Made by a program: the position numbers and the translations under genes. The notes beneath the pieces were generated by a model. That model was not told the origin of the DNA. It saw only the letters and a program-made list of their open reading frames with translations, and searched no databases. Positions 1-64,000 of a stretch of DNA of 64,000 bases are shown here, piece after piece. Numbering within the stretch: the stretch's first letter is position 1; each line of letters opens with the position of its first letter. The DNA lies in contig NW_003314296.1 of NCBI RefSeq assembly GCF_000143415.4, positions 1,706,966-1,770,965 of the forward strand, in the 5' to 3' direction. The stretch is from Selaginella moellendorffii. Its lineage: Eukaryota > Plantae > Lycopodiophyta.

Positions 1-50
1 AAAGCAAGACTCACGTGAATCTAAATTTGTTCAACTTTTGATCTTTCAGG

Positions 51-1994
51 AAGCTTATAGGTGCCAGATTCTTCTCTCGCGGCCTACAGGATGGTCCCAA
101 GGCTTATGCAAAAGCAAACCAAGAAGTTCTTTCTCCAAGAGATGTTCAAGGCCATGGAACTCACGTGGCTTCCACTGCCGGAGGTCGATTTGTGAGAAAC
201 GCAAACTGGTTTGGCTACGCGAAAGGCACTGCAAAAGGTGGAGCTCCAGACTCACGTCTCGCAATCTACAAGATATGCTGGAGAAACGTCACGGCCCGGA
301 CCGTAGGGTGTGAAGACGCTCACATTCTCAGCGCATTTGATATGGGAATCCACGATGGCGTGGATATCATTTCTGCATCTTTTGGTGGTTTAGCAGATGA
401 TTACTTCCTTGATTCTACGTCCATTGGAGCGTTCCATGCCATGCAGAAAGGCATTGTGGTGGTGGCTGCCGCTGGAAACGTGCAGGAACGTGAAGGGCCT
501 GGCTCGGTGCAAAATGTAGCTCCTTGGATCATCACTGTTGGGGCGAGCACTCTTGATCGATCCTATTTTGGAGACCTTTACCTTGGCAACAATAAATCAT
601 TTCGTGGTTTTAGTATGACGGAGCAAAGATTAAAAAAGCGGTGGTATCATCTTGCTGCGGGAGCCGATGTTGGCTTGCCAACTTCCAACTTTTCAGCCAG
701 GTAAAATATCAAATCTATAGATTTGAGTTAAAGAAATATTAATGCTGCAGGCAACTGTGTATGAGCCAGTCTTTGGATCCCAAGAAAGTCCGGGGAAAGA
801 TTGTGGCATGCTTGAGAGGGCCGATGCAGCCAGTGTTCCAATCATTCGAAGTTTCTCGAGCTGGCGGAGCTGGGATTATCTTTTGCAACTCCACTCTAGT
901 CGATCAAAATCCTAGAAATGAATTTCTTCCCTCGGTTCATGTCGATGAAGAAGTTGGACAAGCCATCTTTTCATATATCAAATCTACAAGGTAAAATCTT
1001 CGTTCTTCTTTCTGTTTCTTACCTTTGTGTGCCTGGCAGAAATCCTGTAGCGGATATACAGCATCAGATATCATTGAGAAATCAAAAGCCTGCTCCTTTC
1101 ATGGCACCTTTTTCTTCCTCTGGTCCCAACTTCATTGATCCAGACATTCTCAAGGTTTGTCAATGCTTTCTGTCTATTTGTTTTGGTAGATTTTGAAGAT
1201 TTTTGTTCTTTCAGCCGGATATTACAGCTCCAGGAGTATACATTCTAGCAGCATACACTCAATTCAACAATTCTGAAGTACCATACCAATTTTTATCTGG
1301 AACCTCCATGTCTTGCCCTCACGTCACTGGGATTGTCGCCCTACTAAAATCCTATCGTCCAGCCTGGAGTCCAGCAGCAATCAAATCAGCCATAGTAACA
1401 ACAGGTAACTAAGTGATACATCTTTGTTTGTTACTGACACTTCAAAACAAAACAGGTTACTCATTCGATAATCTTGGAGAACCAATCAAGAATTCATCAC
1501 GAGCTCCTGCGTCACCCTTTGATTTTGGTGGAGGGCATGTAAATCCAAATGCTGCTGCACACCCTGGCCTAGTATACGATGCCGACGAGCAAGACTACAT
1601 TGGATATCTCTGCGGTCTGGGATACAACCACACTGAACTTCAGATCCTCACGCAAACTTCGGCTAAGTGTCCTGACAACCCCACAGACCTCAACTATCCA
1701 TCCATTGCCATCTCCGATTTGCGCCGCAGCAAAGTCGTGCAGAGGCGAGTGACGAACGTGGACGATGATGCGACGAATTACACGGCATCTATCGAGGCAC
1801 CGGAGAGTGTGTCGGTGTCGGTTCATCCATCGGTGCTGCGGTTCAAGCACAAGGGCGAGACGAAAGCATTCCAGGTGATATTTAGAGTGGAGGACGACTC
1901 AAACATTGATAAGGATGTTTTCGGGAAGCTGATATGGAGCAACGGAAAGTATACGGTCACAAGCCCCATTGCAGTCAAGCCAAGCAGATCTTAA
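51..1994 (+). CDS. Subtilisin-like serine protease (S8, PA and Fn3-like domains), copy A; 5' exons lie before the window, visible part intact
   Basis: Spliced exons ~51-700, 751-990, 1040-1154, 1215-1404, 1456-1994 with GT-AG introns. Catalytic His in GHGTHVAST, oxyanion AAGN, catalytic Ser in [24 protein letters not shown]. No lesion seen. Confidence 0.92.
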
Positions 1995-2399
1995 GCAATT
2001 TTTGGGATGGAATAAAATTTCGAACATAAAATAAAATTTCGAAACATTCGTGTTCTGGTAGATTTTTTTGCCTGGTAGATTTTTTGCCTCGGAGGCTCAT
2101 GCAAAAGCCAATCAATTTCCAGACCATGGATGCCAAGTGCTCCAACTGTCAGCGAACATCCATTGGAGCTTAATCATTATTAGTATAATCTTGGGGCAAT
2201 ATTGATCACCTTACCTATCGCATGCGAAGCAATTGCTCTACCATGTGAACTACACCCTTTTAACACACGCCATTTTTTATGTTCTCCATTGTGACCCACA
2301 AAAGCATATTCGGTCAAGTGATATTAATGGCAAAGAGAACAGGAAGAAAGAAAGAATTTAGGGTTCTACGGCCCCAGATGGTCGATCTGGGGCAGGGAT

Positions 2400-3930
2400 C
2401 TTTGCGTGTGGACGGAGCATCGATGGTGTGCAAGGAATCGGCGAGGTAGCGCTTCCAATATCGCTGGACGGCGCCTTTACGCTCCAGGAAGCGCCGCCGT
2501 ATGGGCTTGGGAATCGGACTCTGGTCGACACAGCCGTGCGAAGAGCTTGGCAGATCGATGGTGGCAAAGTCTTGTCGCATTTTTCCAGCCACACTGTCCA
2601 AGCCGTCGCTGCTATTGCTGTTCGTGGCTTGGGGATGGATCCGATTTGTGCAAGCTGCTGGTTTACGAATCAGGTGGGAAACACATATTATCCATTTCCT
2701 CTCTTTCCTCGTACTCTTTCGTTGTTTGCGTTTTTTCTTGGCTAGTCTTCACTCTATTTTACGTCCTTGTTTGATTTCTTACGTGTTTAGATTTCAGTGT
2801 TTCATAGCTAGTTTCTCTTTGCGTGGGTCTTTCTTATACTTGGTAGAAGGAATCTGATCTTGTTCTTTCACAAGATGGACAGTTCAAGCTACACCGAGAC
2901 ATCGAGAAGGAGCCTGGCATGTTTGCCACTCTCATACTCCAGCTCCCTGCATGGTTGCCAGGGAGGTGCTCTCGTGGTTCAGCATGGCAACCTCACTTTG
3001 ACGCTGGCTTCAAGGACACCGTCTTCTTTGCCGACTGCGAGCATGAAATCCAGCCAGTGAGACGAGGAAGGTGTGCGTGCATTTCAACCTGGTACGCAAG
3101 ACGAACGTTAGATCCAACAGAGCTCTGTGCGAAGTTAGTACCGCGACTGTGCTACGAGTGAAGTCATCTCTCGCACCTTAGATCCAGGATGCAAATTCGT
3201 CGTTAGAGAAGTTGGTCTTTTGTGTACACGGAGACAAATCTTTGCTTCTCTGGACTTAAAAGATCAAGACAGGCTGGTGGTGGAGCTCCTAGGAAACGTA
3301 CCGGTACTGCAGTGCTGCTGTGGTGTTTTGGCAGAAACGCAAGAGCATCGAGCTCGTTTGCCGGGGCAGGACTTGAAGGAGCTCTGGACATGGTGGAGTG
3401 GAGGGAGCTTCGGACTTCTCGGCTTGGCTCATATATCTAGTTAAGTACTATATTGCGGATATGAGCTCCTACGATCACTACAGGAGGAACGGAAACTTTT
3501 GCCGCTTGATCAAGCTTTGCCTTGACTCGGGTGATTCCAACTAAGTTTATCGGCTGATCGAGGTGCTGGGACAGGAAAGAAGCTCCCACAATCACTACAC
3601 GAGATATCTTTTGAAGGGATCAAGTCCGTTAAGGTTGCAAAGGTGGTTGCTCAAGCCCCCAAGTTTCTGGGATGGGATGCCCCGAGAGATCTCGTTTTGA
3701 AGCTTCTCCGGAGCTAGACCAGTTCGTGTTCTTCTGCCGTAATCTCGATAGCTGAGATGCTCTTCGCCCTGAGGCTGCACGATCAAATTCCGTTCTTCAT
3801 CGAGTAGAAAGCTGGAACGGGAGATGTTTGCAAGCTGCTCATCAACCTCTGGAAGCAAGACGCTGCTCAACGCGTCCGTTGGAAGAACGATACTTACCTC
3901 TATCCGAAGCTTTGCGGGGTGGTCACAACC
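2400..3930 (+). pseudogene. Degenerate 2OG-Fe(II) dioxygenase (P4H-like) domain gene, copy 1
   Basis: Frame-broken peptides: GIGEVALPIS..APPYGLGNRTLVDTAVRRAWQID, LCKLLVYESGG, FKLHRDIEKEPGMFATLILQLP (HxD at 2892), GGALVVQHG, FFADCEHEIQPVRRG (distal His), YTETNLCFSGLK. Confidence 0.75.
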
Positions 3931-4821
3931 ACGAGAAGAAAGTTTGTATCTCGTCAGATGAAATCCAAAGAAGAAATCTTGTTAGGGCTACAAGATCACC
4001 AAAAGAAAATCTACCAGCATTGATCCTGGAAGAAATCCAGCGTTTCCAGGAGGCGCGCTATGGCCCGGAATGGTTTAGGGCTTAGCCTTGTCTGGTCTGC
4101 CTGCCATGGCAAGAAACATTGCGAAAAAGATGCTGTGCAATTGGGCTTATACTGAAAGTTGCAGCTTTAGCGGACAAACAGCACTAGATCACTCTATCAA
4201 AGACTGGTGTCCCAGTTAAACTGAGGCTATTTCAGGGTTAATGTACACAATGATGTTTTTTCATCCCCAACATGCACTGTAAGCATTCAATAGCTTGAAG
4301 TTCTTCCTTCAATTCACGTGAACTGAAGGATAAACTTCACTGGCTGAAGCCTTGGAGGTTAAAGTATATAAAATAATAAAAAAGAATATACAATATCAAA
4401 ATAATCTTGATTTTGAAATTCTAGCCACTACTTAAACCCATCTTCCTAGCTAGAAGTACGTGATGCAAACCAGTATTAACAGCGTCTGGATGAAGAACAC
4501 TCCCCATGAGTGTTTCCTTCTTGTCCGAGCAAATCAATCAAGCTGAGAAAGAACTATTATAATCTGTCAGCTAGTGATGCTAAATTCTCGTGATATAATT
4601 TAACATCGACAATTCTCCTGAATAAGTCGTATTTCAAAGAGCTATAATTTGTAAACTCGTGATATACTTTACCATCACTAGCCCTTGACAAATTCTCCTG
4701 AATAAGTCATATAAGTCAAACAAGCCGGCCTGAGATGCGCGTCACAGGAAATTTTCCGCAGTTTCCAATATAAATGATTACATCTTCTTCCTGCAATTCT
4801 CAAATACAATTCTTCGAGTTC

Positions 4822-7674
<2,853 letters not shown>

Positions 7675-7809
7675 AATTTTGAAACATGTGTTCTGGTAGA
7701 TTTTTTGCCTCGGAGGCTCATGCAAAAATTTCCAGACCATGGATGCCAACTCCAACTCAAAGAATTTAGGGTTCTAAGGCCCAGATGGTCGATGCGAGAA
7801 GCCGCAGGG

Positions 7810-9170
7810 ATCTTTGCGTGTGGAGGGAGCATCGATGGTCACCTCCCGCTCCCGGCGAGGTAGCGCTTCCAATATCGCTGGACGGCGCCTTTACGCTCCA
7901 GGAAGCGCCGCCGTATGGGCTTGGGAATCGGACTCTGGTCGACACGGCAGATCGATTTTTCCAGCCACACTGTCCAAGCCGTCGCTGCTATTGCTGTTCG
8001 TGGCTTGGGGATGGATCCGATTTGTACAAGCTGCTGGTTTGCGAATCAGGGGAAACACATATTATACTCTTTCGTTGTTTGCGTTTTCTCTTGGCTAGTC
8101 TTCGCTCTATTTTACGTCCTTGTTTTATCTAGTTAAGTACTATATTGCGGATAGGAGCTCCTACGATCACTACAGGAGGAGCGGAAACTTTTGCCCTTGA
8201 TCAAGATCAAGCTTTGCCTTGACTCGGGTGATTCCAACTAAGTTTATCTGCTGATCGAGGTGCTGGGACAGGAAAAAAGCTCCCACAATCACATATCTTT
8301 TGAAGGGATCGATCAAGTCCGTTAAGGTTGCAAAGGTGGTTGCTTGAGCCCCCAAGTTTCTGGGATGGGATGCCCCGAGAGATCTCGTTTTGAAGCTTCT
8401 CCGGAGCTAGAGCTGCTCGCGTGATGGAGTGCGTGGCTGGGAGGTCTCTGGGACGTGGATGAGTTTGCCCAGCCATGCAATTCCTTCTGAGGCTGCACGA
8501 TCAAATTCCACCCTTCGTCGAATAGAAAGCTTCTGGAAGCAAGACGCTGCTCAACGCGTCTGTTGGACGAACGATACTTAACTCTATCCAAAGCTTTGCG
8601 GGGTGGTCACAACCAGAGACCTGAAGGTGGCAGAGCTCGCAAGCAACGTGATGAACGTGTTTTTATGGCTGGACGACGCCACAATGCTGGGGAGCTTCAT
8701 ACTCAATCTCAAGAGCCAGAAGCTCAAGGACTTTGTGGCGAAAGTTTTCCGGGATGGAGGCATCTGGTATCGATCAAAGGGAAGTGTGCTCTTTGCGACA
8801 TAGCCCAGGAGAGGATCAACGAGCTCTCGAAGGTGCAGAAGCCGGATGCGCACAGGTGGTGTGGCAACGCTTCCGGGTCATCCCGAGGTGGAGGCGTTTC
8901 TCCGGGGTCCCCAAGAGACGTTCACAGGTCCCAGGCGCGAAGCTTTGCTAGCAGCTACTTCGATGGGAAGTTTAGGAGCGGCTTCAGTGCAAAGCATAGG
9001 CTTCCTTCTGATACTCGGAATGCGTATGCTGAGATGAGGAAGGTGTACACGAATGGACAGACGGAGCTGAGGCTCCTTCAGCAACGCATTTAAGAGGTGA
9101 AGATTGGCAAGAGGAAAGCTAGCGCACGCGCTAGCTCATAAAAGAGTGTGTGGTCAAAACTGGCGAGGCC
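7810..9170 (+). pseudogene. 2OG-Fe(II) oxygenase gene remnant, copy 2 (N-terminal piece plus C-terminal region; catalytic core deleted)
   Basis: Near-identical to 2400-2770 and 3440-3930, then continues with VVTTRDLKVAELASN..KVFRDGG..ATLPGHPEVEAFLRGPQETFT..ARSFASSYFDG; frameshifts. Confidence 0.65.
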
Positions 9171-9381
9171 AACAAGGTAAAAGAAGAAAATCGTCAAGTT
9201 TACAGTGTTGGTAGCTCAATGTTGCAGCTTCACTGCAGCGAACATTCGTTGTATGAATGCTTCTTGCTTCTTAAATTTTGCATCACGGGTTTAGTCGTCA
9301 CACGGACACATTCCGCGCCTCCTCCAATATAAATGATCACATCTTCTTACCTACAAATCTCAAACACAAGTCATCAAGTTC

Positions 9382-11255
9382 ATGGCGCTCTCAATCTTCC
9401 TTTTAAGTTCAAGTGCCATCTCCATCGCTCAGGTGTATATCATTTCTTATGTAGCGTAACTTCTAGTTTATAAGCCCTTGCGTTTGATTCTATTTCCAGG
9501 GACGAGATCAAGGAGACTCTCACATTGCGATAAATCGCTCCATCCAGATGCTGTTACTAACTCCTTCAGGACGTTTTAGGAAGGTAAAACTTCGATCACA
9601 AAAGAAAAGAGTATTCGTGTATGCCAGTGTCGAAGTTGCCAGAGATTCACTGGGTTTTAGCTACAGGCATGGATTCAGTGGCTTCCCGGCTAGAACAAGC
9701 TTTTAACTCTCTGGTAACGCTCATAGAAATTAAAAATGTAAGTCAATCTCTCCTCACGCTGCAGGCCTCCCAAACGTGTTGTCCATTTTTCCCAACAAAA
9801 TCCACACGGTCCACACCACATTGACCTCATGGGAGTTTCTCGGCCTCTATGGAAATGGACAGAAAACCTTGTATGGGGGTAGTGAAGCTACTGAATCATC
9901 ATGGCTATGGAGAAAAGCAAAATTTGGCAAAGACATTATCATCGGCGTTTTGGATTCAGGTATTTCCTTTTTCCATCATTTTCTTCTTTTTACTGGTCTT
10001 CTCCAGGAGTATGGCCAGAGTCGGAAAGGTTTTCCGATCATGGCACGGGACCAATCCCCGAAAGATGGAAAGGAACTTGCGAAACTGGGGAGCAATTCCA
10101 CTCTTCTCACTGCAACAAGTAAAAGCATGACTCACGTGAATCTAAATTTGTTCAACTTTTGATCTTTCAGGAAACTTATAGGTGTCAGATTCTTCTCTCG
10201 TGGCCTACACGATGGTCCTGAGGCTTATGCAAAAGCAAACCAAGAAGTTCTTTCTCCAAGAGATGTTGTCGGCCATGGAACTCACGTGGCTTCCACTGCG
10301 GGAGGCCGATTTGTGAGAAACACAAACTGGTTTGACTACACGAAAGGCACTGCAAAAGGTGGAGCTCCAGACTCATGTCTCGCAATCTACAAGATATGCT
10401 GGAGAAACGTCACGGCCAGCACCATACGATGTGAAGACTCTCACATTCTCAGCGCATTTGATATGGGAATCCACCATGGCGTGGATATCATTTCTGCATC
10501 TTTAGGTGATTCAGCTTCCTTGAATCTACGTCCATTGGAGCGTTCCATGCCATGCAGAAAGGCATTGTGGTGGTGGGAAATGTAACCCCCTGGATCATTA
10601 CTGTTGGAGCGAGCACTCTTGATCGAGCCTACTTTGCAGATCTTTTCCTTGGCAACAATGTACGCAAGTACAGGGCATATAGTCTATTATACATCTCACT
10701 TTTTTGGATTCAGGGTTCTAGTTTTACGAGGCAAAGATTGTCAAAACGGAGGTATCATCTTGCTGTGGGTGCCGATGTTGGCTTGCCAAGTTTCCAGCCA
10801 GGTAAAATAATTAATCTTAACTTTGAGTTCATTTGAAATTATTAATGATGCAGGCTAATGTGTATGAGCGGGTCTTTGGATCCCAAAGAAGTCCAGGGAA
10901 AGATTGTGGCATGCTTGAGAGGGCCGATGCATCCACTTATGTGAAGTTTCTCAAGCTGGTGGAGCTGGGATTATCGTTTGCAACTCCACTGAATTCTTTC
11001 TTCAGTTCATGTTGATGAAAGAGTTGGACAAACCATCTTTTTATATATCAAATCTACAAGGTAAAAGAGTTATTTTCTTCCTTTCTTTCCTTTCTTCCTT
11101 ATTTTCTTTCTTTCTGTTTCTTAGCTTTGTGTCTGGCAGAGATCCTATAGCGGATATACAGCATCAGATAACTTTGAGAAACTGAAAACATGCTCCTTCC
11201 ATGGCACCTTTTTCATCCTCTAGTCCCAACTCGGTTGATCCAGACATTCTTAAGT
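9382..11255 (+). pseudogene. Subtilisin pseudogene, copy C (3'-truncated before the catalytic Ser exon)
   Basis: Homologous to copy B exons 1-8 with frameshifting deletions in exons 1-3, an in-frame TGA near 11184 and no GTSM exon. Confidence 0.88.
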
Positions 11256-11339
11256 TTTGTCAATGTTTTATCATTTTAAATTTTTTTTTTTTTTTTTTTG
11301 GGGTATGTTCTTTCAGCCCAATTGACAAGCATATAACTT

Positions 11340-11680
11340 GTTCCATCTCACAGTGATCCTAGTTTTCTTGAGTTTGTATGTGTGGTAAGAACCATCATGG
11401 CTCAGGTGGAGAATGCAAACAGCAGTAGCTTCTGCAATTAGCTTCACCACTCTCACAAGCAAGAATCCTCCTCCTTGTCAAATATGGTCTTCCCACTGCT
11501 TCTGCCTGCAACAGCAGGGAGGGTTTTGCATGCCCCGAAGTGAACAGCTTTGTCAACGAATTTGATCCGTTCTACAGATGGTCTCCCTTGCCAGTGTCCT
11601 CACCACGGCAACTAGCATCGACATCTAGCTCGCCAATTCCACCTACCAGCAAGCTAGTGCATGGAGAGTGATCAGCACAC
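11340..11680 (+). other. Unidentified repeated gene-like fragment (also 24880-25260 -, 29640-29885 -, 34640-35110 +, 51325-51480 +)
   Basis: The same sequence (…VKYGLPTASACNSREGFACPEVNSFVNEFDPFYRWS…) recurs in five overlapping pieces, between truncated subtilisin copies and copia remnants. Confidence 0.5.
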
Positions 11681-13170
11681 AAAGCTTCGGATAGAGGTAG
11701 GTATCGTTCTTCCATCGGACGCGTTGAGCAGCGTCTTGCTTCCAGAGGTTGATGAGCAGCTTGCAAAGATCTCCCGTTCCAGCTTTCTACTCGGCGAAGG
11801 ATGGAATTTGATCGTGCAGCCTCAGAGCGAAGAGCATCTCAGTGATCGAGATTACGGCAGAAGAACACGAACTGGTCTAGCTCCGGAGAAGCTTCAAAAC
11901 GAGATCTCTCGGGGCATCCCATCCCAGAAACTTGGGGGCTTGAGCAACCACCTTTGCAACCTTAACGGACTTGATCCCTTCAAAAGATATCTCGTGTAGT
12001 GATTGTGGGAGCTTCTTTCCTGTCCCAGCACCTCGATCAGCCGATAAACTTAGTTGGAATCACCCGAGTCAAGGCAAAGCTTGATCAAGCGGCAAAAGTT
12101 TCCGTTCCTCCTGTAGTGATCGTAGGAGCTCCTATCCGCAATATAGTACTTAACTAGATATATGAGCCAAGCCGAGAAGTCCGAAGCTCCCTCCACTCCA
12201 CCATGTCCAGAGCTCCTTCAAGTCCTGCCCCGGCAAACGAGCTCGACGCTCTTGCGTTTCTGCCAAAACACCACTGCAGCACTGTAGTACCGGTACGTTT
12301 CCTAGGAGCTCCACCACCAGCCTGTCTTGACCTTTAAGTCCAGAGAAGCAAAGATTTGTCTCCGTGTACTTGTGCTCGAGACAAAAGACCAACTTCTCTG
12401 GCGATGAATTTGCATCCTGGATCTAAGGTGCGAGAGATGACTTCACTCGTAGCACAGTCGCGGTACTAACGTCGCACAGAACTCTGTAGGATCTAACGTT
12501 CGTCTTGCGTACCAGGTTGAAATGCAGGCTCGTCTCACTGGCTGGATTTCATGCTCGCAGTCGGCGAAGAAGGCGGTGTCCTTGAAGCCGGCGTCAAAGT
12601 GACGTTGCCATGCTGAACCATGAGAGCACCTCCCTGGCAACCATGCAGGGAGCTGGAGTATGAGAGTGGCAAACATGCCAGGCTCCTTCTTGATGTCTCG
12701 GTATAGCTTGAAGTGTCCATCTTGTGAAAGAACAAGATCAGATTCGTTCTACCAAGTATAAAAAAGACCCACGCAAAGAGAAACTAGCTATGAAACACTG
12801 AAATCTAAACACGTAAGAAATCAAACAAGGACGTAAAATAGAGCGAAGACTAGCCAAGAGAAAACGCAAACAACGAAAGAGTACGAGGAAAGAGAGGAAA
12901 TGGATAATATGTGTTTCCCACCTGATTCGTAAACCAGCAGCTTGCACAATCGGATCCATCCCCAAGCCACGAACAGCAATAGCAGCGACGGCTCGGACAG
13001 TGTGGTTGGAAAAATGCGACTTTGCCACCATCGATCTGCCAAGCTCTTCGCAATTCCCAAGCCCATGCCTGCTCGGCCGCTTCCTGGAGCGTAAAGGCGC
13101 CGTCCAGCGATATTGGAAGCGCTACCTCGCCGATTCCTTGCACACCATTGATGCTCCCTCGACACGCAAA
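11680..13170 (-). pseudogene. 2OG-Fe(II) oxygenase gene remnant, copy 3 (inverted duplicate of 2400-3910)
   Basis: Reverse complement of copy 1: MFATLILQLP, AFFADCEHEIQPVRR, VFCLEHKYTETNLCFSGLKGQDRLVVELL. Confidence 0.75.
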
Positions 13171-13505
13171 GATCCCTGACCATCTGGGGCCGTAGAACCC
13201 TAAATTCTTTCTCCTTTCTCGGGAAAGCTTCCCGCGCAAGCCTCGCAATGTTCTCTTCGCTATTAATATCACGTGACCGAATATGCTTTTGTCGGTGATA
13301 ATGGGTGTTAAAAGGGTGTATTTCAGATGGTAGAGGGATCGCTTTGCATGCGATAGGTAAAAGGATCAATATTGCCCCAAGATTATACTAATAATGATTA
13401 AGCTTAGAGCACTTGGCATCCATGGTCTGGAAATTGATTGGCTTTTGCATGAGCCTCCGAGGCAAAAAGTCTACCAGAACACGAACATTGCTATGTTTCA
13501 AAATT

Positions 13506-16170
13506 TTATTCCAAAGATCTGCTTGGCTTGACTGCAATGGGGCTTGTGACCGTATACTTTCCGTTGCTCCATATCAGCTTCCCGAAAACATCCTTATCAA
13601 TGTTTGTCCTCCACTCTAAATATCTTTCGTCTCGCCCTTGTGCTTGAACCGCAGCACCGATGGATGAACCAACACCGACACACTCTCTGGTGCCTCGATA
13701 GTTGCCGTGTACTTCGTCGCATCATCGTCCACGTTCGTCACTCGCCTGTGCATGACTTTGCTGCGGCACAAATGAGAGATATCCAATGTAGTCTTGCTCG
13801 TCGGTGTCGCATACTAGGCCAGGGTGTGCAGCAGCATTTGGATTTACATGCCCTCCACCAAAATCAAAGGGTGATGCAGGAGCTCGTGATGAATTCTTGA
13901 TTGGTTCTCCAAGATTATCGAATGAGTAACCTGTTTTGTTTTGAAGTGTCAGTAACAAACACAGATGTATCACTTAGTTACCTGTTGTAACTATGGCTGA
14001 TTTGATTGCTGCTGGACTCCAGGCTGGACGATAGGATTTTAGTAGGGCGACAATCCCAGTGACGTGAGGGCAAGACATGGAGGTTCCAGATGAAAATTGG
14101 TATGGTACTTCTGAGTTGTTGAATTGAGTGTATGCTGCTAGAATATTTACTCCTGGAGCTGTAATATCCGGCTGAAAGAACAAAAATCTTCAAAAACTAC
14201 CAAAACAAATACACAGAAAACATTGACAAACCTTGAGAATGTCTGGATCAATGAAGTTGGGACCAGAGGATGAAAAAGGTGCCATGAAAGGAGCAGGCTT
14301 TTGATTTCTCAATGTTATCTGATGCTGTATATCCGCTATAGGATCTCTGCCAGACACAAAGGTAAAAAACCAGAAAGAAGAACGAAGATTTTACCTTGTA
14401 GATTTTATATATGAAAAGATGGCTTGTCCAACTTCTTCATCAACATGAACCGAAGGAAGAAATTCATCTGTAGGATTTTGATCGACTAGAGTGGAGTTGC
14501 AAAAGATAATCCCAGCTCCGCCAGCTCGAGAAACTTCGAATGATTGGAATGCTGGATGCATCGGCCCTCTCAAGCATGCCACAATCTTTCCCCGGACTTT
14601 CTTGGGCTCCAAAGACTGGCTCATACACAATTGCCTGCAGCATTAATATTTCTTTAACTCAAATCTATAGATTGATATTTTACCTGGTTGAAAAGTTGGA
14701 AGTTGGCACAGCAAGATGATACCACCGCTTTTTTAATCTTTGCTCCGTCATACTTAAACCCCGAAATGATTTATTGTTGCCAAGGTAAAGGTCTCCAAAA
14801 TAGGATCGATCAAGAGTGCTCGCTCCAACAGTGACGACCCAAGGAGCTACATTTTTCACAGAGCCAGGGCCTTCTTCCCGCTCGTTTCCAGCGGAAGCCA
14901 CCACCACAATGCCTTTCTGCATGGCATGGAACGCTCCAATGGACGTAGAATCAAGGAAGTAATCACCCGCTGAACGACCGAAAGATGCAGAAATGATATC
15001 CACGCCATCGTGGATTCCCATATCAAATGCGCTGAGAACGTGAGAATCCGGGCACCTTACACTGCCCTCCGTGATGTTTCTCCAGCATATCTTGTAGATT
15101 GCGAGACGTGAGTCCCTTTCGCATAGCCAAACCAGTTTGCGTTTCTCACAAATCGGCCTCCGGCAGTAGAAGCCACGTGAGTTCCATGGCCTTGAACATC
15201 TCTTGGGGAAAGAAGTTCTTGGTGTGCTTTTGCATAGACCTCGGGACCATCTTGCAGGCCGTGGGCCCTGAAAGATCAAAAGTTGAAAACATTTAAATTC
15301 ACTTAGAGTGTTGTTTCTTACTTGTTGCAGTGAGAAGCGTAATTGCTCCCCAGTTTCGCAAGCCCCTTTCCATCTTTTGGGGATTGGTCCCATGCCATGA
15401 TCCAAAAAGCTTTCCGACTCTGGCCATACTCCTGGGAAAACCAACATTAGTCCAAGCCCTCTGCCATGCTAGCAAAGTTGGCGGACCTTCTCCTGCCCAC
15501 CATGAAAACAAGAAGATGAAAGAGAGAAATACCTGAATCCAAAACACCAATGATAACGTCCTTGCCAAATTTTGATTTCTTCCATAACCACGATGATTCA
15601 ATAGCGTCACTAGCACCAAACAAGGATTTCTCTCCACTTCCATAGAGTCCCAGAAATTCCGATGAGTCTGTGGTGTGGACCGTGTGGAATTCATTGCGAA
15701 AGACGGACAAGACGTTTGGGAGGCCTGCAATATGGATAAAGACTGACTTAGATTATGTATAATGTTTCTATGATGCGTTACCAGAGAGTTGAGCAGCTTG
15801 TTCTTCTGTTAAACGAGCCGAGAAGCCACTAAATCCATGCCTATAGCTAAAACCCAGTGATTCTCTGGCAGCTTTGACACTGGAATACACGAATTTGGAT
15901 GAATTCATAATTTTTTTCTTCTGGAGTTTTACCTTCCTAGAACATCCCCAAGGAGTGCGTGATGGGAGCTTGTAACAGCGTCTGGATGGAGGGATTTATC
16001 GACATTCCCCAAATAGACAATGTGAGTGTCTCCTTGATCTCGTCCCTAGAAATAAAATCAAACCATGGGCTTTAAAAGATTGTTTCGCGCGAGATAAGAA
16101 AGGTAAAGACCTGAGAGATGGAGATGGCACTTAAACTTAGAAGAAAGTATAAACAGATTGAGAGCGCCAT
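13506..16170 (-). pseudogene. Subtilisin pseudogene, copy D
   Basis: All ten exons recognisable on the minus strand. Frameshift in exon 5, loss of KLIGARF and GTAKGGAP segments, deletions in the last exon. Confidence 0.9.
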
Positions 16171-17112
16171 GAACTTGAAGAATTGTATTTGAGAATTGCA
16201 GGTAGAAGTTATGATTATTTATATTGGAAACTGCTGAATGTTTCATGTGACGTGCATCTCAGGCCGCCTTGTTTGATTCTACAATGAAATACGACTTATT
16301 CAGGAGAATTTGTCGATGTTAAATTATATCACAAGAATTTAGCATCACTAGCTGACAGATTATAATAGTTCTTTCTCAGCTTGATTGATTTCCAAGGACA
16401 AGGAGGGAGTGTTCTTCATCCAGACGCTGTTAATACTGGTTTGCATCACAGCAGGCATTCGAGAAAGATGGCTAGAATTTCTAAAATTAAGATTATTTTT
16501 ATATTGTATATTCTTTTTTATTATTTTATATAAGGTTTCAACCAATGAAATTTTTCCTTCAGTTCACGTGAATGTACACAATGATGTTCTTTCATCCCCA
16601 TGATGCACTCTAAGCATTCAATAGCTTAAAGTTCTTCCTTCAATTAACTCTGAAATAGCTTCAGTTTAACTCCATGAGAGGAGTCTTTGACTGTTTGTCT
16701 GCTAAAGCTGCAACTTTCAGTATAAGCCCAATTGCACAGCATCTTTTTCGCAATGTTTCTTGCCATGGCAGGCAGACCAGACAAGGTGAAGCCCTAAACC
16801 ATTCCGGGCGATGGCGCGGCTCCTGGAAAAGCTGGATTTCTTCCACGATCATGCTGGCAGATTTTCTTGTAGCCCTAACAAGTTTTCTTCTTTGCATTTC
16901 ATCTGACGAGATATAAACTTTCTTCTCGACCAAACCCCAAGAAAGAGGGGTTGGCCTCTTTCGTCACTTTGTCTTTGGGTGTCGCTTGTCAGTCCTTTTC
17001 ACGAATCTTTTGGCAGCATTGATCCCGACGTCGTCATATCATATCTAATCTCTTTGATATTCGCATCGGTGTATACTACTCGGGTTTGGATAGCAAGCAA
17101 AGCAAAAAAGAT

Positions 17113-19061
17113 ATGGGGAGCGATGCCAAGGATCTCGTCAAGCACACCAAGCTCTTCATCGGACACTGTCTCAGGTTGTAATCTTTGCTTTTCTTGTGTT
17201 TTTGCGGTGAGAGTGAAATGGTTTTGTGGATCTTTTGCAGGCAAGACGGTCCCCACTTTCAATCCCCAAACAAGTTCCCATCCTGAAAATTTCACATGAT
17301 GCATGAAAATGGCATTTTGAGAGACGGCCGCAGCCGAGTCCAGGTCGGCATCCTCGCAGATTATAAACGGAGATTTGCCGCCAAGCTCTAGTGTGACTTT
17401 AAGTTGCTTCTCGCAGCACTCTCCATTATCATTCTTCCAATTTCAGTGGAACCAGTAAATGTCACCTCAGGAAAAAAAGAAGCTTTTCTTTTCAATTGCA
17501 AGATTTCCTACGCTCATATGCTTCGAAATCGCGGCTCCTGCAGTGGTACCATAACCAGGAATAACATTGAGGACTCCCGCGGGAATCCCTGCCTATATTC
17601 GTGAAGAAAAAATGACTTTTGTGTGCAAGTGTAGTGCAAGTTTTTCTCACCTCTTGAGAAAGACTGGCCAGGAGCAAAGGTGTCTGCTCGGCAACCTTGA
17701 CAACGATCGTATTTCCACAAGTTAACGCAGACCCGACTTTGTTGAGAAACATATGAGCCGGGAAGTTCCACGGAACAATCGCTCCAACCACACCAATTGG
17801 CTCCAAAAGGGTGTAGCACATCCGAGTAGAATCAGTTCGCAAGGTCTTTCCATTGAGCTTGTCAGCCCAGCCTGAGAAAAAAAAGCCACTCCACTGGTTC
17901 AGCAGTGTTTCGAAAGAACTCTTTATTGAAAATATGCTTGTAGTACCTGCATTGTATCGCAGAGAGGCAGCCGAAGCCGCAATTATCACCATGCTCAGAT
18001 CGATCAACATTCCGTTGTTGAGGGTCTCAAGAGTTGCCAGTTCGTCGAGATGTTCCTCGATCACATCCGCGAACTTGTAAAGTATCCTTCCTCTTTCCTA
18101 CCAAACGAGCATGAACAAAGACAAGAAGAAAGCAGGAAGAAGGAAAACTCACAGCAGCAGCAAGGCGTGGCCAGGGCCCGTGGTCAAATGCTTCGCGCGC
18201 GGCTCTCACGGCCAGATCCACATCCGCCGCGTCTCCCTCGGCGACTTGAGCAATACACTCCGAGTTGCTGAAATGATGACATGTTTTCAGGGACAAGTCT
18301 GTGTTGCTGCATCGCGAATCTTTGTTCACGAAAGTATTCATGACGAGTTTATCAAGAGGTCTGTCAAGCTGGCAAGTGAACGTGTAATTGGAGATCCTTT
18401 CAAATCCGGAGTCCAAAATGGTCCCCAAGTAAGAAAATATCCTCTCTTCATCTTTCGGATACTAGTCACGAGCTGTTTTATCAGATCAACCAGGAGCAGC
18501 TGGACAAAGTTAGTCGGGAAAAAAAGAAGGTGCCAGCCTTCTAGTGGGAGGCAAACGCATCGGCGAGAAAGGATTTTACATCCAGCCAACAATTTTTGGA
18601 GACGTCAAGGTTTGCTGTGTTAAAATTCTCTTACTCGTTTTTCAAAACATCCAGGACATTTGTGTAGCAATCCATGAAGATTGCCAACGAGGAAATCTTT
18701 GGTCCCGTGGTTTCAGTGCTCAAGTTCAAGTAAGAAAATTTTGTTTATGCCTTGGTTTATCTGATGGTAATAACTTCACTGAGTCAGGACTCTTGACGAA
18801 GCCGTGGAGCTTGCAAACAGCACACACTACGGTCTAGCAGCGGCGGTCTTCAGCAAGAACATTGACACAGTCAACCTTCTGACCAGGTCGATCAAATCGG
18901 GCGTTGTCTACGTGAATTCCTACCTGGGAGACGGACCAGCAGTACCGTTTGGAGGCTACAAGATGAGTGGAATTGGTCGAGAGAATGGATACAAAGGCTT
19001 GCTTCCATATCTCTAGCACAAGTCCATTCTCATGCCTATGGAAAACTCTCCTTGGAATTGA
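17113..19061 (+). pseudogene. Aldehyde dehydrogenase (ALDH2 family) pseudogene with a ~1 kb internal inversion
   Basis: Starts [16 protein letters not shown] on +; 17266-18270 lies on the minus strand (PWNFP, LGGKSP); resumes on + with [21 protein letters not shown]. Premature TAG at 19014-19016 and several deletions versus 44702-46693. Confidence 0.92.
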
Positions 19062-19436
19062 CTCTTTCGTTTTTCTTGTTTCACTTGCGCTCTTTTACAA
19101 GATGTGCTTCTTCACCCAACAATCGGTCAAGGTAAGTTACTAGTTCAGGCTTCCTTGTTTCTTTTTTCTGATTCTCAATATGTGTTTTCCAGAGACAATG
19201 CATAGCTTTGATAACAGGAATTGGTTCCATGTCGTGTATAACGATAGGAACTTTGCAAGCTCAAACCGAAAAGGCACATGGGGATCTTTTTTGTCAAGTA
19301 CAACAGGATCACTGCTTTTCACAACAAGTTCCTAAGCGTCAACAGTGACAGGAAGTAAGCCTCTTTTATTCTGGTTTACAGTGATCTCGGAACAACATCT
19401 TTTCCTTTTTTGTTTGTCTTTGCAGATTTGAAGTGT

Positions 19437-19815
19437 CTAAGATCCGGTTACGCCCAGGTTGTTGACGGTGGGGGTTGTTAAGGTGGTATGCTTTCACCTT
19501 GAGCTCAGCAAAAGTATCGGGTCGTCAGCGAGTCCGAGCGGATCAGACGCACCTCCGGGGTAGATCTTGTCCAGTCCCTCGCCGAGCGGTCCACCTCTCG
19601 ACAGCTCCCATGAGGATAACTTGGCAGGCCCAGATGGCAAGGATGCTCTGTCCGTGGACGAGGTTGGAATTTCCCAGGTAGTCGAGGCCACCTTCCTTGA
19701 AGATCTGCGAGCTGCCCTTGAACCACAAACTTGATGCTGTTCTTTTCGGGGGTGACGCAGCCGAGAGCTCTGAGCATGGCCCACGTGGATGACTCACGGT
19801 GCTTGTAGGTTTTTA
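19437..19815 (-). pseudogene. Light-harvesting chlorophyll a/b-binding (Lhcb, Lhcb2-like) 3' fragment
   Basis: [80 protein letters not shown]; frameshifted. Confidence 0.9.
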
Positions 19816-22019
19816 CCCGTAGACACTTGCCCACCATAAAATCCAGGTGAAAGTGCTCCAAGGTGACTCTCTGGCCAGGTGCCAAGAAGCGAGAGCCCAT
19901 GGCAAAGTGGTGGAGCCTCCTTGGTTGCCATTACACTGACTGAACAGACTATCCACTCATGCACAAATGGGTGAAGGTTATTGCCATTGCATGCTGCAAG
20001 CCAATCCTCAGCTATGAACCTACTTTGTCCCTCACCAAAAACCTCATTGTCTATTGTTTGAGATGTTGTCAGGACTAGAAGGTACTGTGGCCTCTCCATC
20101 TTCTCTGTGGTGTTTGGATATGACATGCTGGAAACCCTTTCATAAAGTTGTGGACTCCATGAATAACACCTCAAACAACACCTTGTAAATAGCTTCTTCT
20201 AGAGTGTAGTAGTAGCATGTCCCCAACTCAACTACCTTTGAGAATATTTTTATACACACATCAAGTGCTACTCTCCTTTCTAATGCTCGACATCACTCCC
20301 ATTACATAGAGTCATGTGCTGGAACTGGGGGAGGGTGGGGTGTTGGAATTGGTGGTGGTGCATTCGGGAATGCCTAGACCATCATCAATTCTGGCTCTTG
20401 GGTGTACAATACAACATAGTTGTTCATGTGAAAGTTGCGATCATGGCAATAAAATGACCATGTATCATAATTCCCATCGCAATATAAATCTATTTCTAGC
20501 AAAAGAATATGATGAGATGCAAATAAAGAGAACAAAACCAACAAAATACTTGTGTCACCACATATAACTTTGATAAGTCTCCTGGCCATATCAAACATTT
20601 CTTGGTCCTATGTTTAATTCACACCTTATGGGAATCAGTTTGTAGGTTTGGTTTCATATCAATACCTAGTGCCTATGTTATAAAAACAATTGTTACTATA
20701 TTTTGATTGCCCCCAAAATGTGTGTATTGGTATAGCATTCAGTATGGGGTTCTGCCACATCAGTATGACGTGTGAGATTGCTATATCACCTCAACTTGCC
20801 ACACAGGTACATGTGATGTCATATGAAATATAGCAATGTTTTTTTTGTCTTTCGTACTACACTAATTTCCTGTTTGGCCAAGAGCAATAGCTTTCCCACA
20901 TTGAGCGCAACATAGGCCCTTCAAAAGCAAGTTTCAAGAAGCAGTGGGCACAACAAGCATATATTAATTAGGATTTGCATGTAGGCAATTCTTGATCTTT
21001 TGTATGTCGCAACATAGGTGCTTAAAGAGCACACATTGATTAAAGTTTGGGTGAGAGCTTTTTGCATGTAAATGGCTGTGATTCTCATTCCTTTGTGTGT
21101 TAGGTGCATTGTGCTGTCCTTATGTAATGTGGGTGTGGACTTGTGGTTAGCGTTGCACTAGATTGTGGGTTAGAGATTTTATTTATTTGCTCAATTCCAT
21201 TGAGGTAAACTTTCTTTTATTTAGCTTTTTTTTATTGGCATAAGCTTTATGCTTATTCTAGTGAATGCAATCACAAAGCATTGGAACACTACACTTACAT
21301 GCAATTAAATGTTTGCAATGATTCTTTATAAATTTTTCAATTCTCTCTATAGTAGTTATGTAAGTGTTTGCAGAACGTGGAAGGGGGCATACAAATGATG
21401 CCCTTTACTTTTGTAAATTGCTTGACCCATATGTGTATATGACTACACTCACGTGAACACACTTTTGCACTAATCCCTTGCTATTAAACTTTGAAATGTA
21501 TAATAAATGATATGAACTTGTGTCTTATGAAGAGCATGAATGAAGATTGGGGGATAACAATGTTTGGAAATCAACCATGTATGGTTGAGTTCATGTGCAG
21601 GGATATTGGTAAGTGCATGGCATTATAAAATTTTATTCATTAATGCACTTGGTTTTTTTTTCCAGGAGAAACATTCATGCTCTGATGGGGTGAATGTCAC
21701 AAATTTTCAAGTTCAAAATGAACTCCTTACTTATGTGCACATGGCCTCAACATTAAGGACTATGTTATATTCTATTCTCTAGGCCCATGAAGCATGCATG
21801 TTTAGGGTTTTCAATAGAGTCTTGTTTCTATAAATTGTGAAAAAATCAATTCCACTACAAATCATGAAGGATTCTATTGCAATGAAATGCCAGAGGAAGT
21901 TACACCAACATTTTAAAAACACACATTGGCTAGAGTTTTCGTTACTATAGATAGTGCAACAATTACATTTGAAGCATAAGGATTTAATTTAATATAATTG
22001 AAATTCATTTGCTTAACTT

Positions 22020-22330
22020 TTGTGAACTTTTGTAGTGGGGTAGTGGAGTCTAGAGCAAAATTTTATATTTCACGACACGAGGAATCTTGTGAGATGCTAG
22101 AGGATCTAGAACTCCCTCCATGTGAGGAGGTGGAGGAGATGCCTCTATGCAAGGACCTATAACACAAAAAGATGGAAGAGGAAATGTAATGTGATAAATT
22201 GGAGGAAGTGCCTTCACATAAAGAGGTACAATATAAGGAAATAGAGGATGTGATTCCACGTGAGGTAGTATAATATAATGTTATAAAAGATGTGCTAAAA
22301 GGGGGATGAAAGAAGTGCTTGTGTGGTGGT
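22020..22330 (-). repeat. Degenerate proline-rich repeat segment (copies at 37870-38258 + and 41520-41742 +)
   Basis: Recurring HV(E/K)A..PP / YV(T/A)PP units followed by the shared PLASCKTP..KY.IVLQT segment in all three copies. Confidence 0.55.
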
Positions 22331-23499
22331 GAAGCCTACTCTAATGGTGGAGCCTCCACCTCCACTTGCATCATGTTGTGTGGAGTGTCCATTATAACCT
22401 CAACTATCTAAGAGCTTAGAACCTCCACCTTTCATTACTCCTCTTTCACCATTTTGCATAAAGATTCTTTTTCCATCTCCTTACATTGCACCTCTTGGTG
22501 CTCAAGGATTCTTGCAATGACATATAAATTATATAGGTAGAGGTTGCACATAATGCTTCTTGCAAGCATGAGGCTTTATATTGCCACTAAGAGTGTTAAA
22601 AATGAACTTTATGAAAAGGGTGTTTGAGTTTTAATGTATTTTGATATAGAGGAGAAGTAATTTTCCCCACTCATTTAAGTTGGGTGTTTCCTATAAAGTG
22701 TGTTTTTCATTATCTTTCAAAGTTGTTTCTTTGATGATTTGCAAACTAGATCATGCATTAAGGAGGAGTTGATCTTCCCCAAGGCAGGGAGAATGTTGCA
22801 AATGTGATTTTGGGTATTGAAAAATATTTGTTAACTAGTCTTTATGAACACTCTCTCTTTATTATTATGATAGTAGAAAGTTAGTACTGTTAGTTCCCTT
22901 TATGGTCTCCACCTAAGTTAGTTAAGAAATTGGTTATTCCATATGTACTTGATTAAATGAGCATAAGGACTAAATTCCTAAATATTATTAGTTAATCATA
23001 CTTGACTTGGTTAAAGAAACTTATTCATTGGCTTGCACTTGTTAGTGTAAGGAACCCCCATGATATTGAGTATAATCCCTCAATATTGTTACATAATAGT
23101 TTACTATATTTGCCAAACACTCTCGTTATCATACTTTATATGTTGGCTCCATTCTTGATCCATATGCTATTTGTAGAAAGTGTCTAGAAGGCATATTTAT
23201 GGAATGTAAAAAATGTTTTGAACCCTATGATGTTGTTACCACCCAATTTGCCATCTAGTGCCATTCTATATTTAATAGGTTTCAAGTTTGTCTTAGTGGT
23301 TAACTTTTGAGACTAAGATGAAAGCCCAAAGCATGTGTTTCTTAGGGGAGGGGGAGAGCTATAGGGAGTTCTAAATGTATGGATAATAGTTCAATTGAAT
23401 GGTTAACTACTTAAAATATTAGTTTGGCTTTTGCTAGGCTATATCACTCTTTGTTTTGCATCCAAATTAGGTCTAAGCCTAAACTTATTGCTCTAGTTG

Positions 23500-24870
23500 G
23501 TGTCTTCCTTGCGTTAGACCACTAGTATGCTAAAATTATACCAAATACCATTTAACACCATTTTGTATATAAGAGTTAGATATAGGGAGTTGGTGCTTGT
23601 AGGGGATATTGAGTGTATATTACACCTTTGTTTCATAATGCCCTTAGAGTTTAACTTCAAATTCAAATGTGCTATAGAAGTGATAGAGTATAAAGAACAC
23701 TTTTGAGAAACCAAAAGAGAATTTACAAATCCCTTTAACAAGATGCTTAGAATATCACCAAGAAAAGGACAAATCATAACTAAAATAACTTGATAATCAT
23801 GAAATTTAGAGTGCTCAACCATATGTTATGTGGCACTAGAGTCAATAATAATAGTAAAAAGAAGAATAAATAGTTAGCAAAGCACTATTAGTATAAGTAT
23901 GATCATGTTGAAAATCTTCTGTTAAAAAAAAGTAGGAGAGGATGAGTCATTGTCAATAGTATATATTTGTTGTTGTTGTCCATTAGTACTGGTACCAATA
24001 TAAGCTTAAGGAAGTTGTTATAGACAAAGAATAACATGAGAAACTAAATGAGTATAATTTAGATGCTGGCAACAAAATTAGGAAATACATCTAGAATGAT
24101 GACAAAACCCAAAAGGTTGACAATAAAACTGGCTATATAATTAAATTGACCACAATTATAACAAACACTATTGGAATGACCATAAGAACAAAATGAATCT
24201 TATGGAAAATAAAACCATTTATTTGAAACATAAGCACCAATAGATGGTGACCAAGAGTAAAGTGCTAGAGTAGGAGTGTTGGAGGAAGTATATTAAGAAA
24301 AGCAACAATTTTAGTCACGAACTGCAACCTCAAAAATACACTAATCATTCATCATATAATGTTGAATATTCTAAAGGAAAAGTAAAGTAAGAAATCCTCT
24401 AGGGTGCTCAAAAGATCCTTAAAACATTAAATATGCTAGCCAAATGGTTTCGCTTTTGTGGCAACATTTGGTTTTCTATACATAGTACCCTAAATGCAGC
24501 TAAATTAGAGAAAGACTTTGGTTGTGAAGGAAGTGTTTCCTCTATGTTAATCAATAGAAAATATAATGTACATATGTTCTCATGTACCACCTAAGGTTAA
24601 TTTTGCCACATAAAGTATCTAGAAGAAAATTTATTGAGAAATTTTGTTAATTAATAATGTTTTACATTTGATTTTCAAACTAAAGACAAGCTAAAAGACT
24701 TTGCTCTATTCATGAGAGGGGATTAAGAAGTTGTCTAGGAATTAATTTCTACATCAACTATACAAATTGTGAAAGATTTTTTGTTACCATTGCTAAGTCT
24801 TTTTATTCTTCTTTGTGATAATTCAGTAAATTTCCACTTGATTATCATTTACTTTCTTGGTGCTATCTCT
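23500..24870 (-). mobile_element. Decayed Ty1/copia gag-protease remnant
   Basis: Minus strand encodes a zinc-knuckle-like CYNCGQF and protease-like IIIDSSAT.HM; AT-rich, many stops; homologous to 28000-29290, 35150-36320 and 51500-52700. Confidence 0.7.
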
Positions 24871-25257
24871 CTTGTTTAAGTTCTACACACTCCATCGAAA
24901 AGATGGAGTAGTTGAGAGGCATGACCAATTGCTCTGGCTACCACCAATGGATAAGCCTATGCAGATGTGGGGCTTGGCCGAGGCATATAGCTTGTTGGCT
25001 CCCCATCACTTGCTGAGTTGCTGATCACTCTCCATGCACTAGCTTGCTGGTGGCGAGCTAGATGTTGATGCCAGTTGTTGTGGAGAGGACACTGGCGAGG
25101 GAAGAACGCAGAGACCATCTGTAGAATGGATCAAACTCGTTGACAAAGCTGTACACTTCGGGGCATGCAAAACCCTCCTTGCTGTTGCAAGCAGAAGCAG
25201 TGGGAAGACCATATTTGACAAGGAGGAGGATTCTTGCTTGTGAGAGTGGTGAAGCTG

Positions 25258-26495
25258 AGAATGTCTGGATCAACCGAGTTGGGACCGCCATGGAAGGAGC
25301 AGGTTTTCGGTTTCTCAGGATCTCTGCCAGACACAAAGCTAAGAAACAGAAAGGAAGAAAGGAAGAAATGACACTTTTACCTTGTAGATTTGATATATGA
25401 AAAGATGGCTTGTCCAACTCTTTCATCAACATGAACTGAAGAAAGAATCTCATTTCCAGGATCTTCAGTGGAGTTGCAAACGATAATCCCAGCTCCATCA
25501 GCTTGAGAAACTTCGCGTAATGGAACATGTGGCCGTCTCAAGCATGCCACAATCTTTCCCCGGACTTCCTTGGGATCCAAAGACCCGCTCATACACTGCC
25601 TGCATCATTAATAATTTCAAATGAACTCAAATCAAAGATGAGTTATTTTACCTGGCTGGAAAGTTGGAAGTTTGTAAGGCAACATCGGCACCCGCAGCAA
25701 GATGATACCACCGTTTTGACAATCTTTGCCTCGTAAAACTAGAACCCTGAATCAAAAAAAAGTGAGATGTATAATAGACTATACGCTCTGTACTTACTCA
25801 AAACGATTCATTGTTGCCAAGGAAAAGATCTGCAAAGTAGGCTCAATCAAGAGTGCTCGCTCCAACAGTAATGATCCAGGGGACTACATTTCCCACCGAA
25901 CCCGGCCCTTCATTTCCAGCGGAAGCCACCACCACAATGCCTTTCTGCATGGCATGGAACGCTCCAATGGACGTAGAATCAAGGAAGTAATCACCCGCTG
26001 ACCCACCTAAAGATGCAGAAATGATATCCACGCCATCGTGGATTCCCATATCAAATGCGCTGAGAATGTGACCGTACGGTGCTGGCCGTGACGTTTCTCC
26101 AGCATATCTTGTAGATTGCGAGACATGAGTCTGGAGCTCCACCTTTTGCAGTGCCTTTTGCGTAGCCAAACCAGTTTGCGTTTCTCACAAATAGGCCTCC
26201 GGCAGTGGAAGCCACGTGAGTCAACATCTCTTGGAGAAAGAACTTCTTGGTTTGCTTTTGCATAAGCCTCGGGACCAGGCCACGAGAGAAGAATCTGGCA
26301 CCTATAAGTTTCATGAAAGACCAAAAGTTGAACAAATTTAGATTAACGAGAGTCTTGCTTTTACTTGTTGCAGTGAGAAGAGTGGAATTGCTCCCCAGTT
26401 TCGCAAGTTCCTTTCCATCTTTCGGAAAACCTTTCTGACTCTGGCCATACTCCTGGAGAAGACCAGTAAAAAGAAGAAAATGATGGAAAAAGGAC
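25258..26495 (-). pseudogene. Subtilisin pseudogene, copy E (exons 5-8 only, C-type)
   Basis: [50 protein letters not shown]; HGTH motif partly deleted; frameshifts. Confidence 0.88.
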
Positions 26496-26585
26496 CTCTC
26501 CTCCATGCGATCAAAAACGTTCTTTGCCTTCTCCATCTCCCCATTCTGTGCATACCCCGAAAGCATCGCATTCGAGGACACCAAG
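26496..26585 (-). other. Single PPR-motif fragment inserted at a deletion junction
   Basis: Encodes LVSSNAMLSGYAQNGEMEKAKNVFDRMEER and is absent from sister copy C. Confidence 0.8.
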
Positions 26586-26779
26586 ATGTGATCATTCATA
26601 TTGGAGGAGGCGCTGTCCGTGTGTTTTTATTTTGGAATAGGGTACATTGAGGAAATTTAAGAAGCAAGAAACATTCATACAACGAATTTTCGCTCCAGTG
26701 AAGCTGCAACATTGAGCTACGAACATTGTAAACTTGACGATTTTCTTCTTTTACCTTGTTGGCCTCGCCAGTTTTGACC

Positions 26780-27870
26780 ACAAACTCTTTTATGAGCTAA
26801 GCCAATCTTCACCTCTTGAATGCGTTGCTGAAGGAGCCTCAGCCCCGTCTGTCCATTCGTGTACACCTTCCTCATCTCAGCATACGCATTCCGAGTATCA
26901 GAAGGAAGCCTTTGCTTTGCACTGAAGCCGCTCCTAACATTCCCATCGAAGTAGCTGCTAGCAAAGCTTCGCGCCTGGGACCTGTGAACGTCTCTTGGGG
27001 ACCCCAGAGAAACGCCTCCACCTCGGGATGACCCGGAAGCGTTGCCAGAGGTTGACACCACCTGTGTGGATCCGGCTTCTGCACGTTCGAGAGCTCCTTG
27101 ATCCTCTCCTGGGCTATGTCGCAAAGAGCACACTTCCCTTTGATCGATACCAGATGCCTCCATCCCGGAAAACTTTCGCCTCAAAGTCCTTGAGCTTCTG
27201 GCTCTTGAGATTGAGTATGAAGCTCTGGCGTCGTCCAGCCATAAAAACACGTTCAAGTTGCTTGCGAGCTCTGCCACCTTCAGGTCTCTGGTTGTGACCA
27301 CCCTGCAAAGCTTCGGATAGAGGTACGTATTGTTCTTCCAACGGACGTGTTGAGCAGCGTCTTGCTTCCAGAGGTTGATGAGCAGCTTGCAAAGATCTCC
27401 CATTCCAGCTTTCTACTCGACGAAGGATGGAATTTGGTCGTGCAGCCTCAGAGCGAAGAGCATCTCAGCTATCGAGATTACACGAACTGGTCTAGCTCCG
27501 GAGAAGCTTCAAAACGAGATCTCTCGGGGCATCCCATCCCAGAAACTTGGGGGCTTAGCAACCACCTTTGCAACCTTAACAGACTTGATCCCTTCAAGAG
27601 ATATGTGATTGTGGGAGCTTCTTTCCTGTCCCAGCACCCCGATCAGCCGATAAACTTAGTTGGAATCACCTGCGTCAAGGCAAAGCTTGATCAAGTGGCA
27701 AAAGTTCCCATTCTTCCTGTAGTGATCGTAGGGTGTTTTGGCAGAAATGCAAGAGCATTGAGCTTGTTTTGCTGGGCAGAACTTGAAGGAGCTCTGGACA
27801 TGGTGTAGTGGAGGGAGCTTTGGACTTCTCAACTTACCTCATATATTTAGTTAAGTACTAGATTGCAAAT
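26780..27870 (-). pseudogene. 2OG-Fe(II) oxygenase gene C-terminal remnant, copy 4
   Basis: Reverse complement of 8170-9150 / 3470-3930 (LLINLWKQDAAQ..YPKLC, WCQPLATLPGHPEVEAFLWGPQ); 27731-27870 lies in the opposite orientation. Confidence 0.65.
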
Positions 27871-27879
27871 AGGGGGTTA

Positions 27880-29290
27880 TTGTGGGGGGTTCTAAATGTA
27901 TAGTATGAATAGTAATTGAATTGCATAATTAATCATTTAAAACATTAATTTGGCTTTCATTAGACTATATTGTTCTTTGTTTTGCATTTGGCTTAGGTTT
28001 AAATTCAAACTTTATGCTCCTTTAGTCAATGGGGTACTTTCTTCCTTCATGTTAGACTATTAGTATGTTGAAATTGTGCCAAACACTATTTAACATTGTT
28101 TTGCATATAATAGTTAGTGTTCATAAGGGATATTAAATGTGTATTGGCCCCTCATTTCATATCACAATGACCTTGGAGTTTGGCTCCAAATTCAAGTGTA
28201 TTATAAAAGTAATAAAATATAAAGAACATATTTGAGAAACCAAAGGAGAATTTGCAAACCCCTTCAACAAAATTCTTAAAATTATCACTAAGAAAACAAA
28301 ATCATAACCAAAATAACTTGATAATCCTGAAATTTATAGTGCTCAACCATATGTTATGTGGCACTAGAGTCAATAATAATAGTACAAAAAAGAACAAATA
28401 TTTAGTAAAGCACCATTAGTATAAGCATGATTATGTTGAAAATCCTTTCTTTGAAATAAAATAGGAGAGGATGAGTCATTGTCAATAGTATATATTTGAT
28501 GTTGTTGTTCATTAGGACTAGTAGTAATATAAACTTAAAGAAATTTTTATAAACAAAGAATAACATGAGAAACTAAAGGATGCTAACAACAAAATTGGGA
28601 AATACATCTAGAATGATGACAAAACCCACAAGGTTGATAATAAAATTGGCTATATGACCAAATTGACCACAATAATAGCAACCACTATTGGAATGACTAT
28701 AAGAACAAGATGAATCTTGTGGAAATAAAACCACACTTATTTGAAACATGAGCACCAATAGATGGTGACTGAGAGTAAAGTGCTAAAGTAGGAGTGTTGA
28801 AGGAAGTATACTAAAAAAACGTGTACTTTTAAGGTTGTAGTTTGTGACTAGAATTGTCTAATCATTCATCATACAATGGTAGAATATTCTGAAGGAAAAG
28901 TGTCCAAAAATTAAAATAAGTAACCCTCTAGGGTATAAGGAATGCTCATTTGCTCAAAAAGATCCTTAAAACATCAAATATGCTAGCCAAATGGTTTTGC
29001 TTTTGTGGCAACATTTGGTCTTCTATAAATGATACTCTCAATACAGCTAAATTAAAAAAAGATTTTGGTTGTGAAGGAAGTGTCTCCTCTATGTTAGTTA
29101 ATAGAAAATATAATGCATAAAAGGTTAATTTTGCAATATAAGCAAAATATCTAGAAGAAAGTTTATTGAGAAATATTGTTAAATAGTAATGTTTTACATT
29201 TGATTTTTAAGCCAAGACAAGCTAAAAGACTTTGCTCTATTCATGTAGAGGGGATTGAGAAGTTGTCTAAGAATCTTAATTTCTAAAATT
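27880..29290 (-). mobile_element. Decayed Ty1/copia gag-protease remnant
   Basis: CYYCGQFGHIA zinc knuckle (ORF 28573-28758) and IIIDSSAT.HM protease motif. Confidence 0.72.
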
Positions 29291-29476
29291 TGTTACCTAA
29301 ATTTCCATTTGATTAAGAGGCTTCCAGAATCCACCCGTATCACAGTCCCACAATGAATACCTTTGTATGGTCCAATATATACAATTTCAAATTTAAGGGT
29401 AAGAATATATTTTACTTAAGGGTATATTATATTTTTAAGTAGCCACTAATCAATGGGAATCGAACCCATGCCATTT

Positions 29477-29633
29477 GCTCTGATACTAGATGTAGCAAAT
29501 CTTATCTCTCCCCTTAAGCCAAGGGGAAAAAGTTTAATTGTTTGATGAGAGAACTTTTAATGGTTATTTTATTCCCATTTATCACCACAGTGACAGTATA
29601 TTTAAATTTCATCCCATGATCACATATGTTACA
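29477..29633 (-). mobile_element. Short LTR (29491-29633, TGTA...TACA, 143 bp) followed by an initiator-Met-tRNA-type primer binding site (29477-29488)
   Basis: Minus strand reads tgtaac…gctaca tc tagtatcagagc, one mismatch from the canonical TGGTATCAGAGC. The segment is missing from the sister copy at ~35100-35200. Confidence 0.7.
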
Positions 29634-29894
29634 ATCTCTCTTATTTAAGTTCTACACACTCCATAAAAAAGATGGGAGCAGTCAAGAGGCATGACCAATT
29701 GCTTTGGCTACCACCAATGGATAAGCTTATGCATGTGTGGGGCTCAGCCAAGGCATATAGCTTGTTGGCTCCCCCATCACTTACTGAGTTGTTGATCATT
29801 CTCCATGCACTAGTTTGCTGGTGGGTGGAATTGGCGAGCTAAATATCAATGCTAGTTGCCCTGGTGAGGACACTGGCAAGGGAGATCATGCGTC

Positions 29895-29943
29895 CAATGA
29901 AGAGCTTGGTGTGCTTGACAAGATCCTTGGCATCGCTCCCCAT
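29895..29943 (-). pseudogene. ALDH exon-1 fragment (its upstream region extends to ~30130)
   Basis: [16 protein letters not shown] then an abrupt junction; reverse complement of 17113-17160. Confidence 0.85.
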
Positions 29944-30888
29944 ATCTTTTTTGCTTTGCTTGCTATCCAAACCTGAGTAGTATACGCCGATGTGAATATC
30001 AAAGAGATTAGATATGATATGATGTCGACATCGGGATCAATGCTGCCAAAAGATTCATGAAAAGGACTGACAAGCGACACCCAAAGACAAAGTGACGAAA
30101 GAGGCCAACCCCTCTTTCTTGGGGTTTGGTCGAGAAGAAAGTTTATATCTCGTCAGATGAAATGCAAAGAAGAAAACTTGTTAGGGCTACAAGAAAATCT
30201 GCCAGCATGATCGTGGAAGAAATCCAGCTTTTCCAGGAGCCGCGCCATCGCCCGGAATGGTTTAGGGCTTCACCTTGTCTGGTCTGCCTGCCATGGCAAG
30301 AAACATTGCGAAAAAGATGCTGTGCAATTGGGCTTATACTGAAAGTTGCAGCTTTAGCAGACAAACAGTCAAAGACTCCTCTCATGGAGTTAAACTGAAG
30401 CTATTTCAGAGTTAATTGAAGGAAGAACTTCAAGCTATTGAATGCTTAGAGTGCATCTTGGGGATGAAAAAACATCATTGTGTACATTCACGTGAACTGA
30501 AGGAAAAATTTCACTGGTTGAAACCTTATATAAAATAATAAAAAAGAATATACAATATAAAAATAATCTTAATTTTAGAAATTCTAGCCATCTTTCTCGA
30601 ATGCCTGCTGTGATGCAAACCAGTATTAACAGCGTCTGGATGAAGAACACTCCCTCCTTGTCCTTGGAAATCAATCAAGCTGAGAAAGAACTATTATAAT
30701 CTGTCAGCTAGTGATGCTAAATTCTCGTGATATAATTTAACATCGACAAATTCTCCTGAATAAGTCGTATTTCATTGTAGAATCAAACAAGGCGGCCTGA
30801 GATGCACGTCACATGAAACATTCAGCAGTTTCCAATATAAATAATCATAACTTCTACCTGCAATTCTCAAATACAATTCTTCAAGTTC

Positions 30889-33115
30889 ATGGCGCTCTCA
30901 ATCTGTTTATACTTTCTTCTAAGTTTAAGTGCCATCTCCATCTCTCAGGTCTTTACCTTTCTTATCTCGCGCGAAACAATCTTTTAAAGCCCATGGTTTG
31001 ATTTTATTTCTAGGGACGAGATCAAGGAGACACTCACATTGTCTATTTGGGGAATGTCGATAAATCCCTCCATCCAGACGCTGTTACAAGCTCCCATCAC
31101 GCACTCCTTGGGGATGTTCTAGGAAGGTAAAACTCCAGAAGAAAAAAATTATGAATTCATCCAAATTCGTGTATTCCAGTGTCAAAGCTGCCAGAGAATC
31201 ACTGGGTTTTAGCTATAGGCATGGATTTAGTGGCTTCTCGGCTCGTTTAACAGAAGAACAAGCTGCTCAACTCTCTGGTAACGCATCATAGAAACATTAT
31301 ACATAATCTAAGTCAGTCTTTATCCATATTGCAGGCCTCCCAAACGTCTTGTCCGTCTTTCGCAATGAATTCCACACGGTCCACACCACAGACTCATCGG
31401 AATTTCTGGGACTCTATGGAAGTGGAGAGAAATCCTTGTTTGGTGCTAGTGACGCTATTGAATCATCGTGGTTATGGAAGAAATCAAAATTTGGCAAGGA
31501 CGTTATCATTGGTGTTTTGGATTCAGGTATTTCTCTCTTTCATCTTCTTGTTTTCATGGTGGGCAGGAGAAGGTCCGCCAACTTTGCTAGCATGGCAGAG
31601 GGCTTGGACTAATGTTGGTTTTCCCAGGAGTATGGCCAGAGTCGGAAAGCTTTTTGGATCATGGCATGGGACCAATCCCCAAAAGATGGAAAGGGGCTTG
31701 CGAAACTGGGGAGCAATTACGCTTCTCACTGCAACAAGTAAGAAACAACACTCTAAGTGAATTTAAATGTTTTCAACTTTTGATCTTTCAGGGCCCACGG
31801 CCTGCAAGAGGGTCCCGAGGTCTATGCAAAAGCACACCAAGAACTTCTTTCCCCAAGAGATGTTCAAGGCCATGGAACTCACGTGGCTTCTACTGCCGGA
31901 GGCCGATTTGTGAGAAACGCAAACTGGTTTGGCTATGCGAAAGGGACTCACGTCTCGCAATCTACAAGATATGCTGGAGAAACATCACGGAGGGCAGTGT
32001 AAGGTGCCCGGATTCTCACGTTCTCAGCGCATTTGATATGGGAATCCACGATGGCGTGGATATCATTTCTGCATCTTTCGGTCGTTCAGCGGGTGATTAC
32101 TTCCTTGATTCTACGTCCATTGGAGCGTTCCATGCCATGCAGAAAGGCATTGTGGTGGTAGCTTCTGCTGGAAACGAGCAGCAAACTGTAGGTCCTGGCT
32201 CTGTGAAAAATGTAGCTCCTTGGGTCATCACTGTTGGAGCGAGCACTCTTGATCGATCCTATTTTGGAGACCTTTACCTTGGCAACAATAAATCATTTCG
32301 GGGTTTAAGTATGACGGAGCAAAGATTAAAAAAGCGGTGGTATCATCTTGCTGTGCCAACTTCCAACTTTTCAACCAGGTAAAATATCAATCTATAGATT
32401 TGAGTTAAAGAAATATTAATGCTGCAGGCAATTGTGTATGAGCCAGTCTTTGGAGCCCAAGAAAGTCCGGGGAAAGATTGTGGCATGCTTGAGAGGGCCG
32501 ATGCATCCAGCATTCCAATCATTCGAAGTTTCTCGAGCTGGCGGAGCTGGGATTATCATTTGCAACTCCACTCTAGTCGATCAAAATCCTAGAAAGGAAT
32601 TTCTTCCCTCGGTTCATGTCGATGAAGAAGTTGGACAAGCCATCTTTTCATATATCAAATCTACAAGGTAAAATCTTCGTTCTTCTTTCTGTTTCTTACC
32701 TTTGTATGCCTGGCAGAAATCCTGTAGCGGATATACAGCATCAGATATCATTGAGAAATCAAAAGCCTGCTCCTTTCATGGCACCTACTTCATCCTCTGG
32801 TCCCAACTTCATTGATCCAGACATTCTCAAGGTTTGTCAATGTTTTCTGTCTAGTTTGTTTTGGTAGTTTTTGAAGATTTTTGTTCTTTCAGCCGGGTTT
32901 TTGAAGATTTTTGTTCTTTCAGCCGGATATTACAGCTCCAGGAGTATACATTCTAGCAGCATACACTCAATTCAACAACTCGGAAGTACCATACCAATTT
33001 TCATCTGGAACCTCCATGTCTTGCCCTCACGTCACTGGGATTGTCGCCCTACTAAAATCCTGTCGTCCAGCCTGGAGTCCAGCAGCAATCAAATCAACCA
33101 TAGTAACAACAGGTA
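30889..33115 (+). pseudogene. Subtilisin pseudogene, copy F (inverted duplicate of D, last exon missing)
   Basis: Shares D's exon-5 frameshift and exon-6 deletions; ~30 bp tandem duplication of a 3' splice site at ~32867-32926; joined directly to copy G. Confidence 0.9.
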
Positions 33116-33119
33116 ATGC

Positions 33120-34630
33120 GTCTTACAGAAGAACAAGCTTCTAACTCTCTGTTAACGCTCATAGAAATAAAAATGTAAGTCAATCTCTCCTCACGGCCTC
33201 CCAAACGTGTTGTCCGTCTTATCCACACGGTCCACACCACAACCTCATGGGAGTTTCTCGGCATCTATGGAAATGGATAGAAATCCTCGTATAGTGAAGC
33301 TTGGTTATGGGGAAAAGCAAATTTTGGTAAAGACATATCATGGCATGGGACCAATGCCCGAAAGATGGAAAGGAACTTGCGAAACTGGGGAGCAATTCCA
33401 CTCTTCTAACTGCAACAAGTAAAAGCAAGACTCACGTGAATCTAAATTTGTTCAACTTTTGATCTTTCAGGAAACTTATAGGTGCCAGATTCTTCTCTCG
33501 TGGCCTACAGGATGGTCCTGAGGCTTATGCAAAGGCAAACCAAGAAGTTCTTTCTCAAAGAGATATTGTCGGCCATGGAACTCACGTGGCTTCCACTGCC
33601 GGAGCCCAATTTGTGAGAAACACAAACTGGTTTGACTATGCGAAAGGCACTGCAAAAGGTGGAGCTCCAGACCATGTCTTGCAATCTACAAGATATGCTG
33701 GAGAAACGTCACGGCCAGCACCAGACGGTGTGAAGACGCTCACATTCTCAGCGCATTTGATATGGGAATCCACCACGGCGTGGATATCATTTCTGCATCT
33801 TTAGGTGGTTCAGCGGGTGATTACTTCCTTGATTCTACGTCCATTGGAGCGTTCCATGCCATGCAGAAAGGCATTGTGGTGGTGGCTTGAAGGGCCGGGC
33901 TCGGTGGGAAATGTAGCCCCCTGGCTCATTACTGTTGGAGCGAGCACTCTTGATCGAGCCTACTTTGCAGATCTTTTCCTTGGCAACAATGAATCGTTTC
34001 GAGTAAGTATAGGGCGTATAGTCTATTATACATCTTCAGGGTTCTAGGTTTACGAGGCAAAGATTGTCAAAACGGAGGTATCATCTTGCTGCGAATGCCA
34101 ATGTTGGCTTGAGCTTTCCAGCCAGGTAAAATAATTAATCTTTGATTTAAGTTCATTTGAAATTATTAATGATGCAGGCAAATGTGTATGAGCGGGTCTT
34201 TGGATTCCAAAGAAGTCCAGGGAAAGATTGTGGCATGCTTGAGAGGGCCAATGCATCCACTTATGCGAAGTTTCTCGAGCTGGTGGAGCTGGGATTATTG
34301 TTTGAAGCTCCACTGAAGATCCTGGAAATGAGATTCTTTCTTCAGTTCATGTTGATGAAAGAGTTGGATAAGCCATCTTTTCATATATCAATTCTACAAG
34401 GTAAAAGCGTTATTTTCTTCCTTTCTTCCTTTCTGTTTCTTAGCTTTGTGTTTGGCAGAGATCTTATAGTGGATATACAGCATCAGATAACTTTGAGAAA
34501 CCGAAAACCTGCTCCTTCCATGGCACCCTTTTCATCCTTTGGTCCCAACTCAGTTGATCCAGACATTCTCAATGTTTTATTGTTTTTTTTTTTCTTTCTT
34601 TTGGTAGTTTTTGATCTTTCAGCCCAATTG
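33120..34630 (+). pseudogene. Subtilisin pseudogene, copy G (C-type, end of exon 3 to exon 8)
   Basis: [39 protein letters not shown]; multiple frameshifts; no Ser exon. Confidence 0.87.
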
Positions 34631-35149
34631 ACAACCATATGACTTGTTCCATCTCACGGTGATCCTAGTTTTGAGTTTGTATGTGTGGTAAGAACCATCA
34701 TGGATTAGGTAGAGAATGCAAACTCTGCAATTAACTTCACCACTCTCACAAGCAAGAATCCTCCTCGTCAAATATGGTCTTCCCACTGCTTTTGCCTGCA
34801 ACAGTTGCATGCCCCGAAGTGAACAGCTTTGTCAAGGAATTTGATCCATTCTACAGATGGTCTCCCCCGCCAATGTCCTCACCACGGCAACTGGCATTGA
34901 CATTTAGCTTGCCAATTCCACCTATGAGCAAGCTAGTGCATCGAAAGTGATCAACAACTCAAGAAGTGATGGGGGAGACAACAAGTTGTATGCCTTGGCC
35001 GAACCCCACATCTGCATAGGCTTATCCATTGGTGGTAGCTAGAGCAATTGGTCATGCCTCTTGACTACTCCCATCTTTTTGATGGAGTGTGTAGAACGTA
35101 AACAAGAGAGATCGCACCAAGAAAGTAAATGACCTAGAATTAAGTGGAA

Positions 35150-36760
35150 TTCTCAGAGGTAACAATTTTTTATTCACAATTTTTAAAATTTAATGTAGAA
35201 ATTAAGATTCCTAGACAACTTCTCAATCCCCTCTACATGAATAGAGCAAAGTCTTTTAGCTTGTCTTTGGCTTGAAAATCAAATGTAAAACTTTACTAAT
35301 TAACAATATTTCTTAATACATTTTCTTCTAGATACTTTATTTATGTGCCAAAATTAACCTTAGGTAACATATTTTCTATTGATTAACATAGAGGAAACAC
35401 TTCCTTCACCACCAAAGTCTTTTTCTAATTTATTTGTATTGAGGGTACCATCTATAGAAGACCAAATGTTGCCACCAAAGCAAAATGATTTGGTTAGCAT
35501 ATTTAATATTTTAAGAATCTTTTTGTGCAAATAAGCATTACTTATATCCTAGAAGATTGCTTACTTTAGTTTTTGGACACTTTTCCTTCAGAATATTCTA
35601 CCATCGTATGATGAATGATTAGTGTACTTTTGAGGTTGTAGTTTGTGACTAGAATTATTGTTTCTTTTTAGTGTACTTCCTTCAACACTCCTACTCTAGC
35701 ACTTTACTCTTGGTCACCATCTATTAGTGCTTATGTTTCAAAGAAGTGTGGTTTTATTTCCACAAGATTCATTTTGTTTTTATAATCATTCCGATAGTGG
35801 TTGTTATAATTGTAGTCAATTTGGTCATATAGCTAGTTTTATTATCAACCTTGTGGGTTTTGTCATCATTCTATATGTATTTCCCAATTTTGTTGTCAGC
35901 ATCCAAATCATACTTATTTAGTTTCTCATTTTGTTTATAAAACTTCTTTAAACTTATATTGCTACTAGTTTTAATAGACAACAACATCAAATATATACTA
36001 TTGACAATGATTCATCCCCTAATATTTTATTTTGAATAAAGGATTTTCAATATGATTATACTTATACTAATGGTGCTTTACTAACTATTTGTTCTTCAAT
36101 TTACTATTATTATTGACTCTAGTGCCACATAACATATAGTTGAGCACTCTAAATTTCATGATTATCAAGTTATTTTAGTTATGATTTATTATTTTCTTGG
36201 TGATAATTCTAAGAATTTTGTCAAAGGTGTTTGCAAATTCTTCTTTGGTTTCTCAAAGGTGTTCTTCATATTCTATTACTTCTATAACATACATGAATTT
36301 GGAGTTGAACTCCAAGGCCATTGGTGAAATCGCGAAATGGTTGGCTCAGTTGAGTATTTGGTTGCCAGTCAGATTACAAGTCCGACAAGAATAGAAAGAG
36401 AGGCTACACGATTGGCCGGTCGTACAACTCCTCGATCCACACTAAGAACTTGGCCATCTGTTATGAAACAAGGGGTTAGTATGCACTTAATATCCCCTAT
36501 GAGCACTAACTCCTGCATGCAAAATAATGTTTGACACAATTTTGACATATTAGTGGCCTAACACGAAGAGAAAGGTACCCCACCAATTAAAGAAGCATTG
36601 AGTTTTGGCTTAAACCCAAGTCAAATGTAGAACAAGGAGCAATATAGTGTAATGGAAGCTAAAGTAATGTTTTAGGTGGTCAACCATGCAATTCAACTAT
36701 TATCCATATTATACATTTGGAACCCCCCTCTAAGCTTTCACCTTAGTCCTAAGAGTTAGT
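35150..36760 (+). mobile_element. Decayed Ty1/copia gag-protease remnant and flanking repeat
   Basis: CYNCSQFGHIA knuckle (ORF 35727-35921) and IIIDSSAT motif; reverse complement of 23300-24870. Confidence 0.7.
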
Positions 36761-37014
36761 CTCTTAAACAAGCTTAAAACTTACTAAATATGGAATGATG
36801 CTAAATGGTGAATGAACAACATCATAGGGTTCAAAAACACTCTTTGCATTCCGTAAATATGCTTTCTAGATACTTTCTAGAAATAGTATAAGGATCTAGA
36901 ACAGAACCAACACATAAGGCATAATAATGAGTAAGATATTATATAGTAATATTGAGGGACCATACCCAATATCGTGGGGGTTCTTAACACTAGTAAGCAA
37001 ACGAATGAATTTCT

Positions 37015-37203
37015 TGTAAGCTCTTGAGTTTGGACTTCCCAAGAGATTATCTAACACAGTATTACTCAAACTCAAAGGACACTTAACCCTAAATATCTTA
37101 AGACTTTTAATTGATTAGCAAAGAATTCTTATTCATGGGCCCTTTCTTTCTATATTTAAACCCTATGGATCATCTCTCAAATAGTTCTCTTTTGTTGCTT
37201 ACA
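37015..37203. mobile_element. Solo LTR, 189 bp, with 5-bp target-site duplication
   Basis: Begins TGTAAG and ends CTTACA (inverted termini); flanked by TTTCT at 37010-37014 and 37204-37208; empty site in the sister copy near 23015. Confidence 0.85.
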
Positions 37204-39689
37204 TTTCTTTAATTAGTATACTTGACTAATAAGATTTAGGAATTCCATCTTTATACTCATTTAGTCAAGTGCACACACAATAAGACCACAAAATGAACCA
37301 ATAGTATCAACTTTCTACCATTATGATAGTAAGGAGAGAGTGTTCACAAAGAGTAACCGACAAGTATCTTTCGATATCTAAAATCACATTTGCAACACTG
37401 TCCCCACATTGGGAAAGATCAATGTCCTTATCAATGCATATCCCAGTTTGCAAAAAAAACAACTCTAAAAAATAACAAAAAACACATAACTTAAATAAGT
37501 GGGGAAAATTACCTCTCCTCTATATTAAAAGATGCTAAAACTCAAACACCCTTTTCATAAAATTCATTTTTAGCACTCTTAATTGCAACATAAAGCCTCA
37601 TGCTTGGCAGAAGCATTCTATGCAACTTCTATCTATATAATCTAAATGTCATCATAAGAATCCTTGAGCACCTCATATAAAGTGTTGAAGTATGAGTTTA
37701 GACCTTCCACCTTTACTATCAGGGCTTTCACCTCCACCTACACCATGTCGTGTAGAGTGTCCACTATAGCCTCAACCACTTGTGAGCTTGGAGCCTCCAC
37801 TACGTCACATGGAACTTAGTCATTGATGAGTTTGTATTACATATGAAACTCCTTTTTCACCATTTTATATGAAGACTCTTCTTCCTCCTTATGTCACACC
37901 TCCTTCTCCATCTCCTCATGTGAAAGCACTTTTTTCATCTACCCATGTTACACCTCCTCACATAGAGGCACATCCTCTATTTCGTTACATTGCATCTCCT
38001 CATGTGGAATCACATCTTCCATTTCTTTATATTACACCTCCTCGTGTGAAAGTACCTCTTCCATTTTGTCATGTTACACCTCCTCCTCCATCTCTTTGTG
38101 TTGCACTTCCTTGCATAGAGGCATTTCCTCCACCTCTTCACGTGGAGGGAGCTCCAAATCCTCTGGCATCTTGCAAAACTCCTCAAGTCATGAAATATGA
38201 AATTGTGCTCCAGACTCCACAACCCCACTACAAAAGGGTTACAAGAGTTAGCAAATGAATTTCAATTACATTAAATTGAATATTTATATTTCAAATGCAA
38301 TTATTACACCATCTATAGTAATAAAAACTCTAGCCAATATATGTTTCTAGAGTGTTGGTGCAACTTCCTTTGGCATCTCTAGTACAATAGAATCTTCCAT
38401 GATTTGTAGTGGAATTGGTGTTCTTACGATTTGTAAAGGAACAAGACCATATTGAAAACCCTAAATATGCATGCTCTGTAGGTCTAGGGAATAGAGTACA
38501 ACATGGTTCTCAATGTTGAGGCCATGCACACATAAGTAGCGAGCTCATTTTGAGCCTGAAAATTTGTGACACTCACCCCATCAGGGCATGAATGTTTCTC
38601 TTGGGAAATAAAAAAATAACAAGTGTGTTAATGGAAAGAATTTTATAATGCTATGCACTTACTAATATCTTTGCACATGAACTCAACGATATATGGTTGA
38701 TCTCAAAACATTGCTATCCCTTAATCTCCATTCATGCTCTATATAAAACACAAGTACATGTTGTTTACTATGCATTTCAAAGCTTACCAACAAGGGACTA
38801 GTGCAAAAGTGTGTTCACATGAGTGTGGTCATGTATACGTATGGGCCAAACAATTGACAAAAGTAGAGGGCATCACTTGTATGCCCCCTTCCACATCATG
38901 GAAACACCTACATAATTGCTATAGAGAGAATTGAAAAACTTATAAGGAATCATTATAAACATTTACTTGCATGTAAGTGTAGTGTTTCAATGCCTTGTGA
39001 TTAAGCATAAAGTTTATGCCTAAATAAAGGAAAGATTACCTCACTTGGAGTTGCAATGCACATGAGCAAACAAATAAAATCTCTAACCCACAATCTGATG
39101 CAATGCCAACCACAAGTCCATAGGGACAACACAATGCACCTAACACATGAAGGAATGAAGATCATAGCTGCCTAAACGCAAAGAGTTCTCACCTAAACCT
39201 TGATCAATGCATGCTTTTTAAGCACCTATCTCGTGACACACAAAAAGATGGAGAGCCACCCACCTGCAAACCCTAATTAATGTGTGCTTGCTGTGCCCAT
39301 TGCTTCATGAAACTTGCTTTTGAAGCCCTCATGTTGAGCCCAAGATTGTGTGGAAGTAGTGTAGTACGAAAAACAAAAAAAACATCGCTATATTCATATG
39401 AGGTCATAGAAAATGGAGAGGCCACAATACCTTCTAGTCCTTGACAACATCTCAGGCAATAGACAAAGTTTTTGGTTTTTGGTGGGGGAAAAAGTATGTT
39501 TATAGCCGAGGATTGACTTGTAGCATGCAATAGCAATAATCTTCACCCATCCGTGCATGAGTGGATAGTCTGTTCAGTTACTGTAATGGCAACTAAGGAG
39601 GCTCCACCACTTTGCCATAGGCTCTTGCTTCTTGGCACCCAGCCAAAGAGTCACCTTAGAGCACTTCCACCTGTGTCTATTTTTTTGTG

Positions 39690-39960
39690 ACAAAGCTTAC
39701 AGGCCATGCTTCTTCGTGGTGGAAAAACTATATTAAAACTAATCTAAGGCTGACTTCTTGAAATGATTTGACAGAAGTTTTCCATGCTTCATTTATCAAG
39801 AAGTTTGAAGAGGTTGATTTTGTGAACCAGCTGTTAGAGATCTGGCAGGGGACTTTGTCTTTGGATGCATATTCCGTGATCTTTGCCTTAGTTTCATGAG
39901 CATCTATAATGAGCTACTAAAGGTGCAATGTTTCATCAAAGGATTAAACTCAGTGGATGT
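39690..39960 (+). mobile_element. Ty3/gypsy gag remnant
   Basis: WWKNY..NDLTEVFHASFIKKFEEVDFVNQLLEIWQGTLSLDAY..ELLKVQCFIKGLN resembles the retrotransposon gag capsid region. Confidence 0.55.
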
Positions 39961-40739
39961 GTGTAAGCCATAAATTTTTCCTTTCCAATTTGCAAGAGCA
40001 GCTCCCACTCTCAAAAGGGAAACCGACTGCAGTGCTCCCAACTCATGTGGAGTGGTGCCCCACTTGAGTATCTTGTGGCTCATTGGTGCTCGCCCTTCCT
40101 AGGGGCTTGGGCCTTCCCTTCAGGATCGAAGTGGGGGGGGTAAAAGTACCCATATTGGGCTGTTAGGCCACGGTGTTTCGCCCCGGTGTCCCGAAGCAAG
40201 TATTGCACCCAAGGCTTAGGATTTAGAGGGTCCCATAATCAAATCTTGTTGTACCAAGGGATGTTAAGAACTTGGAGGCTTGGTATGCTTGGCTTCTTGT
40301 GCTTGCGGGGAGCATAGCCGAACCTTAAGTCCAATCTAACCCGGGGAGGGGGATTGGGAGAGATTTGGGAATCCGTAAATGGATGGCTAACACTCCGTTG
40401 CTCATGCAGTGAGTAGCTGAAACTAAGTAGGACCAAGTAGGAGTTGGTGCAATAGGTGTGAGGGAACTTAGCAAAGGCTAAGGCGGGGTTGGTCGGATAG
40501 ACGAGGTAAGGTGGAGCACTTCCTTGGATGGCCCCTCCAACACCACCCGAGTCCATGTTCACTCCCACCCAAGGCCCCTTAGTCCTAGTCTCAACCTCAA
40601 GTCAGTTTGGAAGCACCACTGGAGAGTTCCTTCAAAATTGGTTCCTAAACCTCACTATCCCTACTATACTTTTAGAACCCCTTGTAGCCCCCTCCCTTAG
40701 AAGACACACACTTTGGGCTTTCACCCCTCGACCTGTATT

Positions 40740-41000
40740 AGTACTTGGACTTAGTTTTAGACTTGATCTCAGACTCGATCTTGGACCCGACTTCGGACTC
40801 AGTCTCGGACTCGACCTTGGACCCGATCTCGGACGCGACTTCAAATTTGACCTCGGACTCAGTCTCGGACCCAATCTCGGATCTCGAACTCTGTCTCAAA
40901 CTTGGTCTCGAACTCGGTCTCGGAGTCAGTCTCGGACTCGATCCCGGACTCTATCTCGAACTCAGTCTTAGAGTTGGTCTTGGACTCGATCTCAGACTCA
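40740..41000. repeat. Minisatellite with ~12-bp period (consensus approximately ctcggactcgat)
   Basis: About 20 degenerate tandem units, giving DLGL / SRTR / SPRS periodic translations. Confidence 0.85.
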
Positions 41001-43929
41001 ATCCCATCCGATGAACTCTTTATCATTTCAATTATGCTTTTGGCAATCTTTTAGTCTACGATACCTTGGGGAGTTGGTTCCTTACAACTCCACCACCTAT
41101 AAAAGAAGTTTGATACCCACATCGAACATCTCTTTTTAATCCTACGACTTGTTGCCCATGTCTCCAAGGGCATCCCCCCACTTAGCGGTGTGCCTAAATT
41201 AGCCTCCTTAGCCAAGAGCCCATAACAACGGAATATAGGTGTCCTTATACCCCTCATCTCACCACGCCCTAGTATAGGGTCGAGACTTGAACCCATCCTT
41301 GCTTTACTAGGGGGTTGGGACTTGAACCCAACCTCTGTAGAATACATCTACGAATTCGACATCCCTGTGGGGAGTCGGGTGTAGTTCTCTACGCTTGGTT
41401 GACTTAGCTAATCCATACTAAATAGCTTACCTTTGGCGTGCCTTTGGGTCCCAATATATGCCATTGCTCAACTTCACAATTTAATACTTTAATTGAACTT
41501 TGCATAAGTATATAGAGTTCTGCCTTAGTATAAAAGCACTTCCTCCATTTTGTCACATTGCACCTCCTCCTCCATCTTCTTGTGTTGCACCTCCTTGCAT
41601 GGAAGCATCTTTTCCACCTCCTCATGTGAAAGGAGTTTTAGATCCTTTAGCATCTTGTAAAACTCCTTGTGTCATGAAATATAAGATTGTGCTTCAGACT
41701 CTACAGCCCCACTACAAAAGTCCTAGAAGAGTTAGTAAATGAATTTCAATTATATTGAATTGAATCATTACACTTTAAATGTAATCATTACACTATCTAT
41801 AGTAACAAAAACTTTAGCTAGTGCGTGTTTTTGGAGTGTTGGTGCAACTTCCTCTGACATCTCTATTGCAATGGGATCCTCCATAATTTGTAGTGGAATT
41901 GGTTTTTTTCATGATTTGTAAAGGAAAAAGATCCTATTGGAAACCAAACATGCATGCTCCATGGGTCTGGGGAATAGAATACAACATGGTCCTCAATGTT
42001 GAAGCCATGCACACATAAGTGGTAAGCTCATTCTGAGTTAAAACTTTGTGACACTCAATTTCTCCTGGGAAATAAAATAAATAACAAGTGCAATAATGGA
42101 TAGAATTTTATAATGCCACACACTTACCAATATCCTTGCACATGAACTCAACCATATATATGGTTGATCTCCAAAAATTGTTATTCCCCAATCTCTATTC
42201 ATGCTTTGCATAAGACACAAGTTTGTGTCGTTTACTATAAATTTCAAAGTTTACCAGTAAAGGACTAGTGCAAAAGTGTATTCGCATGAGTGTGGTCATG
42301 TACGCATATGTGCCAAGCAATTGACAAAAGTAGAAGGCATCACTTGTATGTCCCCTTCCACATCATGCAAACATTTGCATAACTACTATAGAGAGAATTG
42401 AAAAACTTATAAGTAATCACTATAAACATTTACTTGTGTGTAAGTGTAGTGTTCCAATGCCCCATGATTGCATTCACTAAAATAAGCATAAAGCTTATGC
42501 TAATAAGAAAAACTAATAAAGGAAAGATTACCTCACTTGGAGTTGCAATGCACCTAAGCAGACAAATAAAATCTCTAACCCGATGCAGTGCCAACCACAA
42601 GTCCACTATGATACAGGCACTTAAAGAGCACATATTGATCAAGGTTTGGGTGAGAGCTCTTTGCATGTAGGCAGCTGTGATTCTCGTTCATGTGTTAAGT
42701 GCATTATGCTGTCCCTACACAAAGTGGGTATACACAAACGATCAAGAGTTGGCTGCTTGCAAACCCTGATTAATGCATGCTTGTCATGCCCACCACTTCC
42801 TGAAACTTGCTTTTGAAGCACCCATGTTGCACCCAATATTGTGGGAAAGCTATTGCTCTCGGCCAAAAAATGTGATTTGACGTGTATGGGTATAGCATTT
42901 AATATGGGGTTCTGCCACATTAGTATGACATGTGAGATTGCTATACCACATTAGCTTGCCACACAGGTACATTTGATGTCATACGAAATATAGCAATGTT
43001 TTTTTTGTCTTTTTTACTGCACTACTTTCCTGTGGCCCCTAGGGCAATCAAAATGTAGTAACAATTGTTTTTATAACATGGGCACTAGTGTTTACCTTAT
43101 GTATTGATATGAAACCAAACTTGCCTGCTACAAATTAATTGCCATAAGGTGTGAATTAAACATGGGAACAAGAAATGTTTGATATGGCCAGAAGACTTAT
43201 CAAAGTTATATGTGGTGACACAAGTATTTTGTTGGTTTTGTTCTCTTTATTTGCATCTCATCATATTCTTTTCCAAGAGTATTGCGATGGGTAGTTTGTC
43301 AATTATGATACATGGTCATTTTATTGCCATGATCGCAACTTTCACATGTATTGTACACCCAAGAGCCAAAATTGATGATGGTATAGGCATTCCCAAATGC
43401 ACCACCACCAATTCCAACACCCCACCCTCCCCCAGTTCCAGCACATGACTCTATGTAATGGGAGTGATGTCGAGCATTAGAAAGGAGAGTAGCACTTGAT
43501 GTGTGTATAAAGATATTCTCAAAGGTAGTTGAGTTGGGGACATGCTACTACTACACTCTAGAAGCTATTTACAAAGTGTTGTTTGAGGTGTTATTCATGG
43601 AGTTGCAACCTATTGCCACAACTTTATGAAAGGGTTTCCAACGTATCATATCCAAACACCACAGAGAAGATGGAGAGGTTTTTGGTACGTAGGTTCATAG
43701 TTAAGGATTGGCTTGCAGCATGCAATAGCAATAACCTTCAGCCATCCATGCATGAGTGGATAGTCTGTTCAGTCAGTGTAATGGCGACCAAGGAGGCTCC
43801 ACCACTTTGCCATGGGCTCTCCCTTCTTGGCACCCAGCCAGAGAGTCACCTTGGAGCACTTCCACCTGGATTTTATGGTGTGCAATTGTCTACATGCAAT
43901 GCAGTCATCAAATTAAACAAAAGGTACAA

Positions 43930-44316
43930 AACCTACAAGCACCGTGAGTCATCCACTCCAGGTGGGCCATACTCAGAGCTCTCGGCTGCGTCACCCCAGC
44001 GTCAAGTTTGGCGACGCTGTGTGGTTCAAGGCCAGCTCGCAGATCTTCAAGGAAGGTGGCCTCGACTACCTGGGAAATTCCAACCTCGTCCACGGACAGA
44101 GCATCCTTGCCATCTGGGCCTGCCACGTTATCCTCATGGGAGCTGTCGAGAGGTGGACCGCTCGGCGAGGGACTCGGAGGTGCGTCTGATCCGCTCGGAC
44201 TCGCTGACGACCCGATACTTTCGCTGAGCTCAAGGTGAAGGCATCGAGAACTTGTTCGACCACCATGACAACCCCACCGTCAACAACCTGGCATAACTTC
44301 ACTCCCGGATCTTAGA
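43930..44316 (+). pseudogene. Lhcb 3' fragment (inverted duplicate of 19437-19815)
   Basis: [74 protein letters not shown]; frameshifts and deletions. Confidence 0.9.
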
Positions 44317-44701
44317 CGCTTCAAATCTGCAAAGAAAAAAAAGAAAAAGATGTTGTTCCGAGATCACTGTAAACCAGAATAAAAGAGGCTTCCTTCCTGT
44401 CACTGTTGACGCTTAGGAACTTGTTGTGAAGAGCAGTGATCCTGTTGTACTTGACAAAGAAGATCCCCGTGTGCCTTTTCAGTTGGAGCTTGCAAAGCTC
44501 CTCGTTGAGATCATTATACACGACATGGAACCAATTCCTGTTATCAAAGCTATGCATTGTCTCTGGAAAACACATATTGAGAATCAGAAAAAAGAAACAA
44601 GGAAGCCTGAACTAGTAACTTACCTTGACCGATTGTTGGGTGAAGAAGCACATCTTGTAAAAGACGGTATCAGAACAAGTGAAACAAGAAAAACGAAAGA
44701 G

Positions 44702-46693
44702 TCAATTCCAAGGAGAGTTTTCCATAGGCATGAGGATGGACTTGTGCTGGAGATATGGAAGCAAGCCTTCGTATCCATTCTCTCGACCGATTCCACTCAT
44801 CTTGTAGCCTCCAAACGGTACTGCTGGTCCGTCTCCCAGGTAGGAATTCACGTAGACAACGCCCGATTTGATCGACCTGGTCAGAAGATTGACTGTGTCA
44901 ATGTTCTTGCTGAAGACCGCCGCTGCTAGACCGTAGTGTGTGCTGTTTGCAAGCTCCACGACTTCGTCAAGAGTCCTGACTCAGTGAAGTAATTACCATC
45001 AGATAAACCAAGGTATAAACGAAGTTTTCTTACTTGAACTTGAGCACTGAAAGCACGGGACCAAAGATTTCCTCGCTGGCAATCTTCATGGATTGCTACA
45101 CAAATGTCCTGGATGTTTTGAGAAAAGAGTAAGAGAATCTTAACACAGCAAACCTTGACGTCTCCAAAAATTGTTGGCTGGATGTAAAATCCTTTCTCGC
45201 CGATGCGTTTGCCTCCCACTAGAAGGCTGGCACCTTCTTTTTTTCCCGACTCAATGTAGCTCAAAACTCTGTCCAGCTGCTCCTGGTTGATCTGATAAAA
45301 CAGCTCGTGACTAGTAACCGAAAGATCAAGAGAGGATATTTTCTTACTTGGGGACCATTTTGGACTCCGGATTGGAAAGGATCTCCAATTACACGTTCGC
45401 TTGCCAGCTTGACAGACCTCTTGATAAACTCGTCATGAATACTTTCGTGAACAAAGACTCGCGATGCAGCAACACAGACTTGTCCCTGAAACACATGTCA
45501 TCATTTCCAAACAAGTTCCCATCCTGAAAATTTCACCTGATGCATGAAAATGGCATCTTGAGAGACGGCCACAGCCGAGTCTAGGTCGGCATCCTCGCAG
45601 ATTATAAACGGAGATTTGCCGCCAAGCTCCAGTGTGACGGGCTTTAAGTTGCTTCTCGCAGCACTCTCCATTATCATTCTTCCAACTTCAGTGGAACCAG
45701 TAAATGTCACCTGAGGAAAAAAAGGAACTTTTCTTTTCAATTGCAAGCTTTCTTACCTTATCCACCCTCATATGCTTCGAAATCGCGGCTCCTGCAGTGG
45801 GGCCATAACCAGGAATAACATTGAGGACTCCCGGGGGAATCCCTGCCTATATTCGTGAAGAAAAAATGACTTTTGTGTGCAAGTGTAGTGCAAGTCTTTC
45901 TTACCTCTTGAGAAAGACTCGCCAGGAGTAGTCCTGTCAAAGGTGTCTGCTCGGCAACCTTGACAACGATCGTATTTCCACAAGTTAACGCAGACCCGAC
46001 TTTGTTGAGAAACAAATAAGCCGGGAAGTTCCACGGAACAATCGCTCCAACCACACCAATTGGCTCCAAAAGGGTGTAGCACATCCGAGTAGAATCAGTT
46101 CGCAAGGTCTTTCCATTGAGCTTGTCAGCCCAGCCTGAGAGAAAAAAAGCCACTCCACTGGTTCAGCAGTGTTTCGATATTGAAAATTTGTTTGTAGTAC
46201 CTGCATTGTATCGCAGAGAGGCAACCGAACCCGCAATTATCCCCTTGCTTAGATCGATCAACATTCCGTTGTTGAGGGTCTCAAGAGTTGCCAGTTCGTC
46301 GAGATGTTCCTCGATCACATCCGCGAACTTGTAAAGTATCCTTCCTCTTTCCTACCAAACGAGCATGAACAAAAGATAAGAAGGAAGAAGGAAGAAGGAA
46401 TAACTCACAGCAGCAGCAAGGCGTGGCCAGGGCCCGTGGTCAAATGCTTCGCGCGCGGCTCTCACGGCCAGATCCACATCCGCCGCGTCTCCCTCGGCGA
46501 CTTGAGCAATACATTCCGAGTTGCTGGGATTGAAAGTGGAGAACGTCTTGCCTGCAAAAGATCCACAAAACCATTTCACGCTCACCGCAAAAGCACAAGA
46601 AAAGCAAAGATCACAACCTGAGACAGCGTCCACGAATCGCCCATCGATGAAGAGCTTGGTGTGCTTGACGAGATCCTTGGCATCGCTCCCCAT
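44702..46693 (-). CDS. Aldehyde dehydrogenase, ALDH2 family, cytosolic type (no transit peptide), 10 exons, intact
   Basis: Spliced frame open from [20 protein letters not shown] to MENSPWN*. Motifs [36 protein letters not shown] (Glu), QGQVCVA (Cys), [19 protein letters not shown]; all introns GT-AG. Confidence 0.93.
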
Positions 46694-47377
46694 ATCTTTT
46701 CTGCTTTGCTTGCTATCCAAACCCCAAGTAGTATACATCAAAGAGATTACATGTCATATGATGTCGACGTGCCCATCGGGATCTATGTTGTCAAAAGATT
46801 CGCGAAAAGGACTGACATACGAGTAAACGCACACCCAAAGACTAAGTGACGAAAGAGGCGAAGCCGCCGTCTTTCTTGGGGGCCGGCTTTCTGGTTTCGT
46901 CGAGAAGAAAGTTTGTATCTCGTCAGATGAAATGAAAAGAAGAAAACTTGTTAGGGCTACAAGACCACAAAAAGAGCCATTTTAAAAATTCTAGCCACTA
47001 ATTAAACCCATTTTGCTAGAAGTACGTAACAGCGTCGATGAAGAACACTCCCCATGAGTGTTTCCTCCTTGTCCTTGGAAATCACTCAAGCTGAGAAAAA
47101 ACTACTATAATCTGTCAGCAGCTAGTGATGCTAAATTCTCGTGATATAATTTAACATCGAAAAATAGTTGTATTTACTTATCTCAACAATATCTCAACTC
47201 GTGATATACTTAACATCACTAGCCCTTGACAAATTCTCCTGAATAAGTCGTATTTTCATTGTAGAATAAAACAAGGCGGCCTGAGATGCGCGTCACAGGA
47301 AATTTTCCGCAGTTTCCAATATGAATGATTACATCTTCTTCCTGCAATTCTCAAATACAATTCTTTTTATTTCCAGG

Positions 47378-50052
<2,675 letters not shown>

Positions 50053-50236
50053 GCAGATAAAATATTCTGATGGAATAAAGATTGAAAAATTCCCAACCCG
50101 CTGACAAAATGGAAAAAAATTGTGTAGTAGAATTGCACCCCAAAGCCGCATCTTCGATGACCCTAGTTAGGTTTGAAGCAATCTAAAAAAGACTCTGGAG
50201 TTGGGGTTTAGGGCACCCACTAAGGGGTAGCCACGT

Positions 50237-50455
50237 AAGAGAGGGGGGTGTTGCTTTATGCATTTCTCCTCATGAATCACACCCGGCCCTAAATGTTTAA
50301 CGATTAAATTTAAATTAGTAACGTTAAATTTTAATTAGTAGATGTTGTTAACTGGTATGTTAACGACTATAATTTTGTAATTAGCCAGTGAATTGGCTTG
50401 GTTTAGGTTTTTCCCTTCTTATATTTTTATTTTTTATTTTTATCATTCTATTTAG
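50237..50455 (+). mobile_element. Possible polypurine tract plus LTR start running into the gap
   Basis: aagagagggggg immediately followed by TGTTG at 50249. Confidence 0.35.
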
Positions 50456-51276
50456 NNNNNNNNNNNNNNNNNNNNNNNNNNNNNNNNNNNNNNNNNNNNN
50501 NNNNNNNNNNNNNNNNNNNNNNNNNNNNNNNNNNNNNNNNNNNNNNNNNNNNNNNNNNNNNNNNNNNNNNNNNNNNNNNNNNNNNNNNNNNNNNNNNNNN
50601 NNNNNNNNNNNNNNNNNNNNNNNNNNNNNNNNNNNNNNNNNNNNNNNNNNNNNNNNNNNNNNNNNNNNNNNNNNNNNNNNNNNNNNNNNNNNNNNNNNNN
50701 NNNNNNNNNNNNNNNNNNNNNNNNNNNNNNNNNNNNNNNNNNNNNNNNNNNNNNNNNNNNNNNNNNNNNNNNNNNNNNNNNNNNNNNNNNNNNNNNNNNN
50801 NNNNNNNNNNNNNNNNNNNNNNNNNNNNNNNNNNNNNNNNNNNNNNNNNNNNNNNNNNNNNNNNNNNNNNNNNNNNNNNNNNNNNNNNNNNNNNNNNNNN
50901 NNNNNNNNNNNNNNNNNNNNNNNNNNNNNNNNNNNNNNNNNNNNNNNNNNNNNNNNNNNNNNNNNNNNNNNNNNNNNNNNNNNNNNNNNNNNNNNNNNNN
51001 NNNNNNNNNNNNNNNNNNNNNNNNNNNNNNNNNNNNNNNNNNNNNNNNNNNNNNNNNNNNNNNNNNNNNNNNNNNNNNNNNNNNNNNNNNNNNNNNNNNN
51101 NNNNNNNNNNNNNNNNNNNNNNNNNNNNNNNNNNNNNNNNNNNNNNNNNNNNNNNNNNNNNNNNNNNNNNNNNNNNNNNNNNNNNNNNNNNNNNNNNNNN
51201 NNNNNNNNNNNNNNNNNNNNNNNNNNNNNNNNNNNNNNNNNNNNNNNNNNNNNNNNNNNNNNNNNNNNNNNNNNNN
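50456..51276. other. Assembly gap (N run)
   Basis: 821 consecutive N. Confidence 1.
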
Positions 51277-51499
51277 GGGGAGTGATTAACAAATTTTCCA
51301 TGTCATTTTTTTTGTTAGTGAGATAGGGGAGCCAACAAACTGTATGCCTCAGCCAAGCCCCACATTTGCATAGGATTATCCATTGGTAGTAGCCAGAGCA
51401 ATTGGTCATGCCTCTCAACTACTCCCATCTTTTCAATGGAGTGTGTAGAACTTAAACGAGAGAGATAGCACCAAGAAAGTGAATGGCTTGCTTGTACTG

Positions 51500-53510
51500 T
51501 CAGCCTCATAATCAAGCGGGTTTATTTATACAGTTTACAGTAAAATAAATTTACCAAATTATCACAAAGAAGAATAAAAAGACTTGGCAATGGTAACAAA
51601 AAATCTTTCACAATTTTTATAGTTGATATGGAAATTGAGATTCCTAGACAACTTCTCAATCCCCTCTACATGAATAGAGCAAAGTCTTTTAGCTCATTTT
51701 TCGCTTGAAAATCAAATGTAAAACATTACTAATTAACAATATTTCTCAATTTTCTTTTAGATACTTTACTTGTGTGGCAAAATTAACCTTATGTGGCATA
51801 TGAGAACATATGTGCATTATATTTTCTATTGATTAACAGAGAGGAAACACTTCCTTCACCACCAAAGCCTTTTTCTAATTTAGCTCCATTGAGGGTACCA
51901 TCTAAATGTTGCCACCAAGGTAAAACCATTTAGCTGGGATATTGGAATGTTTTTGAGCAAATGAACATGATTTTTACCCAAAAGAATTGCTTACTTTAGT
52001 TTTTGGACACTCTTCCTTCAGAATATTCTACCATTGTTACAAGTTTTATAATGAATGATTAATGTACTTTTGAGGTTGTAGTTCATGACTAGAATTGTCC
52101 TTTTTTTTAATATGCTTCCACTGACACTTCTACTCTAGCACTTTACTCTCGGTCACTATTTATTAGTGCTCATGTTTCAAATAAGTGGTTTTATTTTCCA
52201 TAAGATTCATTTTGTTATTATAGTCATTCCATTAGTGGTTGTTATAATTGTGGTTAATCTGGTCATATAGCACAGTTTTATTATCAATCTTGTGAGTTTT
52301 ATCATTATTCTGGATGTACTTCCTAATTTTATTGTCAGCATCCAAATTATACTCATTTAGTTTCTTGTGTTATTCCTTGTCCATAACAACTTCCTCAAGC
52401 TTATATAGCTACTAGTCCTAATAGACAACAACAATAAATATATGCTACCATCAATGATTCATCCCCTTCTATTTTGTTTTCAATAGAGGACTTTTCAACA
52501 CAATTATGTGGTGCTTTGCTAACTTTTTGTTCTTCTTTTACTATTATTATTGAGTATAGTGATATGGTTAAGCACTCTGAATTTCATGATTATTAGGTTA
52601 CTTTAGTTATGATTTTTTTTCTTAGTGATAATTCTAAGCATCTTATTGAAGGGATTTGCAAATTCTCTTTTGGTTTCTCAAAGGTGTTTTTCATATTTTA
52701 TCACTTCACACTAATATTTTGTCACTATTATTTTACTAATGTTTAATTCTAATAGATATTCTATTTTGCATGGTCATCTTTTCCATGCTAAAATCATATT
52801 TATATCCTTGATTTTTTATATGTTACTCTAAAGGAGTTTTCTTCCAGTACTTGTGATTTATAACATGTTAGGCTTAGTCATTTCCATTTAGAAGCTATTA
52901 AACATATTTCTAAAGTGGTTGAAAGTTTTTCTTTTGGTATTCATCCTCATCATAATTGTGAGACTTGTGCTCTTGGCAAACTTCATTATCTTCTTTTTCT
53001 TCATTTTTCACATACAAGCACAGTTTCATTGGAATTTGTTCATTCAGATATTATTAGCCTATTTTCTGTCACACTCAATAGATCTCGATACTATATTCTT
53101 TTTATTGAATTTATTGTTTTTGATATAAAAGTGAAGTTTTTCTTTGATTTCAAAAGTACCATGGTTTTATGAAAAAACAAACTGGCTTATCTCATAAAGT
53201 TCTTCCTTTTCACAATGAAGGTAAATATATTTTTCAAGATTTTTGAAATTATTGTCAATCTACTGGTTTTGTTAACCAATATACAATTTATTCTATACCT
53301 CAACAAAATGGCATTTCAGAGCACAAAAATTATACCATACTTAACATAATATATTTAATACTTTTGCCAACATTTATTCCATATTCATTTTAATCAAAAG
53401 CTGATGCAACTATTATTTACATTTTAAACCATGTTTCTATATCTTATTTGGGGTATCATTATACTCTTTATAAAGTTTGGACGCACTGTAAAGTTTTTGG
53501 TTGTAAAAGT
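51500..53510 (+). mobile_element. Decayed Ty1/copia gag-pol including integrase
   Basis: CYNCG knuckle; CETCALGKLH..LEFVHSDI..SRYYILFI (pre-integrase and rve start); HNEGKY..YCQSTG..PQQNGISEHKN.TIL (rve core). Confidence 0.82.
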
Positions 53511-54100
53511 ATATTTAGGGTTTTAATGTTTTACTCTTTTTGCCAAAATTAAATCTCCAAAACAACTTATGGTTTACATTGGATCATCACTCTTTTTTCT
53601 TCTTCTTTTCCCATCATTTCATGTTGTTTTTTAGGGTGTTATTAGCTGGGCTAGGTACTAGGGTGTATCCATGGATCTATAGCACGTATGTGATCCATGC
53701 TCATGTAATGACATCCTAGGTCAGATTTGCCAATGTAAAATATGCTTAAATTCTGGCTTTAGGGTGGCACTCTGTGCAATGACATCTTCCAGACACAATG
53801 TGGGATCCAACATGGGATCCAGGGCAATTGAACAATAGTGATGAACTCATGCAATAACATATGAATTTATTTGCATTGATATAATATACTCCTTACTTTC
53901 CATTAAATCTTTGGATCCTTTTCCCAGACTCTCTTATGAAGAGGAGAACATGATAGGAGTGGCTGGTCATCATGTTTTGGTGACTTTAAACTCCAACTTT
54001 AAATCTGTTTTATACATATATTTCTTTTATTTTAAATTAGCTTGGAAATTTAAATTTTTTCCAAAGAAAACATTTGGGTAGTGAAGAACCCTAAAATACA

Positions 54101-56533
54101 ATGCTGCATTGCGCAGGATGTGGAAGCTCCTGCTTCTTCCAATCCCAGCGACGCCCTCCAGGTATGCTGCAGGGCAGAGATTACAGGAGAATGCAGGCCA
54201 GAAAGATTGGCCGGGCAGGGTCTAGCGCCATTGTTTTGGCATCCAAGAACAAATCCAGGAAGAAGAATGTGGAGGACGATGTCGCTGCATATACGACGGC
54301 TGCGTTGCCTCTGCTAGAGGAGTATGCTGCCGGATACAGCGTGGCTGTGCTAGAGAAGAAGAAAGATTTGTCATCCAATCTGGGAGCAAAGGAAACTTTG
54401 CAGCGTGAGAAATCTTCTTCCAAGAAATCCTCGCTGGAAGAGTTTCTCAAAGGGAAAGTTCGACCATTGGACGAGGACGAAGAGAAAGAAGAGAAGGAAG
54501 ACGAGAGAGTCGAAGTTTGGGAAGGCGACTTGGGAAGCCCAATGACCGCCGAGGAGGAGCGCAAGCTACTGGCTGAAGCTGAGAAGGAGCTCTCGGAGCT
54601 CAGGAAGATGCATGGAGAGCGTTCCATTTTTGAGAATCGCTCGAAGCTTGGGATCGAAGAGGACGACGATGACGACCGCGTGGAAGTTTGGAAGGGAGAT
54701 AAGATGGAAGTCTGGAACGAAGAGGAGGACTCTTCCACAGATGTTTCTACGAGTGACAAGGAAGATCGAGCAGGAAACAAGAAAGGCGTGCCTGCTGTGA
54801 TGAGGTGCTTCGATCGAGCAAAGATTTACGTGAAAGCTGGGGATGGTGGCAATGGCGAGGTGGCCTTTCGAAGAGAAAAATACATCCCTCACGGTGGTCC
54901 ATCGGGTGGTAATGGCGGACGAGGTGGAAACATATACATCGAGGTTGATCCATCGCTCAACTCGCTGCTGTGCTTCCGGAAGAGCGTGCATTTTCGTGCC
55001 GGACGCGGCAGCCACGGCCTTGGCAAGTCCCAGGATGGAGCTTTTGGAGACGACTGCGTCGTGAAAGTCCCGCCTGGAACAGTGGTGAGAGACGCGAAGA
55101 ATTCAGAGACGCTACTCCTGGAGATGACAAAAGCTGGACACAGGGAATTGCTGCTTCCGGGAGGCCGTGGTGGCCGTGGAAATGCTGCGTTCAAGTCGGC
55201 GAAGAACAAGACTCCTCAGCTGGCGGAGCGAGGCGAGCAAGGAGCCGAAATGTTGGTTCTCAATCCCCTCCCTTCAAGCGTGATGGTTTGTTCTTCAGTT
55301 TTTTTTTTTTTTGTGTTCTTCCTGTCTTGATTTGTTTCTCTCGACTTTCTCTGATCTTTTGAGTTGTGATCTTTCCAGGTGGGTCGATCTGGAGCTTAAA
55401 CTTGTGGCAGACGTGGGAATTATAGGTGTTCCAAACGCTGGAAAGAGCACGCTACTAAGTGCTATCAGTGCTGCTCGTCCCGCCATTGCTGCATATCCAT
55501 TCACGACACTACTACCCAACCTTGGAGTGGTGTCGCTGGACTTCGATGCAACGATGGTTATAGCGGACTTGCCCGGGCTTCTCGAAGGTGCTCACGCTGG
55601 ATACGGCCTCGGTCACGAGTTTTTACGCCACACTGAGCGCTGTCGAGTCCTGGTAAGCTTTTTCTTTTAAACTTTCCTGCGTGCTAAAAGTTTCTTTGGA
55701 AAACCAGATTCATGTTATAGACGGTACGAGTCCACAGCCAGAATTCGAGTACGATGCAGTGCGACTGGAGCTGGAACTGTTTGATCCTCGCCTTTGCTCC
55801 AAACCATCCATTGTTGCTTTCAACAAGATGGATGTCCCAGAGGCTGCTGAACGCTGGGAAAGTTTCCGGAAAGCTATGGAGTCTCGTGGAGTGGAGGTTC
55901 GTTCCATGAGCGCCGCAACCATGGAGGGCACATTGCAAGTTGTGCGTCATGCGTATAAGCTTCTACAGACAGCCCCAGTTGGTAAGTATGAAACACTACT
56001 TTTAACTCGACTGTGAAACTCTTTCTCTACTATCCTTGCAGAAGAACCCGTGTCGATCTCGAACGACGTAGCTTCGATGGTGAAAAAGGAGCGAAGTAGT
56101 CCCATTGGAGAATTTAAGGTGGACGTCGACCCAGAATCAGACCTGTGGCACATTTACGGTGCTGGTGTGGAGCGCTTCACGCAAATGACTAACTGGGAGT
56201 AAGCTTACATCTTTTTTATTCCCATTCTTTCGAGCATTACAGTTCTTACACGACTCGCAGGTATTTCGAGTCCTTGCAACGATTCGAGCGGGTCTTGGAA
56301 TGCAGCGGCATAAATGCCGAGCTAAAGAGTAGAGGAATTCACGAAGGAGACAAAGTTGCGATCGGAGATGTACGTTAAATTCACACTCTTTGTTCTGTGC
56401 TATGAGCTCACTGTTTGTTTTTCTTTTTTCTTCGAACTTACAGCTAGTTTTCACTTGGCACGATTCCAATGATATTGCAAATGTGGGGACTTGGAGACGC
56501 GGCCAGAGAGGCTCAAAGAGTTGGCCACACTGA
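54101..56533 (+). CDS. OBGC: Chloroplast-type Obg/CgtA GTPase (ObgC-like)
   Basis: Exons ~54101-55251, 55379-55652, 55708-55981, 56042-56198, 56261-56369, 56444-56533. Acidic N-terminal extension; Gly-rich Obg fold [28 protein letters not shown]; G1 GVPNAGKS, G2 YPFTT, G3 DLPG, G4 NKMD; C-terminal OCT domain ([12 protein letters not shown]). Confidence 0.95.
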
Positions 56534-56641
56534 TGCCTCGTTTGTACAAAAGGTGATATTTTTATCTACAATCTTTCGCTTCTCATCTGTGCGTTCCAGA
56601 GAGACATAAAAGGCCTGGTGGTTTAGGTTTTTGCAGCGAGA

Positions 56642-59089
56642 ATGGCTACCAAAGCGGTGTTAACATTTGGAAGATACAAAGGCCAGCCTCTCGGTTCTCT
56701 TCCAGCGAACTATCTGCAATGGATGACACAGGAGCTAGACAACCACTGGAATGGCTTGGCAAGGCAAGTTCTATCAGAAAGAAAAGAAGGAGAAAGCTCG
56801 AGCACTCAAGAAGGTGGCAGCAACGTTTCTCCTCCGCAGAGCTCTCGCAAAGTCGGATCCATGGTTCTCACTTTCGGGAAGTACAAAGGCCAAGCGCTGG
56901 GCTCTCTCCCGGACGTGTACCTGGAATGGATGGCGAACAACATGCACACACACTGGGGGAGACACGCGAGAGAGTTTCTGGATAGCAAGCACGGTGGTGC
57001 TCGAGAAGTTCTCATCGCCCAAGAACAGGATGGATCGATCGCGCTGAAGAAGCAGATCCTGGCTTGTCAAGAGAGGAGAGACCTCGAGGAAGCCAAGCGG
57101 ATCCACGCGCGGGTGAAAGCCAGCGCCTATCGCAACGACCGATACATCGCCAATCTTCTCATGGACATGTTTGGAGCTTGCGGGAGCGCGGAGACGGCGC
57201 TGGAGATCTTTGACAAGATCCAGGCGCCCAACATCTTCTCCTGGAACATCATCCTCAAGGTTGTCACGCAGAAGAATGCATGCGATCCAGAGGCGTGGAA
57301 GATTTTCGAGAAGATCCCGGAGAAGGAGAAGAATGCCGTGTCGTGGAACATCATGCTCGCCGCGCTCGCGGCCGAGAAGGGGAATTTGCGCAAAGTGGAG
57401 GAGTTTTTCTACGAGAGGATGCCCGTCAAGGATGTGTTCTCCTGGACTACGCTGCTCAATGCCTACATAACAAATGGGCGGTTTGACAAGGCCAGGGAGA
57501 TCTTTGCGAGCCTTGATGACGAGAATGTAAACGCCGCTACGTGGAACACGATGATAGAAGGATATGCCCAGGCAGGGGATATGCTGCAAGCCAGAAAAAT
57601 GTTCGATAGCATGCCCGAAAAGAGCGTTGTGTCGTGGAATTTGATGATAGCAGCCTATGGAAAGATACATAATGTGGGAGAAGCAAGAAACCTGTTTGAA
57701 AAAGTGAAGGAGAAAAACCAGGTGACTTGGAATGCGATGCTTGCTGTATATGCCCAGAACGGGCATCTGGAGGAAGCAAAAACCTTGTTTGCTGAGATCC
57801 CAAAGAAAGATGGCGCTTCGTGGACGTGTTTGCTGCAAGCACACTGCCATGCAGGGACAACCCATGATTCGGAGGAGATCCTGCAGAAGATGCCGTTTGC
57901 AAAGACTATTGTGCACTGGACGATGCTGCTGGATGCCCATGCAAAGGCCGGGAATCTCGATCGAGCGAGGGAAGTTTACGACCAAATGCCGGATCCGGAT
58001 GCGATCGCGGCGAACGCCATGCTCGCCGCGTATGCACACAGAGGATACATGCACGAGGCAAATGCGCTGTTCGAGCAAGTTGGAGACAAAGTTGACGCCG
58101 CGACGAAGAACATCATGATCCTGGCGCATGGATCGTCCGGGAACTTGGAGGCATCCAAGCGACTATTCGACGAGATTATCGAGAGAGATCTCTACTCGTG
58201 GTCGTCGCTCATGCGGGCGTTCTCCTTGAGCAGCATGAACGAGGACGCGATTCATCTCTTTCGTTGCATGCTCGTCGAGGGCTTTGCTCCAAACGAAGTG
58301 ATTCTCCTCGTCTACGCGACCGCTGCGTGTGGGCGTGCGAGCTCGCTGGACGATTCCCGGAGCTTCTTTGCAAACATGCTTCCGGACTATGGAGTCTCTC
58401 CCGGCCTAGATCACTACGACTGCATGGTTGGAGCTTTCGGAGCCGCGAAGAAGATGGAAGAAGCAAGAGAGCTCATTGATAGCATGCCTTTCGAAGCTGA
58501 TGCTCAAGTGTGGATGACTCTACTCGCTTGCTGCCGGAGGCACTTGGACGCGGAGAATGGCAAGCTTTGCGCGGACAGATTGTTTGTCTTGGATCCAGAG
58601 AACGTTTCACCGTACAAGATCCTCGCGGAGATCTACAGCCAAACCGGGAGAGAGAAAGACATTGCTGGATTGAAGAAGATGGTGAGAGACAAAGGTCTCC
58701 ACAAGCTCGAGGCCGAGAGCCTGATCCAGATCGATGGCATCACGCACAAGTTTCGAGTGGGAGACACCGCGCATCCGAGCATCAAGAAAGTTCGCAAGGA
58801 AGTCGCGAGGTTGACGAAGCTGATGGAGAGAGATCATGGGTATAAACACGAGAACTTGGGATGGAGCGAGTGTGGCGGCGGTGTTCACAGCGAGAAGCTT
58901 GCGATCGCGTACGCGCTGTGCGAGAAGAGCCGCGAGATCTCGCTCGTGAATAACTTGAGGATGTGCGGTGATTGCCATACTTCTGCGAAGATGATCTCCA
59001 GCGTGGTGAAAAGGAAGATCACGGTACGTGACACGCAGAGGCTGCATGGTTTTGAGAATGGTGTTTGCTCTTGCGCGGATACCTGGTAA
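56642..59089 (+). CDS. PLS-class PPR protein with E and DYW-type deaminase domains (ends DTW) and two N-terminal DUF3820/ExoX-C-like repeats
   Basis: Intronless 815-aa ORF. Repeats LTFGRYKGQPLGSLPANYLQWM and LTFGKYKGQALGSLPDVYLEWM; tandem PPR motifs (VSWN.M..AY.); E domain HYDCMVGAFG..MPFEADAQVWMTLL; HSEKLA..NLRMCGDCH..CSCADTW. Confidence 0.93.
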   Translation: MATKAVLTFGRYKGQPLGSLPANYLQWMTQELDNHWNGLARQVLSERKEGESSSTQEGGSNVSPPQSSRKVGSMVLTFGKYKGQALGSLPDVYLEWMANNMHTHWGRHAREFLDSKHGGAREVLIAQEQDGSIALKKQILACQERRDLEEAKRIHARVKASAYRNDRYIANLLMDMFGACGSAETALEIFDKIQAPNIFSWNIILKVVTQKNACDPEAWKIFEKIPEKEKNAVSWNIMLAALAAEKGNLRKVEEFFYERMPVKDVFSWTTLLNAYITNGRFDKAREIFASLDDENVNAATWNTMIEGYAQAGDMLQARKMFDSMPEKSVVSWNLMIAAYGKIHNVGEARNLFEKVKEKNQVTWNAMLAVYAQNGHLEEAKTLFAEIPKKDGASWTCLLQAHCHAGTTHDSEEILQKMPFAKTIVHWTMLLDAHAKAGNLDRAREVYDQMPDPDAIAANAMLAAYAHRGYMHEANALFEQVGDKVDAATKNIMILAHGSSGNLEASKRLFDEIIERDLYSWSSLMRAFSLSSMNEDAIHLFRCMLVEGFAPNEVILLVYATAACGRASSLDDSRSFFANMLPDYGVSPGLDHYDCMVGAFGAAKKMEEARELIDSMPFEADAQVWMTLLACCRRHLDAENGKLCADRLFVLDPENVSPYKILAEIYSQTGREKDIAGLKKMVRDKGLHKLEAESLIQIDGITHKFRVGDTAHPSIKKVRKEVARLTKLMERDHGYKHENLGWSECGGGVHSEKLAIAYALCEKSREISLVNNLRMCGDCHTSAKMISSVVKRKITVRDTQRLHGFENGVCSCADTW

Positions 59090-59092
59090 GTT

Positions 59093-60163
59093 TTAGTCTA
59101 TTGCGGTTCCAGAGGTGGGAAGATCGCGATGGATCCATTCGTTAAATCCACCCTGGAGGTGGAAAACGTTTGTGAATCCTGCTTCCTGGAGTTCATATGC
59201 CGCTTTCAATGATCTGTAGGGAGAGTTTCTTTGTGAGAGTTTTTGACGCGAGATCGATGAGAGTACCTCGACTGACGTCCAAAGAAGCGCTCGGGATCCT
59301 TGAACTTCTTTGCTTTAGGCCCCGTTCTCTCGACGTACGTGAGGAGAGTTCCTCCAATGCTGCACAGAACGATTACTTTCTTGTTCTTGTCGCCGTTAAC
59401 AGCGTCGAGAGCTTTCTCCACGAATTCTGGGTTGCGCTCTGCCATGCAAGCTCTTTCAGTATTCTCTAGTTAGAAGCGAGGGGGAAATTTAACCTGTGCC
59501 AGAGAAGTTCGTAAGCAAGGCAAATCCCAGTCTCCTGCTCAACCAGACCAAAGCATAAGCAAAAACTCTTTGAGAAAAAAAAGAGAGTAGGAAACCTGGC
59601 ATTTGCTTTGAGATCGTTTCCTTGAATTTGTCGGAACAAGGGAGCGGACTTTGTTCCCTCACCATGCACCTGACAAAGAAGAAAAAATCGATCTCGTGCC
59701 GAGGAATGATCCAAAAAGAACCTTTTCGAAGGGTTGACACTCACGAACGTCAATAAGAACAGCGTCACCGCTCTTCATCATCTTGTATGCTTCATCGCAA
59801 TCGAGGCTCACCAGATTTCTCTCTGTTAGCTTTCGATGAATTTCTACAAAAGAAAGACATAGAACAAGAGAATCAATCGCTCGAAATTTCATAGCACTCA
59901 CCAATCCAAGCAGTGTACTTGAATGCGTCGTCAAACAGGGATCCAACGTAGCCATTCCGGGCGGCGACATCGGCCTTGAGCTTGTTGAGCTTGGCCTCCA
60001 TCGTGTTTTGCGACACGAATTTGTCGTAGAACCATCCCCGGCTGCTACTGACCTTGTTCGCCACGGGATCGCCATCGCGATCGCTTGCCCTAGCGCGTGT
60101 CCCCAAAACCTGATTTCGAGAAGGAAGAACTAGCGCTCGACTAGAAGAAAGCAATGGAGCCAT
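59093..60163 (-). CDS. Rhodanese-like domain protein, probably plastid-targeted (STR14-like)
   Basis: Multi-exon. Ser/Arg-rich N-terminus; AVLIDVRE, APLFRQIQG, FSGTERNPEF, VIVLCSIGGTL, GRQSRSLKAAYEL, GFTNVFHLQGGFNEW; TAA at 59095-59093. Confidence 0.88.
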
Positions 60164-60381
60164 TCATTTCACTCACTGGCGGAATATGCTAATTTTGAAA
60201 AATCTTCCAACAGAATATACTATTGTGGCGTGCTGGCAGAATATGCTGCAGACTTGACGGAATGTGTGTTAAGCTTATGGGGTAGAACCCTAAACATTCT
60301 CTTCGGGAAAAATGGCGGGATAGAGGAGCTGCGCAGCGACGCGCCTTGGATCGGCTGAAATATCCAAGATCATCCGCGGCG

Positions 60382-61793
60382 ATGAGGTTTCCATCGCTTG
60401 TCTTGCTCGTGTTGTGCGGCATTTTGGCGCAGGGGCAACGCGACGACAACGGCGGCCACAGGTGCTTCCCAGCGATCTTCGGCTTTGGCGACGATTGGGG
60501 CGATGTCGGGAACCTCCAGGCGCTGTATCCGGCGGATCTTGAGAAGCTGGAGGACGAGGCGCCCTACGGGATGTCCTACTTCAAGAAGCCCGCGCGGCGG
60601 CTCTCGGATGGGCGCTTGATGCTGGATTTCGTCGGTAATATCGCTCTCCTTGCCCATTCTTGCTCGAATCTCATCTTCTTTTGGGCGATCCGCAGCTCAG
60701 GCGCTGGGAATGCCCCTTCTTTCGTCCTACGCTGTGGGGGTTGTTTCGAATTTGCAGCACGGCATCAGCTTTGCCGTTGCCGGGAGCACTGCGAGCTCGA
60801 TTGGTTTGCAGCAGAACCCGTATCATCTCATGATTCAGATCCAGTGGCTCCAGAAGCTCGAGTCGGACGTGAGAGATGCTCTTGGGAATCAATCTCTTGG
60901 TAACTTGGCTCTTCCTTTTTGTTTCTACTTGCTTTTTCACTCCCGATTTTTTCCAGCTAAGACCACCGAGACTTTGCCTAACGAGCAGTCGTTCCAGGAG
61001 GGTCTCTACATGATTTCTACCGGGCAGAACGACTACAGATACGCATTCTTCCGCGATAACAGAACGGTTCGTGAAGTGGAGCGCACTGTAATCCCCTACG
61101 TCGTGGAGAACATCACAGCCACTGTTTTGGTAAGTTTTCCTCTAGACTGGCGTGTTTAACTTCACCAATTTTCCTCGTATAGTTCCTCTCGACGACTTTC
61201 AGAGCGGCCAACTTCATGGTCTTCAATCTTCCACCTCTGGGATGCTCGCCCGAGTTCCTGACCAGCTTTGCCAGCACGGATCCCAATGACTACGACACCA
61301 TGGGCTGCCTCATCGACTACAACCGGATCACAGTTCTTCACAACGAGCGTCTCAGGGTCACCTTAGACGTGCTGCGAGCCAGCTTTCGGGACTCCGTCCG
61401 GAGGCTCATCTACGTCGACATGGCCGCCATGGTGACTGGCGTCGTATACGATCCTGAATCCAGAGGTATGTCCTTCCAGTCTTGCTTATTTCTCTTCTCT
61501 AGTTACGAAGCGTTCCTGCTTTGCTTCCAGGCTTTCAGAACGGACTAGAAGCTTGTTGTGGGACTGGAAAGCCATACAACTACGATCCGCGAGTTCCCTG
61601 TGGAACGCAGCGAGTGATCCGCGGCAGGAACTTGACCGCTCGTGCCTGTTCTAATCCGAAGCACTACGTGAGCTGGGACGGCATCCATACCACCGAGGCG
61701 TTCAACAAGGCCGCAATCCACTCGGTTCTTTCCGGACACTACATCGAGCCTCAAACGCAGCTTGGGTGCCGCTTCAACTTTAGCGAGTTTTGA
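60382..61793 (+). CDS. GDSL/SGNH esterase-lipase family protein, secreted, block I Ser replaced by Asp
   Basis: Five exons. Signal peptide MRFPSLVLLVLCGILAQG; PAIFGFGDDWGDVGN, RLSDGRLMLDFVA, GISFAVAGS, STGQNDY, NLPPLGC, ACCG, YVSWDGIHTTEAFN. Confidence 0.93.
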
Positions 61794-61974
61794 AGCGTTA
61801 CGTGATTACCTTTTTCTAGAGTTTGCGCTGTTCGTGAATAAGGAAGGATAATTTTCATGACAAAATAATTGTAACAATGAGCTTTTACAAACAAATCCAC
61901 ACTGCACACTCTAATTCACACACTAATCTAAACTTGCACAATGTTTCTTCTTCGCCATCTTTCGACAAAGATAT

Positions 61975-62185
61975 GTTGCGGCCTTGCTTCTCTCGACTCT
62001 GTGCAGTCCTTTCTGTTGAGATATATGTTGCGGCTTTGCTTCTCTCTTCTCTGTGTAGTAGTCCCTTTGGGAGACATATAGAGGCCTTGCTTCTCGCTTT
62101 TCTGTGTAGTCCTTTCTCATTAATCCATTGCAAATTCCTTGCTTCTCGCTTTTGTGTGTAGTCCTTTCCTTGGAGACCTCTCTCT
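61975..62185. repeat. Degenerate tandem repeat, unit ~45-55 bp
   Basis: About four recurrences of (gcggc)cttgcttctc..ctgtgtagtcctttc. Confidence 0.7.
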
Positions 62186-63699
62186 TAGAGGTGTAGTTCA
62201 TAACCTTGTTGCACTCTCAATAATGATCAGAAGTTGCAGTGGCATTGTAGATGAATACTTCGTCCCTGTTCCTCTCCCAGTGGCAGTGGCAGCAGCAGAG
62301 GCAAGACCGAACAACCAGGACAAGATTAACCAACACAAAAGGAATCCACCTGACTGCTGCCAGGGGTATCAAAAAATGGTAGCTTTTCTTATAATTATTT
62401 TCAGCTGTGCATCATTTACAAAACTTACACTCTACAAATCTCACTCGCAAGAGGTTATTTACCATAGTAGTTACATAGTTGGTTTGTCTCAACTCCTGCA
62501 AAATTGGAAGAAAGAAAAAAAGTTCCTATCACCTTATTTGGGAAAACTTCTCTCACCACTCATATGAGGCATGAGACTGTCAGTGATGGAAGTAGCTAGA
62601 GAGAATCCAGCTTCCAGCTGGTGAGATGCAAACTTGGCAACATGCTGAAGGGGAGGAAGAGAAAGGCTAGAAGTAGTGAGGAGGAGAAGGAAGAGGTTTG
62701 TTGAAAGCTCTGTGTGGATGAGAGCTGTTGCATTATAAGCTAGATCCAACTGAGTCCTTGGGGGGTTGATGATGTCATTCTCCTAGCGATTGACTAGCAT
62801 GAATGCTCACATGCCTGTGAATATTGTTTTCTATATGGTTTTTCTTGTAACTGGTTCGAATAAATGAAACTAGGTGAAAATGGTTTTTCAACAATGGTTA
62901 TATGTATAGTTTGCACGTACATGTTCCAACATGATTCTTTTAAAGCATAGTAGGAACTGAAGATAGCTATCAATATATGTAACATATGAAGCTTATTATG
63001 CAATTATCAATCAATTTAATTTTTACTGTAGCTAGCATATGATTTGATCTCTAGAATGTTTATAAAAGACTTTTTTAATAGGCCAATTTTTATAGCAACT
63101 CAAATATGCTTAAAAATTATGGGATACTTTACCATTGCATTTATAATTTATAAACTTTGTTATAAATTATAACAAGTTTGCTTAGGAGAGACTCATGTTT
63201 TTGGGCAATGTGTGATGTGAGTACTAAAGTGAGAACGAAGGGATGAGAACTCAACACCCGAATAAGTAATAGACTGGGATGAAATAGAAGCATTCAAAAA
63301 CTACCACTACATCTCTGCATTGGTATGACTTAACATGGGAGATCACATTACTATTCTCTTTCTATTTTTTTTAAAGCTTATGATTACTGTTTTCCATTCT
63401 TTGTCACGATACAAACTTTTGTTTGTAGGTTGCAGAACAAAGTTATGAAAAAAGAGAAGCTGAAGGAACAAATTGCCAACTTGCAGTGGCACTACTTTTT
63501 TCCAATCGTTCGAAAAAAATTTGGAGAGTGCCAGTCAATGAGCACCTTAAAATTATCGCAAATGCTACTAAAAAAAATAGTAATGCAAGGAGAAAATATG
63601 TTTAAAACCACCCTTGATGTTCTTTAATACAAGACGAAGGCATGGCCCGCCTTTAAACAATACAAAGTAAACACATTTAGCAATTGTACAGCTGATTAC

Positions 63700-64000
63700 C
63701 ATCTCTAAAATACAATTGCTGCATTCCTCTTTCTTGCACTCCCTCCAGGTATGCTGCAAGGCAGAGAGAATGCGAGCCAGAAAGACTGGCCGCGCATCAC
63801 CTAGCACCATTGTTTTTGCATCCAAAGAATGTGGAGGACGATGTTGCTGCGTATAGAGGAGTATAGAGAATCCGCGTGGAAATTCTGTTTTTAAGTCTGC
63901 GAGGAGCAAGACTCCTCTGAAGCTTGATGATTTGTTCTCTGCTATTTTTGTTCTTCCTGTCTTGATCATACACGTTTCCTTCTTTCCAGTCGATGTGGAG
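63700..64000 (+). pseudogene. Collapsed duplicate of the Obg gene 5' part
   Basis: Collinear matches to 54154-54325 (ccctccaggtatgctgc..gaatgtggaggacgatgt), 55173-55222 (cgtggaaat..caagactcctc), intron 1 (ttcttcctgtcttgat) and the exon 2 start, separated by large deletions. Confidence 0.82.

Follow-up and report, generated by a model that had tools for sequence, protein, structure and literature searches.

A PPR-DYW protein is seen as an editor complete in itself, in which an RNA-reading array is joined to a deaminase, and such proteins are being engineered as programmable RNA base editors. To our knowledge, all characterized PPR-DYW editing factors work in organelles. Among plants, organellar editing is most extreme in the Selaginella lineage. 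Described C-to-U editing factors of the PPR-E-DYW class, such as Physcomitrium PPR56 and PPR65 and the S-rich proteins of the Arabidopsis At4g02750 type, are encoded by intronless nuclear genes and carry a PPR array, E motifs, and a DYW domain with the HSE, CxDCH, and H..CxC motifs. The small domains QSregVF_b/DUF3820 (PF12843) and ExoX-like_C (PF20600) of bacteria and phages have the signature FGK(Y/H)KG ... (V/L)P..YL.W and form the C-terminal tail of DNA enzymes: RNase_T exonucleases, SF2 helicases, ERF/Sak annealing proteins, HD hydrolases, and RNase H. ExoX reduced to residues 1-167, without its DUF3820-like tail, is still active (PMC3753628). In plants, DUF3820 is the core domain of a conserved, uncharacterized family of proteins like AT1G51080, some of them automatically named "golgin family A protein." These proteins of ~250-290 aa have a Ser-rich N-terminus followed by one copy of the domain, and neither PPR nor DYW domains.

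At the Selaginella moellendorffii locus described here, two DUF3820 repeats occupy the extreme N-terminus of an 815-aa PPR-E-DYW protein, where editing factors normally have a presequence. Whereas the bacterial and phage domains are C-terminal and attached to DNA enzymes, this module is N-terminal and its partners are a PPR array and a cytidine deaminase. The presence of the module on an editing-type PPR-DYW protein is confirmed and is beyond chance. The sequence-only reading had called the architecture unrecognized; it proved to be recurrent, yet our literature search found no paper joining DUF3820, QSregVF, PF12843, or ExoX-like_C with PPR, and none with the motif strings. In the passages searched of Iyer et al. 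2011 and of the 2026 kingdom-wide survey of editing factors, the architecture is unmentioned.

DUF3820 repeats in frame with a PPR array

The window analyzed is a 64,000-nt stretch of S. moellendorffii DNA. On its + strand, at 56642..59089, lies a single intronless open frame of 815 aa, identical to the public gene model GL377600.1:1763607-1766054 on the S. moellendorffii scaffold. Pfam, applied to the whole protein, reports QSregVF_b (PF12843, 48.3 bits in two stretches; gathering cutoff, 22 bits) and PPR (PF01535, 1.3e-62 in 10 stretches, plus PF13041 and PF12854). Both DUF3820 repeats run in frame into ~12 PPR motifs, followed by the E1/E2 motifs and the DYW deaminase. Repeat 1 (aa ~6-46; 56657..56779, + strand) scores 28.2 bits against PF12843 on aa 1-55, and repeat 2 (aa ~74-115; 56861..56986, + strand) scores 29.6 bits on aa 66-123, so that each passes the cutoff alone. 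The two are 56% identical, both bear the family motif FG(K/R)YKG..LGSLP..YL.WM, and they are separated by a Ser/Gly/Glu-rich linker (aa ~47-73; 56780..56860, + strand). This agrees with the initial description of two ~42-aa repeats joined by a Ser/Gly linker within 56642-56990, and their assignment to DUF3820/QSregVF_b on the FGKYKG motif was upheld by the profile search on aa 1-123, which gave 54.4 bits (E 1.1e-14). In 52 sequences of the DUF3820 family, the near-invariant columns are G10, G14, Y24, W27, F78, G79, G83, and Y93. ExoX-like_C (PF20600; cutoff, 26.5 bits) reaches 29.6 bits with aa 1-123, but the whole protein gives 19.5 bits and the repeats taken singly give 19.0 and 22.1; the alignment covers model positions 1-11 only and the same residues as the PF12843 match. 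In NCBIfam, the repeats match DnaQ/epsilon-type and ExoX models at the models' C-terminal tails. The possibility that the repeats constitute a separate small gene was rejected, there being no stop codon between them and the PPR tract.

The AlphaFold model (mean pLDDT, 86) shows two separate, confident mini-domains, with pLDDT values of 93-97 for repeat 1 and 93-96 for repeat 2, on a linker that is predicted to be disordered (58-60 at residues 51-70). Each copy is modeled as a short beta bridge and two helices, and the first 10 residues belong to the folded domain (pLDDT, 93). For a relative of solved structure, a sequence search gave chance matches only (ryanodine receptor), and Foldseek returned nothing from the PDB at E<=0.001. 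The best hit of a wide VIA-align search was a 47-residue helical piece of myosin VI, at a Z of 5.8; because this value is in the tool's stated noise range, no fold was assigned. An ESM Atlas feature search with aa 1-123 gave no usable match.

The PPR array (aa ~168-623; 57143..58510, + strand) was delimited by Pfam and motif register. It comprises eleven S-type motifs of ~31-33 aa and then P2-L2-S2-like motifs, with starts at aa 168, 199, 233, 266, 299, 330, 361, 392, 424, 455, 487, and 518. Mostly 31-aa S-type motifs make it At4g02750-like, rather than a series of regular P-L-S triplets. The best full-length matches of the protein are At4g02750-like, at 25-33% identity, and an ESM Atlas search with the whole protein found generic PPR-DYW clusters only. 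The E motif region follows at aa 634-689 (58541..58708, + strand; PF20431, E 1.9e-9). Thus, of the originally proposed in-frame, intronless fusion to a full PLS-E-DYW protein, the single intronless frame with PPR, E, and DYW stands; the array, however, is mostly S-type, and the DYW domain is noncanonical.

Transcript and N-terminus

Transcriptome contigs from four studies cover the 815-aa frame colinearly. The four runs represent RNA, because the GT..AG introns of neighboring genes are skipped in them. These contigs inform on continuity and splicing; transcript ends and abundance are beyond their reach. One contig (X1, record 2) spans 56598-59532 colinearly; from another (X8, record 13), which extends 955 nt into the frame, a + strand GT..AG leader intron has been removed. 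Transcription of the + strand therefore runs across the repeats into the PPR tract, including the region 56990-57100, where the sequence-only reading had asked whether the RNA is continuous. The leader intron is 47 nt long (56553..56599; joint 56550>56598, which gives GT..AG when cut at +2); it has been removed in X1 and X8 but is still present in X5 and X6. Within the 815-aa frame, the four RNA assemblies contain no joint, and they contain no upstream coding exon. An acceptor ttttgcag at ~56636 had been suggested as a junction to such an exon, but no joint ends there in these assemblies.

An in-frame TAG stop codon (56624..56626, + strand) is located 18 nt before the ATG and 3' of the leader intron (translation, ..KGLVV*VFAARMATKAV..). 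A spliced-on presequence or upstream coding exon is excluded by this stop, since it is downstream of the sole leader intron. The earlier proposal that the repeats stand in place of a transit peptide holds to this extent: the stop bars any N-terminal extension and, with the DUF3820 domain beginning as early as residue ~6, a classical presequence would have no space. As none is seen, an organellar location of the predicted protein is uncertain. The gene lies 108 nt downstream of the stop codon of Obg, and some RNA contigs join the upstream Obg to its frame, so the 815-aa frame may be carried on Obg read-through transcripts and be poorly translated.

Recurrence and origin of the N-terminal module

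A search for the same architecture elsewhere, as had been advised, found it in intact as well as decayed S. moellendorffii paralogues and, beyond this species, in at least one other plant. The related models P0135 and P0253 (XP_024516766 and XP_024536929) have two PF12843 domains, PPR, E, and DYW. The domain is also carried by a tandem neighbor on L006 (L006-A) and by a copy on L002. When the first 130 aa were compared with full-length proteins by a word-indexed search, nothing emerged, owing to the limited sensitivity of that method; an exhaustive search did find P0135 and others. Transcript contigs from SRR32617110, SRR32617137, and SRR32617138 encode a protein, P0175, in which a 45-aa presequence-like extension precedes one degenerate and one intact repeat and then a PLS-E-DYW tract. 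In the PPR tract, P0175 shares ~49% identity with Ginkgo proteins and 45% with a moss protein, so that the source plant is probably not Selaginella. Between paralogues, the N-terminal module is 39-43% identical, compared to 31-32% for the PPR tract; for the L002 copy and the 815-aa protein, the values are 63% and 52%. As judged by these identities, the module is conserved at least as much as the PPR tract. It is not always maintained, however, because the L001, L002, and L006-A copies are decayed and repeat 1 of P0175 is degenerate.

Capture of a 5' part is a common way for a duplicating gene to gain targeting information. The repeats could thus be a hitchhiking relic, acquired when a duplicating PPR-DYW gene took over the 5' portion of a DUF3820 gene for an organelle-targeted protein; the domain would then have no role or would serve only as a noncanonical import signal. 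Several observations point this way: the single-domain plant family has presequence-like, Ser-rich N-termini directly before the domain, P0175 retains its extension ahead of a decayed repeat 1, L002 and L006-A keep one repeat only, and the first 30 residues of the 815-aa protein have a presequence-like composition, being free of acidic residues and carrying a net charge of +3. We nevertheless consider a relic unlikely. Both repeats in the 815-aa protein and in P0135 pass the Pfam cutoff and keep all family-invariant residues, and they are modeled as compact folds from residue 1. Moreover, in paralogues that share ~31% identity, conservation of the repeats does not fall below that of the PPR tract, and no captured presequence is left, as the 815-aa protein and P0135 have no extension before the domain.

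The plant single-domain family gave 305 matches; in the best 120 of these, all named ones are from angiosperms, and one is labeled "like AT1G51080." For AT1G51080 itself, the literature search gave one transcriptome mention only. Proteins of this family rank among the best per-domain matches to the repeats, with ~50% identity per repeat. The 815-aa protein is nevertheless not a member: it has two repeats followed by PPR and none of DPVY.DR.EWE ... FGWDN ... GGRIPR, the conserved C-terminal region of the family (DPVY.DR.EWE ... FGWDN ... LLGTSKGGRIPR) being missing. Tandem didomains are common among the bacterial and phage matches, many of which align across both repeats, as in the 815-aa protein. 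In a maximum-likelihood tree of 193 domain copies (45 columns), the repeats are nearest each other, then the L002 copy, and then the plant and P0175 domains, without support. By this tree, the module may derive either from the plant family or from a bacterial didomain. Most likely, the module came from the plant's own single-domain AT1G51080-like family or shares ancestry with it, and tandem and segmental duplications during the expansion of lycophyte PPR-DYW genes would then have spread it.

Deaminase domain and putative role of the didomain

The DYW-type deaminase domain (aa ~690-815; 58709..59086, + strand) matches PF14432 at 8.9e-24, over model positions 25-93 only. All of the zinc and catalytic residues are kept: in the DYW alignment (A3), HSE (H82-S83-E84), C108, C111-H112, H135, C142, and C144 are invariant, and the HSE, CGDCH, and H..CSC motifs are present. 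Unlike the described editing factors, the protein has a degenerate PG box, in which KLEAESLIQ replaces K.PG.SWIE (PG to EA), a 7-aa deletion ahead of HSE, and a DTW C-terminus instead of DYW. The PPR-DYW family tolerates variants of the PG box and terminus, so these deviations lower confidence in activity, not in homology. In PPR56, PG-box changes lower editing to an extent that depends on the target (PMC10482289); given this and the deviations of the domain, deaminase activity is uncertain.

The gene could therefore be a decaying or neofunctionalized member of its family that is transcribed without being an active C-to-U editor, in which case the architecture would be irrelevant to editing. 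Besides the altered and truncated DYW match, such a view draws on the pseudogene-like state of close copies (L001 lacks its start and bears a frameshift; L002 is in fragments) and on the position of the gene directly behind Obg, to which RNA contigs join it. In addition, 3,861 PPR genes are reported for the S. moellendorffii genome (PMC13386178), many of which are likely redundant. We find decay distinctly unlikely, however: the 815-codon frame is intact and transcribed in four independent studies, the zinc and catalytic residues are invariant, 11 of the 19 listed allelic differences across the frame are synonymous, and P0135 and P0175, with the same architecture, have fuller DYW matches (model positions 1-93).

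We favor, as the probable explanation, an expressed nuclear gene for an S-motif-rich, PLS-class PPR-E-DYW protein of the editing kind, to which the extreme N-terminal DUF3820 didomain has been added as an adaptor module. The PPR array would pick the RNA site and the DYW domain would deaminate the cytidine, as in characterized members of the family. The didomain, predicted to consist of two copies on a flexible linker, would act as a noncatalytic adaptor, and the analogy with its bacterial and phage relatives suggests that it binds a partner protein or single-stranded nucleic acid. Searched by shape, the ESM Atlas returned clusters in which PF12843/PF20600 is fused to RNase_T, Helicase_C/ResIII, ERF, Sak, HD, and RNase_H, and the predicted shape of the repeats matches these family clusters; this agrees with the earlier statement that such domains are often attached to nucleic-acid enzymes. 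An adaptor is proposed because the same domain is appended to such diverse enzymes and is dispensable for ExoX catalysis. This putative role is deduced from domain co-occurrence.

A more specific version of the adaptor role is speculative, and we hold it to be a long shot: the didomain would anchor DYW deaminases on single-stranded DNA or on the replication/recombination machinery of organelles, placing part of Selaginella editing at the nucleoid, cotranscriptionally or even on DNA, or else members lacking a presequence would act outside organelles. If true, the AT1G51080 family would be an organellar nucleic-acid-metabolism factor. That the 815-aa protein acts in the cytosol or nucleus, with the didomain directing the deaminase to a nonorganellar nucleic-acid process, is very improbable, since the folded domain at residue ~6 and the lack of an extension here, in P0135, and in the L006-A copy are countered by the presequence-like extension before the same module in P0175, the organelle-targeted appearance of the related plant family, and the organellar work of the characterized factors.

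Natural PPR-DYW proteins that carry an additional conserved module at the N-terminus offer a lead to new partners or recruitment mechanisms, and such leads count most in the Selaginella lineage, where organellar editing is at its most extreme. The architecture also links DUF3820, a domain common in the DNA enzymes of phages and bacteria, to an unstudied conserved plant family, so that the Arabidopsis gene and the Selaginella fusions offer two tractable entry points to what the domain binds. In the N-terminal region of the 815-aa frame, all three of the listed allelic differences are synonymous.

N-terminal DUF3820 repeats and their usual partners

The ORF at 56642-59089 (+ strand) is one uninterrupted frame of 815 codons. 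In the whole protein, Pfam recognizes PPR repeats (PF01535, E 1.3e-62, ten stretches), an E motif (PF20431, aa 634-689), a DYW-type deaminase (PF14432, E 8.9e-24) and, at the extreme N-terminus, two stretches of QSregVF_b (PF12843, formerly DUF3820). The sequence-only reading had placed two DUF3820/ExoX-C-like repeats at 56642-56990, and both the observation and the coordinates were right, far above chance: aa 1-123 alone score 54.4 bits against PF12843 (E 1.1e-14, cutoff 22), and repeats 1 (aa ~6-46) and 2 (aa ~74-115), both on the + strand, each exceed the cutoff singly (28.2 and 29.6 bits). On aa 1-123 the overlapping family ExoX-like_C (PF20600) scores 29.6 bits (cutoff 26.5), but it falls below that cutoff on the whole protein (19.5 bits) and on the single repeats (19.0 and 22.1 bits). 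NCBIfam aligns the same residues with the C-terminal tails of epsilon/DnaQ-type and exonuclease X models. The two repeats are 56% identical and are connected by a Ser/Gly/Glu-rich stretch.

We aligned 52 sequences of didomain relatives and predicted the structure of aa 1-125 with AlphaFold2 (mean pLDDT 86). The predicted model has two separate compact units (pLDDT >90), each with two helices after a short beta bridge and a turn (helices at aa 22-31 and 35-52 in unit 1; 91-100 and 104-116 in unit 2), with residues ~51-70 poorly ordered. Neither sequence search nor Foldseek found a solved structural relative, and the best VIA-align hit (Z 5.8, to a helical fragment) was within noise and gave none either. 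In an ESM Atlas shape search, the nearest clusters all bear PF12843 or PF20600, fused there to DEDDh (RNase_T) exonucleases, SF2 helicases, ERF and Sak single-strand annealing proteins, HD hydrolases and the RNase H of giant viruses. E. coli ExoX 1-167, which lacks the C-terminal tail, is still active, and the full-length protein was not crystallizable (PMC3753628). These partners and the activity of tail-less ExoX suggest that DUF3820 is a non-catalytic appendage of nucleic-acid enzymes, in agreement with the sequence-only reading, which described it as often attached to them.

Transcription and the start of the ORF

The public gene model (scaffold GL377600.1 of GCA_000143415.2, 1763607-1766054) is identical to the ORF; its annotated neighbors are an Obg-type GTPase gene upstream and a rhodanese gene downstream on the opposite strand. 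As a transcript check, assembled contigs from four runs of four studies, which show neither transcript ends nor transcript levels, were aligned to window positions 54800-60200. The runs were initially only guessed to be RNA, but in all four the GT..AG introns of the two neighboring genes are spliced out, which identifies them as RNA. One 2,935-nt contig from run X1 is colinear with 56598-59532, has no internal joint and spans the whole ORF (both repeats, PPR tract and DYW). Run X8 has a contig with a + strand GT..AG intron (56553-56599) spliced out; it extends 955 nt into the ORF and shows that sense-strand transcription passes through the repeats and reaches the PPR region. The repeats and the PPR tract are thus continuous in RNA, in keeping with the intronless frame described by the sequence-only reading.

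The leader intron (47 nt), between the Obg and PPR ORFs, is removed in some of the runs but kept in others. Downstream of it and upstream of the ATG, an in-frame TAG at 56624 (+ strand) precludes any coding extension from the observed transcripts, and an acceptor at ~56636, earlier put forward for an upstream exon, is unused in the aligned RNA contigs. Moreover, residues 1-10 belong to the predicted fold (pLDDT 93), which would leave no free presequence. The repeats would then occupy the usual place of a targeting peptide.

In run X5 (record 6), a contig links spliced Obg exons to the PPR ORF, and the Obg stop codon (TGA at ~56531, + strand) lies 108 nt before the PPR ATG, so the ORF may be carried partly on Obg read-through transcripts. 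The junction itself (window 56445-56641) could reflect read-through, bicistronic transcription or overlapping UTRs. Within 58302-59532, RNA contigs of the minus-strand rhodanese gene (CT..AC introns, 59213-59902) reach into the 3' portion of the PPR ORF; either the convergent genes overlap in their transcribed regions or unstranded assembly merged them. Where the runs differ from the window, the variation looks allelic: all three N-terminal differences are synonymous, as are 11 of the 19 listed across the ORF. The whole window has a G+C content of 42.5% and contains 821 N letters (assembly gap).

Recurrence of the fusion and state of the deaminase

An exhaustive HMMER scan with aa 1-123 against 1.84 billion representatives (E<=0.001) gave 132 matches, mostly short "DUF3820 family" proteins from metagenomes or bacteria, with some from fungi or a dinoflagellate. 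Many span both repeats, so the family commonly occurs as a tandem pair. Four clusters are PPR proteins. The S. moellendorffii proteins P0135/P0253 (XP_024516766, XP_024536929; 751 aa) have an architecture identical to that of the window protein, with a full-length DYW match. P0135 is the intact, two-repeat downstream copy of a tandem pair of DUF3820-PPR-E-DYW genes (locus L006, GL377644.1:224773-237028, 3105-4894 and 5001-7256); the upstream copy starts with one repeat, is frameshifted near 3300-3590 and is annotated as a gene only from 3587. P0144 (RefSeq model XP_024531158, 314 aa) joins a DYW end directly to a DUF3820 repeat and the first PPR motifs of a fragmented paralogue, whose E-DYW lies in a separate ORF at 8014-8688 (L002, GL377579.1:972610-985792, 6001-8688). 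P0239 (XP_024540399, 237 aa; RefSeq "uncharacterized protein LOC9634162", translation partly out of frame) is an out-of-frame remnant at L001 (GL377606.1:159348-172061, about 5900-7900), where the entire Obg+PPR locus is duplicated at ~92% identity and the PPR copy has decayed: it has lost its start codon and ~860 bp of PPR sequence, and its two repeats no longer share a frame. Finally, P0175/P0255 (783 aa), from ~3.4-kb transcript-like contigs of three plant SRA runs, have a 45-aa presequence-like extension, a degenerate repeat 1, an intact repeat 2 and then a canonical P-L-S array with a terminal DYW; in the PPR tract they share ~49% identity with Ginkgo proteins.

DUF3820-PPR proteins are already in public databases under generic PPR names. 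The architecture had been called unrecognized, which stands for the literature, where we found no paper pairing DUF3820/QSregVF_b/ExoX-like_C with PPR proteins or giving the motif itself (the combination is absent from the searched passages of Iyer et al. 2011 and of a 2026 survey of editing factors), yet it recurs in S. moellendorffii and in P0175/P0255. The best-supported reading is that the window gene probably encodes an editing-type PPR-DYW protein that acquired the didomain as an adaptor, a role suggested by domain co-occurrence. The module would then have been propagated by tandem and segmental duplication during the lycophyte PPR expansion (3,861 PPR genes in S. moellendorffii according to one survey, PMC13386178). 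Paralogues are 39-43% identical in the module versus ~31-32% in the PPR tract, and for the L002 copy the values are 63% versus 52%, which argues, from sequence comparison, that the module is under constraint. That it is instead a relic of 5'-exon capture, once the source of targeting information, is possible but unlikely.

The PPR array is irregular: about eleven consecutive 31-33-aa S-type motifs precede P2-L2-S2-like motifs and the E motifs. The expected full PLS-E-DYW protein is therefore present in its PPR, E and DYW parts but not as a regular P-L-S array. An S-type-rich array fits the At4g02750-type proteins, which dominate the full-length matches (25-33% identity). The DYW domain keeps the catalytic HSE, the CxDCH motif and the second zinc site (H, CSC). 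However, its PG box reads EA, seven residues are absent before HSE, the terminus is DTW and the Pfam model aligned at positions 25-93 only. In Physcomitrium PPR56, PG-box substitutions lower editing to a degree dependent on the target (PMC10482289). Deaminase activity is accordingly not to be assumed, and a copy transcribed yet catalytically dead is a conceivable outcome, to which we give slightly less credence than to the captured exon. Action of the protein outside organelles is very improbable. The fusion is of moderate relevance to workers on organellar RNA editing and on the DUF3820 orphan domain.

The AT1G51080-like family

Taken repeat by repeat, the top matches include proteins of ~250-290 aa from angiosperms. 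One of these, P0139 from Impatiens, gave 305 proteins when used as a query; among the best 120 of these, all named ones are from angiosperms, nearly all are "uncharacterized" and one is labeled "like AT1G51080." What they share with the window protein is the domain type: they carry one DUF3820 copy after a Ser-rich N-terminus, and a conserved C-terminal region that is absent from the window protein. In a tree built from 193 domain copies, plant domains are among the nearest non-PPR neighbors of the window repeats, but the alignment has too few columns to tell whether the repeats fused to PPR arrays come from this family. The conserved angiosperm family appears uncharacterized; the only paper found naming AT1G51080 is one transcriptome study. 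In some genomes the family (P0139, P0136, P0141, P0242 and the matches to P0139) carries misleading automatic names: "golgin family A protein," "Aspartate--tRNA ligase" and "DNA directed RNA polymerase, 7 kDa subunit."
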